Positions 1 to 64,000 of a stretch of DNA of 64,000 nt are shown piece by piece. A model generated the notes under the pieces. That model was not told the origin of the DNA, searched no databases, and saw only the letters and a program-made list of their open reading frames with translations. The stretch spans positions 4,226-68,225 of the forward strand of contig CATKFO010000051.1 in the NCBI GenBank assembly GCA_949747515.1, in the 5' to 3' direction. This stretch comes from an uncultured Eubacteriales bacterium (GTDB lineage: Bacteria > Bacillota > Clostridia > Oscillospirales > CAG-272). Numbering within the stretch: position 1 is the first letter of the stretch; every line of letters starts with the position of its first letter. Made by a program: the position numbers and the translations under genes.

Positions 1-496
1 CGCCTTCTTCGGCCGTATTAAGGATATGAGTTTCAAAGCGGTTTACAACTTCAAGACAGAAGTCGATGCCGAGATCTCCAGCGACGCCGCCCAGCTTCTT
101 TACGCTCTCGACTGCGCGGGCCCAGATAGCGTCCTTGTCGAGATCGGTAAAATCGTTCGGCCAGTATGTATACATAACGCCTACTATAGAACGCGAGTCG
201 AGGCGATCCATCTTCTTCATAATGTCGGAAAGGAATTTAACTCCGTCCGCGCGAACGGACGCGTCTGAAGAGCCGACGTCGTATTTTTTAGCGGGTCCTA
301 TATTTGATGTAATCTTAATACCGAGATCTTTTGTAAGAGCCTTAAGCTCGTCGAGCTCGCAGTCGCTCATTTTCAGAAGATCGCCGGCAGATATTTCAAG
401 GATGTCGAAGCCAATGTCCGCTGCCTTCTTTGCAAAATATTTGTAGTCGCCTGTCCATTCATGCGTCCAGTACGCGTAGAGAGTTCCATATTTCAT
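1..496 (-). CDS. D-psicose/D-tagatose 3-epimerase family sugar epimerase (runs off window; absent from ORF track)
   Basis: Manual translation from ATG at 496: MKYGTLYAYWTHEWTGDYKYFAKKAADIGFDILEISAG...FCLEVVNRFETHILNTAEEG; the YAYW start and EVVNRFE metal-binding motif are typical of clostridial DPEases. Confidence 0.85.
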   Translation of the reverse strand, partial: MKYGTLYAYWTHEWTGDYKYFAKKAADIGFDILEISAGDLLKMSDCELDELKALTKDLGIKITSNIGPAKKYDVGSSDASVRADGVKFLSDIMKKMDRLDSRSIVGVMYTYWPNDFTDLDKDAIWARAVESVKKLGGVAGDLGIDFCLEVVNRFETHILNTAEEG

Positions 497-885
497 GTTT
501 TGTTCCCTTCTCCCGCCGCTATTGGCGAGCCGTCCCGCCGAGAGCAGCGAAACGGTAAAATTTTGATCATCTTCATTATATATCATACAAATGTAAATTT
601 CAAGAGCCAGATAAGATAATAAAATACCGCGGCGGTTATAAAATGAATACCCGAATAAATTTTCTTACAATACGGTTGAAACTGAAAGCTCTGTTAAGCG
701 CAGAAAATACCGCATATCCGTTGATTTATGCAACCTATGCCGTTGTCAATAAAAAATCATCGCGCCGCCCTCTATGTAATTTATATCGCCGATAAATCAT
801 TAATTTTCAGAGATCGGATAACAGTTTTGGTCGACTTACTACAGTTAATCTCGACCTGTTTATAACAGATTTCAAGCTCGACAAA

Positions 886-932
886 GGTCAACATATCAAT
901 CGTTGACATTCAACTTTATGCTATGATATAAT
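886..932 (+). promoter_or_regulatory. sigma-A promoter with a possible operator over the -35
   Basis: TTGACA 903-908, 18-bp spacer, TG-a-TATAAT 924-932; inverted repeat GTCAAC-N9-GTTGAC at 886-907. Confidence 0.55.
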
Positions 933-974
933 AATAAAAATTATAATATTATAATTTAAAAGGAACGCGTCGGT

Positions 975-1970
975 ATGAAAACTAATAAAATTGAGCTCAA
1001 TCAGTTCACCACATGGGAACATGGTGAGAATTTCACATTTTCCGCCTGCATGAAACAACTGATGGAATGTCTCGGCGGTAATCGAGAACTATACACTTAC
1101 GGCTTTTTCGCAGGTCTTAGCGGCGACGACTTCGTTATGTGCTACGGCGGCGACAACGGGCAATACAACGATTGCGTGTCCGCTTGTGAAGAAACCGACA
1201 CTTTCCTTCGGAGAACTTTGGGTAGAATCGGACTACCGTTTTCATTCGTCCCCTCTAAGACATGGAGAGAAGACATGGAAAATATAAAAATACGAATTCG
1301 TAAGTTTATCGACAAAGGAATTCCAATACTAGTCAAAGGAGAAGAGAAAGATAAAAGCTATTCTCTACTGTTCGCCTATGATCAAGACGGAGAAGTCTTT
1401 ACTACCACATGCGGAGCCTCCGAAGCCGGGACGCCATCAGGGCTTCAGGAGACGTCATACATACTTGGACTTAACAATCTCAGCTTTATATTTATTGATA
1501 GTCTGCCACACATCGAAGATCTTGCTCTCGTTTACAGAGAATCCATTTTACAACTACCTGATCTCATGCGAGGACGGGCAGAACCTGGAGTTACCTTTGG
1601 AGCCGATGCATATATAAATTGGGCGAACGATCTGTTGGGAGGGCGCTACGCAGGCTGTACCGCCGAGAGCTTTCGCAAATGGGAAGACTGGAGCATCTAC
1701 ATATGCAACCTCGCTACCAACGCCAGACATGGCTGGGATTTCATCGCCAAAGCTTATGTTTATAATCCCGATTTGCCAAATATCTTACATTTAATTGCTC
1801 TGCTTGACCGTAACGAAGAAGTGTGGGACTATTTGGAGGATCTGGGTTTTGGATTTAACATCAAAGCGGATGCTTTTGGCGATAAGGAGAAATGTGCTCT
1901 CGCGGCCAATGCAATTCTAAAGCTGGCTAAGACAAACGAAGATATAATTCGGCTGTTTGAACCGCTTTAA
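975..1970 (+). CDS. hypothetical protein (possible distant BtrH-N/C39-like fold)
   Basis: 331-aa ORF with RBS AAGGA, own promoter and terminator; FSACMKQLMECLG...FFAGLSGDDF pattern; family uncertain. Confidence 0.6.
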   Translation: MKTNKIELNQFTTWEHGENFTFSACMKQLMECLGGNRELYTYGFFAGLSGDDFVMCYGGDNGQYNDCVSACEETDTFLRRTLGRIGLPFSFVPSKTWREDMENIKIRIRKFIDKGIPILVKGEEKDKSYSLLFAYDQDGEVFTTTCGASEAGTPSGLQETSYILGLNNLSFIFIDSLPHIEDLALVYRESILQLPDLMRGRAEPGVTFGADAYINWANDLLGGRYAGCTAESFRKWEDWSIYICNLATNARHGWDFIAKAYVYNPDLPNILHLIALLDRNEEVWDYLEDLGFGFNIKADAFGDKEKCALAANAILKLAKTNEDIIRLFEPL

Positions 1971-2005
1971 ATAGCGCCTATAGTTCGTCAGTTTTCTAAA
2001 TACTG

Positions 2006-2034
2006 AGTCCAGAGATAAAGTCTTTGGACTTTTT
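2006..2034 (+). terminator. rho-independent terminator
   Basis: AGTCCAGAGA-taaag-TCTTTGGACT followed by a T run. Confidence 0.65.
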
Positions 2035-2287
2035 CTTTGTATAGTAAAACGCATATTTTATGATTGGTTTGGAGCTCCGATTTTATATACCTTCAATTGA
2101 ATACAGAAATTTGGTGAACTTCTCTTTTATGAATAACATTTAATCAGCATCACGGTATAACCTCACTTATATTCATTAAATTTTATGTGAAAAACCTTGC
2201 GCTTTGAGTTAGAATCTATCTCTGCATAATTTTGAATTCATAACTATAGAGTCTTTCAACTTTTATAAAAAACGCGACTGATAAAAT

Positions 2288-2323
2288 AAAGGCAGATACA
2301 TGTTTTTTCATGCGTCTGCCTTT
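2288..2323 (-). terminator. terminator downstream of valS
   Basis: AAAGGCAGATACATG-N6-CATGCGTCTGCCTTT hairpin. Confidence 0.7.
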
Positions 2324-2349
2324 ACTTTTTTACTATTGAGACTCGAAGT

Positions 2350-4980
2350 TTATAACTTTTCCTTAACTGCTTTCAGCGCGTTCTCAATTCCTATCTTTTT
2401 CTCAGCGTACTTCGCGAGCTTAGCCTTTTCTCCCTCGACTACAGCCGCGGGAGCGCGAGACGTAAAGCCTTCGTTTGAAAGTTTACTTTCGGCGCGGGCT
2501 ATTTCACTGTTTACGGCCGCGAGCTCTTTTTCCAAACGGGCGGCTTCGGCTGAGAAGTCAACCATATCTGCAAGAGGAATATATATTGACGCGCAGTCCG
2601 TAACTATCTGAACAGCTCCGTCGTCGTCGCATTCGTCGGCTATCGTAAAGCTTGAAGCCGACGCGAGTCTCTCAAAGAAAATTCCGCTTCCTTCAAATGA
2701 TTTCGGATATTTTGTCACGACGGTAACCGCGGCTTTTCTGGAAGGAACTACTCCCATTTCAGCTCTGCGCGCTCTTATCGCCTTCACTGCGGTAATAACT
2801 CTCTCGAATGCTTCGGCTTCAGCTCCGAACGAAGGAAGCGAGTCTGCTTCGGGATATCTCTTTATCATTATGCTTCCGTTTTCGCCGGGGAGTCCAGAAA
2901 ATATTTCTTCTGTTATAAACGGCATAAACGGATGAAGAAGCTTCAGCGTTTCGCGAAGGATATATCCAAGCGTCGACTGAGCGTCACGCGAGCGTTCCGA
3001 GTCTTTCATTGCTACGGACGGCTTAGTCAGCTCGATATACCAATCGCAGTAAACGTCCCAGATAAAGTCGTATATTGCTGAAAGAGCCACTCCGATTTCG
3101 TAATTGTCTAGGTTTGAGTTTACAGTGGAGACTGTTCTGCGGAACTTTTCCAGGGCCCATTTATCCTCTGGAGCCAGTCTCTCCTCAGGAGGCAGCTTAA
3201 TCTCTTCTATCTCCATATTCATCATTACGAAGCGCGCGGCGTTCCAAAGCTTATTGGCGAAATTGCGCGCCGCCTCGATTTTCTCGTCGGAGAAGCGCAT
3301 ATCGTTTCCCGGACTGTTTCCTGTTGCGAGCGCGAAGCGAAGCGCGTCCGCGCCGTATTTTGAGATAATCTCCAAAGGATCGATACCGTTGCCGAGCGAT
3401 TTGGACATTTTACGCCCCTGAGCGTCTCTCACAAGACCGTGAATAAGAACGGTGTCGAAAGGAATATTTCCCGTATACTCGAGCGAGGAGAAAATCATTC
3501 GGGATACCCAGAAAGTAATTATATCGTACCCTGTGACAAGCGTGTTCGTGGGGAAGAAATGCTTCAAATCCTCAGTCTCTTTGGGCCATCCGAGCGTGGA
3601 AAACGGCCAAAGAGCGGACGAGAACCAAGTGTCGAGCGTATCCGGATCCTGCCTGACGGCTCCCCCGCACTTAGGACAGCGTTCGGGCGATTCCCCCGCG
3701 ACTATAGTCGCGCCGCAGTCGTCGCAGTAATACGCCGGAATACGGTGCCCCCACCATAACTGACGGGAAATACACCAATCTCGTATATTTTCCATCCAGT
3801 GGAAGTAATTCTTTTCAAATCTTTCGGGTACAAAGCGAATACGACCGTCTTTTACGGCTTCTATAGCCGGGCCTGCCAGAGGTTCCATCTTTACAAACCA
3901 CTGGAGAGAAGCGCGCGGCTCGACGGTAGTTCCGCACCGGTAGCATGTCCCTACGTTGTGAGCGTGGTCCTCTACCTTTATAAGATAGCCCTCCGCTTCA
4001 AGGTCTGCGACGATAGCGCGGCGAGCCTCGTACCGATCCATACCCGCGTATTTCGGATAATCTTCCGTAATCTGCGCTTCTGGAGTCATAACGTTAATAA
4101 GCGGAAGGTCGTGACGACGTCCTACCTCGAAGTCGTTGGGGTCGTGAGCCGGCGTAATCTTTACGGCGCCTGTTCCGAAATCGCTTTCTACGTAATCGTC
4201 GGCAATAATCGGGATACGTCTTCCTACGAGAGGGAGAATCAACGTTTTTCCTACCAGATCGGCATATCTCTCGTCCTTGGGGTTTACCGCTACCGCAACG
4301 TCTCCAAGAAGCGTTTCGGGACGTGTCGTGGCAAGTTCGATATATCCGGAGCCGTCCTCAAGAGGATAACGAATGTGCCAGAAATGTCCGGCCTGATCTT
4401 CGTATTCCACCTCTGCGTCGGAAATTGAAGTGAGACAGTGGGGACACCAGTTTATTATGCGCTCTCCTCTATAGATAAGACCTTTTTCATACAGGCGGAT
4501 AAATACGTTTTTAACAGCTTCGGAGCAGCCCTCGTCAAGAGTAAAGCGTTCGCGGCTCCAGTCGCAGGAGGATCCCATTTTTTTCAGCTGTTCGATTATG
4601 CGTCCTCCATATTTACGCCTCCACTCCCATGCTCTTTCAAGAAAGCCTTCTCTTCCGACATCCTCTTTTGAAACTCCTTCTTTTCTCATCGCTTCGACTA
4701 TCTTTGCTTCCGTAGCTATAGAAGCGTGATCCGTTCCGGGAACCCATAGAGTATCGAAGCCCTTCATCCGTTTATAACGTATAAGAATATCCTGAAGGGT
4801 ATTATCAAGCGCGTGACCCATGTGAAGCTGGCCGGTAATATTCGGAGGCGGGATTACAATAGTATATGCGTTCTTTTTATTGTCGCATAGAGGCTTAAAT
4901 AAGCCTTCTTCGCACCAGGAAGAGTATATACGCTCTTCAAAGTCCGAGGGATCGTAGGTTTTGGCAAGTTCTCGTTTCAT
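2350..4980 (-). CDS. valS: valine--tRNA ligase
   Basis: PPPNITGQLHMGHAL (HIGH), KMSKS, DWCISRQLWWGHRIP, C-terminal coiled coil; start set at ATG 4980 (MKRELAKTY) after GAAAGGA. Confidence 0.98.
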   Translation of the reverse strand: MKRELAKTYDPSDFEERIYSSWCEEGLFKPLCDNKKNAYTIVIPPPNITGQLHMGHALDNTLQDILIRYKRMKGFDTLWVPGTDHASIATEAKIVEAMRKEGVSKEDVGREGFLERAWEWRRKYGGRIIEQLKKMGSSCDWSRERFTLDEGCSEAVKNVFIRLYEKGLIYRGERIINWCPHCLTSISDAEVEYEDQAGHFWHIRYPLEDGSGYIELATTRPETLLGDVAVAVNPKDERYADLVGKTLILPLVGRRIPIIADDYVESDFGTGAVKITPAHDPNDFEVGRRHDLPLINVMTPEAQITEDYPKYAGMDRYEARRAIVADLEAEGYLIKVEDHAHNVGTCYRCGTTVEPRASLQWFVKMEPLAGPAIEAVKDGRIRFVPERFEKNYFHWMENIRDWCISRQLWWGHRIPAYYCDDCGATIVAGESPERCPKCGGAVRQDPDTLDTWFSSALWPFSTLGWPKETEDLKHFFPTNTLVTGYDIITFWVSRMIFSSLEYTGNIPFDTVLIHGLVRDAQGRKMSKSLGNGIDPLEIISKYGADALRFALATGNSPGNDMRFSDEKIEAARNFANKLWNAARFVMMNMEIEEIKLPPEERLAPEDKWALEKFRRTVSTVNSNLDNYEIGVALSAIYDFIWDVYCDWYIELTKPSVAMKDSERSRDAQSTLGYILRETLKLLHPFMPFITEEIFSGLPGENGSIMIKRYPEADSLPSFGAEAEAFERVITAVKAIRARRAEMGVVPSRKAAVTVVTKYPKSFEGSGIFFERLASASSFTIADECDDDGAVQIVTDCASIYIPLADMVDFSAEAARLEKELAAVNSEIARAESKLSNEGFTSRAPAAVVEGEKAKLAKYAEKKIGIENALKAVKEKL

Positions 4981-5034
4981 GACGCAATCCTTTCGGTAGG
5001 TTATGTGATAAAAATATTTATTTTGTATGGAAAA

Positions 5035-5330
5035 TAAAAAAGGCCCCGATATAATATCAGGACGCAAAATTACGCGGTACCACCCGACTTCATACGCGCG
5101 ATCAGCGCGGACGCGGCTCAAGCTCCGAACGTATCTTTTTGAGTTTGCGCGCTTAATTACGCAAACATTATTCGAAGCGTCTCCTTAACGCGGAGCGCGG
5201 CGGGGGTTACTATTTATTCGCCTCCGCGGCTCGGGAACGACTTCGGCGCCGCTGCCCTCGCGACGCTCGCACCTTTCCGCCGCTCTCTTTGAGGGAGACA
5301 TACCGCTTACTACTTTCCTTCACAGCCTGT
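5035..5330 (-). promoter_or_regulatory. T-box riboswitch leader (Val)
   Basis: T-box AAGTCGGGTGGTACCGCG (rc of 5073-5090), then terminator GTCCTGATA-tta-TATCGGGGC-C-T run; stem I AGAGA and GGTGCGA motifs; GAA-GTC specifier (Val, 5239-5241). Confidence 0.9.
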
Positions 5331-5426
5331 ATTGATAAGATAATACAATACTATCTCATACGCCAAAACCCCGGCAAAGCCGGGGCCTCCTAAAGACGAC
5401 AATATAAAAAATATCGTCTGATTTCA

Positions 5427-5511
5427 CGCAGGGAGTGGGATTCGAACCCACGTGGCTTTGGGCCAAACGGTTTTCAAGACCGCCTCGTTATGACCGCTTC
5501 GATATCCCTGC
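5427..5511 (-). tRNA. tRNA-Ser(TGA)
   Basis: GCAGGGA...GCGGT-CTTGAAA-ACCGT, long variable arm, GGTTCGAATCCC, TCCCTGC-G. Confidence 0.92.
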
Positions 5512-5881
5512 AAATTATACCTTTTTAATTATACATTATAACGCCTGTTTTGTCAATACAAATATTAAATTTTCATATTATGGAAAGCGAAATATATAAT
5601 GACGACGCATTTTAAATACACTTTCTAAAGAGAGTAATTATATAGGTTTATTATAATTCTTCCACGCAGCTATAAAAACTCTATGCAAATTCGCCTCTTA
5701 ATCTGTACACTTCAAAACAAAAACTTTTGATTTAAGAGACGACTATCGTCTTTATCTGCTTACGTGCTTATAATATACTAAAATTACTGCTAAATGTCCG
5801 CAGTCCGTATCAGTAAATTAATGATCTATCCTCCGCTTTAGGAAGATTTCTCCTTAAATAAACTTTACCTATCTCATTTTA

Positions 5882-6480
5882 TTAAATATTTTTGCATCCA
5901 TATTTAAGTCTATATTCTGCAATACTACGAAATATTTCGTCCTTATCTGCATTTGCCAAGTCGTTTTCCTTAATATAATCTACTATATCATCCAAATTAA
6001 CGATTGAAATAACCGGAAATCCATATTTCTGCTCTATTTCATTTATTGCAGACGTATTGCCGCTTCCTTTTTCCATTCGATCAACCATTATAATCGCCGC
6101 CTTTATCTTTACGTTTTTCAGCTGACTTAGCAAATATACGCTATCACGAATAGCCGTGCCGGCCGTAACTACATCTTCGACGATTACAATTTCATCTCCG
6201 TCTTTCGGTTCTGCTCCAACAAAGATCCCTTTTTCACCATGATCTTTTTCTTCCTTTCTATTAAAAAAGAAAGGAACGTCAATACCATGAGCGGAAAGAG
6301 CTATAGAAGTCGAAACAGCGATAGATATGCCTTTATATGCAGGACCATACAGTATGGTATGGCTTTGTTCCAATAAGCTCAATATAACGCTCCGCGTAAT
6401 ATCTTCCAAGTTCAGCAATTTTACTTCCCGTCTTAATATTACCTGCATTTAGAAAATACGGTAAGTCCCGTCCGCTTTTT
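5882..6480 (-). pseudogene. pyrE: orotate phosphoribosyltransferase, frameshifted and 5'-truncated
   Basis: KSGRDLPYFLNAG...LGRYYA in one frame; TILYGPAYKG...FNRKEEKDHGEKG...VEDVVTAGT in another; shift near 6355-6360; first ~25 aa missing. Confidence 0.8.
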
Positions 6481-6954
6481 ACGGCAAGGGGGAAATCAAT
6501 ACGTCCCGGAGGGAATCGTCTGGTCGTACACGCCTGCATATTTAACTCTGATGGAGAAGTGCTGATACAGCAGAGACAACCTTTTAAGGACGGATGGCCG
6601 AACAAATGGGACGTTACCGTAGGCGGAAGCGCAATAGCGGGAGACGACAGCGGCGCGGCTATCGAACGGGAGCTGTTTGAAGAGCTCGGACTAAAAATAA
6701 ATCTGAAAAACCGACGGCCGCACCTCACGGTCAACTTCAACGGCGGATTCGACGATATATATCTGATAAATGAGGACGTAGACATAAGCGCTCTGAAGCT
6801 TCAGCACGAAGAGGTTCAGGCGGTAAGGCGGGCAAGCAGGGAAGAGATTTTCCGTATGATAGACTGCGGAGAGTTCATTCCATATTATAAAAGCCTCGTC
6901 GATTACTTTTTTGAGGCCAAAAACGGATTCGGCTGTCACAACGAAAAAGAATAA
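6481..6954 (+). pseudogene. NUDIX hydrolase (Idi/YfcD-like), apparently lacking its N-terminus
   Basis: In frame from 6481: ARGKSIRPGGNRLVVHACIFNSDGEVLIQQR...WDVTVGGSAIAGD...AIERELFEELG (Nudix box); no start or RBS before the junction with pyrE. Confidence 0.65.
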
Positions 6955-6969
6955 AAATATAAAAAACGG

Positions 6970-7009
6970 CCTCGTCCCTTTCTATTTCCAAAAGCAAGAA
7001 AGGACGAGG
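6970..7009. terminator. hairpin between convergent NUDIX and NYN genes
   Basis: CCTCGTCCCTTTCT...AGAAAGGACGAGG. Confidence 0.55.
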
Positions 7010-7014
7010 ATATT

Positions 7015-8406
7015 TTATCTGTTTTTAAAGTCTATCAAAACGGTTCCGTCGTCGTCTATAGTAAGGCTCATTTGCTTTATGTATTTATCGTAGAACTGCT
7101 GCCTCTCGGCGTGAGACATCTCTATTCGCGTATTTCTCAGAGCGGCGCCAAACATATCGTACGCGTTAAGGTGAACCGCATCGTCGATATAACGCTTCAT
7201 CTCTCCGAAAAGCGCGCTGCGCTTTATATCGTCGCTGTTTCCGGAATAAAAATCGTCCAAATAGCAATAGAAAATTCCGGAACTCTCAAGAGCGGACTTC
7301 ATATCCGGTCCGCATTTTTCGCGCTCTATCATCATAAGGAACTTAACGTCGGGCAGCGAAGTAATTAAGGCCCAGTAATCGGAGTCGCTGGACACTATAA
7401 CTATAGAATCAACGTTGTTCTGATAATGCTCCTTGCAAGCTCTCGCAGCCAGCTGCATATCGACCAAGGACTTGTCCTGCTTCAGCCGCTCGATCATGTT
7501 GCGCTCTACGGGAATATTAGTATACGCCTCAAGAATCTTCCATGCGGTAGCCGTGTGAACGTCGTCGAATAGTATGATCGACGAAATTTTACGCATAATT
7601 TCAAAGTCGAGATTACGAAGCGTAGCGCACAGTTTGTACGGATCCGAATTTTCGCAGTCCACGACCAATACCGTTTTCTCGCTTGCGTTGATAAAGTCGT
7701 AAATATTGTTTTTTATATAATCGCCGGCGTCTGAAACTCTGCTGTATTCTGTAAAATAATCGCCGTGCCAACGGTACAGCAGGGTCACGAACTTTTTATC
7801 ATTATATAGTATGTTGCCTTCGTCGGACGGAGTCCAATTTATATAAGTCTGATACGGATACGACATTCTGTGACCGTAATACAGCTCGGCCGCGGCCTTC
7901 GTTCCCTGCTCAGTCAATCCGTTAGGCATAATAAATAATTCTTTAACGTACTCCCAATTTATCCAAATGGGAAAAATATTTTTACAATTGTTGATACGAT
8001 CCGATATGAGTCTGTTTAATTCAATTATATGCTGATACAGCTTAGAGCTGGATTTTTTTATAAAATTTACTCCGTCCTCGGATAGCTGGTCTAGATTTTC
8101 CCGAGGTATATACTCCGGCATATTAGCGAGCCCTCTGAAATCCATACGCATCGCGTCGTTAATCTTTTTAAAGTTACGTTCAATAGACGTTCTCATAATA
8201 CAAAGATTTCGTATAATACGGGCGTTTTTGTTCGTTTCAAGCAGTTTGTACGTCTCCATTTTAGGAGCTTCATGCTCTTTTTCAAAAATTCGCTTCGGAA
8301 CTCCGATAAGATACGCAAGCTTTGACACTAATTCATACGTGCTGTTTTTATAGACGGTCCGTTCTTCTTCACGCCCGAAATCAACGTCTATAGCTTCGTT
8401 ATTCAA
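7015..8406 (-). CDS. NYN (PIN-like) domain protein with a large N-terminal domain
   Basis: VVDCENSD, KSLVD and IVSSDSDYWALI acidic PIN/LabA-type motifs in the C-terminal half; TTG start after AAGGGAG. Confidence 0.75.
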   Translation of the reverse strand: MNNEAIDVDFGREEERTVYKNSTYELVSKLAYLIGVPKRIFEKEHEAPKMETYKLLETNKNARIIRNLCIMRTSIERNFKKINDAMRMDFRGLANMPEYIPRENLDQLSEDGVNFIKKSSSKLYQHIIELNRLISDRINNCKNIFPIWINWEYVKELFIMPNGLTEQGTKAAAELYYGHRMSYPYQTYINWTPSDEGNILYNDKKFVTLLYRWHGDYFTEYSRVSDAGDYIKNNIYDFINASEKTVLVVDCENSDPYKLCATLRNLDFEIMRKISSIILFDDVHTATAWKILEAYTNIPVERNMIERLKQDKSLVDMQLAARACKEHYQNNVDSIVIVSSDSDYWALITSLPDVKFLMMIEREKCGPDMKSALESSGIFYCYLDDFYSGNSDDIKRSALFGEMKRYIDDAVHLNAYDMFGAALRNTRIEMSHAERQQFYDKYIKQMSLTIDDDGTVLIDFKNR

Positions 8407-8834
8407 AATAAATCTCCCTTCAGCCGAGCAAGCGGCATAAATTAAACTTTAGTAAAAATTTTATAGTCTGCTCCGTAATAAATATGCGAAAGTAAATAAC
8501 CTCGGCAAAACTCTTTTTGATGAAAATCCTTCAGCTCGTGTTTTTGTTCCCGCACCGTCTTAAAGCTTATGTAAACTCGGGATTTTAATACAATTATTGT
8601 TATTTTATCGACAAGACAAGCTTTGCATAGCGGTGGATTATATTATAACTTTAACAAAATAAAAAAACAATTGTTTTTTGACGATTTTACCGGATGTTAG
8701 AAATAGTCTCAAAATCAACGAATATTTTCGCGCAATTACAAATGAAACCGAGATCTGCGTTAGACAACCGTAATTTTATACCGCTGTTCCGCAGATTCCG
8801 GTTTCACCCGAACGCGTCGTAATTATCACTTTAT

Positions 8835-10832
8835 TTATGATAGACGAAGCATATTAAAATCGTTTTGAGGCGTGCGGCAGGCGCCGCCTTCGCACAGATA
8901 CCATAATAAGTCTTCAGACGCCCTATAAGAATCCGTAAACGGCGCGACTGAAGACATTGTTTTTTCATTTTTATCAGATTTAAAAACAACGCTTATATTC
9001 CGAGCCGGACAATTCCTAAAATATGATAATATTTCGCTCGGAAATCTGTTTCCAACGCAAATAAGCTCCTTATGCGGATATATCGACTTCGCCATTGCAG
9101 TTAATGAAAAACAATGCGCCGCCGGATAATTTTTAATTTCTCCCGCCATAAACGCATGTTGTCGGTCCGCCGCTTCCCGAAACAGCGACTCTCCCGTAAG
9201 ATACGCTAGTTCCGCAAGGACTTCTTCAATAACGGAGTTTCCTGACGGAACGGCGCCGTCGTAGGTTTCTTTAGGACGTGAAATAAGTCGTTCCGAATCA
9301 TGCGCGGTCAAATAATATCCGCCGTTTTCCTTATCTTCAAATAAATCTATCGCCTGCTTAGCCCTTAGCGCCGCTTCTTGCAAATAGATTGTTTCAAACG
9401 TAGATCGATACAGCTCGATCGAAGCAAGCGCGTATACCGCGTAATCGTCGAGCTGGCCCGCGTAAGCAGCCTCTCCGCTACGGAAACAATGAAACAGACG
9501 ATTATTCGAATCCGTCGTTTTTTCGCGGATAAAATTCCACGCCCTTACCGCCGCGCTCAAATAGCGAGGCTCGTCTAAAATTACGCCGGCTTGTGATAGA
9601 GACGCGATCGTCCATGAATTCCACGAAAGCAAAATCTTGTAGTCGAGATGAAGCCTCTCTCTTGATTTCCTATATTCGTAAATTCTTTGTAACCGAGGAT
9701 CGTTGTAATTCCACGGCTCGTTTGTTTGACCGATGCGGTTGGGCACGCTTTTTCCTTCAAAATTTCCGCGTTCAGTAACGTTATATAACCGGCAAAATTC
9801 AAGTCCGTCCTTTTCACCGAGAATCCGAAGTATCTCATCCACTGTAAAAACATAATACTTGCCCTCGGCTCCATCGCTGTCGGCGTCCTGCCCGCAGTAG
9901 AATCCGCCGCTCGAATCGGCTAGCTCGTTCAGAATATAATCGGCCGTTCTTCGCGCAATATCGGAATAGAATGAATTTTTTGTAATTTGATACGCCTCAA
10001 GATACGCCGATATCAGCAAAGCGTTGTCGTAGAGCATTTTTTCAAAATGAGGAATAAGCCATTGCTCATCCGTAGAATAACGAGCGAAGCCTCCTCCAAT
10101 GTGGTCGAAAATTCCACCGCAAGCCATTGCCTTTAGCGTATACTCGGCCATTTGCAAAGCCTCGTCAACGCCTTCGTTTTCATACGTACGCGTCAAAAAA
10201 ATTAAATTATGCGGAGTGGGAAACTTGGGCGCGGAGCCAAATCCGCCCCACTTTGAATCAAACGTTTCTGAAAGAAGTTTGAATCCTTTGAGCAAAAGGG
10301 CCCTGTCGGCTTTCTCTTCTCCTATACTAGAAGAAGGCTTCCTATTTAATACCTCTGTAATTTTTTCGCTTGATTCTAAAAGCTTTTCTCTCTCCTCGCT
10401 CCAAAGATACGATATTTGTATTAGCAGTTCTCTGAGTCCCTGCCTGCCGTACGAACTGTTTTTCGGGAAATATGCGCCGGCGAAAAACGGCTTCTGTTTG
10501 GGGGTCATAAAAACAGTCAACGGCCATCCGCCCGCGCCTGTCAGAGCCTGGCAAACCGTCATATATACAGCGTCGACGTCGGGCCGCTCTTCTCTGTCCA
10601 CTTTAATACATACGTAATCGTTAAGCAGCGCCGCGATTTCCGGATCTTCAAACGATTCGCGCGCCATAACGTGACACCAGTGACATGTTGAATATCCTAT
10701 GCTCAAAAAAACGGCCTTGTCTTCACGTTCGGCCGTCTTAAACGCTTCTTCGCACCATGGATACCAATCGACCGGATTATCTTTATGCTGCAGCAGATAC
10801 GGCGATTTTTCATTTTTCAATCTGTTCGACAT
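8835..10832 (-). CDS. thioredoxin domain-containing protein (YyaL/SSP411 family)
   Basis: [44 protein letters not shown]; start set at ATG 10832. Confidence 0.92.
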
Positions 10833-11068
10833 TTCGATACCTCGCTCCACCTTTCTATACGAGATATTATGTCCAAAAGAACAAGCGATATTTCGTATGG
10901 AACGAATAAAAGAGATAAAGGACGGCCGCGCCTCGGTCAAACCGTAATCTCACGCTTATCTTTTCAAATTTTGTTTTTAAAGATATACGCGCCGAAATTC
11001 TATATATATAAATTAAACCGGCGGCGATCGACGTTACGTCTGTCGCAACCGGTTTTATCCGAATAAAT

Positions 11069-11509
11069 TTATTCTTTAGTATATGTTAGCTCGTAATGCT
11101 CCCCGTCCGCAATAGCGGTAGAGTCCGCGCCCGTCATAAGATATTCTCCGTTCTTGCTTATAGCCCAATACGATTTGTCCTCGTCATAATCGGCGGTAAG
11201 CCCGTTTACAGAATTTATGTAAAGTCCGTACGGCCCGTTTTCGCCTTCGACCAATCCGGCCTCAACAAGAGCGTCGCCTAAGTTATCGGCTTCAGTGGCG
11301 ATTTCAAAATCTTTTGATTCCCCTTTGTCGTCGACCACCGTCACCGTAATAGTAATTTTGTTATTTTCCTTCGCAGGTACGCTTTCAACAGCCCCGGAAG
11401 TCTTGACCTGCGTATCCGTATCCGTTCTTTTGTCTCCGCACGACGCAATGCAAAAAACACTCGCAGCCGCGATAATGACGACAAGAACGATTTGAATTAT
11501 CTTCTTCAT
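11069..11509 (-). CDS. DUF4430 (transcobalamin C-terminal-like) lipoprotein
   Basis: Lipobox IASC; GLYINSVNG...YWAISKNGEYLMTGADSTAIADG. Confidence 0.75.
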   Translation of the reverse strand: MKKIIQIVLVVIIAAASVFCIASCGDKRTDTDTQVKTSGAVESVPAKENNKITITVTVVDDKGESKDFEIATEADNLGDALVEAGLVEGENGPYGLYINSVNGLTADYDEDKSYWAISKNGEYLMTGADSTAIADGEHYELTYTKE

Positions 11510-11811
11510 GAAATAAATTCTCCTTGATTTAAATTATAGGAATTTTATCACAAAATTCGCCGAAAGTCAAATGTTTTCAACTATTTTTCACTCTATCCAT
11601 TACGGTTTTTACGACCTTTTAGCGTCGTTATTTTAAGCCGGCTAACCGCTATGCCGATCCTATCGTCAAATCGACGTGCGGGCCTTAAATAAAAAATAAC
11701 GCGATAACTAATCTCTTCAATCAGACCTCGAAAATCAAAAAGATACGCGCAGAGCCTGCCAAGATTTCCAAATAAGCGAGCGTGGTCTCGGGCAATAATT
11801 GTCAATATATT

Positions 11812-12444
11812 TTATATATTTTCCGTTTCAGCTTCACAGCGTTTAACCATATCGTCGTCGATTAAAAAGCCGTCGAGTTTACCGTATCGGATTCTTTCAT
11901 AAGCGTCCGTCAAATACAAATCGCGGTTCAGCGACGCTTTTATTTCGGACGGAGTCTCGGAAAGTCTTATTTCATCGCCCTTTCGTCGCATTTTTAATAT
12001 AAGCTTTATATATAGCGCTCGGATCTTCTCCGCGTTTGTCCGACATTTACTCAAATTTATTTTTTCCTTAGGCATCGTTAAACGCGTCTTTTTTCCAGCG
12101 TTAAATGAAAAGATAAATTCACGTTCGTCTTTTCCTTTTACGATCCTTTTGCGGCGAGACTGGTATTCGTATATTTTTTTGAAAGCAGGGCGAAATATTT
12201 TGCGAAGCAGAGAGGATATAACGTTTAATGCGCTTTCGGCAGCTCCGCCCGCTTTCCTTTTTATAAGCAATGATAGCGCTCTGCCTAAAAGAATAGCCGA
12301 CGCTATTTCAACGACTGCGAAAAAACGAGCCGCGCTTTCGGCGTTAGGCAAACTGGAAACATACGAGCGTATTAATTCGAACGCTACTATAAGCGCCGCG
12401 TAGATTACGGCTTTTTTCTTCATTTTATTATGCTTTTTTCTCAT
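11812..12444 (-). CDS. membrane protein with DUF4129-like C-terminus
   Basis: Two N-terminal TM segments; IRALY...SETPSEI...YERIRYG pattern; overlaps the DUF58 gene. Confidence 0.6.
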   Translation of the reverse strand: MRKKHNKMKKKAVIYAALIVAFELIRSYVSSLPNAESAARFFAVVEIASAILLGRALSLLIKRKAGGAAESALNVISSLLRKIFRPAFKKIYEYQSRRKRIVKGKDEREFIFSFNAGKKTRLTMPKEKINLSKCRTNAEKIRALYIKLILKMRRKGDEIRLSETPSEIKASLNRDLYLTDAYERIRYGKLDGFLIDDDMVKRCEAETENI

Positions 12445-13541
12445 AGGTTTATTATCGTTACAGAATTACGCGTTTTTAACGATTCAATATAATCCGCCGC
12501 TCTTCCGCTTATAGGAACGGACGTTATAAGAAATATTTCCGTATTTGCAATAGCGTTGTTAACTCCGCTTTCAAGCAGAGCGGAAAAGGAAACGCCGCAG
12601 GTCAAGCGCGCCTTGGCAAGCTTTTTTAAAATTTCTTCGATATGATAGGTTCCGCCCGCAACTGGAAAGTATATATGTTTTTCTCCGTCCATAAGAAGGC
12701 AGTTAGCTGATAAACCGACTTTGTACCCGTTTTTTAGGGCCTCGCTCGCCAAAGAGGCGGCAAATGAAAGAGCTTTTTCCATCAATTCTTCATAATTTTC
12801 CGCGTTTGTCAGGACGTCCGAGGGCTGAAAATTTAGATAAATCATAAAATTATGTTCCGAGCAAAAATCAGGATTATTAACCTTTAGTCCCGAGCCTCCC
12901 ATAAAACCAAATTTCGCGGAAGCCTTAAAATTTATCAGATTGAACGGGTCTCCTGGAGCGTAATTTCTAATTCCCGACAAGGAGAAAGGATCGTAAGCAA
13001 CTTTTCGCGCAGATTCCGCCGTTCCGCTGAGGAAACTGATTGGAGACCGACCGTAATTAAATTCCATTATTCTGGGATATACGTAAAGTTCCGAACTGAA
13101 TTCAAAATATTTTGCGTCTGCCGAATGGATACTTTTGCTATTTACACGAGCAGAGCTCATTTGATAATATCCTCTGCGAGAGCATTTCACTGTTCTGCGA
13201 CGCGTCGTTTTCGTAAACGGAGGAAGATGAAAACGGCTTATAATAAGCTGCATTCCTTCCCGCATATCGTAGAGTCCGTCCCTTTCTAAAATAAGTTCTC
13301 CGTGAATATACGACTCCACGTCTACAAAGAATATCGGCAAAAAGCTTTTGTTGCAAATTGTTTCAACGACAGTAACCGTATCGTCCTCAAAAACGCCGTC
13401 TTTAGAAAAATCTCTGCTATATTCGAGTTTGTCGATCAGCCTTCCCTTTATATAATAATAAAATACGTACGCTAACGTTAAGAACAGCGCTAAAATAATA
13501 AAAATCAGCGTAATAAACAATAAATCATATATGTTATTCAC
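12441..13541 (-). CDS. DUF58 domain protein
   Basis: RRGYY, VYPR, GIRNYAPGDPFNLINFKASAK; directly downstream of moxR. Confidence 0.85.
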   Translation of the reverse strand: MNNIYDLLFITLIFIILALFLTLAYVFYYYIKGRLIDKLEYSRDFSKDGVFEDDTVTVVETICNKSFLPIFFVDVESYIHGELILERDGLYDMREGMQLIISRFHLPPFTKTTRRRTVKCSRRGYYQMSSARVNSKSIHSADAKYFEFSSELYVYPRIMEFNYGRSPISFLSGTAESARKVAYDPFSLSGIRNYAPGDPFNLINFKASAKFGFMGGSGLKVNNPDFCSEHNFMIYLNFQPSDVLTNAENYEELMEKALSFAASLASEALKNGYKVGLSANCLLMDGEKHIYFPVAGGTYHIEEILKKLAKARLTCGVSFSALLESGVNNAIANTEIFLITSVPISGRAADYIESLKTRNSVTIINL

Positions 13542-13557
13542 TTGGAGAAAGCCTCCA

Positions 13558-14514
13558 CTAAAGTTTATACCTGGCGAAGTCCTCCGTCGGCACGGCTACT
13601 TCGTTAAGAACCTCGCCGATTATTTTTTCCGCAGCGTTTTTTTCTGAAATCATTGAAGTTTTGAGTATCAGCCTGTGCGCGAGCGCTGGAATCGCGACGG
13701 ATTTTATATCGTCCGGCAATACGTAATCGCGTCCGCGGACAGCCGCCATTCCTTTTGAAGCCTTAAGTAAGGAAATACACCCTCTTACGCTGACACCGAG
13801 AATAACTTCGTCCTTTTTTCTCGTCGCCTCGGCTATATCGGAAATATATCCGAAAAGGTCTTCATGCGCGAAAATATTGTCGATTTCCTTCGCCGCTTTA
13901 AAAATATCATCTTTTGTAACTACGGAGCGAATGTGCTTAAGCGGGTCCGAACGTCCAAACTTACGTATAATGTCGACGCTTTCTTCACGAGAGGGATATC
14001 CCATGCGGGTTTTTATGAAAAACCTATCGAGCTGAGCCTCGGGAAGAGGGAAAACTCCCATGCTTTCGACAGGATTTTGAGTTGCGACTACCATAAACGG
14101 GTCGCTCGTCTTATACGTATCGCCGTCGATCGTCGCCTGTTTTTCTTCCATACACTCAAGGAGTCCCGACTGGGTTTTAGGCGTAGCCCTGTTTATCTCG
14201 TCGGCCAAAAGAATATTTGAAAACACTGGTCCCGGAAGAAATTCGAATTCAGACGTTTTCATATTGAAATATTTTATTCCGGTAACGTCGGAAGGAAGCA
14301 GATCGGGCGTGAACTGTATCCGTTTAAATTCACAGTCAAGAGAAACCGCAAAAGCCTTAGAAAGCATAGTTTTACCGGATCCCGGAACGTCTTCTATCAA
14401 TACGTGCCCGCCGGACAGCAAGGCGATAAGCAGCAGCTCCGTTACGTTATCTTTACCTACTATTACGCGACTGACATTTTCTTTTACTTTAGCGATAAGC
14501 TCGAAGGCCGTCAT
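13558..14514 (-). CDS. MoxR family AAA+ ATPase
   Basis: HVLIEDVPGSGKT, RIQFTPDLLPSD, LADEINRATPKTQS, ATQNP, LPEAQLDRF. Confidence 0.95.
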   Translation of the reverse strand: MTAFELIAKVKENVSRVIVGKDNVTELLLIALLSGGHVLIEDVPGSGKTMLSKAFAVSLDCEFKRIQFTPDLLPSDVTGIKYFNMKTSEFEFLPGPVFSNILLADEINRATPKTQSGLLECMEEKQATIDGDTYKTSDPFMVVATQNPVESMGVFPLPEAQLDRFFIKTRMGYPSREESVDIIRKFGRSDPLKHIRSVVTKDDIFKAAKEIDNIFAHEDLFGYISDIAEATRKKDEVILGVSVRGCISLLKASKGMAAVRGRDYVLPDDIKSVAIPALAHRLILKTSMISEKNAAEKIIGEVLNEVAVPTEDFARYKL

Positions 14515-14952
14515 AAAAATGAATTCTCCTATTTTCAGTTAAAATATTAGTATTTCATGATCCACGATACGACTTGTACTTAATTCTAACGTGACAAACG
14601 ACAAATTTATTATTAATATTTTATCATTAACAGTACGCTATGTCAACGAGCCGTCATGTAAAAAACGTGAAATATAACTTTTTATATTCGAGAAACAGCT
14701 TCCGGCGCTCACAAAAGAGACTCTCGTAAAAAATCCCATTCAGAGCGCCGGAAATCAAACGACGTTCAATTTATAAAGATCTCAAATTTCTGATATTTGA
14801 CGCCCATACGCAATCGCAACTATAACATTATAAAATCAAAAGTTATAAAAGCGGTAAGATTATTCAGTTCTTACCGGCGGTCTTTACTCATTCTGAAATG
14901 TCCTTTTGCCAAACATAAATTACTATACGTACGCGAGCTTATTATCATCATG

Positions 14953-15057
14953 CTATCCGTTTTTATTGCCGTCGGATCGGTTTATTTGCAGACAGCACAT
15001 AAAAACCGTGGCGATAAAACCGCCGAACATACTTCCGATAATAAAATATACGGCCAC
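14953..15057 (-). CDS. small membrane peptide, DUF3789-like (34 aa; absent from ORF track)
   Basis: GGGAG RBS, GTG start, MAVYFIIGSMFGGFIATVFMCCLQINRSDGNKNG. Confidence 0.6.
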   Translation of the reverse strand: MAVYFIIGSMFGGFIATVFMCCLQINRSDGNKNG

Positions 15058-15192
15058 TATATCAATCACTCCCAATTATATAAGCTTTACCTTTATTTTT
15101 CTCGAAATCTCCGCATATATACTTTTTTGAATGATTTTACCAAACAATTTGCGCTGTAAATAGTTTTGAAACGTAAAGTAATTTCATAAGGA

Positions 15193-15537
15193 TTATTGCT
15201 TTTTCTTTTTGTTCCTAGGCTTCGGAACGGGCGTAATCTCTTCAAGAACCGAGACGACTTCTTTTACAAAAGGCGCGTTTTCAATATCGAGAACGTAATG
15301 CTCTTTCGCCCCTTTATACGGAATTCCGCATTCCGAATTTTTCATAAGAGCCGCGATTTTCGGAAGCTTCTCCGGCTGTTTTTTCACGAACACAGTGTTT
15401 TCGCATACGAGTAAAATAGGCTTATCGTTGACGTAAACCATATACTCGCCGAACATTTTTTTGTACCGAACCAAGCCGAGTTCGGCTCTTCCGACCTGCT
15501 CGCATACTAATTCAATATACTGTTCCGACGTGGACAT
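15193..15537 (-). CDS. TfoX/Sxy N-terminal domain protein
   Basis: YKKMFGEYMVYVNDKP...PYKGAKEHY. Confidence 0.85.
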   Translation of the reverse strand: MSTSEQYIELVCEQVGRAELGLVRYKKMFGEYMVYVNDKPILLVCENTVFVKKQPEKLPKIAALMKNSECGIPYKGAKEHYVLDIENAPFVKEVVSVLEEITPVPKPRNKKKKQ

Positions 15538-15576
15538 GTTAGTATCCGTCCTTTAATTTAAAATTTTATTTATCGC

Positions 15577-18500
15577 TTATATCGCGGTTAAAGAATTATT
15601 TTTATCCGCAAGAGGAACGAGCGCGGCGTCGCCTAAAGGCAAAGAATAAATATACGTCTCGTCCGGAAATCTGCCGAACAGAAGACGACAGGCCTCCGCG
15701 TAATATGAAAGCTGTAGTTTATGTCTCGATATCAGTTTATCGGACGCCGCCTCGGGATGCGCCAGCTCGTATGCCGTAAGCGCGTCGGTTTTATAATCTA
15801 TAAGCGCGAGACGGCCGTCGCGCTCTTCCATCACGCAGTCGAAAACTCCCTGAACCGTTATTTTCTCTCCGCTTTCGCTCAGCTTTTTTCGCAAATCGTC
15901 GTCTTCGGTAAAATCGGAGGCGGGCAGTCTTACGTTGAAGCGATACTCGCGTATCAGCCTCGCGGCCGACAGCATCCGATCCATAAGAGCGCTCTCGGCG
16001 AAGCGTTCCACCTGACGCGCGTTTACTAAAGACGCCATTTTTTCCGTAATAAATCCGAGGGATACGAGCCTGTCTATTTCAGCGCGAGCTCCGTCTCTGC
16101 GAAGAGCCTCAAAATCTGCAAACTGTAGAACTACGTGAGTCGACGTTCCTCTTTCCGCAGGCGTAAATCCCGAGCTTCCCGTCATATACCTTGGACGAGG
16201 AGTCTCGCTTTCAGCGCCGGGCGTTTCTTTCCCTTTATTGTCGGCGTCGACCGCGTACTCGTCCACGGAGAAAATATCTCGCCCTTCGTCGGAGGAATCA
16301 AGAATAGCAGGATAAAGACGCGATACGGAAAGCTTGGACGGTATATTTGCAAGATAACCGTAAGGATATTCAAAGTCGAGATTATTCGTCAGTTTTTCCT
16401 CGTGGAGCTCGTATTCTTCTCTCTCTTCATCAAATTGAGAAGAATACGTTTTTCCTTCGGATATTTCAGCGGCTGGAATAACCGACAGCGCGCAGTCTCC
16501 TCCTCCGTCCGTCGTTATAGCTCCGAGAATATGATCGAGGAACGATACGGCGCGATCCTTCGTATACCTGTCGCAGTACGGCGCCGCCATACGCGCCGCT
16601 TCTAATTTTTCCTCCGCTTTTTCAAGGGTTCCAGTAACGACGAGCCTACGGCGGGCGCGGGTCATGGCGACGTAAAGAACGCGCATTTCTTCCTCAGTAC
16701 CTTCCTTGCTCATGAGGGACGCGACGGCGGTTCGCATAGGCGTTCCGCACCTGACGAGTCCGCCCGGATCCGGCAGTCTCATAGCGGCTCCTACCGATCT
16801 ATGAAGAAGGAGATCGGCGGTTTCGTCGCGAGAATTTCTCTTTTTTCCGGCGTCGCAGAGGAAGCAGACTTCAAATTCCAATCCCTTCGACTTATGTATG
16901 CTCATCACCGTTACCGCGTCGTTCTCGGCAGATTCCGAAACAACTCCGCTATTCCCAAGTTTTTCAGCGGCGAAACGAAGAAATCCGTAAAGGCCTCCGA
17001 AAACGCCGGATTCATATGAAGACGCCGTATCGCGTATGACGTTCAGATTAGTTTCTCCACAAGGCTTTTCCGTTACTTCGGGGGCGGAAAAAAGCTCCAG
17101 CTCAGAATACATATATTCGATAAATCGGTCCGCGCTCATTCCTCGTTCAGCCTCCCGCAAAGCCGTAACGCGGTTTACAGCGGTTTGACATTTTGTCCGC
17201 AGAGATTCTTCTTTCTCATGGACCGACGGGTCTTTTCCAAAATCCTCTTCGTTATTTTCCGCGTATTTTTTTAGCGAAAGCCAGAGAGGCGCGCCGTCCG
17301 TCGCGTCTGAATCCGAAAGCTTCACGCGCACCAAATCTTCAAGCGAAAAGCCGAACACAGAGGAACGCAGAGAACCGGCAAGCTCCACGTCGCGGAAAGG
17401 ATTGTCTACGGTCCTGAGAAGGTCGAAAACCAGTAAGACCTCGCTTTCCTCCATAAACTGCCGCTTACCCGCGCTTTTAACCGGAATTCCCCGCCGCGCG
17501 ACGGCGTCCGCATAAACCGCGCCTCTTGCTGAAATCCCCCTCAGCAATACGGCGATATTTCCGGGCCGAACTCCCTCCGACACCATGTCTGCTATTCGTC
17601 CCGCCACATATTCGGCTTCAGGTTCCTCAATAGTCGGTTCAGCCTGGCCTTCTGCTTTCTTTTTACCCCGTCCCGGCTTATCGATCAGGCATACCTCGAC
17701 GGGAGTCTCGTCGTCTTCTCCGCCGCCGAATACAAGGCAGTCTTCCTCTGAAAACGGCACGCTTCCGCCGGCGAACATAAACCTAGATACGGAGTTAACA
17801 AAATCTATAACCGGTCTTGAACACCGGAAATTTTCACTCATGAATATACTTCGCCCCGGAGGATAGCGGAGCTTGCTTTCAGCGTTTATTTCGCTCCCTT
17901 CAACCGCATACGTATCGCGGTCGTTTTCACGCGTTTTTTCGTTGTATCGCAGCGGCTCCCACGCCCGTCTGTATCCCGAAAAAACCTCCGGCTCCGCGCC
18001 TCTGAACCGGTATATGCTTTGCTTAACGTCTCCCACAAAAAAACTTTCGGCGTTAGCTGCGACGGCTCTGAATATCCTGTCCTGCACGCTGTTCGTATCC
18101 TGATATTCGTCTATAAACACAAATTTGAGCCGGCGACCTTCCTCTAAAGCGGCGGCGGAGGGACTGCCGTCGTCGTTTTCAAGAAGCTTTAGCGCGTTCA
18201 TCTCAAGATCCGAATAATCGAGAACGTTTCCATCCCTTTTGAGGGACGTAAAGCGATCGTCGAAAACACGGCATATTTCGGCGGCCGACCTCAGGGCTTT
18301 CGCAGTCTTAAGCATAGCGGGAACTATTTCCCCTTCGTCTGCGGAAAGCAGCCGCGCCGCGAGAGCCGCAAGTTCTGCTTTCATAGCCCCTCTCTCTCTT
18401 TGGAACATGACTGATTCAGGAGTTTTCTTAGACGCGGACAAAGGCTTTAATCCAGGCTGAACATACTTTATGGCTTCTCTTATCTCTCCGTACGAACCGG

Positions 18501-19308
18501 AACGGGTAATACGCTCAAGCCGAGCGAGATATTCCGCGTCCGCCGCAGCCGCGGGAAGATACTTTTCGGCTACAACCGGATCGGACGCTATTTCTTCCCT
18601 GAGAGATGAGATTACGCGCAGATAATGCGAAGCCGCTCCGTGAATCTCTCCTCTTATGATTTTGCCGAAAGAGCAGTCGAGAAAATCGTGTTCAGACGAC
18701 GCGTCAAGCTCGTCCGCGCACGACAGAAGCCATTCATGCCCCAAGCCGAGCGACCGGAGTCTGTCGTACAAATCGCGCATTGCGGCGTCAAGTCCGCCAG
18801 CGTCCCTCGTTTTGCCGAAAACGTCCGCGGTTTCAATTATGTCCGCGCAATTTTTTCCCTTGGGAAAACTAAGCTCTCCGCGGAAAAAGTCGTCGATTAC
18901 GTCCTCCATCGCTCTCTCTTTCATAACTTCGGCTTCCGCTTCATCCGCGACCGAAAAATCCGGAGTAAGAGATAATACGGCGAAGTTTTTACGCAGCAAA
19001 CGGTGGCAGTACGAATGAATTGTGCATATTTCCGCGGACGGAAGCGCGGCTATATGACGGGCCATGGACGAGTCTTCGAGGGCGGCTTCGGCAAGCTTCC
19101 GTCCTATTCTGGTCTTCATTTCTCCCGCGGCTGGTTTAGTATAGGTTACGATAAGCATTTCGCCAAGCGAAGCCTCGCCGTCTTTAAGGAGCGTTATGAT
19201 TCTTTCCGAAAGAGTAGCGGTCTTTCCGCTTCCAGCAGCGGCTGAAACGAGAATATTTCCTCTTGCGGATATAGCCGCCTTCTGCGCTTCAGTCCATTTT
19301 ACCGCCAT
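15577..19308 (-). CDS. addA: ATP-dependent helicase/nuclease subunit A
   Basis: VSAAAGSGKT, IDEYQDTN, VGDVKQSIYRFRGA, SIHKSKGLEF, LYVAMTRA; C-terminal RecB-type nuclease QGVFD...IDYKT...QLSYY. Confidence 0.93.
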   Translation of the reverse strand: MAVKWTEAQKAAISARGNILVSAAAGSGKTATLSERIITLLKDGEASLGEMLIVTYTKPAAGEMKTRIGRKLAEAALEDSSMARHIAALPSAEICTIHSYCHRLLRKNFAVLSLTPDFSVADEAEAEVMKERAMEDVIDDFFRGELSFPKGKNCADIIETADVFGKTRDAGGLDAAMRDLYDRLRSLGLGHEWLLSCADELDASSEHDFLDCSFGKIIRGEIHGAASHYLRVISSLREEIASDPVVAEKYLPAAAADAEYLARLERITRSGSYGEIREAIKYVQPGLKPLSASKKTPESVMFQRERGAMKAELAALAARLLSADEGEIVPAMLKTAKALRSAAEICRVFDDRFTSLKRDGNVLDYSDLEMNALKLLENDDGSPSAAALEEGRRLKFVFIDEYQDTNSVQDRIFRAVAANAESFFVGDVKQSIYRFRGAEPEVFSGYRRAWEPLRYNEKTRENDRDTYAVEGSEINAESKLRYPPGRSIFMSENFRCSRPVIDFVNSVSRFMFAGGSVPFSEEDCLVFGGGEDDETPVEVCLIDKPGRGKKKAEGQAEPTIEEPEAEYVAGRIADMVSEGVRPGNIAVLLRGISARGAVYADAVARRGIPVKSAGKRQFMEESEVLLVFDLLRTVDNPFRDVELAGSLRSSVFGFSLEDLVRVKLSDSDATDGAPLWLSLKKYAENNEEDFGKDPSVHEKEESLRTKCQTAVNRVTALREAERGMSADRFIEYMYSELELFSAPEVTEKPCGETNLNVIRDTASSYESGVFGGLYGFLRFAAEKLGNSGVVSESAENDAVTVMSIHKSKGLEFEVCFLCDAGKKRNSRDETADLLLHRSVGAAMRLPDPGGLVRCGTPMRTAVASLMSKEGTEEEMRVLYVAMTRARRRLVVTGTLEKAEEKLEAARMAAPYCDRYTKDRAVSFLDHILGAITTDGGGDCALSVIPAAEISEGKTYSSQFDEEREEYELHEEKLTNNLDFEYPYGYLANIPSKLSVSRLYPAILDSSDEGRDIFSVDEYAVDADNKGKETPGAESETPRPRYMTGSSGFTPAERGTSTHVVLQFADFEALRRDGARAEIDRLVSLGFITEKMASLVNARQVERFAESALMDRMLSAARLIREYRFNVRLPASDFTEDDDLRKKLSESGEKITVQGVFDCVMEERDGRLALIDYKTDALTAYELAHPEAASDKLISRHKLQLSYYAEACRLLFGRFPDETYIYSLPLGDAALVPLADKNNSLTAI

Positions 19309-19386
19309 TATCGTATACCGTCCTTCCAAGGTTTAAACGTAATCTTTATTATAGTAAATCCGCACGAAGTTTTGCTCTTTAAAATT

Positions 19387-20322
19387 TCACTTAACAAAAT
19401 TCAGTATTTCTTCGACTGCGTCTTCAAAACAGGAGTCATTCAGTATTTCATGCCGGCCGCCCTCAAATAAGCGCATGCGCGCGTCGACTCCGGCTTCTAT
19501 AAGCCTATCGTACGCGCGAATAACCCCTCTGCCGTAGTCTCCAACGGGATCGTCGCTTCCCGAAAGTAGAAGCACGGGGATCTTTATGGAAGAAAACCAT
19601 TCTTTACGGTTGCATCTTCTCTGAAGCATCAAAAGATCGCTCATTGCGCTCGCCGTAAACTGAAACGTGCATAACGGATCCGAGGCGTAATCCTTTTTCA
19701 CCGACGCGTCGCGTGTCAGCCACTCGTATTTACTTCCGTCGCCGTCGGATTTGAAGCGTCTGTTATAATTCCCGAACGCCAATTCGTCCACGATTGGAGA
19801 GATATGCCTCTCTCCGTAAAATAATTTTACGAGTTTAATAAAGGCAAGTCCAGGACCCGACAATAAATTCGGGCCTCCGGTCCCCATGACTATCAGCTTT
19901 TCAGGAGACTCGTCCGTATTAGCCGTTTTTTCGGCCGAACAGCGGACGACAAAAGATCCCATGCTGTGACCAAGCAGATAATACGGCAAATCCTTACCGT
20001 ATTCGTTTCTCACAGAATCTGCAAACACGGTTACGTCCTCTACAAGACGCAGCCAACCGTTCTTATGAGCGAAAAATCCAAGCTCATTCTCATCGGCGGC
20101 GGTGTATCCGTGTCCGAGATGATCGTATCCGAAGCAAATAAATCCTTCTTCGGCTATACGACGCATAAAAGTATCGTACCGGCGTATGTGCTCCGTCATG
20201 CCGTGCACCGTTTGAAATATTCCCCTTATGGAAACGCTGGGATCGGGCGAATAAACTCTTCCGTGAAGAACGTGCGCGCCGTCGGAAGAAGGAACGAGCT
20301 TTTCCTTTACGGTTATGTTCAT
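19387..20322 (-). CDS. alpha/beta hydrolase (lysophospholipase-like)
   Basis: HGMTEH, DHLGHG, GHSMGS, GRHEILN. Confidence 0.9.
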   Translation of the reverse strand: MNITVKEKLVPSSDGAHVLHGRVYSPDPSVSIRGIFQTVHGMTEHIRRYDTFMRRIAEEGFICFGYDHLGHGYTAADENELGFFAHKNGWLRLVEDVTVFADSVRNEYGKDLPYYLLGHSMGSFVVRCSAEKTANTDESPEKLIVMGTGGPNLLSGPGLAFIKLVKLFYGERHISPIVDELAFGNYNRRFKSDGDGSKYEWLTRDASVKKDYASDPLCTFQFTASAMSDLLMLQRRCNRKEWFSSIKIPVLLLSGSDDPVGDYGRGVIRAYDRLIEAGVDARMRLFEGGRHEILNDSCFEDAVEEILNFVK

Positions 20323-20395
20323 CTGAAAAATTCCTTTCGTAGCCTCCGAATAGTCGTAATTGTTTTAATCTCAACTTCATCTCCTCGTCGGATAT

Positions 20396-22708
20396 TTAAG
20401 AGGAGCCTTTATTGTTGTACCGACGCAGCCTAAGCTCCGCTTCGTCCGTTCTTAGGCGGTCCTCGACATATGCGCGTCTCAGCAGGGCCGGCGGTATCAT
20501 TGGATCGTATTTATTAAAAGGAGGCGCCTCGTGCTCGCCTACTAATGAATCGGGATCGATACCGTTTTCCGCCGTCTCGGCCAGATATTTTAAAAGTTCG
20601 TCTCCGGAGCCGCGTTCGAGCCGGAATTTCATATAATAGCACCCTTCGAATTCCATACCGGATAGACCGAATTTCCCTCCGTTTTTTCCTATGAAGCGGC
20701 GCATGGTGCGGAACGAACGTGTCCCCAGCCACGGAAAGTATACCCAGGTCGAGCCGCCGATACATAAAATATCCCGTTCTGTCACGCCTGTGTTTCTCGC
20801 TACGGCGCGAGCCGCGCGAAGCCGTTTAAGCGCGCCTTCTTTGAGATATGGATATTCCGTCTCCTCGCATAGAACGCCTTTCATTCGTTCCAGTATTCGC
20901 GTGTGTACCTCGCCGAAATCCCCCGGCCACGCTATCTCCATTTTCCCCTTAACCGGACGGACGTATACGAGTTTTCTTGGAACGTCTACCTCTTCAACCT
21001 CCCATACTCGTCCAGCTAGCGCAAACCTGTCTCCCGCGGGAGGGGCGGAGGCGATGGTTCCTATCTCGTCGGAGCCTGAACGAACGGTAAAGTCTTCCGA
21101 ATCTTTAAAAACCGCAAAAAATTTAAATGAATTTATAAGACGCTCTCCGCGCAGACCGATCAGAAGCTCTCCTTCGTCCGTCATTTCTATATAATCCTGC
21201 TCAATCATAGATAGCAGCAAACTTTTGTACTCGTCCTTTTCTATATATCTGAAAGGATGCAAGGTTAAAGTCCTTTCAGCCAATCGGCGAGGCGTCATAG
21301 CTCCGGACGAAGCGAGGGCCGACAACGTTTGCTGAAACAGCAGACTGAACGGACGGGTTACTCTAAACGGAGGCTCTATAAATCTTTCTTCAACGTATAA
21401 TTGTATTATAGCTATCGCCCTCAGCAATTCCCACGGGATCAGCTCGGGGAGAGGCGCGTTAGGGAGCGGCTCCTCTTCCCGGAACACCATCATCATTTCA
21501 GGCAAGCCGCCTCGTCTGCCGGAACGCCCGAGTCTCTGTAAAAAAGACGATACAGAGTGCGGCGCTCCAACGTGAACCACGCGCTCCAGTTTTCCAATAT
21601 CCACGCCCAGTTCCAGAGTCACCGTAGCGCAGGTTACGACGCGTTCCTCGTCGTTTTTCATTTTAAGCTCCGCTTCTTCTCGCAGAGACGCGGAGAGATT
21701 TCCGTGATGGATAAGAAAAATATCGTCTTCACTCCGATATTCCGCGATCTGACGAAGCGTGGCGGTTACGTATTCCGTTTCTTCTCTTGAATTTGAGAAT
21801 ACCAACGCCTTTTTATCTTTTACGCAATCGTATACGTATTCATATCCGGGATCAAGAGAAAAGGCGGCCTCTCCGGGTTGGTTCTCGCCCTCGCCTCCCG
21901 CGCGCTCCGCGTTATATTGGGCGTTAGGTTCGCTCGTATCGGTAGTCAGATCTACAAATTTTCTCTCGTCGTCGCTTTCGCCATGACTGTGAATAAAAAA
22001 GTGCTCCATACCGAGTCTCGCGCGGAAAGGCTGTTTTTTCTCCGCCGCCTTTGGATTAGGAACGGAAACGTTCCTATCCCTACCGGAAGACAGCCATTCG
22101 GCCGCTGAGGAGACGTCTCCTATTGTGGCGGACAATCCGATCCTCCGCGGGTCTGTTCCGGCGGCGCGAGAAAGACGAGCGAGCTGGCATATAATTTGGT
22201 TTCCCCTATCCGTGCCCGTTAAAGTATGAATTTCATCTATTATCACGTATCGCAGATCGCAAAAAAACCTCGGGATGTCTCCAGGCCTGCGTATGAGCAT
22301 TGCCTCGAGAGATTCCGGAGTAATTTGAAGCAGGCCGGAAGGCTCTTTCAGCGCCTTCGATTTATGAGACGCCGCAACGTCTCCGTGCCAATGGTACACG
22401 GGGATACCGGCCGTATCGGTCAGCTCCGTTATTCTGCCGAACTGATCGTTTATAAGCGATTTAAGCGGGGCGACGTACAGGGCTCCGAATGAGACGGGCG
22501 GGTTAGAATAGAGATCGGAAAGAATCGGGAAAAGAGCCGCTTCGGTTTTTCCAGACGCGGTGGACGACGATATGAGAAGGTCGTCGTCCGTTTCAAATAT
22601 AATCCTCGCGGCTTCGAGCTGCGTTTCGTGCAGACGCTCCCACCCGCGCGAATATATAAACTCCCTTATAAAAGGCGAGTAAGCGTAAAAAATTTCTGAG
22701 TCCGTCAA
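20396..22708 (-). CDS. Lhr-like DEAD/DEAH box helicase
   Basis: TASGKTEAA, IDEIH, SAT, HHG, LELGVDIG, QRLGRSGRR. Confidence 0.9.
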   Translation of the reverse strand: MTDSEIFYAYSPFIREFIYSRGWERLHETQLEAARIIFETDDDLLISSSTASGKTEAALFPILSDLYSNPPVSFGALYVAPLKSLINDQFGRITELTDTAGIPVYHWHGDVAASHKSKALKEPSGLLQITPESLEAMLIRRPGDIPRFFCDLRYVIIDEIHTLTGTDRGNQIICQLARLSRAAGTDPRRIGLSATIGDVSSAAEWLSSGRDRNVSVPNPKAAEKKQPFRARLGMEHFFIHSHGESDDERKFVDLTTDTSEPNAQYNAERAGGEGENQPGEAAFSLDPGYEYVYDCVKDKKALVFSNSREETEYVTATLRQIAEYRSEDDIFLIHHGNLSASLREEAELKMKNDEERVVTCATVTLELGVDIGKLERVVHVGAPHSVSSFLQRLGRSGRRGGLPEMMMVFREEEPLPNAPLPELIPWELLRAIAIIQLYVEERFIEPPFRVTRPFSLLFQQTLSALASSGAMTPRRLAERTLTLHPFRYIEKDEYKSLLLSMIEQDYIEMTDEGELLIGLRGERLINSFKFFAVFKDSEDFTVRSGSDEIGTIASAPPAGDRFALAGRVWEVEEVDVPRKLVYVRPVKGKMEIAWPGDFGEVHTRILERMKGVLCEETEYPYLKEGALKRLRAARAVARNTGVTERDILCIGGSTWVYFPWLGTRSFRTMRRFIGKNGGKFGLSGMEFEGCYYMKFRLERGSGDELLKYLAETAENGIDPDSLVGEHEAPPFNKYDPMIPPALLRRAYVEDRLRTDEAELRLRRYNNKGSS

Positions 22709-22808
22709 GTTAACACCCCCGGCATTTTTCCTTAATACTATACTGGTTTCAAAGCTTTAGCGGCCCCGCGCCAATGTTTTCGCGCTTTTAAGGAGCTTTT
22801 ATTTTGAA

Positions 22809-23780
22809 TTACTGCATTTCTTTTTTCAGCGAACGGCTGAACAGCGAATTCAGCGCGTCTGCGGCGGGCATTCCTTCATAAAGAATTTTGTAAACCGCTT
22901 CGCAAATAGGCATGTCGACGTTCTTCTTTCCGCATATTCTGTGAACGGCGTCCGCGGTATAATATCCCTCCGCAAGAGCCGTGTATTCCTCCCCTCGAAT
23001 AAACGCCTCGCCAAACCTCCTGTTGTGGCTGTGTCGGGAAAATACCGTCGCTTCATAGTCTCCCAGATGGCAGAGTCCGTACGCGGAGTTTCCGGCGCCG
23101 CCCATCGCTTCTATCAGGCGCGAAACTTCTCTCGTACCGCGAGACATAAGCGGTCCTTTGAGAGTAGACATTCCGATTCCGTCAAGCATTCCGGCGGCGA
23201 TGCCGATCACGTTTTTGACGGCGGCCCCAAGCTCGTTTCCGATCAGATCTTCTCCATAATAAAATCTGATAAGATCGGAGGAAAAAAGATTCACCAGTTT
23301 TTCTTTCAGCTCCGCGTCTTTTGAATCGATCACCATGCAGCTCGGCGCGCCGGCGTAAAACTCCTGCACATGGCCGGGACCTATCCACACGGCTACTTTA
23401 TTTGACGGGTCGACGCATTCTTCAGTCACCTCGGACAAACGCATACCCGTGTCGATTTCAATTCCTTTCATACATAAAATGAAAGCTTTATTTTTTATTT
23501 CAAGAGGTTTAAGCTCTCCGAGAAGCGATCTGAGCCCCTGAGAATTTACCGATATGAGGACGGCGTCGCCGGCGTTTACGCATTGGATATCGGTAGAAAG
23601 AGAAACGGACTCGGGCAATGAAAGCAGATCGTTTTTCCTCTCTTTTATAAATCGAATCATCGACGGATCGTTCGCTCTTCCATATAACGTAACGTCATGA
23701 CCGATACGATCGAGATACCATGTGATCAAAGAGCCCCATCTTCCGCAGCCGATTACGGTTATTTTCATTCGTTTCTCCAT
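22809..23780 (-). CDS. gpsA: NAD(P)H-dependent glycerol-3-phosphate dehydrogenase
   Basis: GCGRWG Rossmann motif, KGIE, AVKNVIGIAAG, GLCHLGD, SHNRRFG, AEG; start may be 23780 or 23768. Confidence 0.9.
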   Translation of the reverse strand: MEKRMKITVIGCGRWGSLITWYLDRIGHDVTLYGRANDPSMIRFIKERKNDLLSLPESVSLSTDIQCVNAGDAVLISVNSQGLRSLLGELKPLEIKNKAFILCMKGIEIDTGMRLSEVTEECVDPSNKVAVWIGPGHVQEFYAGAPSCMVIDSKDAELKEKLVNLFSSDLIRFYYGEDLIGNELGAAVKNVIGIAAGMLDGIGMSTLKGPLMSRGTREVSRLIEAMGGAGNSAYGLCHLGDYEATVFSRHSHNRRFGEAFIRGEEYTALAEGYYTADAVHRICGKKNVDMPICEAVYKILYEGMPAADALNSLFSRSLKKEMQ

Positions 23781-24007
23781 TCCGCCGCGCATAGCGGCAC
23801 AAGCTGTATTTGATATTGAATTCGCGCCGGAACATCCGCGCTTTCAGGATTTGCGATTTCGCCGCGGTATACGCGGAAAACCCGCAAAAAACAATTGCTA
23901 CGCGAATGTTACGGCGATCGTACGTTTTTTATCTATATGATACACCATAGCGATAATTTTTTCAAGTGTTATCGGGCAATGCAGTATATAATATACAAAA
24001 TAAACAC

Positions 24008-24036
24008 TTGACAAGCGCGCGTAATGATAATATAAT
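24008..24036 (+). promoter_or_regulatory. consensus sigma-A promoter upstream of rny
   Basis: TTGACA-17bp-TATAAT. Confidence 0.8.
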
Positions 24037-24242
24037 TATACTGTATATTTTTGCGCGCCGTATGCGGAATGACGCGTTTATTATACATTGTTTCCCCAGG
24101 TCTTCTGCAAGGAGAACAATTTTACAATAAGTTACGCGCGTTAGCTCGTTCTCATGCGTACTCATGCATATGAAATCGGGCGGAAGCGCGTTGAACCGTA
24201 CTAAACGACGGACGAAAAAAACAAAAAGGGAGGCGCGGAATA

Positions 24243-25787
24243 ATGCTTTACGCTATAACGGCGATAATCGCTTTATTGGCCGGCGTTGTCGTCGGATCTA
24301 TACTCGGTTATTTTGAAAGAAAACGCCGGGCTGAAGCCGCAGTGGGATCTGCTGAGGCTCAGGCTATGAAGATTCTTGAAGACGCTATCAAATCCGCCGA
24401 AGCAAAGAAAAAGGAAGTTTTGCTCGAAGCGAAGGAAGAGATAATTAAATCCAAAAACGAGATAGATCGCGAGGTCAAGGAACGCAGGTCTGAACTTACC
24501 CGTCAAGAGCGCAGGATGGTTTCTAAAGAAGAAAGTCTCGACAGAAAATCCGAAGCGCTGGAAAAAAAGGACGAGCAGCTGACTCAAAAACTGAAGGACG
24601 CGGACAAGCTCAACGAGGACATCGCGGCCCTTAAACGAGAAGAAGAGGATACCCTTCAGAGAATATCCGGCATGACTATGGAGCAGGCTAAGAATCTGCT
24701 GCTTTCAACTCTTGAAGAAGAGCTTAGGCATGAAAAAGCAATGAAGATGGTCGAGATTGAGGAACAGTTCAAGCTCGACGTGGACGACAAGGCGAGAGAA
24801 ATGCTTTCCCTCGCAATTCAAAGATGCGCCGCCGATCACGTTTCGGAAATAACGGTGTCGACCGTTCAGCTTCCCGGAGAAGAAATGAAGGGACGCATCA
24901 TAGGTCGAGAAGGACGGAATATACGAGCTATCGAAACTCTTATCGGAGTAGATCTTATCATCGACGATACCCCGGAAGCGATTACAATCTCCTGCTTTGA
25001 TCCCGTGCGCCGCGAAGTCGCCCGCATAGCTCTTGAAAAGCTTATACAGGACGGTCGTATACATCCGGCGAGAATCGAGGAAATGGTGGAGAAAGCCCGC
25101 CGAGAGGTAGACGTAGCTATTAAACAGGCGGGCGAAAGAGCAACCTTCGAAACCGGCGTGCACGGTTTCTCTCCGGATATGATAAAGCTGCTTGGACGGC
25201 TTAAATATCGTACGAGCTACGGTCAGAACGTACTGAGACATTCGATCGAAGTTTCGCTTATTTCCGGAATGCTTGCGGACGAGCTTGGAGCGGACAGTAT
25301 GGTCGCAAAGCGCGCGGGACTCCTTCACGATATCGGCAAGGCTCTTACTCAGGAGGTTGAAGGTTCTCACGTTCAGCTTGGCGTAGACGTAGCGCGTAAG
25401 CACAAGGAATCCGCGGAGATTATACACGCTATCGAGGCTCATCACGGAGACGTGGAGGCGAAGACCGTTATCGCTATGATAGTTCAGGCCGCAGACGCAA
25501 TATCGGCCGCAAGACCGGGAGCGCGCCGCGAAAATCTTGAAAATTACATAAAGAGACTGACAAAGCTTGAAGAAATCGCTAACGATTTTGACTGCGTGGA
25601 AAATTCATACGCAATACAGGCGGGACGCGAGATTCGAATAATGGTAAAACCGGACGCGGTGGACGACGACAGTATGATTCTTGTAGCCCGCGATATTGTT
25701 AAACGTATCGAGAACGAACTTGAGTATCCCGGTCAGATCAAGGTTCACATAATACGTGAAAGCCGCGCTATAGATTATGCGAAATGA
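24243..25787 (+). CDS. rny: ribonuclease Y
   Basis: N-terminal TM, coiled coil, KH ([13 protein letters not shown]), HD (LLHDIGK), [12 protein letters not shown]. Confidence 0.98.
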
Positions 25788-25818
25788 AATAATTCCGTTT
25801 TCCGCAAACGGGATAAAC

Positions 25819-25850
25819 AGAGGAGGGGTGGAAACGCTCCTTCTTTTTTG
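25819..25850 (+). terminator. rny terminator
   Basis: AGAGGAGGGGT-ggaa-ACGCTCCTTCT plus T run. Confidence 0.7.
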
Positions 25851-26023
25851 CTTTTAATTATATAATAATCGCTTATATATTTTATTTAGAAGCAACCGTT
25901 TTTCCGTATATTTGAGGTGCGGAGCGCTGAACTTTTTTAAACGCACGGTTAAACGTGAGAGCTCCGATTTTTTATCAAAAGAAATAATATAACGCTTTAT
26001 TATAAAAAATACAAAAAAAGGTA

Positions 26024-26052
26024 TTGACAAATCCTCGTTGTTCTGATATAAT
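26024..26052 (+). promoter_or_regulatory. consensus sigma-A promoter of tRNA pair
   Basis: TTGACA-17bp-TATAAT. Confidence 0.8.
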
Positions 26053-26090
26053 AAATAAGCATTGAGGATTCCCAAAGCGGATCTGCGTAT

Positions 26091-26176
26091 GCCGGAATGG
26101 CGGAATTGGCAGACGCCCGGGACTTAAAATCCCGTGCAACGAGAGTTGCGTACCGGTTCAAGCCCGGTTTCCGGCA
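26091..26176 (+). tRNA. tRNA-Leu(TAA)
   Basis: GCCGGAATGGCGGAATTGGCAGACGC-CGGGA-CTTAAAA-TCCCG, long variable arm, GGTTCAAG. Confidence 0.95.
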
Positions 26177-26192
26177 CTTTTTAATTTTATAC

Positions 26193-26266
<74 letters not shown>

Positions 26267-26379
26267 TTAATAATAAACGGCAATTTTTGCAAAAAAGTTG
26301 TCGTTTTTATTTTTTAAGTTGTTGAATGATTCTGTTTTATGCGCTATGATTTAATCAAAAATACAGGTTAAGGTTAAAA

Positions 26380-26943
26380 ATGGATTTTTTAGAACTTGAA
26401 TCGAAACGATTATTATTTAGAAAATATCAAGTTAAGGATTTCCCTGTTTTTTACGATATGTTAAGTAGCATAGATAATATCAAATACCGTTCTTATGAGC
26501 CCAAAAGCGAAGATGAGGTTCGCGAATATATTAACTGGGGAATCAAGTGTGTCGAGCAAAGTCCATGCATTAATTATAGATATGCCGTCGTCTTAAAAGA
26601 AACGGGAGAAACGATCGGCTCTTGTGAATTAGCGTTTACAAATAAAGATCCGGCAGAATTAGCATGGGAACTGCATCGTAATTATTGGCGAAACGGATAT
26701 GGAACAGAAATAGGACAAACTCTTTTGGAGTTAGGTTTTAAAATATTGGGATTGAGAAGAATTGTTGCAGACTGCAATACATTAAATAAGGGCTCTTATG
26801 GGATAATGGAAAATATAGGTATGCGTCGTGAAGCGCACTACATCAAATATTGCCGCGGAAACAGCGTTCTAAATCATGAATGGCACGATAAATATTTATA
26901 TGCGATTTTACGTGAAGAATGGTTAGGCAAACATAATCGGTAA
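26380..26943 (+). CDS. GNAT family N-acetyltransferase (RimJ/RimL-like)
   Basis: LESKRLLFR, YWRNGYGTE, NKGSYGIMENIGMRRE, YAILREEW; AT-rich. Confidence 0.9.
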   Translation: MDFLELESKRLLFRKYQVKDFPVFYDMLSSIDNIKYRSYEPKSEDEVREYINWGIKCVEQSPCINYRYAVVLKETGETIGSCELAFTNKDPAELAWELHRNYWRNGYGTEIGQTLLELGFKILGLRRIVADCNTLNKGSYGIMENIGMRREAHYIKYCRGNSVLNHEWHDKYLYAILREEWLGKHNR

Positions 26944-27061
26944 TTAAAAAGTATATACGTAATCCAGCTTGTAGAGTAGAATATGATTGTCTGCAAATTG
27001 CGAGAATGGAAAAAGTACAAATTTCAAAATAAAAGAAATAGAATAGATACTTATATCAACT

Positions 27062-27093
27062 AAAACCTTGTAATTATTAGTTTACAAGGTTTT
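27062..27093. terminator. AT-rich inverted repeat / terminator
   Basis: AAAACCTTGTAA-N8-TTACAAGGTTTT. Confidence 0.55.
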
Positions 27094-27466
27094 TCATTTT
27101 CCTGATTTGCAGGAAAATTAGTCCCTTAACCTAGGCGCCTTTTAAAAATTTATATCTGAAATATATTGTCTTTGTAACGATATCTTTTTCAGACGACGCT
27201 TTGTCTATTTGCGACCCTATTTCTTTTAATCTTCGTTTCTGTAATTTATAATAATAAATCTTGATATTACCGATGTCCGCAAAACTTTTATGACATAGCT
27301 TTGAAGCGTCAAACCGAATTTTTTTCATTAGATAGCTGAGCTTCCATATATTCAAGTAAAAATCTTATTAAACCCGGATAAATTAAATTCACGCCGTATT
27401 GCTTTCCTCAAATAAGTATGTTAGAATATAAAAAATTTTACTCCCATTCAATTAAAAGGAGAACGT

Positions 27467-29668
27467 ATGAATATTGAAATGACAAAAAACGGTTGTGAAG
27501 TCTGCTTTAACGGATTGTTCAGCGGAAAATTTACGCCGTTTGCAGAGATAGACCGCAAAGGAAATATTATAATGTATGATTTATCGAACGCCGATTTATC
27601 AACGGTTTACCCTGCTCGTCCCGCCTCAACTTGGTATGGAGAAGGAGTTCTTCATACTCTGCGCGCGGATTACGGCGACATGGTAATTATTCTGAAGGTT
27701 ATTGAGTTCGCGTCAAATACCGCGCCGACGGGATTTATTTCCGACATCGAAATAATCAACGATTCGGAAGACGACGTTCATGCGCTGAAGCTTGGAATAG
27801 AATGCGAAAACGTGAAAACAGGCGAGGGTAAATTCTATACGTCTTCAATGTGCGGCGATTTTTATACGGCTTCGCTCGACGAAAAAATTCCAGAGGACAG
27901 AACCCGCGAATGCAAAGACTGGTTTACGCTGTACCGACGTGAAAAACGGGGTGAAGACGGCCTTACTTTTGCTCCGTGCGGCGCCCCGGAAGCGTATCTT
28001 CACTACCAACCTGAAATAACGGAACAAGGGAATCTTTCCTTGCGAATATATTCCGAAATGGACGGAGTTCTTGTCGCTTCTGGAAAAAGGAGAAGCTCTC
28101 AGTCTATGTTTTGCGCGCGCGGAGCCTTCCTGCCTCTTGCAAAACGCGTTCTCGGAGAGCTTGCCGAAACGCATGGCAGCAGAACTCGCTTTGAGCCTCA
28201 GTTTGGCTGGTGCAGCTGGTATGATAAAGCAAGCGATATTACGGAAAAGACGATTTCAGACACTCTGTCCGTTTTTGAAAATCATAGAAACGAGCTTAAG
28301 CTTGACTTCATACAAATCGACGACGGATATCAAATTTCTCTTGGGCGATGGGGAGCAAATGAAAAATTTCCAAACGGATTAAAGAGCCTTGCACGCCGAA
28401 TTTCCGCGCTTGGAGCAAGACCCGGCGTTTGGATGGCTCCGGTAATGGCGTCCGAATCTTCGACTATGTTCCGCGAGCATCCCGAAGCGTTCGCCCGACG
28501 TCCGGACGGATCTTTTATTAACTCCATGGATATAAGAGGAAACGGCGATATAGCGAGAGCTCTTGACGTAACTCACCCGCAGGCGAGAGAATTTCTTCGT
28601 AATATTCTGCTCGACAAACTCAGCGATGGTTTTACATATTTTAAAATAGACTTTAACATGATCGGCGTCGACGGAAGACGCGCGTATGACCCTACTAAGA
28701 CTTCTTTACAAGCATACCGAGATATTTACCGTTTTTACCGAGAAGTTTTGGGAGAGAATACTTACGTTGTAAGCTGCTCGGGATTTGAGAGAGCGACTTT
28801 CGGAGCCGCCGACGGCTCGAGAGTCGGCACCGATTCAAGCGCGTATTGGAGCGAAGACCTTTGCTCGATTCCCTCGTCAATATATCAAATTTGCAACAAA
28901 ACGGCCGCGAACCGACTTATCTATGCATGCGATCCCGACGTAACTTATCTTGCTCCGCGCAAGGAAATAGACGAAACCAAAAGAAAAATATGGCACAGTC
29001 TCGTAGGGCTTTACGGCGGAATCATACAAATTTCCGACCCGATGGAAAATAGGCTTGACAAATTCGACGAACTTCGCATTGCAGAACCGTCGAAAGCCCC
29101 GCATGGAGAGGCTCTTTTCCCTTGCACGGACAGAGAAAACCGCCGTTTTGGATTCGTCTCAAAAAATACCCCTGAAGCCTGCGGGGTATACGTGATATAC
29201 AATCGTTCCGACGAAGAAGAAACTCTTAATACTAATTTCTATCCCCTCGAAGAAATAGGAGACTTATTCCACGTATGGTCGTTCTGGGACGGAAAGTATC
29301 TCGGAGAGCGAACGTCCGATTTTGCTTTAACTATTGAACCCGCTTCATGCAAGCTTCTTCGGTTTACTCCGATAAGAGAAGATGAAAATCCCGTTCTCAT
29401 AGGTTCTACCTTTCACATATCGTGCGGAGTCGGCGAAATTGAATGGGAGGCGATAAGAAAAAACAGCCTTATTATAAAGCTTAACGAAGTAGGAGCAAAC
29501 GAGGGGAGCCTTTTTGTATACAGCAAGAAGAAAATAATCTCCGTTTTGACGGAAGGATGCTCGGCCGAATTAATATGCGACGGCGATATATACGAAATTA
29601 AGATTTCGAGAAAGGTTGTTTCCGATAGAAAAAACTCGGCTGAAATTATATCTTTATTTACAGAATAA
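27467..29668 (+). CDS. glycoside hydrolase family 36-like (alpha-galactosidase-like)
   Basis: GWCSW, IQIDDGYQ, KFPNGL, GVWMAP, LDVTHP, YFKIDF, RVGTD, DPD. Confidence 0.85.
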   Translation: MNIEMTKNGCEVCFNGLFSGKFTPFAEIDRKGNIIMYDLSNADLSTVYPARPASTWYGEGVLHTLRADYGDMVIILKVIEFASNTAPTGFISDIEIINDSEDDVHALKLGIECENVKTGEGKFYTSSMCGDFYTASLDEKIPEDRTRECKDWFTLYRREKRGEDGLTFAPCGAPEAYLHYQPEITEQGNLSLRIYSEMDGVLVASGKRRSSQSMFCARGAFLPLAKRVLGELAETHGSRTRFEPQFGWCSWYDKASDITEKTISDTLSVFENHRNELKLDFIQIDDGYQISLGRWGANEKFPNGLKSLARRISALGARPGVWMAPVMASESSTMFREHPEAFARRPDGSFINSMDIRGNGDIARALDVTHPQAREFLRNILLDKLSDGFTYFKIDFNMIGVDGRRAYDPTKTSLQAYRDIYRFYREVLGENTYVVSCSGFERATFGAADGSRVGTDSSAYWSEDLCSIPSSIYQICNKTAANRLIYACDPDVTYLAPRKEIDETKRKIWHSLVGLYGGIIQISDPMENRLDKFDELRIAEPSKAPHGEALFPCTDRENRRFGFVSKNTPEACGVYVIYNRSDEEETLNTNFYPLEEIGDLFHVWSFWDGKYLGERTSDFALTIEPASCKLLRFTPIREDENPVLIGSTFHISCGVGEIEWEAIRKNSLIIKLNEVGANEGSLFVYSKKKIISVLTEGCSAELICDGDIYEIKISRKVVSDRKNSAEIISLFTE

Positions 29669-29766
29669 AATAATATGTAAAGACAAACCGTATGCAATAA
29701 TTAAAACGCCCGATATGTAAGGGAAGGACAAAACCGCTTGTGACAGGAGAGGCCGGTTCCTACCCG

Positions 29767-29802
29767 AAAAACGACAGTTTTCTCTCGAAAATTGTCGTTT
29801 TT
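29767..29802. terminator. terminator hairpin
   Basis: AAAAACGACAGTTTTC-tctc-GAAAATTGTCGTTTTT. Confidence 0.65.
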
Positions 29803-29804
29803 GA

Positions 29805-30546
<742 letters not shown>

Positions 30547-30562
30547 TGCTTGACTCATTATT

Positions 30563-30591
30563 AATATAGCATAAGCAAACGTAAAAATCAA
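30563..30591 (-). promoter_or_regulatory. sigma-A promoter inside the putative invertible segment, facing away from the surface-protein genes
   Basis: Minus strand TTGATT (30591-30586), 17 bp, TATATT (30568-30563) with extended -10 TG; AT-rich region upstream. Confidence 0.65.
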
Positions 30592-30645
30592 GAGAAAATA
30601 AAATATTTTATAATTTTTTATTGAAAATCGTTGTGAAATCACCCG

Positions 30646-30671
30646 CTATCAAAAAGCGTACTTTTTGACAG
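30646..30671. repeat. hix-like recombination site, right (inverted relative to left)
   Basis: CTATCAAAAAGC-GT-ACTTTTTGACAG; core GT is the reverse complement of the left core AC. Confidence 0.75.
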
Positions 30672-30804
30672 TAACTATTTTTGGAAGTGATAAGGGGGGA
30701 GGGGCATGATAGCAAGACAGAGGGATCATCCGCATTGCCCGCAATATTAATACTTATGCTTCAAAAATAGCGCTTGCGCTGTAAATTTTTAGGAGGAAAA
30801 TACC

Positions 30805-32994
30805 ATGAAGAGAAAGTTCTCAAGGGCAATGGTGTTGTTTTTATCAGCCGCTATGCTGGCAACACAGCTCATTGCGCCGATCTCTGCCGTCGGGGACGGC
30901 GGCGAGAGTAATGAAAATCACGTATGTGTAAAGGGTGAATTTGTAAGACATATTGATCCTACATGTACGGACTGGGGTTATGACGTCAGAAAATGCGAAA
31001 GCTGTGGCGAAGAGTTTGCTCCCAGAGATTCATATGTTAATCCGCTTGGCCATGACATGGCAAAACAAAACGCTAAGGCCCCTACCTGTACGGAAGAAGG
31101 CTGGAACGAGCATATGGCATGTACGAGATGCGATTATACGGAAGGAAAGGAAATAAAATCGGCGGCTGGTCACAAGTATATAGAGATCGGCAGAGTTGAA
31201 TCCGGTTGTTTAACCGGCAACGGTCATATCGATTACAAATGCTCCGTATGCGGACATGAAAAACAAGAAGAGCTCAAGCCCGCCGGACATGATTATTCCG
31301 CTCCCAAAACCGTTAAAGAAGCTACGTGCACTAATGCCAAAGTAGTAGAGTATACCTGTAAAAAATGCGGTTATAAAGTTACGGAGACTGTCGGCGAGCC
31401 TTTGGCGCATAAACCGGGCGACGCGGTAAAAGTAGGAAAAACCGTGGCCGCAACATGCGAAAAAGCCGCATACGACGTTTATGTTACAAAGTGTAAGGAT
31501 TGCGGAACTGAGTTAAAGACTGAGAACAGGGACGTAGCCGGCAGCAAGCCTTTAGGGCATAAAGAAGTCGTTTGCCCCGAGGTCAAACCGACTTGTTTAA
31601 CTCCCGGTCTTACAGGCGGTTCAAAATGCGAGAGATGCGATAAGGTATTTGAAGAGCAGAAAAAAGTATTTGACGCTCCGTACGATCCTTTGGCAGAGTC
31701 GCACAAGACTCCCGTAATCACAATAACTAAACAAGACGCGACCTGCACGGAAAAAGGACATACATACCAAATGGAGTGCGAAACTTGCGGCGAAGTATTG
31801 ATCCATTCTGAAGAGATCCCCGCATTGGGTCACGTTGAGGGCGAAGTAAAAGTCGTTGCTCCGAGCTGCGGAGCGGACGGTCATACGGATCATTATTGCT
31901 CGCGCTGCGAGAAGCTCTATCTGACTGATAATATAATTAAAGCTCCGGCGAAGGCCCACGAATTTGTCGCTACCGGAACAGTCGCTCCCACCTGCGAGAA
32001 CGACGGATATACGTTTAAGGAATGCAAGTGGTGCCACGCCCAAGAGGACAAGGAGATTCTCCCCGCTCTCGGACATAAGTCTGTAACTGACAAGGCGATT
32101 GCTCCTACCTGCACCAAGGACGGTCTTACCGAGGGCGCGCACTGCTCGGTTTGCAACAAGGTTCTTATAAAACAGGAGGTCGTAAAGGCCACGGGTCATC
32201 CCGAGGACAAAGTCACGATTCTTCCCGCAGTAAAGCCTACCGTAGATAAAACCGGACTTACCGAAGGCAGGCATTGCAACGTATGCGACACTACCTTTGT
32301 TAAGCAAGAAGTTATCGGAAAGACAGAGCAGCTCGCATTTACTTATGAGGCTAAAGGCGTTAACGGAAGCAAAGAAGCCGTAAATTCCGGATATATAACG
32401 TTTAACGTCTATATGAATGTAAAGACCGACGTCGCAAGACTTTGGGGCTCTGATATTGACATTCAATATAATAAGTCTTTAGAGCTTATCGACGTTACAT
32501 TTGGCGAAAATCTCTTCAATCAGAAAATGCATACGGAATTTGCCGTCGCAAACAAAGACGTTAAAGACGTTCCTTATCGCAGCGTCAAGATATCTCAGGA
32601 TATGGGACTCAACGGCGCCAAAGAGTTTAAAAAGGGCGAATACTTATTTGCAACTCTTACGTTTAAGGTCGCAAAAGATCTTACCGGCACTACCGCTTTG
32701 ACAATTAATCTCAATTCTTGCGATGTAGCGCATGACTTCGATACCCTTAAGAATTATATTGAAGTCGACTTTGGAGCCGGAGCTCAGATCGACGTCCGTA
32801 GACTCGGAGATGCAAACGGCAATGGCAAAATTGATTCTACCGACGCTATGCTGCTTTCACAGTGGCTTGCAACCGCAGACCTTGACGATTATAATCCAAT
32901 CTACGATATGGATAAGAACGGCGTGGTCGACGGCGACGATTTGGCGCTTATTCGCGGCGCGGTAGTCAGAAACGATGCTTATTTGGATATTTAA
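30805..32994 (+). CDS. secreted protein: ~11 Cys/His repeats, cohesin-like domain, C-terminal dockerin
   Basis: Signal peptide; H..(P/A)TC..G..CxxC repeats; ITFNVYM..GSDIDIQYNKSLELIDV..LFATLTFKV (cohesin-like); GDANGNGKIDSTD and DMDKNGVVDGDD (duplicated dockerin Ca loops). Confidence 0.8.
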   Translation: MKRKFSRAMVLFLSAAMLATQLIAPISAVGDGGESNENHVCVKGEFVRHIDPTCTDWGYDVRKCESCGEEFAPRDSYVNPLGHDMAKQNAKAPTCTEEGWNEHMACTRCDYTEGKEIKSAAGHKYIEIGRVESGCLTGNGHIDYKCSVCGHEKQEELKPAGHDYSAPKTVKEATCTNAKVVEYTCKKCGYKVTETVGEPLAHKPGDAVKVGKTVAATCEKAAYDVYVTKCKDCGTELKTENRDVAGSKPLGHKEVVCPEVKPTCLTPGLTGGSKCERCDKVFEEQKKVFDAPYDPLAESHKTPVITITKQDATCTEKGHTYQMECETCGEVLIHSEEIPALGHVEGEVKVVAPSCGADGHTDHYCSRCEKLYLTDNIIKAPAKAHEFVATGTVAPTCENDGYTFKECKWCHAQEDKEILPALGHKSVTDKAIAPTCTKDGLTEGAHCSVCNKVLIKQEVVKATGHPEDKVTILPAVKPTVDKTGLTEGRHCNVCDTTFVKQEVIGKTEQLAFTYEAKGVNGSKEAVNSGYITFNVYMNVKTDVARLWGSDIDIQYNKSLELIDVTFGENLFNQKMHTEFAVANKDVKDVPYRSVKISQDMGLNGAKEFKKGEYLFATLTFKVAKDLTGTTALTINLNSCDVAHDFDTLKNYIEVDFGAGAQIDVRRLGDANGNGKIDSTDAMLLSQWLATADLDDYNPIYDMDKNGVVDGDDLALIRGAVVRNDAYLDI

Positions 32995-33010
32995 AACGGA
33001 GGTATAAGAG

Positions 33011-34747
33011 ATGCAGCTTAAAAGAATCTCAGCGATCCTTTTGGTTGTTGCTCTGATCTTCTCAGTTACGTCGATATTCGTCGGAGCTGAAGCGGTTGAA
33101 GCCGTTGAATCCGTTGAAGTGGGAGTGGAGGCTGAAACCGCCGCTCCCGTTTCTTCATCACCGAAAATTTTCAATGGAAGCGATGAAGTTTCAGTAAAGA
33201 TCAGAGTAAACCAAAATACAGGAGTTACTTTTTTAAGGTTTGTAATTTATTTTAATTCTGAAGCTTTGGAATATGTCGATTACAAATCTGATAATTTATT
33301 CAATTCCCAGACTGAGTCTATTCAAGTCAGAAACGGATATCTTATTTACTTTTTGAATCTTGATAGCGACGTTTCCGAGGCGAAGGGCGATTTGATGTCT
33401 ATAAACTTCAAAGCAAAACCCGGCTATTGCGGAGATGTTGAAATCTATACCGAACTCGCAAATAAGAGCGATGCAAACTGCGCGAAATATCACTCGTCGG
33501 CGAAAAACACTTATGTCCCTTTCACCGCCGGCAAGGATTCCTTTGAGGTTCATTCTGTCGACGTGTCCAAAGGCGTTGTAACGGCTCCTACGTGTACGGA
33601 GAACGGATTTACAACATATGAGTGTTCAAACTGCAAGGAAAAGCTAATCGGAAATACAGTCGATAAGCTCGGTCATGTTAACGCCAAACCAGTAGAAGAA
33701 AATCGTATTAATTCTACTTGCGCTGAAAAGGGCTCGTATGACAGCGTTGTCTACTGTGAAAGATGCAATACGGAGCTTTCAAGAAATAGCGTTTCTATTG
33801 ACGCATTGGGTCACACAGAAGTAGTAGACGCGGCTAAGGCTCCTACCTGCACGGAAACCGGACTTACCGAAGGCAAACACTGCTCTGTTTGTAACGAAGT
33901 CACTGTAAAGCAGGAAATTGTAGAAGCTACAGGTCACACAGAAGTAATAGACGCGGCTAAAGCTCCTACCTGCACGGAAACCGGACTTACTGAAGGCAAG
34001 CGCTGTTCTGTTTGCAACGAAGTGATCAAAGCGCAGGAAACGGTTCCCGCTCTCGGACACGCCCTAGGCGAGTGGGTCGTGGTAGCGCCTACATGCAAGG
34101 CTGCCGGAAGCCGTTATCGCACATGCGCGGTATGCAATGAGAAATGCGACGTTAAAGAGCTTTCTAAGCTTGATGATTCGTCTAAACGGTATTCCGACGT
34201 TTTCAGCGACGCCTGGTATAAGAACGCCGTAGACTATGTATCGACAAAGGGTCTTATGAACGGTATGAGCGCGGATACATTTATGCCGGATACCACAATG
34301 ACTAGGGCTATGCTTGTAACGGTCCTTTACAGAATGGAAGGAACGCCGAAAGTCGAAGGCGGAAATCCGTTTGACGACGTAAAGGGAGGCGAATGGTATA
34401 GCGGCGCCATCACATGGGCTGCCGCAAACGGCATTGTCAACGGAACAAGCGCTAACTCGTTTGCGCCGATGGATGAGATCACGCGCGAGCAGATGGCTGC
34501 GATCCTATACAGATATGCCGGAGAATATAAGAAGTATGACGTATCGGCGAGAGCAGATTTAACGTCGTTCCCGGATTACAAGGAAGTAAGCGACTATGCT
34601 AAGGACGCTTTTGCATGGGCAAGTTCCGAAGGACTCGTCAACGGAAGCGACGTCGGAGGGAAAGTTATACTTGACGCCAGAGGCAACGCAACGCGCGCTC
34701 AGGTTGCGACGATCCTTATGAGATTTGACCTGAAGTTTTTTAAGTAA
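33011..34747 (+). CDS. cell-surface protein: cohesin-like domain, 5 Cys/His repeats, 3 SLH domains
   Basis: Signal peptide; VSVKIRVNQNTGVTFLRFVIYFNSEALEYV..GDLMSINFKAK (cohesin-like); YSDV..WY..TRAM, FDDV..WY..TREQ and FPD..TRAQ SLH motifs. Confidence 0.85.
   Translation: MQLKRISAILLVVALIFSVTSIFVGAEAVEAVESVEVGVEAETAAPVSSSPKIFNGSDEVSVKIRVNQNTGVTFLRFVIYFNSEALEYVDYKSDNLFNSQTESIQVRNGYLIYFLNLDSDVSEAKGDLMSINFKAKPGYCGDVEIYTELANKSDANCAKYHSSAKNTYVPFTAGKDSFEVHSVDVSKGVVTAPTCTENGFTTYECSNCKEKLIGNTVDKLGHVNAKPVEENRINSTCAEKGSYDSVVYCERCNTELSRNSVSIDALGHTEVVDAAKAPTCTETGLTEGKHCSVCNEVTVKQEIVEATGHTEVIDAAKAPTCTETGLTEGKRCSVCNEVIKAQETVPALGHALGEWVVVAPTCKAAGSRYRTCAVCNEKCDVKELSKLDDSSKRYSDVFSDAWYKNAVDYVSTKGLMNGMSADTFMPDTTMTRAMLVTVLYRMEGTPKVEGGNPFDDVKGGEWYSGAITWAAANGIVNGTSANSFAPMDEITREQMAAILYRYAGEYKKYDVSARADLTSFPDYKEVSDYAKDAFAWASSEGLVNGSDVGGKVILDARGNATRAQVATILMRFDLKFFK
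33809..34054 (+). repeat. intragenic tandem duplication, 123-bp period (41-aa Cys/His repeat)
   Basis: GGTCACACAGAAGTAGTAGACGCGGCTAAGGCTCCTACCTGCACGGAAACCGGACTTAC at 33809 and a near-identical copy at 33932. Confidence 0.85.
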
Positions 34748-34752
34748 ATATA

Positions 34753-34802
34753 ATTATGGGCCGTATCAGTTTAGCGCTTTGATACGGCCCATAATAATTT
34801 TT
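34753..34802 (+). terminator. terminator of the surface-protein operon
   Basis: ATTATGGGCCGTATCA...TGATACGGCCCATAAT plus T run. Confidence 0.8.
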
Positions 34803-35245
34803 AGGAGAGTAAGCAGATTCCCATTGTAGAAGTATTGAATTTGCGCGATAGTAACGGTACGAAATTTATCGAAATTTTCATGAATCCATAGAACGCAATA
34901 AGAGATAAGCGATAACAAAAGGCTTTCCGTAATTTTAGACGGTTTATTTTGCGGTTGTTTTTACAGAAAAAGCGTCGTCATTTTTCAAAGCGACATTTCC
35001 TAATAATCTGGGGCATGCTTTGTCATAATGGCGTAAGGCGTCATACTGCGCAAATTTTTGAAGATTTGGCATTAATAATCATGAGTATATTAATCGAAAG
35101 AGCAGACGGGACGAAGCGGAAGAAAAAGATATCTTTGACGTCAAACGTATTTTCCCTCCGAGCCGTCATTTAATATATAACTTACGAATAATAATATTAT
35201 TTATTTTAAAATGAAAAACGACGGCCTAAACCGTCGTTTATTAAG

Positions 35246-35334
35246 CGGAAAGGGAGGGATTCGAACCCTCGGTTGGGTATTAGCCAACACACGATTTCCA
35301 GTCGTGCGCCTTAGACCAGCTCAGCCACCTTTCC
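35246..35334 (-). tRNA. tRNA-Ser(GGA)
   Basis: GGAAAGGTGGCTGAGCTGGTCTAAGGCG-CACGA-CTGGAAA-TCGTG, long variable arm, GGTTCGAATCCC. Confidence 0.95.
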
Positions 35335-35602
35335 ACATACGCTTATTCTCTCTTCGCTTCGTGCGTATGCTCTCGAAGAGCCGTATATCAGTATACCACA
35401 TGTATAATAAAAATGCAAGGGCTTTTTTCTCGTTTTAATTATTTTCTTTTTATTTTTCGTTCTTTTTTTCTATTAGGCCTGCAATTTGTATAATTTGATT
35501 GCAAAAAGAATCTGTTTGAGGTATAATGAAAAATACGGTTCCGAATCGGGCCGACCACTGATTATATAAAATGGCAAAATACGTTTTTCATACGGAGATC
35601 CA

Positions 35603-36433
35603 ATGAAAAAACATTTTAGATCAAAATTTTTCTATATTATTTCCGCCCTTACCTTAGCGGCCGTTATTTTTCCCACGGTTCTTATTTCCATGGGGCATAC
35701 GGACATATTTCGTTCCGCTGTGAACACATTATTCACTCCTCTTAAAAAGCTGTCTCTGCACGCCGTCGACGCGATCGACGGATACGCTTCTTATTTTACC
35801 GAGTTTGATAAGCTTGAAGAGGAAAACGATCGCTTAAAAGAGGAGCTTACAGCTTTGCGCGAAGAAGTTCACCGATCGAAGCAGCTTGAAGAAAAATATG
35901 AATGGCTCAGCGAATATCTTGAACTAAAGATGCAGAATCCTCAGTACAAAATGAAAAACGCTATGGTTTGCGGCAGAGAGAGCGGCAACTACGGATCCGT
36001 ATTCATGCTTGACGTAGGCTCTTCCTCAGGCGTGGCCGCGGGAATGCCGGTAGTTACCGGAGACGGAGTTCTCGGGTATATTTCGGAGACCGGAGTCAAC
36101 TGGGCTAAAGCGGTTTCGCTCACGGAATCTTCTTCGTCCATCGGAGCCTACGACGAACGCTCCGGCGCTCTCGGTATACTTAAAGGAGATTATAAACTAT
36201 CGGCGGAAGGAAAATGTCTGCTGACGTATATTGAAGAAGGCTCAGACATTAAAGAAGGAGACCGCATACTTACCGGGGGGTACGGCAGTATATATCCGCG
36301 CGGCCTAATAATAGGATACGTAACGGAAATTAAAACCGACCCGTACAGTCGCAGTATAACCGCCGTAGTAAGCTCTTCCGCGGAAAGTCGAAGAATTTCT
36401 CAGGTGATGGTGATAACGGATTATGAGAGCTGA
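35603..36433 (+). CDS. mreC: rod shape-determining protein MreC
   Basis: N-terminal TM, coiled coil (LEEENDRLKEEL), LDVGSSSGV..GMPVV..GVLG, TGGYGSIYPRGLIIG. Confidence 0.92.
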   Translation: MKKHFRSKFFYIISALTLAAVIFPTVLISMGHTDIFRSAVNTLFTPLKKLSLHAVDAIDGYASYFTEFDKLEEENDRLKEELTALREEVHRSKQLEEKYEWLSEYLELKMQNPQYKMKNAMVCGRESGNYGSVFMLDVGSSSGVAAGMPVVTGDGVLGYISETGVNWAKAVSLTESSSSIGAYDERSGALGILKGDYKLSAEGKCLLTYIEEGSDIKEGDRILTGGYGSIYPRGLIIGYVTEIKTDPYSRSITAVVSSSAESRRISQVMVITDYES

Positions 36434-37100
36434 CGGAAACAACCTAAAAAGGCGCGAATCGTTAAACGGTAAAAGAAAAAGAAAATTCGGAACGGAGGCC
36501 GGCGACGCCGACAACGAGCAGAAGGTCACGTTTTTTAACAAGTTCAATATGTGGCGTCTTCGCTTTTCAGTCGACGGAGAAATCGTGCTGAAGGCCATAG
36601 TAATAGTCCTTATGCTCGTTTTTTTCGTTCTGCTTCAAACGACTATGTTTACCCGGTTCCGTCCTTTCGGCTCAGTGCCGGATCTGATGCTTCCGTTTAC
36701 CGTCGCCGTAGGAGTATTGGAACGGGAAAAGGCGGGAGCGGTAACAGGACTGATATCAGCCTTTGTCATCGAAGCGGTCGGCGGCGCTACGATAACTCTG
36801 CTTCCTCTTTTATATATGCCCGCAGGATATATATGCGGTTTGCTCACTACGTATCGTTTCAGGGATTCTTTTCCGGTGATGCTTACATATACGGGAATAT
36901 CGTCGATTTTAAGAAGCGTTATTACGGTGATAGTCGCCTTACGAACAATATTCGGCATTACGTTCGTCGAGGCGATAACGGATATCGCGTTTCCCGAGCT
37001 TATTGTAAACGTTATATTCGCCGCGATTCCTCACGTTTTAGTTCGCCTCGTTATGCGCCCGTTTCATAAGACGCGGGCGGAACGCACGGGAAGCGAATGA
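36423..37100 (+). CDS. mreD: rod shape-determining protein MreD
   Basis: Polytopic membrane protein overlapping mreC; LLQTT...VPDLML. Confidence 0.75.
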   Translation: MRADGNNLKRRESLNGKRKRKFGTEAGDADNEQKVTFFNKFNMWRLRFSVDGEIVLKAIVIVLMLVFFVLLQTTMFTRFRPFGSVPDLMLPFTVAVGVLEREKAGAVTGLISAFVIEAVGGATITLLPLLYMPAGYICGLLTTYRFRDSFPVMLTYTGISSILRSVITVIVALRTIFGITFVEAITDIAFPELIVNVIFAAIPHVLVRLVMRPFHKTRAERTGSE

Positions 37101-37146
37101 AAAATTATTATAAAGAGCCGAGGAAAACAAGTAAAGGATTTAACAA

Positions 37147-38787
37147 ATGAAATTACGTCTTCCCGATCAGATAAAAATATTTTCAAGCTCCGTAGGTTTT
37201 CCAGCCGAAGGCTTAACTTTTTCCGGAGGAGGTTGCTCCGCCCGGCGCGACGACGTATTCGTTTCTATGTCTATTGATAAAGACGACGAAAAATCTGGAA
37301 AAGAAAGTCTTGCTCTTATCCTTACGGCGGTCGAAAGTCCCGTTAAATATTTACGTTTGAGGTGGAATTTTTCCTCCGACGAAAAAAGAGAGAACGTTCG
37401 CATATGCGGAGACGCGTGGGAGAGGGCCTACGGCGATCTTGAGTGGCGCGGCGCGGTTCCCGAGAGAATAGCTCCTTGGTATATGCTTGTCGCAGACGGA
37501 AAAAATTCATCGAACGGCATCGGCCGCTGCGATGCTTACGGCGTGAAAACTCAGCCTTCCGCGCTTGCGTCTTGGCAGTACGATCCGTGCGGAGTAACCT
37601 TGTGGTGCGACGTCAGATGCGGAGGAGAAGGCGTGATACTCGGAGGCAGACGTCTCCGAGTATGCGATATTATAATGGAAGAATACGACGGTATTACATC
37701 GTTTGAAGCCGGTCGGCTATTCTGCGGCCGCATGTGCTCGCGTCCGTTACGACCGCCGTCAAAAATATACGGATCGAACAACTGGTATTACGCGGTGGGG
37801 AAAAGCTCTCATGAAGAGATACTGCGAGACGCGGAGTTGATATCGTCGCTCGCGGAAGGGCTTGAAAACAGGCCGTATATGGTTATCGACGACGGGTGGC
37901 AGAAAAATCCCTGCGACGGACCGTGGGATCAAGGAGGCGAAAAGTTTCCCGATATGGCTCGTCTCGCACGGGAAATAGAAGATCTCGGCGCTCTGCCCGG
38001 AATATGGGTGAGACTGCTCGCGGATAAGGCCGGAGAAGCAGCCGTCGGAGCGGACGCGCATCTTTCGCCGCGTCCCGATACTCTCGATCCTTCAACGGAT
38101 GAAGTAATCGATTATGTAAAAGAAACGATAAGCCGTTTTGTTCAATGGGGATATAAGCTTATAAAACATGATTTTACCGCGTTCGATATGCTTGGACGGT
38201 ACGGAAACGAAATGGGAAAAGGCGTTACCGCCGGAGGATGGTCGTTTGCAGACAGGAGCCGCACTACGGCGGAGATAACCGTTTCGTTATACCGCGCGAT
38301 ACTCGAAGCCGCCGGAAACGCCGTGATTATAGGATGCAATACGCTCTCGCACCTATCCGCCGGACTCGTACACCTTATGCGCGTAGGCTACGACACCAGC
38401 GGACGGTACTGGGAGCGGACGCGCGGATGCGGGGTAAACGCTTTGGCGTTTCGTATGATTCAGCATAAAACGTTTTACGATATAGACGCGGACTGTTTCA
38501 GCATAACGGGCATACTGCCGCGCAGCTTAAACGGAGAATGGCTTCGCCTGCTGGCCGACAGCGGAACGCCTCTGTTCGTGTCCGTAGATCCCGATAAGGT
38601 TACCGAGGAAGAAAAGAACGATCTGAGAGCCGCGCTCAAAAAAGGATCGATGCAAACAGAGGAGCTTATTCCTCTGGACTGGATGGATAATACGGCTCCC
38701 GAGAGATATCTGTCGGACGGCAAAGAAAAGAGATATCTTTGGTATCCGGAGACGGGAACGTTCTCCTCTATTCCTCCAGAGGAATAG
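37147..38787 (+). CDS. GH36/GH27-clan alpha-galactosidase-like protein
   Basis: GDAWERAYGDLEW, YGSNNWYY, VIDDGWQ, KFPDM, LIKHDF, DADC. Confidence 0.8.
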   Translation: MKLRLPDQIKIFSSSVGFPAEGLTFSGGGCSARRDDVFVSMSIDKDDEKSGKESLALILTAVESPVKYLRLRWNFSSDEKRENVRICGDAWERAYGDLEWRGAVPERIAPWYMLVADGKNSSNGIGRCDAYGVKTQPSALASWQYDPCGVTLWCDVRCGGEGVILGGRRLRVCDIIMEEYDGITSFEAGRLFCGRMCSRPLRPPSKIYGSNNWYYAVGKSSHEEILRDAELISSLAEGLENRPYMVIDDGWQKNPCDGPWDQGGEKFPDMARLAREIEDLGALPGIWVRLLADKAGEAAVGADAHLSPRPDTLDPSTDEVIDYVKETISRFVQWGYKLIKHDFTAFDMLGRYGNEMGKGVTAGGWSFADRSRTTAEITVSLYRAILEAAGNAVIIGCNTLSHLSAGLVHLMRVGYDTSGRYWERTRGCGVNALAFRMIQHKTFYDIDADCFSITGILPRSLNGEWLRLLADSGTPLFVSVDPDKVTEEEKNDLRAALKKGSMQTEELIPLDWMDNTAPERYLSDGKEKRYLWYPETGTFSSIPPEE

Positions 38788-38812
38788 AGTTTGTTCCTCC
38801 AGAGGAATAGAG
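38766..38812. repeat. 19-bp direct repeat containing a palindrome
   Basis: TTCCTCCAGAGGAATAGAG at 38771 and 38794; the first copy is part of CTCTATTCCTC-CA-GAGGAATAGAG. Confidence 0.8.
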
Positions 38813-38882
38813 GTAAGTCAAAAAATTATGAGACGGCCTAAACGGCGGCTTATTTGAAAACAGCGCGTGAAAGAGAGAACAC

Positions 38883-39533
38883 ATGAAAAAAGCCTTTATA
38901 TTTGATATGGACGGAACGCTTATCGACTCTATGCCGATGCTTGAGAGATTGGATCGCATAATTTTTTCGGAGCTTTCAATTCCGTTTACAAAAGAAGCGG
39001 CGGACGTCGTACGATACATACCGTTCAGCGAAACCGCCAAATACATCGTCGGCAGCTTTAACGTCGGCCGAACCGTTGAGGAAGTGGAAAAAATGCTGAT
39101 AGATACGGTGAAGTCCGGGTACGAGACAGTGCCGGTAAAAGACGGAGTTGTTCCGTTTCTTAAAGAGGCAAAAAAGCGCGGAATTAAAATGTGCATTGCG
39201 ACGGCTACAAAAACATCCATATCTTCTCCAGTGGCGGAACGTCTCGGATTGTTTGAATACATGGACTTTCTCGTATCTTGCGTTGAAGTAGGATCAGCTA
39301 AGGACAAACCGGACGTGTTTCTTGAGGCCGCGCGCCGCCTCGGGGTCGAGCCTTCTGAAGCGGTAGTATTTGAAGACGGACTCCCAGGAGCCCGCAGCGC
39401 GGCTTCGGCCGGATTTACCGTAGTTGGAGTAAGCGATTCTACCGTTCCGAAATCCGACGCGGAGCAGATTCGATCCGTTTCCGATATATACGTAAGCCGA
39501 CTGGACGAAGACGCGCGCGGCTTGTTTGAATGA
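38883..39533 (+). CDS. HAD family phosphatase
   Basis: FDMDGTLIDS, KPD, VFED. Confidence 0.92.
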   Translation: MKKAFIFDMDGTLIDSMPMLERLDRIIFSELSIPFTKEAADVVRYIPFSETAKYIVGSFNVGRTVEEVEKMLIDTVKSGYETVPVKDGVVPFLKEAKKRGIKMCIATATKTSISSPVAERLGLFEYMDFLVSCVEVGSAKDKPDVFLEAARRLGVEPSEAVVFEDGLPGARSAASAGFTVVGVSDSTVPKSDAEQIRSVSDIYVSRLDEDARGLFE

Positions 39534-39597
39534 CGGATAGCCGAACGAACGGGAGTAAACTCTATATTATAAATATTTATCGAAGGAGTAAACGATA

Positions 39598-40347
39598 ATG
39601 AACGTTCCCGAGAGATTTGAAAGAGAAGCGCGCTTGATCGGGGAAGAAGGCGTTCGTTTGCTCGCTTCCTCCAGCGCGATAGTGTTCGGAGCCGGAGGAG
39701 TAGGCGGAGCGGCGATAGAGGCTCTTGCGCGCGCCGGTCTTGGAGAAATAGCGGTAGTCGATCCCGACGTCGTATCGGAGAGCAACCTGAACAGACAGCT
39801 GCTCGCCACTGAAGAAACCATCGGCAAGTCAAAATGCGAGGCGGCCGCGGCGCGGGTAAGGCTGATCAATCCAGCCTGTCGTGTTAAAGAATTCCGCCAT
39901 TTTTATGGACCCGAAGACACCGGTTTCATACGGCTCGAAGACTATGATTTTATAATCGACGCTATAGACACGGTATCGTCGAAGCTGTTCCTCATTTCCG
40001 AGGCGAAAAAGGCGGGAATTCCTATGATCTCCTCTATGGGAACGGGAAACAAGCTCGATCCGTCAAGACTCAGAGCAACCGATATTTCAAAGACGAACAC
40101 ATGCCCTCTCGCCGCCGTAATTCGCAGAGAATGCAGAAAACGGAATCTCGGCAAGCTGAGAGCAATATGGTCGGACGAAACGCCGATAAAAGCGGTTGCG
40201 GAGGCGAGAAACGGACGTCATTCGCCGGGCAGCATATCGTTCGTACCGCCGGTAGCCGGGATGATCGCCGCAGGCGAGGCGGTAACGACCATACTAAAAA
40301 TGGGGAGACGGCAAAATGAAAAATCGGAGATAACGCCGAATGAATGA
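39598..40347 (+). CDS. tcdA: tRNA threonylcarbamoyladenosine dehydratase (ThiF family)
   Basis: GAGGVG, SNLNRQ, DAID, SMGTGNKLDP, CPLA, GSISFVP. Confidence 0.88.
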   Translation: MNVPERFEREARLIGEEGVRLLASSSAIVFGAGGVGGAAIEALARAGLGEIAVVDPDVVSESNLNRQLLATEETIGKSKCEAAAARVRLINPACRVKEFRHFYGPEDTGFIRLEDYDFIIDAIDTVSSKLFLISEAKKAGIPMISSMGTGNKLDPSRLRATDISKTNTCPLAAVIRRECRKRNLGKLRAIWSDETPIKAVAEARNGRHSPGSISFVPPVAGMIAAGEAVTTILKMGRRQNEKSEITPNE

Positions 40348-41266
40348 AAACATGCCCCGCGCTGAAATTCGCGCTAAAAAAAAGAAAGAATATTCAAGAT
40401 CAGAGATCGCCGCTCGAAGCATACTGAAAACATATCGCAGGGAAATATGGGCTCCTTTTATTTCTGCTGTTAAGCAGTACGAGCTTATAGAAAAAGGAGA
40501 TCGTATCGCCGTCTGCCTTTCCGGAGGAAAAGACTCGGCCGTTCTCGCCGTGCTTATGCGTCAGCTTGCGGCTCACAGCGACGTTCCGTTTGAATGCGAG
40601 TACATAGTTATGGATCCAGGATATTCTTCTGAAAACAGAAAAAGGATTGAGGAAAACGCGGCCTTGCTAGAGCTGCCAATACGCGTCTTCGAGACTAACA
40701 TATTCAGCGTAACGTCAAAACAGGGGGGCTCTCCGTGCTATCTATGCGCGAGAATGAGACGCGGACATCTGTACAGCTACGCTCAAAGCCTTGGGTGCAA
40801 CAAAATCGCTTTAGGGCATCATATGTCCGACGTAATAGAAACGACGCTTATGGGGATGCTTTGGGGATCTCAGATACAGGGAATGCTGCCGCGGCTCCGC
40901 AGTACAAATTTTGAAGGAATGGAGCTGATTCGTCCTTTATATAAAATAAGAGAAGACGATATCGTCAGGTGGGTCCGCTACAATGAACTTGAATTTCTCG
41001 GCTGCGCCTGCAAAATGACCGAATCCGCGGCTGTGGACGAGACCGCGTCCAAAAGACGAGAGACAAAGGAGTTGATTCGCCGCCTGAAGGAATCGGGAAA
41101 TCGGGATATAGAGAAAAATATATTCGGCGCGATACACCGCGCTAATATCGACACTTTGGTAGGCTATAAGCTGCGCGGAGAAGAGCATAGTTTTCTAGAA
41201 CAGCTTGAAGACAAAATAGCTGAGGGACCGTCTCGGCAGATCGAAAAGAACGGCAAATTAAGCTAA
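40340..41266 (+). CDS. TtcA-family tRNA 2-thiocytidine biosynthesis protein
   Basis: SGGKDS PP-loop, PCYLCARMRRG, LGHH, IRPL, GCAC. Confidence 0.88.
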   Translation: MNENMPRAEIRAKKKKEYSRSEIAARSILKTYRREIWAPFISAVKQYELIEKGDRIAVCLSGGKDSAVLAVLMRQLAAHSDVPFECEYIVMDPGYSSENRKRIEENAALLELPIRVFETNIFSVTSKQGGSPCYLCARMRRGHLYSYAQSLGCNKIALGHHMSDVIETTLMGMLWGSQIQGMLPRLRSTNFEGMELIRPLYKIREDDIVRWVRYNELEFLGCACKMTESAAVDETASKRRETKELIRRLKESGNRDIEKNIFGAIHRANIDTLVGYKLRGEEHSFLEQLEDKIAEGPSRQIEKNGKLS

Positions 41267-41356
41267 CAGTTCAGTTTCGGTTAGCTTTGCTCGTTAACAA
41301 CTATGAGCGTTGGGCTTTAACGCGCTATTTATATGTAAAAGGTTACAGACATAAAG

Positions 41357-42397
41357 ATGAAAAAAGGAAAATTGCTCGTCGCTATGAGCGGCGGCGTCGA
41401 TTCTTCGGTCGCTGTTCGACTGCTTATGGAACAGGGATACGAGCTCGAAGGCGTTACGTTTAAGGTCGATTCGTCTTCGGGAGCAGAGTCCGCCGTTCAC
41501 GACGCAAAAATTGTCGCCGAAGCGTTCGGCATACGGCATACTTCGCTCGATATGTCGGAGGAGTTTCGGTTGGATGTGAAGGAGTATTTCGTCAAATCTT
41601 ACGAAGCGGGAAAAACCCCGATCCCATGCGTCGAGTGCAACAGAAAGATCAAGTTCGGCAGACTTTTGGACTACGCTCTTGAAAGGGGATTCGACGGAAT
41701 CGCAACCGGACATTACGCTCGTCTGGCTACTGAAAACGGACGGCGGCGTCTATATCGGGCGGCTGACGCGCAAAAAGATCAAAGCTATATGCTTGCCGGT
41801 CTTACGGAAAAACAGATTATGCTTTCTCACTTTCCCCTCGGAGAATATACCAAAGACGAAATACGCAGAATAGCCGGAGAGAGCAATCTTACGGTATCGG
41901 AGAAGAAAGACAGTCAGGACATTTGCTTTATCTCGGACGGCGATTACGTACGTTTTCTAACGGAATATCGAGGGCGGCCCCCTGCCGCCGGGAAATACGT
42001 AGACGTTCAAGGCAACGTTCTCGGCCAAAACCGTGGGCAGGAGACCGTGACCGTAGGACAGAGCCGCGGGCTGGGCATAGCTCTCGGTAAGAAAGTTTAC
42101 GTTATTGAACGCGACGCCGCTGCAAATCGCGTCGTTCTCGGCGACGAAGAACATCTTTATAAAAGCGAAGTATACTGCGAGGGCATAAATCTGATCGGCG
42201 AAGACGGTCTTCCCGACGGCGAACGCCTCACGGTAAAAATACGATACGCCCATAGAGGAACGCCTGCCTTCGTCAAGGCTTTTGGCTCGGGACGTACGCT
42301 AATAAAATTTGACGAGCCGGTACGCGCTCCCGCTTCAGGGCAATACGCGGTTATGTACAGGGGAGACTGCGTAGTCGGGAGCGCGGTTATTGAATAA
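41357..42397 (+). CDS. mnmA: tRNA-specific 2-thiouridylase
   Basis: AMSGGVDS, TPIPCVECN, ATGHY, KDQSY, DSQDICF, GQ.AV.Y. Confidence 0.93.
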   Translation: MKKGKLLVAMSGGVDSSVAVRLLMEQGYELEGVTFKVDSSSGAESAVHDAKIVAEAFGIRHTSLDMSEEFRLDVKEYFVKSYEAGKTPIPCVECNRKIKFGRLLDYALERGFDGIATGHYARLATENGRRRLYRAADAQKDQSYMLAGLTEKQIMLSHFPLGEYTKDEIRRIAGESNLTVSEKKDSQDICFISDGDYVRFLTEYRGRPPAAGKYVDVQGNVLGQNRGQETVTVGQSRGLGIALGKKVYVIERDAAANRVVLGDEEHLYKSEVYCEGINLIGEDGLPDGERLTVKIRYAHRGTPAFVKAFGSGRTLIKFDEPVRAPASGQYAVMYRGDCVVGSAVIE

Positions 42398-42539
42398 CGC
42401 GTAAAAATAGAACGCCGCTCGTACTTTTTCGGGTCTTGACCGCTTCGAATAAATTGATAAAAATATAAAAAAACAATTAAAGCGGCTCGCCGTAACGTAG
42501 TAAGCCGCAATTTAAATTTTAATAAACGAGGTAACAGCC

Positions 42540-43601
42540 ATGCTTAAACTTATCTCTCCTGCAAACGGATCTACAGTTTCTCTGAGGGGAGACCGCGTAC
42601 GCTTATTTTTCGACTTATACAACGCGCGCGAGTCTGATTTTCCCGTGGACGTGCATCCATGGACGAACGTGGCGCGCGACACGGACGGGACTCATCCGGC
42701 TCCCGTGCTTTTCTTATGGAATACCGACGCGCCGACTGAAACATGCGATTTCGCCGTGCATATTTCGCACGATCCGGACTTTTCGGACGATATGGTAACG
42801 GTAGTCCCGGACAGCGGGACGGCCCTCGCAAGATATAACCTTGAAATCGGGAAAAAGTACTACTGGTATGCTGAAAGCAGAGGAAGCCGCCCGGAAAAAA
42901 GCGAAGTGTTTTCTTTTAAAACTGCGGACGAGTTTCCTCGCTTCGTATATCTTTCCAAAGAAAACACTAATATGCGCGACGCGGGAGGCCTGTATAACAT
43001 AGATGGAAAAAGAGTTCGACAAGGGCTGTTCTATCGAGGAGCGCTTATAGATAAGGACCGCACGCCCGACGAAGAAGGCTTTAGACGTCTTATAGAAGAG
43101 CTTCGCATACGCACCGATCTGGACCTTAAAGGATTCGATTACGAGGCGAACAATTCTCTTGCTGAGCAAAATTCAAAATTGCGGGGAATAGTGGACCGCT
43201 ACATATTCAACGCCAGCGCGTACGACGGAGGACTTAACAACGACGGAGCGCGCGGAATTATCGCGGACGTTTTCCGCCTGATGTGCGACGAGAGCATATA
43301 TCCCGCATATCTTCACTGTCACTCTGGAATGGATCGCACCGGAACGATAATGTTCTTGCTGGGACTTATTCTTCGAATAGACGTGGATACGCTTATGATC
43401 GACTACGAGTTGTCGGCGCTATGTACGGACGGATGGGGAGACAGAACTCGTGAAAATCTTTCAGTCGGGGCGGCCAATGAAATCCGCAAGTTCGGAGACG
43501 AGGGAGACGATCTTTACGCGTGCGCTGAAAAACTTTTCGACAAGGGCTTCGGACTTCCTGACGCTCCGGCCGTTCTGCGTAAAATATTCCTCGAGGACTA
43601 A
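42540..43601 (+). CDS. protein-tyrosine-phosphatase-like protein with N-terminal beta domain
   Basis: NMRDAGG, LFYRG, DLDL, HCHSGMDRTG (CX5R), DYELS. Confidence 0.85.
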   Translation: MLKLISPANGSTVSLRGDRVRLFFDLYNARESDFPVDVHPWTNVARDTDGTHPAPVLFLWNTDAPTETCDFAVHISHDPDFSDDMVTVVPDSGTALARYNLEIGKKYYWYAESRGSRPEKSEVFSFKTADEFPRFVYLSKENTNMRDAGGLYNIDGKRVRQGLFYRGALIDKDRTPDEEGFRRLIEELRIRTDLDLKGFDYEANNSLAEQNSKLRGIVDRYIFNASAYDGGLNNDGARGIIADVFRLMCDESIYPAYLHCHSGMDRTGTIMFLLGLILRIDVDTLMIDYELSALCTDGWGDRTRENLSVGAANEIRKFGDEGDDLYACAEKLFDKGFGLPDAPAVLRKIFLED

Positions 43602-43814
43602 CGACTTTTACGACCATAGTATAAGAAAACTCTTGCTTTTTCGAGCGGTTTTATGATATACTTAGTATGATAAATTATCGCGTAGGAAAGAAGACGCGGA
43701 TAAGTATCGCAAAAAGCGTCGAAGGCGCCGGATTCACGCCAAAATTTCAAGCTGCAAAGACGCATACGTATTATACGCAGTTTTGTCGGCGCTTCAATTA
43801 GAAATGATGAAAGC

Positions 43815-45518
43815 ATGGAGATTGATATGAAAAAAAAGATCGCTTATATTATTATGATCCTGCTCATGCTTGCGCCATCCTTTGTCGCGGTTCATAGTTA
43901 TCTGAGCGCGCGGAATTCGCCCGCCGGCTCAAAAAATATCGTTAAGATAACCGTTAAGGACGTACAGCAAAATATTTACGAGCTTGACAGAGTGAAAGAC
44001 GGTGAAAGAGCGGAAAAACTGATCGATCTTATTATGGAAATAAGAAACGGCGGAAAAAAGATATCTGCGCTCCCAAGCTCCGTTTCGGGAAGCGATCCTT
44101 TTCTTATAACTTTGAGCACGCCGGTAAAGGACACGTCGTATCAGTTTTACGTCGGAGTAGACTCAACCAACTGCTACTTTTCTCTTGACGGAGAAGCGTA
44201 TCAGATAAAGCAGGAAGACGCGGGAAAATTTCTGGAAACGGAATACGCGGAATGTCTGTACGTAGGAGCTAACGTTCCCACGCTTACAGTTTCTTCTGAA
44301 AGCGCCGTAAAGCCGTCGGAGTTGTCGTGGCAGTATAGAAATTACCGCGGGGCGCTTACTGAGAAAAATACGGACGCGTATCTTAACAAGGAAGAACAAA
44401 GCGTTGAGGTTATCGGGGCGGTTACCTTAAACTTTAGTATAGAACCGGATATATACACAGTTGTTATAACTGATGAGGATGGAAAGGTAAGATACGAAAG
44501 CACGGGAGAAAACCACGCTCCAGTCGTATTTGAAGAGCAAACGAACGTCAACGTCTCGGTAAACGCAAAGTGGCTTGAAAACGAGGATAAGAGTTATGTC
44601 GGCGAAAGCTCTTATAATTTTTCCGCGTCGGTCAGCGCGCCTCCAACATTCCATCTTGCTAAAGATACGGCGCACGAAAGCAAATTCGTAGTTATTACGG
44701 CGGTCGGAGCCTCCGATCCAAGCAGGATATCGTTTTCCAGCGATCCCGCTATGGATTCTTCTCCCGTTTTCTATAAAGCCGACGGAGACTCTTACGGCAT
44801 TCTTCCTATCCCGGCGGGAAGCGCCGGTTCGTATACCGTAACTCTTTCTTACGGCGGAGCGTCTTCTCAACTGAATTTGAAGGTCTCTCCGTTCGCAGAA
44901 TGCACCGCCGGATGGTATAGCGTTGAAAAGGCGAAAGGAATTCCTTATTCGGCGGAAACCTTCGCTTCGGCATACAGCGAAAGCGCGCGAAACGAATTTG
45001 CGGAGCTTGTAAAAACAATTTCAAATAGCGATGAAACTAAAGCGGCGGCGCAAACAAAATACTTCGACGGATATTTTCTCGGACCGCGTCAGGAATACGG
45101 TAAATATGCGGCGAGTAAAATACTGTACGGAGAAAAAATCGCTATAACAGGAAACGAAAACGACAGCATGACGTTCGTCAGCGAAGGACTTGATCAAATA
45201 TATTCGGGAAATGTTCCGGCGGCTAACGCAGGAAAGGTCGTATATACGGGTTCATCCGCTTATTCCGGCAATTTAGTCGTAATAGAACACGGTTGGGGGC
45301 TCAAGACTTGGTATTGGAATTTGGGCGACATATCCGTTAAGGCGGGCGACGCGGTAAATCGAGGCGACGTAATCGGAAAGACCGGGTCTACCGGTTTCAG
45401 TATGGGCGGCGAAGGCGTGCACGTCGCTATGTCGGTGGGAGACAAATTTGTTTGTCCTTACGATACATGGTCGGATGCGGACGGTTTCAAGGAAGGCGTG
45501 CAAGTATATTATAAATAA
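43815..45518 (+). CDS. membrane-anchored protein with a degenerate M23/LytM domain
   Basis: N-terminal TM; C-terminal AANAGKV..GNLVVIEHG..VKAGD.V.RGDVIG.TGSTG; Zn/catalytic His residues substituted. Confidence 0.8.
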   Translation: MEIDMKKKIAYIIMILLMLAPSFVAVHSYLSARNSPAGSKNIVKITVKDVQQNIYELDRVKDGERAEKLIDLIMEIRNGGKKISALPSSVSGSDPFLITLSTPVKDTSYQFYVGVDSTNCYFSLDGEAYQIKQEDAGKFLETEYAECLYVGANVPTLTVSSESAVKPSELSWQYRNYRGALTEKNTDAYLNKEEQSVEVIGAVTLNFSIEPDIYTVVITDEDGKVRYESTGENHAPVVFEEQTNVNVSVNAKWLENEDKSYVGESSYNFSASVSAPPTFHLAKDTAHESKFVVITAVGASDPSRISFSSDPAMDSSPVFYKADGDSYGILPIPAGSAGSYTVTLSYGGASSQLNLKVSPFAECTAGWYSVEKAKGIPYSAETFASAYSESARNEFAELVKTISNSDETKAAAQTKYFDGYFLGPRQEYGKYAASKILYGEKIAITGNENDSMTFVSEGLDQIYSGNVPAANAGKVVYTGSSAYSGNLVVIEHGWGLKTWYWNLGDISVKAGDAVNRGDVIGKTGSTGFSMGGEGVHVAMSVGDKFVCPYDTWSDADGFKEGVQVYYK

Positions 45519-45718
45519 AACGAAAAGGTAGAGTATCGATTATCAATTCATACTCTGCCCTTTTGTTTTTGTAATTTATCAGATATACAATGAAGCATCC
45601 CAACCGGAGTCTGCCTTGATTCTATACTTATATAAGTTTGTGTAGTTCTCTAACGAGAATACGGCATAACAGCTTGCGCCTGCCTCATACGGCGGGAGTA
45701 AAAAATCACGCCTTAGCG

Positions 45719-45838
45719 CGGCGCAAGCGCTTCAATTTGAGAGGCGCAAGCATGTCTGTAGGAAAGCTTCGCTTCAAGGGATGACGAAGCGGGATTGAAC
45801 GACGCTTTATTTGAAGCTTAAAGAAACAAAACTCCGCG
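45719..45838 (+). repeat. dispersed intergenic repeat, copy 1
   Basis: CGGCGCAAGCGCTTCAATTTGAGAGGCGCAAGCATG...GAAGCGGGATTGAACGACGCTT...TTTGAAGCTTAAAGAAACAAA matches the rc of 53528-53652. Confidence 0.8.
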
Positions 45839-46353
45839 GGAGACTTTTGCCGTCGCTATAGCTTTTCACACTTCTTGCCTTCGGCATGAAGTTGTAAGCT
45901 TTTTCCAGAAAAAAACTTGTGGTAATCATATACTTTCTTTTAGAAAGAAAGTAATCAAAGAAACTTAAAGAGTAGTTCGCTTCGCAAAAAGTTGCCGCAG
46001 CTTGTGGGCAAGCTGCTTTCGTTAGCTTGTTGAAATGAAGCTTAGTTCAACAGCTGTTTGTGCGGCGGTCAAAATGGGGCGTTCGCTCAGCTGGGTTAGG
46101 CAAGCGTGAGCCGGAATGGGTTCAAATGTTTGGGAGTTAGTTTAACAGCGAACTCGCATATTTGTGTTCAAAACGCGGCTTTGTTAAATGTTGCATAAAT
46201 TTAACGTCGATGTTGAAGTATTGCTGAGGCCTCCAACGTATGAGATAACACCTCTCGTCTGCTTTGCGCGGCGTGAGCGAGAGAATCCGGCGTAGAGCGG
46301 CGTGCCGAAGCGTTGGCGACGCAATGCCGAATCGTCGTCCGCCGACGCAAAAT

Positions 46354-48228
46354 TCACCTTGTCTTTAGCCAGATTAGAAGAACCGAAATGTCTGCCGGAC
46401 TAACTCCCGATATACGGCTTGCTTGTCCAACGGACGCCGGCCGAACCTTTGCAAGCTTTTCGGCGGCTTCAAGTCGAAGTCCCCTTATTTTACCATAATC
46501 TATATCAGTTGGAAGCAGCGTATTTTCGCTCTTTTCCTGCCGAGCGGCTTCATCAGTCTGCCGCTTTACATATCCGGCGTATTTTATTTCTGTTTCTACT
46601 CGAAAGCGAAGTTCTCTTGATAACGCGGGCCGCTCCGGATCAATATGGGCGATGTCTTCGTAGCCGATCTGCGGACGACGGATCATATCGGCCGCGGAAA
46701 TTCCAGACGAAACCGGCGTAGTTCCTCGAGCATTAAGCAGCTCGTTTACAGCGGAAGGACCGTAATTCTTGTGCTCGAGTCGTTCAATTTCCTCTCTGAC
46801 CGCGCGCTCCTTTTCCATTACCGCCGCGGCGCGATCATGCAGGATAAGTCCGGCGCGTATTCCATACTCGGTAAGGCGGCTCTCAGCGTTGTCCTGCCTC
46901 AGAAGCAGACGAAACTCGCTGCGGCTCGTCATAATTCGATACGGTTCAGCCGTACCCTTTGTTACAAGATCGTCAACAAGAGTGCCGATATAAGAAGATC
47001 TGCGAGGTAAAATAATTTGCTTCTCCCCCCGAATTTTCAGGGACGCGTTAATTCCCGCAAGCAGTCCTTGAGCGGCGGCCTCTTCGTAACCGGACGTTCC
47101 GTTAAACTGCCCGGCCCCATACAGACCGTCTACCTTTTTAAATTCAAGCGTGGGGTAAAGCTCGGTCGGATCAACGCAGTCGTACTCTATAGCGTAGGCG
47201 TATCGCATAATTTCCGCTTTTTCAAAGCCGCTGAGCGTGTGAAGCATAGACTCCTGAACGTCCGCGGGAAGAGAAGAGGAAAATCCTTGTAAATATATTT
47301 CTTCCGAATCACGGCCCACGGGCTCCACGAACAACTGGTGGCGTTCCTTATCCGGAAAGCGCATGATTTTATCCTCGATCGACGGGCAGTACCGAGGGCC
47401 TACTCCGTGTATTTTTCCGGAATACAGCGGAGAGCGGCTTATATTAGATTTTATCGTCTCATGAGTCGCATCGTTCGTATATACGACGTGGCAGTCTATC
47501 TGTTCTATGCGGTTTAGCTGCTCCGCGTCGGTACGGCAAGAAAACGGAGTTATATATTCGTCTCCGCGCTGCGCTTCAAGAGCTGAGAAGTCAATGGAAC
47601 GGCGATGTATTCTCGGAGGCGTTCCCGTCTTAAAACGCATAAGGTTTATTCCAAGAGAAGAAAGAGACGACGTAAGTCCTTCGGCTGGAACAAGTCCGTC
47701 GGGGCCGCTTCTGCGGCTTATATCTCCCGTATGAGTAGTTCCTCCGAGGTACGTTCCGGTAGAAAGGATTACGGCGCGAGCGTAAAACTCTCCTCCCGGA
47801 GCGGCGGAAACTCCTATAACCTTTGCGTATCCTTCGGACGAAATTTCCGTTAAGACGTCGGTTATTTCTCCTTGAATGAGATATAGATTTTCCGTATCCT
47901 CCAGCGTTTTTTTCATTATGTCTTTGTATTTTATGCGATCCGCCTGTACTCGCTTCGACTGCACCGCCGCGCCTTTACCCGTGTTAAGAGTGCGCGACTG
48001 AATTGTGGCGAGGTCTGCGGCGTACCCCATCTCTCCTCCGAGAGCGTCTATCTCGTATACCAGGTGTCCTTTTCCCGTGCCTCCTACGGAGGGATTGCAC
48101 GGCATATTGGCCACGGCGTCGAGAGAAAGCGTAAAAAGAGCGGTTTTCAGCCCGCTCCGAGCAGAAGCGAGAGCGGCTTCTATCCCAGCGTGTCCCGCGC
48201 CCGCCACTATTATATCGTAACTGTTCAT
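46354..48228 (-). CDS. mnmG: tRNA uridine 5-carboxymethylaminomethyl modification enzyme
   Basis: [63 protein letters not shown]. Confidence 0.97.
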
Positions 48229-48237
48229 GTAGCTATT

Positions 48238-49344
48238 TTACCTCAAGATTTTGTTTTTTTGCCCGCCGAGGTTTAACTGCCCGTGGCGGAAAATAAGTTT
48301 TGCAAGAAAAGGATATTTTTCAGGATTTCGCGCCGCGACAACTCCGGCTACAAAAAGGATTAAAGATATCAGCGTCAAGGCGAAACAGACGCGTATCACG
48401 GGAGAAAATTTTTCTTTTTGAGCCTGCTCCGCGTCGGAAAAAGAATACAGCTCTACCTCTCCGCACGTCATACGTCTGACCGTGCAGTACGATTCGTTTC
48501 CCTCGGGAGCGTACGTTTTCACCCATACGTCGCATTCGCCGCCGGCCGCTGCAAAACTGAGCTCAGATTTCCATATTCCCGCGGCTTCCGGGTTGTTTAT
48601 AACAAAAAGTTCCGTTTTTTCTTCCGACGGATATGCGTAAAGCTTCGCCTCGCCGTCCGATAACTCGTAAGATGAAAAAGATACTTTAAAATGTTCGGAA
48701 TTATTTTCGTTTATCGGGGAGCGGCTCATGATAATCGACACGATAAGCGCCGCCGTCGACACAAAAATCATGGAGACTCCAGAAAAAATAAAACTTGCGG
48801 GCTCCTTTAGGCGCGAGCCAAAATATCGGTTTGAAGTCGACGATATTTTTTTTATTGTATGCCCTCCGTTTGCTGTTTTATAGCGCAGAGACGCGTACTT
48901 AAAGAAAGAAAACTGATTGAGAGCGTGTTTATCTATGGATATCGTTTTGTCTCTCACATAAATAACTACGTCGGTTTTGCCGAACTGTCCTTCGTAGCCT
49001 TTTATTTCATCATATCTGTATAGCCTCCTTATGCCGAAAAACGACGTGTGAACGAACCCTTCTTCGCTATAGGAAATTTTAAAGGACGTCAGGCATATCG
49101 ATAAGATCGCAGGAACAACGGATATATATCCAAACATCGCGGAATGATCTTTATATCCTCCAAGAAAGAAAACGATTGAGGCAATACACATAAACGACGC
49201 GACGGCAATACAGTCGACGGGCCAAACATACGAGATATATACCGGTTCGTTTTCTTCACGTCTTACGAAGTATAACGACAGCATAAGTTTTATCGCCGAT
49301 ATAATTACCAGCGCTATCGTGACTATCAAAAGGTTTTTCTGCAT
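48238..49344 (-). CDS. hypothetical membrane protein
   Basis: 368-aa ORF with about 5 hydrophobic segments, tightly packed in the operon. Confidence 0.6.
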   Translation of the reverse strand: MQKNLLIVTIALVIISAIKLMLSLYFVRREENEPVYISYVWPVDCIAVASFMCIASIVFFLGGYKDHSAMFGYISVVPAILSICLTSFKISYSEEGFVHTSFFGIRRLYRYDEIKGYEGQFGKTDVVIYVRDKTISIDKHALNQFSFFKYASLRYKTANGGHTIKKISSTSNRYFGSRLKEPASFIFSGVSMIFVSTAALIVSIIMSRSPINENNSEHFKVSFSSYELSDGEAKLYAYPSEEKTELFVINNPEAAGIWKSELSFAAAGGECDVWVKTYAPEGNESYCTVRRMTCGEVELYSFSDAEQAQKEKFSPVIRVCFALTLISLILFVAGVVAARNPEKYPFLAKLIFRHGQLNLGGQKNKILR

Positions 49345-49385
49345 GTGTACGGCGATCTGTTAGACCATTCGCTTCCTTTCTGAGA

Positions 49386-50519
49386 TTATAAGGTCAGATC
49401 CTTTATAATATACTCCGCGATGTCGTCGGCGGCGCGGCGCGGAATAAATTCTTCCTGCCTCGCCATAATACGGCCGCACAAAGCTTCGTCTTCGGCAAGT
49501 CCCACGGCAAGCTCCGCTGCGTTTACGTTTTCAGAAAATAATGACAACCCGTTCTCAGAAAAAAACTTTGCGTTCATAGTTTCGCATCCAGGAATAGGAT
49601 CGGTATGAACGAGCGGCGTCTTCTTAACCGCCGCTTCGGAGCTGGTAAGTCCGCCGGGCTTTGATAATAAAACGTCGCACGCGTCCATGTACAAAGGAAC
49701 TTCCGTAGTAAACGGAATAGCCACCGCTCGCTCGTCTCCCTTGAAAGACGATTCTATATTGTTACGGAGTTCTTCATTTCTTCCGGTCATTATCAAAACG
49801 CGGATAACCGTTTCACAAGTGTCAAATCTTGAGCGAGCTTTCGCTCTTTCAAGAATTTCACGAGAGAGAGAAACGACGCTTCCAAAGCCCATACTTCCAG
49901 TCATTACTAAAAATATAAGTCCGTTTTCCGGCAAACCAAGCTTTTTCCGAGCTTCTGTTCGATCTGTTTTACCGTAAAATTTAGCCGATACGGGAATTCC
50001 CGTAGGAACTAGCTTTTCGCGAGGTATCCCTCGAGCCGCAAACTCGTCCGTAAGCTTTTCATGGGGAATAAAGAATATGTCCGGCTCGGTTTCTTCCCAA
50101 AAAGGGATGCAAGTGTAATCGGTAGCGACGCAATATGATTTCGGAGTACTCTCTCCGCGCCTTCGCAGTCTTGTGATCATTTCCGCCGGGAATAAATGAG
50201 GCATCACTACCGCGTTGAATCCCCCTTCCTCGATATACTTTCCAAGACGAGACGCGTTGCGAGCGTTCGCGTAATATACGGGAGATTTAAATCTTGGAGA
50301 GCTTATGGCGCGACCCGCTTTATATATGGTTCCAAATACAGACGGACATTTGGAAACCATGCCCACATAACAGCCGCTGGTAACGCGGGACGTGCTTCCA
50401 AAAGACAGAGCGTCTACCATCTCGCACTCGACTCCGCGTCTGCCAAACGCTTCTTTAACGGCAAGCCCGGCGGAATTGTGTCCCTGACCGGTATTGCACG
50501 ATAATATCAGAATTCTCAA
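49386..50519 (-). CDS. MGDG synthase/UgtP-like glycosyltransferase (GT28)
   Basis: TGQGHNSA, ATDY, TGIPV, GSMG, KPGGLTSSEA, PIPGCETMN. Confidence 0.9.
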   Translation of the reverse strand: MRILILSCNTGQGHNSAGLAVKEAFGRRGVECEMVDALSFGSTSRVTSGCYVGMVSKCPSVFGTIYKAGRAISSPRFKSPVYYANARNASRLGKYIEEGGFNAVVMPHLFPAEMITRLRRRGESTPKSYCVATDYTCIPFWEETEPDIFFIPHEKLTDEFAARGIPREKLVPTGIPVSAKFYGKTDRTEARKKLGLPENGLIFLVMTGSMGFGSVVSLSREILERAKARSRFDTCETVIRVLIMTGRNEELRNNIESSFKGDERAVAIPFTTEVPLYMDACDVLLSKPGGLTSSEAAVKKTPLVHTDPIPGCETMNAKFFSENGLSLFSENVNAAELAVGLAEDEALCGRIMARQEEFIPRRAADDIAEYIIKDLTL

Positions 50520-50537
50520 TATAATCTCCTCCCTTGG

Positions 50538-50840
50538 TTATATGATTAAGGCCTCTACAATCAGGGCCGCAAGACAACAAGCGACGGCGACTTTTAAAAG
50601 TCCAGCTCCCCTCGCGGCAAGGACGATACCGATAACGAGAGCCGCGGTTCCCGCCCACGGAGTACGCGTAGCTTCAATAATAGCAGGGACGGTCATTACA
50701 GATAACGTCGCGTACGGCACGTAATACAGAAAAGATCTGACCGTGCGGTTTTTGATTTCTCCTCGTATTAGTATAAGAGGAAGAATTCTCACCGCGTAGG
50801 TCGCCGCCGCCATAACGAGTATGTATATCCATGGATTCAT
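50538..50840 (-). CDS. azlD: AzlD family protein
   Basis: MAAATYAVRILP...FLYYVPYA; follows azlC. Confidence 0.85.
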   Translation of the reverse strand: MNPWIYILVMAAATYAVRILPLILIRGEIKNRTVRSFLYYVPYATLSVMTVPAIIEATRTPWAGTAALVIGIVLAARGAGLLKVAVACCLAALIVEALII

Positions 50841-50892
50841 ATATACGGCCCTGCCTTTCTGCGTTTTCTGCGAAATTTATTTTTATATGCTT

Positions 50893-51606
50893 TCAGTCTT
50901 CATCCCATACTTCCGGCACGGGTTTGATTATTGCGGCTGCAAGAGATATCGCGACAGTCAGAACTATAGTTACGATACCGGGCGAAATCTTAGCTAATAC
51001 GGGAACGAACCGAGCGACCGAGCTCAGTGCGAAAGACGCGGCTACTACGGCCGCTACCGCGCGCCTTTTAATCGCCGGAGGAACGACGATTGCGAGAAAC
51101 ATTCCGAAAAGGCCGACCGAAAGCGCGCTTACTGCGAACTCAGGTAAAAGATTCCCTGCGAGAGCGCCGATAAAAGTTCCTATAGCCCATCCAGGGATCG
51201 TCGGAAGCATCGTTCCGTAAGCGTAAGCAGGTTCAAGATATCCGTCCCGCGAAACGTTAACGGCAAATATCTCGTCCGTCAGATCAAAGCCGACGAGCAA
51301 CCTGTGAAAAAACGGAGAATTCGGGGCGAATTTCTGACTTAGCGTACAGGACATGAGCAAATATCGAGCGTTCGCTACAATTTCCATCAGCGCCGCCTCG
51401 GCATATCCCGCCCCGGCCGCGTAAAGCGAGAAAGCGGCATACTCTCCTGCGGAAGCGTTACACAACAAACTTGCCGTCGCCGCCTGCGCGGCTGAAAATC
51501 CAGCTTCGCCCGCCGCGATGCCGAGCGCAAACGCAACCGCAAAATAGCCGAGACCAATTGGAATCCCGTCCCGTATTCCCTTTCCGAAAAGAATCGTTTT
51601 GCTCAT
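50893..51606 (-). CDS. azlC: AzlC family branched-chain amino acid exporter
   Basis: PIGLGY, ASAGEY, NARYLLMS, LTDEIFA. Confidence 0.9.
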   Translation of the reverse strand: MSKTILFGKGIRDGIPIGLGYFAVAFALGIAAGEAGFSAAQAATASLLCNASAGEYAAFSLYAAGAGYAEAALMEIVANARYLLMSCTLSQKFAPNSPFFHRLLVGFDLTDEIFAVNVSRDGYLEPAYAYGTMLPTIPGWAIGTFIGALAGNLLPEFAVSALSVGLFGMFLAIVVPPAIKRRAVAAVVAASFALSSVARFVPVLAKISPGIVTIVLTVAISLAAAIIKPVPEVWDED

Positions 51607-51794
51607 AACAGTCTCCGCTTGTCAAAATCCGTTTATCATTAAACGGCAAATCTTCTTTATATTCATAGCTTCTCTTTATTATATATTTATTTCCTAAGGA
51701 TTTCAAGGTGCAAATATATTACAAAAAGTAAAAACGCAATATTTAAAAAAATATAAAAATATTATTTTAATTGCGAGTAAGAAAATAAAACGCG

Positions 51795-51823
51795 TTGACA
51801 ACCGACGTTTTGTCATATATAAT
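51795..51823 (+). promoter_or_regulatory. consensus sigma-A promoter
   Basis: TTGACA-17bp-TATAAT immediately upstream of the riboswitch. Confidence 0.8.
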
Positions 51824-51831
51824 TATACGTA

Positions 51832-51948
51832 CGGCAGTTCGTAACCATCCTGCCGCGAAAGGCCGCGGCTTTTCGAAATCAAAACTAAGGAGATAAAGAG
51901 CGAGGCGTAAGCCCCGCCGCGTCCTTATGCGGTTAAGGACGTTTTTTT
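51832..51948 (+). ncRNA. preQ1-I riboswitch with terminator expression platform
   Basis: P1 CGGCAG-TTCGTAACCATC-CTGCCG, A-rich tail AAAACTAA(GG), then terminator GCGTCCTTA-tgcggt-TAAGGACGT-T run; precedes queuosine salvage genes. Confidence 0.85.
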
Positions 51949-51953
51949 GTTTT

Positions 51954-52649
51954 ATGGAACGATACTGTAAAATCCTTGAAAAAAGGAAAAGAGAAATCGT
52001 CCTTCTTCGAGGGACGGGATGCGCTTACAAGAGGTGCGCGTTTTGCGACTATTACGACGACGGGCGCGAGGATGGAGAGGCTAATTTTGCCCTAAATCGC
52101 GCTGTGCTGGAGAAGGTTACCGGAGAATTTGGAGAGCTGGAGGTAATAAACAGCGGTTCCGTATTCGAGCTTGACTCCGGTACCTTACGGCTAATCCGAG
52201 AAATATGCCGTGAAAAAAGCGTTTCCACGGTACATTTTGAATCCCACTATATTTATCGTCAAAAAATACCTCGGCTCCGGGCGGAATTTTCCGGAATCGA
52301 CTTGAAAATGAAACTGGGTCTTGAAACCTTTGATTTTGATTTTCGTGAAAACACGCTCAAAAAGGGAATTTCAGAGTATTCTCCAGAAGAGATCGCACGA
52401 AACTTCAACGAAGCTAATTTTTTGTTCGGACTTACAGGACAGACGTTGTCGTCTATGAAACGGGATATCGATTTGGGACTGCGCTTCTTCGAACGAATTT
52501 GCATTAATATAATGTGTGAAAATTCCACGGATCTAAAGCCGGACAAAGATGTGATCGAAGTCTTTATGAAAGGTATATATCCGGCAATAAAATACGACGA
52601 TAGAGCGGATATATTGCTTAACAACACAGATTTCGGCGTCGGAGACTAA
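51954..52649 (+). CDS. queL: radical SAM queuine lyase-like protein
   Basis: MERY..REIVLLRG.GCAYKRCAFCDY (CX4CX2C), LEVINSGS, FESH, GLETFD; preQ1 riboswitch and yhhQ context; start moved to ATG 51954. Confidence 0.75.
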   Translation: MERYCKILEKRKREIVLLRGTGCAYKRCAFCDYYDDGREDGEANFALNRAVLEKVTGEFGELEVINSGSVFELDSGTLRLIREICREKSVSTVHFESHYIYRQKIPRLRAEFSGIDLKMKLGLETFDFDFRENTLKKGISEYSPEEIARNFNEANFLFGLTGQTLSSMKRDIDLGLRFFERICINIMCENSTDLKPDKDVIEVFMKGIYPAIKYDDRADILLNNTDFGVGD

Positions 52650-52684
52650 ATTTTCTATTCCAAATTGAAAGGTGTTTTTTTATT

Positions 52685-53401
52685 ATGACAAACGAGCTTT
52701 TACTTATCGGTTCGGTTATATTTATATTTTCTTCGGCTCTTTTGGCTTATAAGTTTTTCGGCAGGACGGGACTTTACTGTGTTTCTGCCGTCGCTACTAT
52801 TCTTGCAAACGTGGAAGTTTTGATTCTTGTCCGCGCCTTCGGCATGGAGCAGACGCTTGGGAACGTACTATTCGCCGTTACGTTTCTCATCACGGACATT
52901 CTGTCGGAATGCGAAGGAAAAAAATATGCTAACAGGGCGGTGTTCGTAGGAATATTTTCGTCGGTGTTCTTTCTCTTTCTTTCGCAAAGCTGGCTTTTAT
53001 ATACTCCGTCGGACGCCGACTGGGCCATGAGCTCGATATCGGCTATATTTTCAAACACGCCGAGGATGCTTTTGTCGTCGCTGGCCGTTTATTCGGTCAG
53101 CCAAATATTCGACGTTTGGCTATACCACAAGTGGTGGAAATTTACCGAGCGCAGATTCGGAGATAAAAGACGGTTTTTATGGCTGAGAAACAACGGATCT
53201 ACTTTGGTAAGCCAGATATTAAACACTCTTTTATTTACAATCCTTGCATTCTGGGGAGTTTACGACGTCCCGACAATCGTTTCAATATTTGCGTCGAGCT
53301 ATGTTATTTATATTTTTACATCTCTGCTCGACACGCCTGCGGTTTATATTGCAAGAAAAATAAGCGACGGTAAGAAAGCTGCGGATTGTTCCGCTCGATA
53401 A
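52685..53401 (+). CDS. yhhQ: queuosine precursor transporter (YhhQ/DUF165)
   Basis: TLGN..FLITDILSE, SQIFDV, WLRNNGSTLVSQ, LDTP. Confidence 0.9.
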   Translation: MTNELLLIGSVIFIFSSALLAYKFFGRTGLYCVSAVATILANVEVLILVRAFGMEQTLGNVLFAVTFLITDILSECEGKKYANRAVFVGIFSSVFFLFLSQSWLLYTPSDADWAMSSISAIFSNTPRMLLSSLAVYSVSQIFDVWLYHKWWKFTERRFGDKRRFLWLRNNGSTLVSQILNTLLFTILAFWGVYDVPTIVSIFASSYVIYIFTSLLDTPAVYIARKISDGKKAADCSAR

Positions 53402-53527
53402 TATGCTTGGCGTTTGCAGCCGCGAATGTTTGGGACTGCGTCTGGCGTTCGTCTGACTTCCCGCGAAAGAAAATATCGATTCTCTAATAAGATTTTTGAG
53501 AAAAAAGACTTGTCGTCATAATTTTTT

Positions 53528-53652
53528 CGCGAGGCTTTGTTTCGTTAAGCTTCAAACGAAGCGTAGTTGAATCCCGCTTCGTTAGTGTTTTGAAGTAAAA
53601 CTTTCCTACAGATATGCATGCTTGCGCTTCTCAAAATGAAGAGCTTGCGCCG
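53528..53652 (-). repeat. dispersed intergenic repeat, copy 2 (inverted)
   Basis: Reverse complement aligns with 45719-45838 with a few substitutions and indels. Confidence 0.8.
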
Positions 53653-54044
53653 ATCTACGCCTTAACTTTTGTTTAAACCTGAAAAAAAGACAGTCGTTTA
53701 TATGTCGTTCGGCGCGGGCGAGAGAACATACGACTTAGCGCGAGGCGTTATAATCGCTTAAAACGTCAAAACTTTGAATAGATATTTCCTCATAAACAAA
53801 ACCACAATAGAAAAATTCCTCCTATGGCGTCAAAAATAAGCTGACAAAGGAGGAATTTTATGGTTAGTAAAATACAAATGCTGCTTTGTACGAAAATATG
53901 AAAAAGAGTCTAAGAAAGAGTTGCCATGCAGAAAAGAAACCTATGGTAATTCAAATCTCATATATATGAGCGCATATGCGTCTACAGCGACAGTTTATAC
54001 AACTAAAAATAAAACTAAACGCCGTCCGCCCTATTTGAAACGAT

Positions 54045-55160
54045 TCAATAATCCCCGTTTTGCTTTTCTGAAACCAGCATCGTTTTAATATTGTTTCCGG
54101 AGAGGGCGTCCTCGAACGCAAGATTGATCTCGTCTATTGTATAACGCGCGCCCAGCCGCAGTATCTTTTCGTGCAGATCCCGGCGCTCGCTCAAAAATTC
54201 GAGATAAAGACGAACGTCTATCATTGAATACTGCGAAGAACCTATTATATGAAGGGCCTTAAACGTGATCGTCTGCGGCTGTATCCGCACGGCGCCGCTA
54301 TTGCTGTACTGGCCGGGAATCAGATATACTCCGCGATTTCTCAAAATGTCCATTCCCTGAGGAACTGCTGAAACGGCTCCGGACGCTTCAAAGCACAAAT
54401 CTACTCCAAGACCTCCGTTTTCGCAGAGCAAACGCTCGGTCACAGATTCGGCTCCCATTTTCGTAAGGTTGAATACGTCGTCGGCTCCAAGCTCACGCGC
54501 GAGCGCCTCTCTCTTATCGTTGCTTCCGGCGGTAATAGCGTATACTGATTCAATTCCTATCGCCTTAAGATACATTACGGCAAAGCACCCTACGGGGCCA
54601 AGACCCTGCACGACGGCGACCTTTTTTTCGCTTAACTTTACTCCAGCCTGCTCGGCGAGCCTGAACGAATGAACGGCGGTGGGGCCGGGGCATGCGAACG
54701 TGGCGACCATTACAGGATCAAGATCTTCGGGAATTTTTATTAAATTTGTCAGCGGAGTATAGTTTACTTCGACGTATCCTCCGTACAAATACGGCGCAGT
54801 TTCTATACTTCCGCCGTTAGTTACCGCCATATTAACGCAGTTAGCGTCGTCGCCGGTTTTGCATAGAAGACATTCTCCGCATGGAACCGCTATGTCGGCG
54901 ATAACGTTGTCTCCGATTTTAAGTCCATACGCCGCCGCCTCGTCTTCGTCGCAGTCTTCAAGCCTTCCCACAAACTCGTGCCCTATAATTGTCGGAGGCT
55001 CGACGTCCAATTTTCCATTATGAAAATGAACGTCCGTTCCGCAGATTCCGCTGGCGATCAGACTTGAACGTCCGTATCCCGCCGGCGTTTCCGTTATATT
55101 GAATTCACGCACTTCAAAAGGGGCGTGCGCTCCCATAAATACGGCTGCTTTAGCTTTCAT
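54045..55160 (-). CDS. zinc-dependent alcohol dehydrogenase (MDR family)
   Basis: GICGTD, GHE, CGECLLC...C, GLGPVG. Confidence 0.92.
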   Translation of the reverse strand: MKAKAAVFMGAHAPFEVREFNITETPAGYGRSSLIASGICGTDVHFHNGKLDVEPPTIIGHEFVGRLEDCDEDEAAAYGLKIGDNVIADIAVPCGECLLCKTGDDANCVNMAVTNGGSIETAPYLYGGYVEVNYTPLTNLIKIPEDLDPVMVATFACPGPTAVHSFRLAEQAGVKLSEKKVAVVQGLGPVGCFAVMYLKAIGIESVYAITAGSNDKREALARELGADDVFNLTKMGAESVTERLLCENGGLGVDLCFEASGAVSAVPQGMDILRNRGVYLIPGQYSNSGAVRIQPQTITFKALHIIGSSQYSMIDVRLYLEFLSERRDLHEKILRLGARYTIDEINLAFEDALSGNNIKTMLVSEKQNGDY

Positions 55161-55187
55161 TATTTTATCTCCTTTATATCGGTAGTT

Positions 55188-55973
55188 TTATCTCTCGACC
55201 GTTACCGAAAAATTTTCGTTGAAAATAGACTTTATCTCTTCGATACGTTTTTCGGATAACGGTTCCGTATCGCGAAAAGCGTACGTCGATTCCATAGCGT
55301 CGTACTTGCTTGATGCCATTCGATGAAAAGGAAGCAAATCCACGGTTTTCACGCCTATGCTGGCAAGTAATTTCTCGCTCTTTTTCAGTGAATCGTCGTC
55401 TGAGTTTACCCCGGGTATCAGCGGTATTCGGACATGGACGTCCGCGAGAGACGATACAAGCCTTTTTAAATTGCCGATTATCAGATGAAAGTCCCCTCCC
55501 ACTGTCTCTGCGCAAACCCTTTCGTCCGGAGTTTTTAAGTCGTAAAAAAAGCAGTTCGCATAGGGCAGGACCTCCTCGAAATTCTCCCACGGCACGCCTC
55601 CCGCCGTATCGATCAGGGTATGAATTCCAAGCTCGCGAAGTCGTTTGCAAAGCTCCGCTACTTCGCGCGCCTGAAGCATAGGCTCGCCTCCGCTTATTGT
55701 AATTCCCCCTCCGCTGGAGCTATAGAAGTCAGCGTCCTGCATAACGGCTTCGATAATCTCGTCTATCTTCATACGGATCCCGTAAGAAACAGTCTTGCCG
55801 CTTCCGGCGTATACAAGCGTCTGAGGATACGGCGACACAGTTTCTGGGTTGTGGCACCATGGACATCGCAGATTACAGCCTTTAAGAAAAATCGTGCTTC
55901 TTATCCCCGGGCCGTCCCCGGTTGAAAAAAACTGGATATTGGAAACGTTAAGCTCAGTCATACTCGACTCCAT
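55188..55973 (-). CDS. glycyl-radical enzyme activating protein (radical SAM)
   Basis: DGPGIR..FLKGCNLRCPWCHNPE, SGGEP, LLPFH; no ferredoxin insert. Confidence 0.93.
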   Translation of the reverse strand: MESSMTELNVSNIQFFSTGDGPGIRSTIFLKGCNLRCPWCHNPETVSPYPQTLVYAGSGKTVSYGIRMKIDEIIEAVMQDADFYSSSGGGITISGGEPMLQAREVAELCKRLRELGIHTLIDTAGGVPWENFEEVLPYANCFFYDLKTPDERVCAETVGGDFHLIIGNLKRLVSSLADVHVRIPLIPGVNSDDDSLKKSEKLLASIGVKTVDLLPFHRMASSKYDAMESTYAFRDTEPLSEKRIEEIKSIFNENFSVTVER

Positions 55974-56009
55974 AATTTACGTTGAGTTCGCCGCTTTTCG
56001 GGCATATCT

Positions 56010-58145
56010 TTATTCCTGCTGAGTCCGGCTCAGTATATCCTCCTGAACAGCCCTCTCAAGCGTTACGTAATAAGCGGAAAATCCGGAAACGCGCACTACG
56101 AGATCGGAATATTTCTCCGGATGATCCATGGCGTCTTTAAGCGTCTCGCGTGAAGTGGCGTTGATCTGCATCTCCTGCCCTCCTCTTGCAAAGTACGTTC
56201 GGATAAGCGACGCGAGCTTTTCCCTCTTTCCGTCCGCGAACATACCGGGCGAGAACTTTTGATTCAAAACGGTACCGCACGCCACCTGACCGTAATCTGG
56301 TTTTGTCACGCTTAATACGGTCGACGTAGGCCCGCGCGTATCCCGTCCGTAGGTCGGCGACGCGGCGTCGGACAACGGTTCTCCCGCAAGGCGTCCGTCG
56401 GGAGTCGCGCCGATTTCTCGTCCGGCTGAAATATTATTGGTGTTCGCAGCCATAGCGATGTAAAAATATCCTCCGTCCGGAGTTCGGTATTTCTTAAATT
56501 CTTTTGATAGAAAATCTACGTACCACACGGCGTATTTATCCACGAAATCGTCGTTGTTTCCATACTTGGGCGCGCGGAGCAGAGTTTCTCTCAGCTTTTC
56601 GTATCCTTTAAAATTTGCGAGCATAGCGTCTCTAAGCTCTGCGAGAGTCGCCGTACCGTCTGCGAAGACAGTCTTCTCAATAGCCGCGAGAGAATCGCAA
56701 ACCGTTCCGACTCCCATTACGGCGGCTCCGTGAACCGAACGATACTTGCTTCCTCCCATGTTAACGTCGAGCCCCTTTTCAATACAGCCGTCGCAGAAGC
56801 ATGAGAGAAACGGAGTAGTAAGTTCCTCCGGACGCTCCTTTTTATTATGGGCGCAGAATCGTTCTACATATTTGCGCGCCCCGTCGGCGATCTGTTTTTC
56901 AAACTTTTTCATCAGATCGTCCATGGACGAAATATCGGAAACGTCGCCGGAGTCTATTCCCTCGCTTTTGCCGTCGTAAGAGACTCCGCCGTTAAAAAGA
57001 TACTCGAAATACCTCGGCGTGTCGAAACGTCCGTCGCTCCACGGCGGCTGTTTTCCCGTTATAAAGTTTTCAATACAGCCTACCATGGAATAGTTGTATA
57101 TATCCGCTTCTTCATAACATCCGTAACGGCGGAGAGCCTCTATGTTTACCTCGTCGTTCATAAGAGCGGGATATCCGATACCTGTGCCGATAACCTTAAG
57201 ACATGCGTCGAGAAATTCGTCCGGAGAACTTTGAGATATTCTCGCGGAAAGATTTGGGCCCGGAGTAGCGCAGCTCTTAACCGCTTCAAGAACAAGATAG
57301 CTTAGCTCGTTAACGTCGCTTGATCCGTCAGGCTTACTCCCTCCGACGCATATGTTTACTACGTCGTCGGCCCCTCCGTATGCTCTGTGCTCGTAGATCT
57401 TCATAAAGACGTTTTCAAGAAGTTCTTCCGCGAATTCCTCAGTCATTACGCCGTTATCTATATCGCGCCTGAAAAAAGGATACATATACTGATCTATTCT
57501 CCCGAGAGCCATGGCGTATCTTCCTTCTATGCAGTAGCAGGTGTGAATCATCCATACAAGCTGAAGAGCCTGAGCAAAGGTTTCGGGAATTCCCAGCGCC
57601 GCCCTACGGCAGTTTGAAGCTATCCAGTTAAGTCTGCCGCCGTCGTAGCCCTCGCGACCCACAAGTTCCTCGCAGCGATCAGAGTATTTAAGCAGTCTCG
57701 CGCGAAGACCCGAAAGCGCGGTCTCCATTGCCCCGAGGTATCTCAGTCGGTCTTCCTCTCCAGCATGAGCAGCTTTAGACGCTTCAATTCGAGAGAGCAT
57801 GCCGGGCAGTCCTTCGCTGAGGACCGCTCCATAATCGGTTGAATAATGATCCGCGTTTGACCCAAAGCCTCTCTCAATATATTTACCCGAAATTTCGGAA
57901 GAACGCCGCCTGGTTTCCTCGTCTATATCCGTCATTACGTCGCGTATACTGCCGACGATATAATCGTTTTTAAAAATATGAGGAACGGGCCTTTCAAACA
58001 ACGTATATATAGCGTCCGCTCTTTGTCGGGCGTTATCTTCGCTGGTCGAGGAGAAGTAGCCCAAAGCTCTGAAATAATCGGATTGCCATGAGCCGACGAA
58101 CTTTTCACTGATCTCCCTCTTTAAATATTCGGTAGATTTTTTCAT
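56010..58145 (-). CDS. glycyl radical enzyme (PFL-like family), substrate unknown
   Basis: LGRIDQY, Cys loop VGCIE, ATPDGR, Gly loop VRVSGFS; start set at ATG 58145 (711 aa). Confidence 0.92.
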   Translation of the reverse strand: MKKSTEYLKREISEKFVGSWQSDYFRALGYFSSTSEDNARQRADAIYTLFERPVPHIFKNDYIVGSIRDVMTDIDEETRRRSSEISGKYIERGFGSNADHYSTDYGAVLSEGLPGMLSRIEASKAAHAGEEDRLRYLGAMETALSGLRARLLKYSDRCEELVGREGYDGGRLNWIASNCRRAALGIPETFAQALQLVWMIHTCYCIEGRYAMALGRIDQYMYPFFRRDIDNGVMTEEFAEELLENVFMKIYEHRAYGGADDVVNICVGGSKPDGSSDVNELSYLVLEAVKSCATPGPNLSARISQSSPDEFLDACLKVIGTGIGYPALMNDEVNIEALRRYGCYEEADIYNYSMVGCIENFITGKQPPWSDGRFDTPRYFEYLFNGGVSYDGKSEGIDSGDVSDISSMDDLMKKFEKQIADGARKYVERFCAHNKKERPEELTTPFLSCFCDGCIEKGLDVNMGGSKYRSVHGAAVMGVGTVCDSLAAIEKTVFADGTATLAELRDAMLANFKGYEKLRETLLRAPKYGNNDDFVDKYAVWYVDFLSKEFKKYRTPDGGYFYIAMAANTNNISAGREIGATPDGRLAGEPLSDAASPTYGRDTRGPTSTVLSVTKPDYGQVACGTVLNQKFSPGMFADGKREKLASLIRTYFARGGQEMQINATSRETLKDAMDHPEKYSDLVVRVSGFSAYYVTLERAVQEDILSRTQQE

Positions 58146-58239
58146 AATAACAATGCCTTTCTTCACTTTTGGCGCGTCGTCGTATGTCTGCATTATATCC
58201 TCTATAATTTTGTTTTGCAATAGACTATTCTAATTTATC

Positions 58240-58268
58240 TTGACAAAACTAAGGTAAATTATTATAAT
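58240..58268 (+). promoter_or_regulatory. consensus sigma-A promoter for the AraC gene
   Basis: TTGACA-17bp-TATAAT. Confidence 0.75.
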
Positions 58269-58315
58269 AAATAACCGAGATACGGCGAAAAAACTTAATA
58301 TATCGAGGACAAAAT

Positions 58316-59113
58316 ATGGATTATCTTAAGATAGCCTCGCTGCCCGAGGTAAAATTCGCTCATACTTTCGACGCGGAAAAGTACGACAACTACTTTCCCA
58401 AACGCTGCGGAACGGCGGAAATCTCATATTTGAAGGAAGGAGAGCTGCGCGTTGTCAGCGGAGGCGTTCAAACCGTCGCTCGCGCCGGAGATATTCTATG
58501 CACGCTGTTTCGGTCGGATATAGAATTTCACGCTTCAAGATATCATTGTCATCACACGGTCAGCGCTTCCGCGAATTTTATATTCTGCTCCGCTCCGGAG
58601 GAAGATTCCGTTTTTCTTTCGCAGATTATAAGTTCTCCCAATCACGGAAGATTTGAAGAGCTTATAGACAAGCTGATATACGCGAAAAGAATATCTCCGG
58701 AGCGTAAGCTGAAGTGTTCCGGATTGTTTTTGCAGCTTATAGACGAATTAAGCGAGGAATGTAAGAAAAACGAGAGAGAAAAAGACGTCGGAGGATATTC
58801 ATATGTAGGAAAGGCTAAAAAATATATCTACGACAATATCGAACGGCGCGTGTCTCAAAAAGAAATCGCCGCTCATCTTGGAATTACGCCCGAATATTTG
58901 TGCTCCGTCTTCAAAAAATATACCGGAGATTCAGTGATAAAATTTATTAACAGCCGAAAACTTGAAAACATATGCGTCATTATGAAAAAGGAAAACGTTC
59001 CGCTCTACCGCGCCGCGGAAATGTATGGGTTTAACGATCCTAATTACGTCAGCCGCCTTTATCGGAAATACTACGGAGTCAACATAACGGACGACTCGAA
59101 AAAAGTAACATGA
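58316..59113 (+). CDS. AraC family transcriptional regulator
   Basis: Cupin-like N-terminus; IAAHLGITPEYLCSVFKK and AEMYGFNDPNYVSRLYRKYYG double HTH; divergent from the GRE operon. Confidence 0.92.
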   Translation: MDYLKIASLPEVKFAHTFDAEKYDNYFPKRCGTAEISYLKEGELRVVSGGVQTVARAGDILCTLFRSDIEFHASRYHCHHTVSASANFIFCSAPEEDSVFLSQIISSPNHGRFEELIDKLIYAKRISPERKLKCSGLFLQLIDELSEECKKNEREKDVGGYSYVGKAKKYIYDNIERRVSQKEIAAHLGITPEYLCSVFKKYTGDSVIKFINSRKLENICVIMKKENVPLYRAAEMYGFNDPNYVSRLYRKYYGVNITDDSKKVT

Positions 59114-59329
59114 TAAATTGACGGCAATTTTTAAAGCATAAATAAGCATAGCTAATATTTTCTACACAAATTAACGTTGAATTTTTTCATTCTTTTTGTT
59201 ATAATTCGATGTGGACGCGTTTGGAAAGCTGTAAAGGGGATAAAAAATCCGCCGAACATAATTTGAAACGCTAGTCCTATAAAGCTTAACTTATAAAATA
59301 TAAACGAACGAAAGTCGGTGTTAAAAATA

Positions 59330-59890
59330 ATGAAGCTTCTTGACACAATAGAAGAATCCTCGAAAAAAGCCGCGGAAGAGATTATTTCAGTCGGACGATT
59401 GAAGGCCGGGGACGTTCTGGTAGTAGGCTGTTCCACCAGCGAAATCTCAGGGGGAATCATCGGCCGCGCTTCGTCTCCGGAAATTGCGGAAGCCGTGTAT
59501 AAAGGCGTCTCCGAAGCGGCCGATAAAGCGGGAGTATACGTCGCCGCTCAATGCTGCGAGCACCTGAACCGCGCTATAATCATAGAGCGAGAAGCCGCTT
59601 CCCGTATGCCGTCCGCTTCTATAGTAAACGTTCTTCCACAGCCTAAAGCGGGGGGCTCCTTCGCATCAGCCGCTTATAGGGCGATGAAGGATCCCGTAGC
59701 CCTTGAGGAAATCGCCGCCGACGCGGGACTCGATATAGGAAATACTCTCATAGGAATGCATCTGAAGCGCGTAGCCGTTCCAGTGAGGCTGGAAATCAAA
59801 AAGATCGGAGACGCGGCGGCGACGGCGGCGAGAGTCCGTCCTAAGTTTATCGGCGGTTCCAGGGCGGTTTACGACGATAATTTAATGTAA
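59330..59890 (+). CDS. TIGR01440/DUF436 (YwlG-like) protein
   Basis: VVGCSTSEI, QCCEHLNRA, PKAGGS, GLDIGNTLIGMHLK, RPKFIGG. Confidence 0.9.
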   Translation: MKLLDTIEESSKKAAEEIISVGRLKAGDVLVVGCSTSEISGGIIGRASSPEIAEAVYKGVSEAADKAGVYVAAQCCEHLNRAIIIEREAASRMPSASIVNVLPQPKAGGSFASAAYRAMKDPVALEEIAADAGLDIGNTLIGMHLKRVAVPVRLEIKKIGDAAATAARVRPKFIGGSRAVYDDNLM

Positions 59891-60027
59891 GTCAAGCCTG
59901 ATAAAATAGACGTAAAAAATACGCTCTTGCAATATGAAGCGAAAAGATATATAATATTAGCGATCGCGGTCGCCGGACTTTAAATAAAAAGGACGCCGCG
60001 CTATTACGTTGAACGGAGTTTTAAACA

Positions 60028-60780
60028 ATGCTTAAAGATATTATCGGAGGAAGCGTGCGAGACTATCACGGCTTTGCTCTAACAGAATTTGAATTTGAAG
60101 GAGCCTACGCGCTTATTGCGGAGCCTGCGGATCCAACGCCGGAACGCCGCTTTATATGGCGATCGGAATTTCCGGAGGCATTTGACGCGGTGGACGTTGA
60201 AATGCTTAGGCGGGGATATTACCTCGTATACGTTCAGGCTTCCAATATGTTCGGATGTCCGGAGTCGATAAAAATCATGAAGAATTTCTATGATTTCCTT
60301 ATCGAAAAAGTAGGACTTTACAAAAAAACTATTATCTTCGGATTCAGCCGCGGAGGTCTTTATGCGGTTAATTTCGCGCTTACTTATCCCGAATGCGTCG
60401 ACGCGCTTTACCTCGACGCCCCCGTCCTCGACCTTAAAAGCTGGCCGGGCGGTCTGGGAGTAGGTAAAGGCAACGCTTCCAACTGGGAAAAATGTCTTAA
60501 AATTTATGATCTCGATCGTTCGTCCGCGCTTTCGTTCAGGGGTAACCCGTCCGACAGATTGGAAGAACTTGCAGCCTTAAATATTCCGACGGCTCTTGTC
60601 GCCGGAGACAGCGACGAGACTGTTCCTTACGCCGAAAACGGAGCTTTGCTTGAAGAAGTATATAAAAAAATGGAGAAAAAGCTCCTATGCATAATTAAAC
60701 CGGGATGCGATCATCATCCTCACAGCCTGGACGATCCTACTCCGGTAGCCGATTTCCTCGTAGAATCTTCATCTATTTAA
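60028..60780 (+). CDS. alpha/beta hydrolase (esterase-like)
   Basis: GFSRGG nucleophile elbow, GDSD, HHPHS. Confidence 0.85.
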   Translation: MLKDIIGGSVRDYHGFALTEFEFEGAYALIAEPADPTPERRFIWRSEFPEAFDAVDVEMLRRGYYLVYVQASNMFGCPESIKIMKNFYDFLIEKVGLYKKTIIFGFSRGGLYAVNFALTYPECVDALYLDAPVLDLKSWPGGLGVGKGNASNWEKCLKIYDLDRSSALSFRGNPSDRLEELAALNIPTALVAGDSDETVPYAENGALLEEVYKKMEKKLLCIIKPGCDHHPHSLDDPTPVADFLVESSSI

Positions 60781-60854
60781 ATTAAAATCTGAAAACGCTG
60801 AAAAATATAAAATCCAATCCTGAATAATACTTCAGAATCAAGGAGGATACCCGC

Positions 60855-61667
60855 ATGAAGCGTTTAACATCCTTAATTTTTGCAGTAGTTATGGCTTTGA
60901 TGTCGCTTTCGCTGAGCTCATGTCTTCGCGACGCCGACGAAACGATCTCGGCGGCCGTGGATGAAGGAACGGCTGAGGACGCGTCTTACACCATAAAAAA
61001 TATAGTTACCGAAAACACCGACGCCGAGGCGAAAACGGAGCTTCCGGTCGTTATCGACAACGTCAAAGGCGACGAGTTGACGGCTACCGCGTCGTGGGAT
61101 TTAAGCTTTTACGCGCAGAAACCTGACGACGGAAGCTATTCAAGAACTATGGAATATACCACTGATTTTGCTTCTGCAAAGGAGGACGGGTCTCCGTTTG
61201 ACTTGGCCGTGCTGGGTCTTATACCTTCCGCAGACGAATCTCTTCCCGCGTACGCCTATCGGGACGTATGGATCTCCGAGGCCGAAAAGGAAGGCGTGAA
61301 GATGGACGACGCAAAGGCCTCGTTTACGGTGTCGTATCAGCTGAAAAGCGGAGACACCGAGGTTTACGAGGTAGCGGGCCCTTCGGACGCGGAAAAGGTC
61401 GGCGACGTCGGGCATATCGAGTTATATCTTTACGACGACGTTCATCAGGAGCCCGGAGCGAGATACTCTCATCTGACTGAAGATTCGCTGAACGATTGGG
61501 TCGTAGTGACGACCGTGAAAGTTACGGCGGGAGAAAAGGTCGACGAGGTCGAGCAGATATTTCTGACCGCGCGTCTCGCCGCCAAAGGAGACGCAAGCGA
61601 TTTCGGAACATCAACGGTAGTAATAAAACGTCCCTCGACCGACTCGGCAGACGAGAACGACGACTGA
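60855..61667 (+). CDS. hypothetical lipoprotein
   Basis: Lipobox LSSC, RBS AGGAGG. Confidence 0.7.
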   Translation: MKRLTSLIFAVVMALMSLSLSSCLRDADETISAAVDEGTAEDASYTIKNIVTENTDAEAKTELPVVIDNVKGDELTATASWDLSFYAQKPDDGSYSRTMEYTTDFASAKEDGSPFDLAVLGLIPSADESLPAYAYRDVWISEAEKEGVKMDDAKASFTVSYQLKSGDTEVYEVAGPSDAEKVGDVGHIELYLYDDVHQEPGARYSHLTEDSLNDWVVVTTVKVTAGEKVDEVEQIFLTARLAAKGDASDFGTSTVVIKRPSTDSADENDD

Positions 61668-61812
61668 TTACGATTACTGATCCGACTCGCCCCGGAAGCA
61701 AATAACGCTCTCTAAGCGATTTAGACGTTCAAGCGGAATTCGCGCCTTGTCTGATATATAATTATATCTGCAGCCGCGTCGTCTTGACGATCACGAAGGG
61801 AAAACAAGTAAA

Positions 61813-62346
61813 ATGAAAAAATTATCGACCATAGCGCTTCTTCTTTTCACTTTTATTATGCTCGCGTCGCTTTCTTCCTGCGGCGAGGCTGATACGAGCG
61901 GCGTTCCCGACGGCATGAAGGAAGCGTCCACAAACGCCGCGACGTTTCATATGTTCGTCCCGGAAAGCTGGATCGTCGATATACAGACAGGTTCCGTTAG
62001 AGCGCACGCGTCGAATTCCGATCCGTCCAACGTGTCGGTAATGGCGTGGGGGCTGAACAAGGACGTAAAGACTGTAGACGATTGGTGGAACTTCAATCTT
62101 CAAGAAATGAACGGAGTGTTTCCCGGCGCCGACGAAGCGGAAATAGAAAATTCAACTCTCGGCGGCGTAGCGGCTAAAAAATATATCTTTGATTCCGAAT
62201 TCGGCGGACAGAAATATAAGTTTATGCAGATAGCCGCGGTAAAGGACAATTCTGTGTACGTCCTCACATATACCGCGGCGGACGATAAATTTGATTCAAA
62301 CCTGGAAGACGCTATGTCGATAGCTAAAGAGCTAAAATACAAATAA
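61813..62346 (+). CDS. lipoprotein, PsbP/DcrB-like fold
   Basis: Lipobox LSSC; VPESW, TLGGVAA, VYVLTYTA. Confidence 0.65.
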   Translation: MKKLSTIALLLFTFIMLASLSSCGEADTSGVPDGMKEASTNAATFHMFVPESWIVDIQTGSVRAHASNSDPSNVSVMAWGLNKDVKTVDDWWNFNLQEMNGVFPGADEAEIENSTLGGVAAKKYIFDSEFGGQKYKFMQIAAVKDNSVYVLTYTAADDKFDSNLEDAMSIAKELKYK

Positions 62347-62363
62347 TAAATCGCAGGTCAAAT

Positions 62364-63548
62364 ATGAAAATTCACTATCTTGACAATTCAGCCACGACGA
62401 AGCCCTCCGAGACCGCCTGCCGGGCGTTTTCGGAGGCTCTTGCGGTTTATGGCAATCCGTCGTCGGTACATTCTCTTGGAGCCGAGGCCGCGAGGCTTCT
62501 TGAAGCTTCACGAGAAAAGGTTGCTCTTGCCGTCGGAGTTCGTCGACTTGCCGGAGGAGCCCTTACGTTCACGTCGTCTGGAACCGAGGCGAACTGCCTT
62601 TGCCTGCTTGGCTTTGACGCGGCGAAAAACAGAGCGCGCGGAGGCGTTTTTCCCACTATTCTTATCAGCGACTCGGAGCACCCGTCTATCGCCGAGCCCG
62701 CGGCGCGTCTTGAGAAAAAGGGGTACTCCGTATTTAGAATACCTACATGCGGAGGCGTTCTAGACATGGGAGCTCTCTATTCGGCTCTTGCGGAAGCTCG
62801 GGGACGCGGCGGCGTAGCGCTCGCTTCGTTTATGCTGGTAAACAACGAAACCGGCGCTCTCTACGACGTAAAGGCCGCCTCAGCCGCAGTTCACGCCGCT
62901 TATCCGAACGCGCTGATACACTGCGACGCCGTGCAGGGATTTATGAAAACGAAATTTACCCCCGCTTCATTAGGCGTAGACGCTCTGACAGTCAGCGCTC
63001 ACAAAATTCACGCTCCAAGAGGGACGGGAGCGTTATATATTTCCCCGGAGATAATAAAACGCAGAGACCTGGCTCCTATTATTCCGGGAGGAGGTCAGGA
63101 GGGCCGCCTTCGCTCCGGAACGGAGAATCTATGCGCTATAGCGGCGTTTGCAGCGGCCGCTGAGGAATACCGCGAACGTTTCTCCGAGCGGTGCGAACGA
63201 ATATCTTTCCTCAGATCTATGCTTGAAGATCGTATTAGCCGAATTGAAGGGATAAAAATAAAAAAGCCGGCTCGATATGTTCCAGGAATCGTAAACATTA
63301 CTCTTCCGCGTATTAAGAGCGAAACCGCTCTCAATTTTCTTTCCGGAAAAGGAATTTGCGTTTCCGCCGGCTCCGCCTGCGCGGCCTCTGCAGGAAAAGT
63401 CAGTTCCGCGCTCCTTGCGTTCGGAGCGTCGAAGGAAGAGGCGGATTCTTCGGTTAGAATTAGCCTCGGCTATATGAACGACGAGGACGATATCGCCGCT
63501 CTTGCGGAGGCTCTATCCGAGGCTGTCGATTCTTTGCAAAGATTTTGA
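62364..63548 (+). CDS. cysteine desulfurase (IscS/NifS-like)
   Basis: YLDNSATT, GNPSS, TSSGTEAN, HCDAVQ, SAHK (PLP Lys), RSGTEN, SAGSAC. Confidence 0.93.
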   Translation: MKIHYLDNSATTKPSETACRAFSEALAVYGNPSSVHSLGAEAARLLEASREKVALAVGVRRLAGGALTFTSSGTEANCLCLLGFDAAKNRARGGVFPTILISDSEHPSIAEPAARLEKKGYSVFRIPTCGGVLDMGALYSALAEARGRGGVALASFMLVNNETGALYDVKAASAAVHAAYPNALIHCDAVQGFMKTKFTPASLGVDALTVSAHKIHAPRGTGALYISPEIIKRRDLAPIIPGGGQEGRLRSGTENLCAIAAFAAAAEEYRERFSERCERISFLRSMLEDRISRIEGIKIKKPARYVPGIVNITLPRIKSETALNFLSGKGICVSAGSACAASAGKVSSALLAFGASKEEADSSVRISLGYMNDEDDIAALAEALSEAVDSLQRF

Positions 63549-63645
63549 AAAAATTACCGCATCAGCCGTTTCACTATTGACACGGACGGCACAATTTGAT
63601 ATCATATTCATGTAAAAGGAATACAAAACCGAAAGGAAATTAATT

Positions 63646-64000
63646 ATGACTCTCGAACAAATTCTCGCCGATCTTAAGACCGACAGAGTAAAAAAAGTCA
63701 TTCTCGACTCCGATACCTATAACGAAATGGACGACCAGTTCGCCATTGCGTACGCTCTCGCCGCAGATAAGATCGATCTCATTGCTCTCAACGCCGCTCC
63801 GTTTGACAACGATCGCTGCAACGGCTTTGCAGACGGTATGGAAAAAAGCTACGAAGAGATACAGCGCGTGCTCAAGGTTACCAAAAAGGAAGGCGCGTGC
63901 CCTGTGTTCAAAGGATCTACCCAGCGCGTTTCGGACACTCCCGATTTCGGACCTGTAGACAGCCCCGCGGCGCGCAACATTATTAAAGAAGCCATGAACT
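63646..64000 (+). CDS. nucleoside hydrolase family protein (runs off window; absent from ORF track)
   Basis: Manual translation MTLEQILADLKTDRVKKVILDSDTYNEMDDQFAIAY...AAPF...GMEKSYEEI...PVFKG; DxDxxxxxDD motif; RBS GAAAGGA. Confidence 0.85.
   Translation, partial: MTLEQILADLKTDRVKKVILDSDTYNEMDDQFAIAYALAADKIDLIALNAAPFDNDRCNGFADGMEKSYEEIQRVLKVTKKEGACPVFKGSTQRVSDTPDFGPVDSPAARNIIKEAMN

Follow-up and report, generated by a model that had tools for sequence, protein, structure and literature searches.

The anchoring scaffoldins SdbA, Orf2p and OlpB of Clostridium thermocellum combine one or more cohesins with SLH domains, and where a characterised scaffoldin has a dockerin as well as a cohesin, that cohesin usually receives the dockerins of other proteins. 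Small serine invertases run the invertible promoters of Salmonella (Hin/hix) and Bacteroides fragilis (Mpi), and CwpV of Clostridioides difficile is a phase-variable wall protein whose switch uses a tyrosine recombinase. Amy4/Sca1 of Ruminococcus bromii is reported to contain a cohesin and a dockerin, with self-recognition and autoaggregation (PMC4611034). For Cellulosilyticum lentocellum, ClcC and ClcD are reported as the single cohesin and the single dockerin in the genome annotation; their loci are consecutively numbered (Clole_2599 and Clole_2598), their heterodimer was shown, and the pair enhances cellulase activity (PMC13487519). Apart from one general review, a full-text search returned no paper in which cohesin-dockerin genes are linked with phase variation or with an invertible promoter.

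We analysed a 64,000-bp stretch of DNA (the window) from a mouse-gut Oscillospirales-type bacterium, in which a recombinase gene is followed by two genes, A and B. We consider it reasonably probable that this cassette encodes an enzyme-free two-tier surface stalk. Gene A (30805..32994, + strand) encodes a putatively secreted repeat-cohesin-dockerin protein of 729 aa, and gene B (33011..34747, + strand) a putatively secreted cohesin-repeat-SLH protein of 578 aa, as judged by the ORF list and Pfam, with a repeat HMM in addition for A. The two genes are separated by 16 nt, and GGAGG lies ahead of the ATG of B. By eye, a likely operon terminator was located at 34758..34802 (+ strand), where the hairpin GGGCCGTATCA...TGATACGGCCC is followed by a T-rich tail. 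The hairpin scan did not report it, which we attribute to its 11-nt loop (counted by eye) exceeding the 8-nt loop limit of the scan.

Protein A begins with a putative signal peptide, recognised by eye (basic N-terminus, hydrophobic stretch, ISA/VG). It is followed by 11 Cys/His repeats of ~40 aa each (30925..32304, + strand; motif count and repeat HMM) with the pattern H..C..CxxC, the eleventh unit being without the first Cys. The protein contains 11 CxxC motifs spaced ~40 aa apart, 35 Cys and 24 His. A predicted divergent cohesin, CohA (~aa 503-662; 32311..32790, + strand), assigned by profile comparisons, and a dockerin, DocA (32791..32991, + strand), come next, separated by almost no linker. 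DocA matched Pfam Dockerin_1 (PF00404) over residues 667-717 with 29.6 bits (cut-off 22.9), and its profile matched dockerin chains in the PDB. Its two calcium-binding loops are DANGNGKIDSTD and DMDKNGVVDGDD, and its helices are dissimilar. No recognisable head domain was found in A with Pfam and NCBIfam.

Protein B also starts with a putative signal peptide by eye (basic N-terminus, hydrophobic stretch, VGA/EA). Its cohesin, CohB (~aa 44-186; 33140..33568, + strand), matched Pfam Cohesin (PF00963) over residues 58-136 with 30.0 bits (cut-off 24.1), and the CohB family profile matched canonical cohesins at 92.5%. Five Cys/His repeats follow (33572..34165, + strand; repeat HMM and tandem-repeat analysis), and Tandem Repeats Finder identified units 3 and 4 as a 123-nt tandem repeat of 1.9 copies with 88% matching bases. 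The C-terminus holds three SLH domains (34187..34744, + strand; Pfam SLH, three stretches, 86.5 bits). The whole genome contains 101 SLH matches and one match to a CsaB-like pyruvyl-transferase (PS_pyruv_trans, 88.6 bits). Both features expected for SLH-type wall anchoring, three SLH domains and a pyruvyl transferase in the genome, were therefore found, and the triplet is predicted to be a wall anchor. The module composition proposed in the first-pass annotation was borne out by Pfam (dockerin, CohB and SLH) and by the repeat HMM (11 units in A and 5 in B); as that annotation also stated, no catalytic family was detected in A or B at E ≤ 1 with Pfam or NCBIfam.

Both cohesins had originally been called by eye, and the HMM check separated them: CohB lies above the Pfam cut-off, whereas CohA lies below it. 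A Pfam scan of the whole protein A reported no cohesin, and CohA scanned alone matched only Pfam Cohesin (E 0.0062), with 17.2 bits against the cut-off of 24.1. At the homologous position, 6 of the 19 A-like relatives passed this cut-off, and 7 of the 20 aligned CohA members matched at E ≤ 0.01. A PDB search with the CohA profile gave a single match, the cohesin 4ums_A (E 0.0067), and hhalign matched the profile to canonical cohesins at 87.4% (E 3.6e-6; control 0.04%), on a par with the 92.5% of the CohB profile. Direct similarity of CohA to CohB or CohC was not significant, and among the three cohesin families CohA has diverged furthest. It is conserved at every locus, with invariant motifs across the 20 aligned members; PF00404 is present in 43 of 51 CohA profile matches, and CohA always lies directly ahead of the dockerin. 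These homology results support residues 503-662 of A as a putative divergent cohesin, and the relatives above the cut-off and the match to canonical cohesins uphold the by-eye call.

No Pfam family matched the Cys/His repeats. Their only significant solved relative was the C-terminal region of the IgA protease of Thomasclavelia ramosa (9qa6; E 1.1e-6, three stretches), in which CTD2 and CTD4 are described as Cys/His zinc-site 'periscope' domains and proposed by the authors to be zinc-stabilised spacers carrying a functional domain outward from the cell (PMC12415215). We take CTD2 and CTD4 to be the same repeat type as those of A and B, and from this description of another protein we infer zinc sites and a rod shape for the A and B repeats. 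A-like proteins contain 3 to 18 of the repeats, B-like proteins 4 to 10. Another protein of the genome has this Cys/His repeat between a BspA-type LRR head and three SLH domains, in line with a stalk role. The periscope-protein class is described as being defined by tandem repeats of high identity whose number grows and shrinks within populations (PMC9704523). Membership of A and B in this class was rejected, the near-identical DNA repeats amounting to one 1.9-copy array with 88% matching bases.

The genome, which is 94% complete, holds two cohesins only, those of A and B, and two dockerin-like modules only; the inventory is closed. The one dockerin gene counted besides A encodes an M60-like protein of 2278 aa on another contig (C20), with Peptidase_M60, fn3, F5/8-type-C, Flg_new and three SLH domains. 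Its N-terminal dockerin match (residues 140-185) is borderline, with 21.7 bits in the protein scan against the cut-off of 22.9 and 27 bits in a six-frame search. Neither of the two dockerin-like modules is on a glycoside hydrolase, in agreement with the earlier description of the pair as non-cellulosomal. With just two cohesins and two dockerin-like modules, the predicted A-B system has too few dockerin modules to be a cellulosome or an amylosome.

Gene A precedes gene B in 16 of 16 other loci examined, and the B-like gene begins 15-19 nt after the A-like gene in all 13 loci from genome contigs. The same order was found in genomes G023, G168 and G112, so the two genes are tightly linked in every relative examined. 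In a sample of 300 further genomes of the order, strong full-length CohB matches occurred only in G168 and G112. Of five genomes then searched for CohA, these two alone contained it, adjacent to CohB; it was missing from the three with the next-best, partial CohB matches. CohA was found in 0 of 19 congeners, and the distribution of the cassette is patchy.

Gene adjacency by itself is weak evidence for A-B binding. The C-terminal ends of B-like proteins are SLH domains, choline-binding repeats, a membrane helix or a dockerin. Where the C-terminus of B is a wall anchor (the window, L007, L009 and, by its repeat tail, L008), no third gene lies downstream. Where B ends in a conserved symmetric dockerin (L005, L010-L014, L015 and L016), a third gene follows, and its product combines a signal peptide with a cohesin, repeats and, at the C-terminus, a membrane helix. 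In L006 and L017, B carries other dockerin types and there is no such third gene. DocA is a separate conserved dockerin type, present in all loci compared. The covariation of anchor and third gene supports a model in which a dockerin would dock onto the cohesin encoded by the next gene. Together with the conserved A-B order, it lends indirect support to the first-pass proposal that B anchors A.

Upstream of A lies a gene for a small serine recombinase of the invertase/resolvase type, with a catalytic domain and an HTH (29911..30527, + strand; Pfam and relatives). Its ORF read from TTG spans 29862..30527, and the ATG at 29911 is preceded by a AAAGGAGG ribosome site. The protein matched Pfam Resolvase (93.7 bits) and HTH_7; its matches to NCBIfam invertase/recombinase models were partial and all far under the cut-offs (37.9 vs 272 bits for the Mpi model). 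Recombinases 67-74% identical to it are encoded upstream of A-like genes at seven loci (L009-L015) and in G168, and a paralogue with 80% identity has its own site pair on contig C69. Two 20-bp site candidates were identified: the left one (30524..30543), a near-palindrome with central AC, overlaps the recombinase stop codon, and the right one (30649..30668), with central GT, is inverted relative to it. They bound a candidate invertible segment of 125 bp between the site centres (30534..30658). The consensus site matched twice in the 64-kb window, against 0 expected, and inverted 20-bp sites with opposite central dinucleotides were conserved in 8 of 8 aligned recombinase-bearing loci. Within the segment, a promoter-like TTGACA-16-TAATAT (30540..30567, + strand), recognised by consensus match only, points toward A, which would be 'on' as assembled.

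A promoter-like consensus match also adjoins the recombinase-proximal site in L011, L015 and L076; in L009 it is next to the distal site and on the opposite strand. The L009 segment aligned to those of L010-L014 with a score of 56-57 when reverse-complemented, vs 23-27.5 directly. After flipping, 28 of 32 bases were identical over the promoter-bearing end (our own count), and the flanks of the segment keep their order. L075 has the flipped orientation of L009, and L074 the orientation of L010-L014; each of these two sequence types, sampled more than once, was found in a single orientation. For the species of the window, two spanning contigs were available among four runs; they came from two runs and had the orientation of the window, with no inversion joint reported. 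The phase variation claimed in the first-pass annotation is thus backed by a conserved recombinase, inverted sites and a flipped relative, whereas inversion within the species was not seen. Five loci (L005-L008 and L017) have the A-B pair without recombinase or sites, so the switch would be a non-obligatory part of the system.

These results suggest the following mechanism, in which A and B probably join via a cohesin-dockerin joint behind an invertible promoter. B would be exported and held on a pyruvylated wall polymer by its three SLH domains, and its five zinc-stabilised repeats would keep the N-terminal cohesin off the wall. A would likewise be exported, its C-terminal dockerin plugging with calcium into CohB and its 11-repeat rod projecting outward. 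CohA would then sit at the A-B joint, free for one further dockerin; it might pair with another A or with the M60-like peptidase, or have no partner. The serine recombinase would act at the two 20-bp sites to invert the 125-bp segment they enclose, and the promoter carried by this segment would set the operon on (as assembled) or off in individual cells.

Three alternative readings differ in what they assign to CohA. If DocA bound the CohA of another A as well as CohB, A could, as the first-pass annotation suggested, add head-to-tail on a B-anchored first subunit and yield a sortase-free fibre; its repeat rods would stick out sideways. We regard this as rather unlikely, as the cohesin of characterised scaffoldins with both modules usually takes other proteins' dockerins, and outside partners are available in some cassette genomes, which are rich in other dockerins (13 and 49 matches). 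In its favour, both modules are in A nearly without a linker, three-gene cassettes have three cohesin types vs two dockerin types, and CohA is conserved at every locus, yet no conserved dockerin protein was found outside the cassette among the cassette genomes compared; such proteins differ among G000, G043, G044 and G023. The dissimilar helices of DocA make two binding faces conceivable, and the dockerin of R. bromii Amy4, which is reported to recognise its own cohesin, with Amy4 able to autoaggregate, offers a precedent (PMC4611034). CohA might instead recruit a different dockerin protein, here the M60-like peptidase, while DocA binds CohB; the N-terminal dockerin-like module of the peptidase would then tie it to the stalk. 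The two cohesins and two double calcium-loop modules would all be used by one-to-one pairing, and a single dockerin protein is encoded outside the cassette in G043 and likewise in G044. This adaptor role appears quite unlikely to us: the M60 dockerin is borderline, the M60-like protein has its own SLH anchor, and the extra dockerin protein of G044 adjoins its own cohesin-membrane gene. Moreover, the loci retrieved around the dockerin matches of five cassette-bearing genomes, and of five of the eight congeners having one, yielded no M60 homologue, so an M60 partnership would be unconserved.

CohA could also lack a dockerin partner, being either a relic or a beta-sandwich with a structural or ligand-binding role, which would leave A as a passive terminal stalk or shield on B. 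The divergence of CohA, its score under the Pfam cut-off and the lack of a recognisable head domain in A fit this reading, which we nevertheless find unlikely: loss in some lineages would be expected, whereas CohA keeps invariant motifs and its place directly before the dockerin. Very improbable, in our judgement, is the reading that A and B are independent co-transcribed surface proteins and that there is no switch, the recombinase being a mobile-element resolvase and the palindromes res sites, operator sites or terminators. Each site is indeed itself palindromic, the scan reads some as terminator-like hairpins, no inversion was observed within a species, and the cassette is patchy among congeners. 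However, without docking there is no easy explanation for the covariation of anchor and third gene, and the conserved opposite central dinucleotides and the flipped L009 segment between unmoved flanks argue for a switch. No mobile-element gene besides the recombinase was found between the melibiase-like gene and the tRNA-Ser gene, and the GC content of the cassette (0.456) is ordinary for the genome (0.444 ± 0.037). We retain the two-tier stalk, in which B would anchor A, as the preferred reading.

The A-B pair may be a new, small-scale variation on the principle by which cellulosomes assemble. B resembles the anchoring scaffoldins of C. thermocellum in being a predicted secreted protein that offers a cohesin for another protein's dockerin and ends in an SLH triplet; it differs in its one divergent N-terminal cohesin and its Cys/His repeat stalk. 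Unlike in C. thermocellum, no glycoside hydrolase with a dockerin is encoded in the genome, which has just two dockerin-like modules, and in relatives of B the place of the anchor is taken by choline-binding repeats, by a membrane helix, or by a dockerin together with a third gene. As in Hin, Mpi and CwpV, a recombinase gene adjoins a pair of short inverted sites, and the promoter-bearing segment between them precedes an operon for a surface structure. The recombinase here is of the serine type, unlike that of CwpV, and it matched the NCBIfam model of Mpi far under the cut-off; inversion of the segment is a candidate property.

The T. ramosa IgA protease contains the same kind of Cys/His repeat in CTD2 and CTD4, but as a few units inside a sortase-anchored protease, whereas the two non-enzymatic proteins A and B consist mostly of such repeats, in arrays of 11 and 5 units. 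The periscope proteins, as described, are likewise surface-attached rod-like arrays whose length varies, here among relatives (3-18 units), but just two units of B are alike in DNA (88%) (PMC9704523). A is similar to R. bromii Amy4 in combining a cohesin and a dockerin in one gut Firmicutes protein that has no part in cellulose breakdown. Amy4 is a GH13 amylase whose system organises enzymes, whereas A has no catalytic domain, and the self-binding reported for Amy4 is only a candidate property of A (PMC4611034). Compared with the ClcC/ClcD pair as reported, A and B carry no enzyme on either partner, and they add a second cohesin, in A, and an invertase module upstream (PMC13487519).

Two co-directional open reading frames, A (30805..32994, 729 aa) and B (33011..34747, 578 aa), are separated by a 16-nt gap, with GGAGG preceding the start of B; a hairpin with a T-rich tail was read by eye 3' of B. 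The first-pass annotation had described A as a signal peptide, about 11 Cys/His repeats, a cohesin-like domain (CohA) and a dockerin (DocA), and B as a signal peptide, a cohesin-like domain (CohB), five repeats and three SLH domains. Pfam and NCBIfam scans, an HMM of the repeat units and by-eye reading of the N-termini, by which the signal peptides were assigned, bore this description out. Pfam placed a dockerin at residues 667–717 of A (29.6 bits; cut-off 22.9), a cohesin at residues 58–136 of B (30.0 bits; cut-off 24.1) and three SLH stretches in B (86.5 bits). Neither protein matched a catalytic family of Pfam or NCBIfam at E ≤ 1. Just past the signal peptide of B, a 9-nt tandem repeat of 3.6 copies (33088–33119) encodes EAVEAVESVEV.

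The cohesin of A was the less obvious module. Whole protein A gave no cohesin match in Pfam; the isolated domain matched Pfam Cohesin and no other family, under the cut-off (E 0.0062, 17.2 bits). A phmmer search of CohA against PDB sequences returned nothing relevant, and its direct comparison with CohB by BLASTP was not significant (E 0.044). The CohA sequence itself thus argues only weakly for its being a cohesin. A search of 1.84 billion proteins yielded 57 representative relatives of CohA at E ≤ 1e-3. Among 19 A-like relatives that were scanned, six scored above the Pfam cut-off for cohesin at the corresponding position, immediately N-terminal to the dockerin, and a further two matched at E ≤ 1e-3. 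In an alignment of 20 CohA domains, seven members matched Cohesin at E ≤ 0.01 and none matched another family; the single match of its profile among PDB sequences at E ≤ 10 was a cohesin, 4ums_A (E 0.0067). We also used hhalign to compare the families with a small alignment of canonical cohesins drawn from congeners. The CohA family scored 87.4% (E 3.6e-6), the Pfam-positive CohB family 92.5%, and the family of CohC, the cohesin of a third cassette gene present in some relatives, 86.3%; the control, an alignment of the Cys/His repeats, scored 0.04%. Compared with one another by hhalign, CohA and CohB were not significantly related (E 0.11), and CohA and CohC gave E 0.087, so that the three cassette families appear to be related only via canonical cohesins. 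Because homology through relatives and profiles closes the gap, we accept CohA as a putative divergent cohesin homologue.

CxxC motifs occur 11 times in A, about 40 residues apart, and five times in B, and the repeat HMM likewise found 11 and five copies. The unit follows the pattern H...C...CxxC, although the first Cys is missing from the last unit of A, the eleventh. The repeat profile matched no consistent Pfam family; among solved structures it had one significant relative, the C-terminal region of an IgA protease (9qa6, E 1.1e-6, three stretches). The paper on the Thomasclavelia ramosa IgA protease assigns regions of this kind, CTD2 and CTD4, to a fold that is uncharacterised: predicted structural zinc sites of Cys and His tie small beta-sheets together, and its authors propose them as 'periscope' spacers (PMC12415215). 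Elsewhere in the genome under study, a protein encoded at C76:2430-5825 combines a signal peptide, two BspA-type LRR blocks, three Cys/His repeats and three SLH domains, with the Cys/His repeats sitting between the LRR head and the SLH anchor. A-like proteins carry between 3 and 18 repeats, and B-like proteins between 4 and 10. This architecture and this variability both fit a predicted spacer role for the repeats. A and B were rejected as canonical periscope proteins, as a review defines that class (PMC9704523), because only units 3 and 4 of B resembled each other at the DNA level (88%).

The A/B cassette is a real feature. A scan of one genome per species gave 14 loci, 13 of which encode an A-like protein; the fourteenth was matched by its dockerin alone. 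The 13 loci belong to gut and rumen MAGs labelled Faecousia, Acutalibacteraceae, Ruminococcaceae, Ruminococcus or just Clostridia, and in all 13 a B-like gene starts 15–19 nt past the A-like gene. The same gene order was found in genomes G023, G168 and G112. When 300 other genomes of the order were sampled, strong full-length CohB matches came from G168 and G112 only, with CohA adjoining in both, and CohA was absent from three searched genomes with weak partial CohB matches. CohA was detected in none of 19 congeners, in one of five other genera of the family and, weakly, in one of 16 other families sampled. The distribution of the cassette is patchy. Its GC content is not unusual, and no plasmid record matched it. 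DNA of the window was present in 20 mouse-gut metagenome runs drawn from 8 studies; its source may be among them. The tRNA-Ser gene and mreC are on separate contigs in congeners, where DNA identity is only 64–72%. At four congener loci (L053, L057, L058, L059) the contig ends a few hundred bases from tRNA-Ser(GGA), the gene that flanks the cassette here, which hints that the region beside it is variable or repeated. Elsewhere in the window, 16001–24000 has a GC content of 0.50–0.52, against about 0.42–0.45 nearby, and spans genes for an AddA-type helicase-nuclease and a DEAD-box helicase.

An N-terminal cohesin followed by repeats is common to the B-like proteins, and their C-termini vary among SLH domains, choline-binding repeats, a membrane helix and a dockerin. 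Where B has a wall-anchor ending (the window and loci L007, L009 and L008, the last judged by its repeat tail across a masked stretch), no related gene lies downstream. Where B ends in a conserved, internally symmetric type of dockerin (L005, L010–L014, L015, L016), a third gene comes next; its product has a signal peptide and a Pfam-positive cohesin, together with repeats and a membrane helix at the C-terminus. This gene was found only with the symmetric type; in L006 and L017, B carries other dockerin types and no such third gene follows. Because the ending of B covaries with the third gene, the simplest reading would be a docking hierarchy in which the dockerin of each protein inserts into the cohesin encoded by the following gene and, by the same logic, DocA inserts into CohB. 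In all loci compared, DocA belongs to a conserved type of its own, whose two helices are dissimilar.

To define the complement of such modules, we searched the assembly to which the window belongs (2.34 Mb, 94% complete). The Pfam dockerin model matched A and one other protein, the Pfam cohesin model matched B only, and HMMs of the cassette cohesin families found one CohA, one CohB and no CohC. The double calcium-loop pattern was likewise restricted to A and the second dockerin-like protein, a 2278-aa SLH-anchored M60-like peptidase encoded on the minus strand at C20:193-7044. Its domains include fn3, F5/8-type-C and Flg_new, and its N-terminal dockerin (residues 140–185) is borderline, at 21.7 bits in the protein scan and 27 bits in a six-frame search. 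The genome also gave 101 SLH matches and one pyruvyl-transferase match; SLH anchoring is the organism's standard mode of surface-protein display. A cellulosome or amylosome was rejected for a genome with two cohesins and two dockerin-like modules only.

The three-gene cassettes combine three cohesin types with two dockerin types, which leaves one cohesin without a counterpart; provided that A is attached in some way, that cohesin would be CohA. M60 homologues were found neither in the loci around dockerin matches of five cassette-bearing genomes nor around the dockerins of five of the eight congeners with a dockerin match. In cassette genomes with few dockerins, the extra dockerin proteins differ in kind, for example a repeat protein or a glucosaminidase with a neighbouring cohesin gene, and no conserved outside dockerin partner for CohA was found among those of the cassette genomes. 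The idea of the first-pass annotation that A adds head-to-tail, DocA binding CohA of another A, stays alive because no such partner appeared in the genomes and loci examined. In R. bromii, the dockerin of Amy4 recognises the cohesin of Amy4 itself (PMC4611034), which gives the idea a precedent. Just as possible is a one-to-one match of the two cohesins of the genome under study with its two dockerin-like modules, which would place the M60-like peptidase on CohA. A more ambitious form of the head-to-tail idea, which we consider rather unlikely, would make the cassette a self-contained, horizontally shared kit for a head-to-tail, sortase-free A fibre. One face of the asymmetric DocA would serve the base cohesin in B and the other face the cohesin of the next A, producing a zinc-ribbon 'bottle-brush' filament; the kit's own invertase would flip expression on or off, and the base would be interchangeable among SLH, choline-binding and membrane anchors. 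If true, this would be a new kind of Gram-positive surface fibre. Cassette-bearing genomes also contain further small cohesin-dockerin sets: at L025 (G044:C35) a glucosaminidase-like dockerin protein lies beside a cohesin-membrane protein, and at L028 (G023:C104) an unrelated protein joins a cohesin-like domain and a dockerin to another kind of Cys/His repeat.

Directly upstream of A lies a gene for a small serine recombinase (Pfam Resolvase, 93.7 bits, and HTH_7). Recombinases 67–74% identical to it precede the A-like gene in seven of the 12 loci with upstream sequence and are absent from five; a similar one is also upstream in G168 and in two metagenome contigs. The gap between recombinase and A contained, in 8 of 8 aligned loci, two inverted, conserved 20-bp near-palindromes with opposite central dinucleotides, GT and AC. 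In the window these candidate recombination sites lie at 30524–30543 and 30649–30668. Their consensus had two matches in 64 kb against none expected, and no further copy was found on the window's contig. Within the 125-bp segment between the site centres (30534–30658), a promoter-like TTGACA-16-TAATAT lies beside the recombinase-proximal site and is aimed at A. Equivalent elements occupy the same place in L011, L015 and G168; in L009 the element lies at the opposite site, on the opposite strand. The L009 segment scored 56–57 against L010–L014 when reverse-complemented and 23–27.5 as is, with 28 of 32 bases identical at the promoter end by our own count, and the flanks kept their order. Since the L009 segment reads flipped while its flanks are unchanged, the segment appears to have been inverted at least once in evolution.

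Orientation was checked against 30100–31300 in contigs, which drop rare variants, of four mouse-gut runs. Two contigs (X3 record 9 and X5 record 13) run across the whole segment and agree with the window in orientation, with no joint reported, and those of X2 and X6 stop within the segment or at the left site (30593/30630; 30541–30556). A metagenome scan with the 3' end of the recombinase gene found nothing. Scanning with the site-plus-promoter motif picked up two contigs, and both showed the orientation established for their respective types. The 5' leader of A had no Rfam match. It contains a terminator-like hairpin right before the ribosome-binding site (30767–30782) and, at 30694–30704, a G-rich tract, GGGGGGAGGGG; the aligned loci share neither of them. 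A slippage switch at this tract was considered and dropped because the tract is short and lacks such conservation. A second recombinase and inverted-site module occurs in the same genome at C69:6302-8899. Its recombinase shares 80% identity with that of the window, its inverted 20-bp sites form an exact pair at C69:7088-7107 and 7227-7246, and the 434-aa product of a downstream gene begins with a zinc-ribbon domain. A full-text literature search for papers that link cohesin and dockerin to an invertible promoter or to phase variation gave a single general review.

Cohesin-dockerin pairs have been studied mostly as glue for plant-fibre or starch enzymes. The present cassette is conserved in several families of gut Clostridia, and its glue would join long Cys/His stalks and no enzyme; the wall anchor is exchanged cartridge-like among relatives, and in one lineage the whole operon lies behind a putative invertase switch. 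If the docking is real, the cellulosome principle would be put to use here for a variable surface architecture that, in the gut, could provide spacing, shielding, adhesion or co-aggregation. With so few modules, two cohesins and two that are dockerin-like, the genome also offers a very small and tractable setting in which to ask how the specificity of dockerins sets up a hierarchy. To our knowledge, discussion of the uncurated zinc 'periscope' repeat has been confined to the IgA protease, and the cassette provides a second biological context for it. The anchoring scaffoldins of C. thermocellum bear SLH domains, and B resembles them in its predicted mode of action; A resembles an adaptor scaffoldin or Amy4. 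As a pair, A and B can be likened to the minimal ClcC/ClcD system of C. lentocellum (PMC13487519). Unlike these systems, the cassette combines the lack of any enzyme with zinc-type repeat stalks, cartridge-like exchange of the anchor and a candidate invertase switch.

Follow-up and report, generated by a model that had tools for sequence, protein, structure and literature searches.

Several host-relevant gut metabolites, among them trimethylamine, precursors of hydrogen sulfide, hydroxyproline and anhydro-sugars, are controlled by glycyl radical enzymes (GREs) acting as eliminases. In the dha gene order, the B12-independent glycerol dehydratase (GD) DhaB1 is accompanied by its activase DhaB2 and by the 1,3-propanediol dehydrogenase DhaT, whose family is that of the iron-dependent alcohol dehydrogenases (Fe-ADHs). 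The characterised GRM3 and GRM5 propanediol dehydratases (PDs) are described as microcompartment-associated in an excerpt of PMC5311937, while an excerpt of PMC12890257 describes the dehydratase HpfG and the reductase HpfD as excreting 3-hydroxypropanesulfonate as an electron sink. For the trans-4-hydroxy-L-proline dehydratase HypD, passages of PMC7077986 present Asp339 as essential and Asp278, Ser334, Phe340, Tyr450 and Thr645 as ligands. According to sections 5.6-5.7 of a 2026 review (PMC13450708), a single catalytic Cys followed by x-Glu (the CXE class) is characteristic of 1,2-eliminases and isomerases, with Glu435 as the base and His164 as the acid in glycerol dehydratase (section 5.6.1), and section 7 stresses that whole GRE clades await assignment.

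A compact four-gene cassette of gut Clostridia

The window, a stretch of 64,000 nucleotides from an uncultured Eubacteriales bacterium, had been predicted to carry a compact GRE operon of four genes. The cassette is real: all four open reading frames are intact, with the GRE, activase and dehydrogenase genes on the minus strand (54045-58145) and the araC gene divergent from them, as follows.

54045-55160, minus strand: Zn-dependent MDR dehydrogenase (ADH), 371 aa, PF08240 and PF00107 (Pfam)
55188-55973, minus strand: GRE-activating radical SAM enzyme (activase), 261 aa, CX3CX2C, without a ferredoxin-like insert
56010-58145, minus strand: short GRE, 711 aa, PF02901 (1.6e-124) and PF01228 (1.7e-30) (Pfam)
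58192-58220, minus strand: promoter-like site of the GRE operon, TTGCAA-17-TATAAT, a consensus match only
58240-58268, plus strand: perfect promoter-like site TTGACA-17-TATAAT 5' of araC, a consensus match only
58316-59113, plus strand: AraC-family regulator, 265 aa, divergent, PF12833/PF00165 (Pfam)

The ATG at 58145 gives a GRE of 711 aa, and in-frame alternatives lie at 58193 (727 aa) and 58220 (TTG, 736 aa); the first is favoured because the homologues measure 707-713 aa and the predicted -10 hexamer overlaps the ATG at 58193. The regulator combines a C-terminal HTH_18 domain with an N-terminal cupin-like sensor domain, for which no informative relative was found, the PDB matches being confined to the HTH domain and the EutQ cupin profile scoring 20.7 bits, under its cut-off of 21. 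An Rfam scan of 53300-59400 for riboswitches and other RNA families came up empty at E values up to 1, and thus gave no RNA clue to a ligand. The 644-bp gap at 53402-54044 contains no ORF of at least 60 aa, and the ORF clusters c4, c6, c19 and c20 were dismissed as shadows on the strand opposite to genes such as those of the ADH and the GRE.

The order AraC/GRE/activase/ADH is kept in uncultured gut Clostridia, as seen in 80 fetched loci whose GREs are 54-79% identical, and the recurrence of the same order in dozens of other genomes argues against a chance arrangement. Of the 69 loci whose flank reaches 900 bp or more, 57 have an activase gene no more than 3 kb downstream of the GRE. Where the flank reaches 2.2 kb or more, an ADH gene with a product of 45% identity or higher follows downstream in 47/66 loci; AraC is encoded upstream in 34/65. 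The GRE gene is followed directly by the ADH gene, with no activase between them, in nine loci. The ADH is not obligatory, since none stands beside the activase at the locus of the closest relative, L001 (79% identical), or at several further loci. A pattern scan that took one genome for each prokaryote species recovered 344 relatives, and the family is present in 20 of 400 sampled genomes of the host's class. The exact strain was detected in mouse-gut metagenomes of several studies, and metatranscriptome contigs (two runs of one study) match parts of the GRE, activase and ADH genes with 95-99% identity, which weakly suggests that these three are transcribed. The araC gene is not covered by these contigs, which says nothing on its expression.

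The activase carries the CX3CX2C motif as CNLRCPWC and passes TIGR02494 (244.9 bits against a cut-off of 174.35), aligning in two stretches with about 36 profile positions skipped. Together with the lack of a Fer4 Pfam match and of a second Cys cluster motif, this skipped stretch agrees with the predicted absence of a ferredoxin insert. The median length of its orthologues is 256 aa; by comparison, the host's activase for a paralogous GRE is longer (308 aa) and has a Fer4 domain.

The dehydrogenase was rightly assigned to the Zn-dependent MDR enzymes, with ADH_N and ADH_zinc_N domains and the motifs GxCGTD, GHE, FACPGPT and PCGxCxxCxxGDDANC, which are kept in at least 90% of 36 orthologues (median identity to the window ADH, 70%) and which we take to hold the catalytic Zn ligands and the structural Cys4 site. 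Its top curated matches are threonine, idonate and scyllo-inosose dehydrogenases, all far under their cut-offs (the L-threonine 3-dehydrogenase equivalog TIGR00692 gave 126.6 against 458.35). The top PDB match, 1VJ0 (4.5e-37), is deposited only as 'alcohol dehydrogenase, zinc-containing', and a protein atlas search returned only generic 'alcohol dehydrogenase' clusters.

The cassette had also been described as free of microcompartment and transporter genes. The former holds for the whole host genome (94% complete), in which no BMC shell gene was found. The latter needs qualifying, as a Vut_1 transporter gene (52685-53401) and AzlCD (50538-51606) lie close by, but neither is conserved with the cassette across the homologous loci, nor is any other transporter gene. 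Nor does the conserved set include a kinase or PTS gene that could make a sugar phosphate. Carbohydrate esterases and glycoside-hydrolase-like genes recur beside it; across the homologous loci no neighbour beyond the cassette is conserved, and those other than the esterase, among them GH32/43-like, BNR-like, GNAT, AAC(3), DUF4474, ABC exporter and NrdD genes, were rejected as pathway members, being lineage-specific. A search of the host genome for a B12-dependent diol dehydratase gave no match, and its control likewise matched nothing anywhere.

Family placement and active site of the short GRE

The PFL-like barrel and the glycine radical domain, with the motif VVRVSGFSAYY (RVSGF), place the enzyme in the GRE superfamily. 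Its Cys loop, SMVGCIENF, has the single Cys that had been read as VGCIE and lacks the Cys-Cys pair of pyruvate formate-lyase (PFL). The enzyme falls under every curated NCBIfam equivalog cut-off tested, scoring 334.6 against 1000 for HpfG (NF048009), 375.1 against 1050 for CutC (TIGR04394), 370.2 against 1100 for HypD (NF043068), 135.1 against 994.2 for pyruvate formate-lyase (TIGR01255) and 309.5 against 1109 for the PflD type (NF007437), while the glycerol dehydratase subfamily model TIGR01774 gave 443.1 against 678.2. Identity to solved GREs is 26-29%, with CutC as the top PDB sequence match (1.5e-108). The AF2 model (pLDDT 86, pTM 0.89) retrieved as best Foldseek matches the propanediol dehydratases 9RCP/5I2G, the glycerol dehydratase 1R8W and CutC, at TM 0.87-0.88.

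In a tree without CutC and authentic GD, in which PD-like rows were assigned by motifs, short GREs form a clade of their own with strong support, and the enzyme falls within it. None of the characterised GREs included clusters with the enzyme, and its substrate-pocket residues differ from theirs. The short GRE belongs to a widespread family distinct from the characterised GRE families, of which no characterised member appeared in an abstract-level literature search or in sections 5.6, 5.7 and 7 of PMC13450708.

HMMER alignment to 1R8W equates His164, Cys433, Glu435 and Asp447 of glycerol dehydratase with H100, C357, E359 and D371, each of which, like Gly688, is present in 68/68 full-length family members. 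The N-terminal region around His100 was ambiguous in one MAFFT run, and HMMER and a larger MAFFT alignment agree on it. Both the diol-dehydratase His and the Asp of the Trp-x-Asp motif (His164 and Asp447 in GD) are therefore present; their equivalents also occur in the motif-assigned PD-like GRE and in an HpfG orthologue scoring 1121 bits, and the Asp is absent in HypD. Judged by these conserved residues and Cys-x-Glu, the predicted eliminase-type chemistry is supported. The leaving group is not fixed by the Cys-x-Glu motif alone, as this motif is common to C-N and C-S lyases and to isomerases in the sections of PMC13450708 named above.

As read from the alignments, the small-substrate pocket is replaced by the near-invariant polar residues Arg209, Asp261, Arg373 and Asn568. 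In glycerol dehydratase, Ser282, Tyr339, Asp447 and Tyr640 reportedly contact the substrate, as O'Brien et al. 2004 are said to have described; the first two and the last are replaced here by A211, V262 and A566. Arg373 occurs in 67/68 members, at a position that is aromatic in the HpfG, PD-like and HypD (Tyr450) sequences and that corresponds to CutC Tyr506 by hand count in the alignment. Asn568 (68/68) aligns with HypD Thr645 and with GD residue 642, presumably Ser, and Asp261 (68/68) aligns with HypD Asp339; Arg209 is likewise found in 68/68. None of the five HypD substrate ligands is conserved in the family, only Asp339 having an equivalent. The paralogous GREs of the host genome differ at exactly these Arg209/Asp261/Arg373/Asn568-type positions. 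Asp261 and Arg373 could, however, pair as a salt bridge instead of binding substrate.

Proposed reaction and competing chemistries

The reading that we favour, at a little less than even confidence, is that the cassette encodes an inducible diol dehydratase and a reductase which together strip a polar substrate of a hydroxyl group and so serve as an electron sink. In this self-contained module of reductive dehydroxylation under AraC control, the minimal activase would place the glycyl radical on Gly688 of the short GRE, from where it would move to Cys357 and abstract a hydrogen from the carbinol carbon of a vicinal diol. Glu359 would deprotonate the hydroxyl on the abstracted carbon, and His100, backed by Asp371, would protonate the neighbouring hydroxyl, which would leave as water. 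The carbonyl product, an aldehyde or ketone, would then be reduced by the Zn-MDR dehydrogenase with NAD(P)H, so that in the net reaction one OH would become H and reducing equivalents would be consumed as in a fermentative electron sink, following the logic of glycerol to 1,3-propanediol and of DHPS to 3-hydroxypropanesulfonate. The hydroxyl leaving group, the downstream action of the ADH, the electron-sink role and the substrate class are all what we infer.

Rather than glycerol or 1,2-propanediol, the substrate would be a larger diol that is polar and may be anionic, for instance a sugar, sugar acid, polyol or hydroxy acid derivative; the strongly polar pocket appears to fit a polyol or sugar derivative. 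For an anionic substrate, the absence of a conserved transporter is awkward. Rhamnose or pectin, and O-acetylated carbohydrates, are weak leads to its source, and in some lineages a cytoplasmic esterase encoded with the cassette might free it from an O-acetylated precursor.

A bolder version, which we hold to be quite unlikely, would make this the first GRE dehydratase whose substrate is a polyhydroxy compound from plant or host that is carboxylated or otherwise anionic. Candidates would be quinate/shikimate, a sialic-acid-type glycerol side chain or a sugar acid derived from an aldonic or uronic acid, held at its acid group by Arg209, Arg373 and Asn568. GRE and Zn-ADH together would achieve a ribonucleotide-reductase-like net deoxygenation of CHOH to CH2. 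If true, this version would add a previously unknown electron sink in gut Clostridia and could explain the origin of deoxy or dehydroxylated plant acids in herbivore guts.

An isofunctional dehydratase of 1,2-propanediol (or glycerol) that works without a microcompartment is rather unlikely, though still the strongest of the three competing chemistries. Rhamnose or fucose would supply L-lactaldehyde (lactaldehyde fates are covered in part of PMC3870299), which would then be converted to (S)-1,2-propanediol, by the GRE to propanal and finally to propanol, with the Zn-ADH as lactaldehyde reductase, propanal reductase or both. The fold matches, led by propanediol dehydratases, and the His/Glu/Asp/Cys set shared with glycerol dehydratase and the PD-like sequence are consistent with such a route; small neutral diols require no dedicated transporter, and the host genome, in which no BMC shell gene was found, has rhaB-rhaA (RhaA 668 bits against a cut-off of 572), fucI and a RhaEW-sized class II aldolase. 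The pocket points the other way: the presumed methyl-pocket positions, Phe and Val in the PD-like sequence, are V262, N568 and R373 here and a conserved Tyr is A566, swaps that would give a larger, polar cavity. In the class sample, RhaA is found in 19/20 GRE-positive genomes against 143/379 others, while the control marker AraA is found in 0/20 against 56/379, but this association is confounded by phylogeny, as the GRE-positive genomes fall in families where RhaA is near universal (f19, 8/9; f21, 7/7). Similarly, the cassette lies directly 3' of rhaB-rhaA in one of the 80 loci (L027), an adjacency that may be incidental because rhaBA adjoins mutS2 both there and in the host genome. At least three Fe-ADHs of the host genome could moreover act as FucO.

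A lyase of the CutC/IslA type that would cleave a C-N, C-S or C-P bond in a 2-substituted alcohol, for instance an amino alcohol, is very unlikely. The ADH would then either make the alcohol substrate, as sulfoacetaldehyde reductase does for IslA, or reduce the released aldehyde. Cys-x-Glu is common to CutC, IslA and HpsG in the sections of PMC13450708 cited here, CutC is the top PDB sequence match, and the active site appears acid-rich by alignment (D99, E207, D260/D261, E359, D371), with Asp261 at the position of HypD Asp339, which makes a water-mediated contact to the substrate amine in passages of PMC7077986. Against this, the His164 and Asp447 equivalents are of the diol-dehydratase type, Asp447 being Thr in HypD and, by alignment count, in CutC, and the CutC profile score is 375 against 1050. 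No counterpart of the Arg/Gln/Arg sulfonate triad that the same part of PMC13450708 gives for IslA, IseG and HpsG was identified, in a mapping via the HpfG orthologue that is itself unreliable.

Most doubtful is a GRE isomerase of the YbiW/PflD/HplG type, whose ring opening of a cyclic ether or amine, an anhydro-sugar for instance, would give a keto compound for the polyol-dehydrogenase-like ADH to reduce. Isomerases keep Cys-x-Glu too (PMC13450708, section 5.7), the polar Arg/Asn/Asp pocket would resemble a sugar-binding site, the top curated ADH matches are secondary-alcohol or polyol dehydrogenases, albeit all far under cut-off, and the recurrent carbohydrate esterase and glycoside-hydrolase-like neighbours would suit it. 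The PflD-type score (309 against 1109) speaks against it, YbiW and PflD are no closer by fold search than the eliminases (26-27% identity), and a sugar phosphate would lack a conserved kinase or PTS gene.

The cassette is a good enzyme-discovery lead in a known GRE superfamily and not a new kind of system. It is experimentally handy, being small, self-contained and microcompartment-free, with a minimal activase and an ADH that could couple directly in a substrate screen. Identification of the substrate would add a new gut fermentation reaction and provide a compact GRE and activase pair for biocatalysis.

The short GRE beside described GREs

Besides being the top PDB sequence match, CutC shares Cys-x-Glu and the fold with the short GRE; it differs in overall sequence (27-28% identity), in Tyr506, which is Arg373 here, and in its microcompartment, which has no counterpart at the short GRE. 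HypD (6VXC) resembles the short GRE in Cys-x-Glu, in the His160 equivalent and in Asp339, matched by Asp261. Its Asp278, Ser334, Phe340, Tyr450 and Thr645 are nevertheless Tyr210, a variable Tyr/Phe, Val262, Arg373 and Asn568 here, and it has Thr where the short GRE has Asp371.

The DHPS dehydratase HpfG/HpfH with the 3-sulfopropionaldehyde reductase HpfD, as described in the excerpt of PMC12890257, resembles the proposed diol dehydratase and reductase pair in that a GRE dehydratase is followed by an aldehyde reductase. The His and Asp equivalents are shared. HpfG itself lies on the opposite side of the tree, and its pocket residues differ. The propanediol dehydratases (Roseburia inulinivorans 5I2G; 9RCO/9RCP) are the best structural match (E 1e-46, TM 0.87, 29% identity) and share the His, Cys-x-Glu and Trp-x-Asp motifs, as read from the HMMER match line to 9RCO and from the PD-like sequence. 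Known members have about 790-840 aa, compared with 711 aa for the short GRE, and, unlike the GRM3 and GRM5 enzymes, the short GRE comes from a genome in which no BMC gene was found and has a polar residue set in the presumed methyl pocket.

The glycerol dehydratase DhaB1 of Clostridium butyricum (1R8W) is 28% identical to the short GRE, which has about 75 residues less, mostly at the N-terminus (His100 against His164), has Ala, Val and Ala for Ser282, Tyr339 and Tyr640, and gains Arg209, Asp261, Arg373 and Asn568; the cassette activase is without the ferredoxin insert, and the reductase is a Zn-MDR enzyme, not an Fe-ADH like DhaT. The fold (TM 0.87) and the Cys-x-Glu, His164 and Asp447 equivalents are nonetheless common to both enzymes, and the cassette follows the operon logic of DhaB1/DhaB2/DhaT, that of a GRE, its activase and a reductase for the aldehyde product.

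Composition and conservation of the cassette

Three intact, closely spaced genes lie on the minus strand of the window, and a fourth is transcribed divergently from them:

54045-55160, minus strand: Zn-MDR dehydrogenase (ADH), 371 aa, assigned by domain search
55188-55973, minus strand: radical SAM activase, 261 aa, with one CX3CX2C motif (TIGR02494)
56010-58145, minus strand: PFL-like glycyl radical enzyme (GRE), PF02901 and PF01228
58316-59113, plus strand: AraC-family regulator, assigned by domain search

The original prediction of a short GRE with a single-Cys loop, an activase lacking a ferredoxin insert, a Zn-ADH and a divergent AraC regulator agrees with this arrangement. The GRE bears the loop SMVGCIENF with one Cys and the radical motif RVSGF, and the start at 58145, with a GAAAGG ribosome-binding site, gives a product of 711 aa, the length of its homologues. 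By consensus match, a TTGCAA-17-TATAAT promoter-like site faces the GRE with its -10 hexamer overlapping the ATG at 58193, so the 58145 start is favored, and a perfect TTGACA-17-TATAAT promoter-like site in the intergenic region faces araC. The activase passes TIGR02494 (244.9 against a cut-off of 174.35), its alignment skips about 36 profile positions corresponding to the ferredoxin-like insert, and no second Cys cluster is present in its 261 aa.

In a large protein database, the GRE has over 120 matching clusters whose proteins measure 707-764 aa and share 58-100% identity with it; nearly all are unnamed or "hypothetical" and from Clostridia MAGs. When a single genome of each prokaryotic species was scanned for the pattern, 356 stretches emerged, 344 of which encode a relative, and the neighborhoods of the best 80 of these 344 (GRE identity 54-79%) were compared. 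Uncultured rumen, caecal and faecal Clostridia account for nearly all of these 80 loci, which also include one Lentisphaeria MAG. ORF clustering and tblastn counting gave the order AraC(-) GRE(+) activase(+) ADH(+). Where the flank was long enough, 57 of 69 loci have the activase, 47 of 66 the ADH and 34 of 65 AraC; nine loci have the ADH immediately after the GRE. The ADH orthologues (median 70% identity, n = 36) are better conserved than the GRE. The four genes are thus a conserved cassette and not a chance neighborhood.

Across the 80 loci, the cassette has no conserved microcompartment, aldehyde dehydrogenase, kinase or transporter gene as a companion, and BMC shell genes are absent from the window organism's own genome (2.34 Mb, 94% complete), in keeping with the earlier claim that microcompartment and kinase genes are absent. 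The accompanying claim of no transporter genes stands for the conserved unit and fails for the surroundings, where Vut_1 and AzlCD genes lie nearby. A 644-bp stretch (53402-54044) separates the ADH stop from the convergent Vut_1 transporter gene; it was free of ORFs of at least 60 aa, of Rfam matches and of any esterase remnant, and an RNA-library contig of a related strain crosses it with several small indels. Also in the window, a 240-aa ORF (51927-52649, plus strand) with a Cys-x5-Cys-x2-Cys stretch (…GCAYKRCAFCDYY…) has no Pfam match at E 1e-5 and may encode an unusual radical-SAM-like protein.

Of 400 sampled genomes of the class, 20 carry the GRE family; these are concentrated in two taxonomic families (6/9 and 5/7 genomes), and no copy was found in the remaining genomes sampled from the order of the window organism, so that the distribution is patchy. 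One sampled genome, G118, has two family copies on different contigs, and locus L059 has two family GRE genes in tandem before a single activase (L059:5837-10118, plus strand). The same DNA is present in mouse-gut metagenomes from several studies. In one study, two metatranscriptome runs yielded contigs that match portions of the GRE, activase and ADH genes at 95-99% identity, which is compatible with, and does not prove, expression.

A short GRE family apart from the characterized ones

The GRE scores far below the NCBIfam cut-offs of CutC (375 vs 1050), HypD (370 vs 1100), HpfG (335 vs 1000), HpsG (326 vs 1000), PflD-type enzymes (310 vs 1109) and PFL (135 vs 994), and also misses the TIGR01774 subfamily model (443 vs 678). 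Its AF2 model (pLDDT 86, pTM 0.89) is matched about equally by 1,2-propanediol dehydratase (PD; 9RCP, 5I2G), glycerol dehydratase (GD; DhaB1, 1R8W) and CutC, with TM 0.87-0.88 and 27-29% identity, and HypD, HplG, YbiW and PflD reach 26-27% identity in the fold match. That the enzyme is a YbiW-like isomerase is improbable.

In a 50%-identity representative library, the nearest entries are 713-722 aa proteins with 47-50% identity, followed by other short GREs (37-43%) and then by GREs of normal length (33-38%). A 61-row maximum-likelihood tree, from which authentic GD and CutC are absent, combined 15 randomly drawn sequences of the 68 full-length family members with 21 and 22 representatives, three paralogues from the own genome, two orthologues of HypD, two HpfG-type sequences and two PD-like ones. 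In it the family forms a monophyletic group (SH-aLRT 100) nested in a 29-row clade (support 100), nearly all of whose members are GREs of 690-726 aa; HypD, HpfG and PD-like sequences are on the opposite side of the tree. The GRE is therefore outside every characterized GRE family, as had been proposed: it lies below every NCBIfam equivalog cut-off and apart from HypD, HpfG and PD-like sequences in the tree. A superfamily review of June 2026 names GD, PD, HpfG, HypD, HpyG, HpzG, CutC, IslA/IseG, HpsG, HplG, YbiW and PflD as the characterized eliminases and isomerases and describes whole GRE clades as still unassigned (PMC13450708). A literature search at title and abstract level found no publication on the short-GRE family.

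Beyond the cassette GRE, the own genome has five or more further PFL-like GRE genes, 29-32% identical to it, each below every NCBIfam cut-off and none a canonical PFL:

L089:230-2434, minus strand: GRE paralogue
L090:9346-11601, plus strand: GRE paralogue
L090:11813-12520, plus strand: GRE paralogue, cut by the contig end
L091:1-678, minus strand: GRE paralogue, partial
L091:1760-3103, minus strand: GRE paralogue, partial
L092:2254-4284, plus strand: GRE paralogue

Their neighbors are housekeeping genes, and tblastn found only three activases in the genome (contigs C51, C38 and C70). The C70 paralogue has Cys-x-Asp instead of Cys-x-Glu.

Active site and substrate leads

A HMMER alignment to 1R8W placed GD His164, Cys433, Glu435 and Asp447 at H100, C357, E359 and D371, which are invariant in all 68 full-length family members. 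This mapping is supported by an alignment with real orthologues, comprising HypD orthologues (>1400 bits, all thirteen literature residues reproduced), an HpfG orthologue (1121 bits) and two unnamed sequences with PD-like motifs. According to the review, Glu435 of GD takes the proton of the C1 hydroxyl and His164 donates one to the C2 hydroxyl as it leaves (PMC13450708). In the orthologue alignment, the GRE shares the His and the aspartate of Trp-x-Asp with the acyclic diol dehydratases, whereas Thr occupies the Asp371 position in HypD and, by alignment count, in CutC. A C-N, C-S or C-P lyase is a quite improbable assignment for the GRE.

Around these residues the pocket departs from GD, where Ser282, Tyr339, Asp447 and Tyr640 are taken here to have active-site roles. 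GD His281/Ser282 become Tyr210/Ala211, Tyr339 becomes Val262 (just after Asp260-Asp261), Tyr640 becomes Ala566, and residue 642, equivalent to HypD Thr645, becomes Asn568. Arg373 replaces an aromatic residue of HpfG, PD-like sequences and HypD (Tyr450) and, by hand count, CutC Tyr506. Arg209, Asp261, Asn360, Gln366, Trp369, Arg373, Asn568 and Asn571 are each kept in 67-68 of 68 members, and the own-genome paralogues deviate at exactly these eight positions. In HypD, Ser334, Tyr450 and Thr645 hold the substrate carboxylate and Asp339 contacts the substrate amine via water (PMC7077986); at these positions the family carries a variable Tyr/Phe, Arg373, Asn568 and Asp261, respectively. Taken together, the pocket is read as larger, strongly polar and possibly anion-binding.

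Neighboring genes and genome content give a loose indication of pectin or deoxyhexose metabolism and of O-acetylated carbohydrates, without singling out a compound. In 20 of the 80 loci an SASA/CE6-like esterase adjoins the cassette, usually directly 3' of the ADH and in four loci directly after the activase, the ADH's normal place:

L058:10868-11656, plus strand: SASA/CE6-like carbohydrate O-acetylesterase (PF03629, N-terminal GQSNM motif)
Also in L002, L007, L017, L018, L025, L029, L031, L032, L037, L038, L045-L047, L062, L064, L066, L068, L072 and L075

It has no signal peptide and is taken as cytoplasmic, its nearest structures are 2APJ and 1ZMB, and the own genome has none. In L001, the locus of the closest GRE homologue (79% identity), no ADH follows the activase, and a pectinesterase (PF01095) and a 770-aa AraC-type regulator are found instead (L001:5593-6648, minus strand; L001:6910-9222, plus strand).

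Rhamnose isomerase RhaA occurs in 19/20 family-positive genomes versus 143/379 others of the class sample, and the control marker AraA in 0/20 versus 56/379; the co-occurrence is weak evidence, since the positives sit in families where RhaA is nearly universal. In one locus, rhaB-rhaA (rhamnulokinase, L-rhamnose isomerase) lies directly upstream of the cassette (L027:4150-6938, plus strand), and the own genome keeps the same synteny, mutS2-rhaB-rhaA, without the cassette (L101:8208-13566), together with fucI and a RhaEW-sized aldolase. These rhamnose leads favor a propanediol or glycerol dehydratase that is isofunctional with known ones, works without a compartment and is linked to rhamnose or fucose; the polar pocket argues against this reading, which is considered unlikely.

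Partner proteins and the proposed module

The ADH keeps the catalytic motifs GxCGTD, GHE and FACPGPT and a structural Cys4 zinc site (36 orthologues). Among curated families it comes closest to threonine, idonate and scyllo-inosose dehydrogenases, with scores far below each cut-off, and its best solved relative, 1VJ0, was deposited simply as "alcohol dehydrogenase, zinc-containing". The Rossmann fold has no acidic residue after the second strand (…AITAGSNDKRE…), which hints at NADPH as the cofactor. Activases across the family are minimal and PFL-AE-like (median 256 aa); the own genome also encodes a longer activase, of 308 aa and with a Fer4 domain, for a paralogous GRE.

In the favored reading, held with slightly less than even confidence, the cassette is a diol dehydratase and reductase module that deoxygenates a polar substrate: the GRE would dehydrate a polar diol and the reductase would then act on the product, giving net deoxygenation and an inducible electron sink. 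Being compact, with a minimal activase, the cassette is attractive for discovery and engineering. The short GRE is an uncharacterized family inside a well-known enzyme class and operon logic, and the proposed module would be analogous to DhaB1/DhaB2/DhaT and HpfG/HpfH/HpfD.
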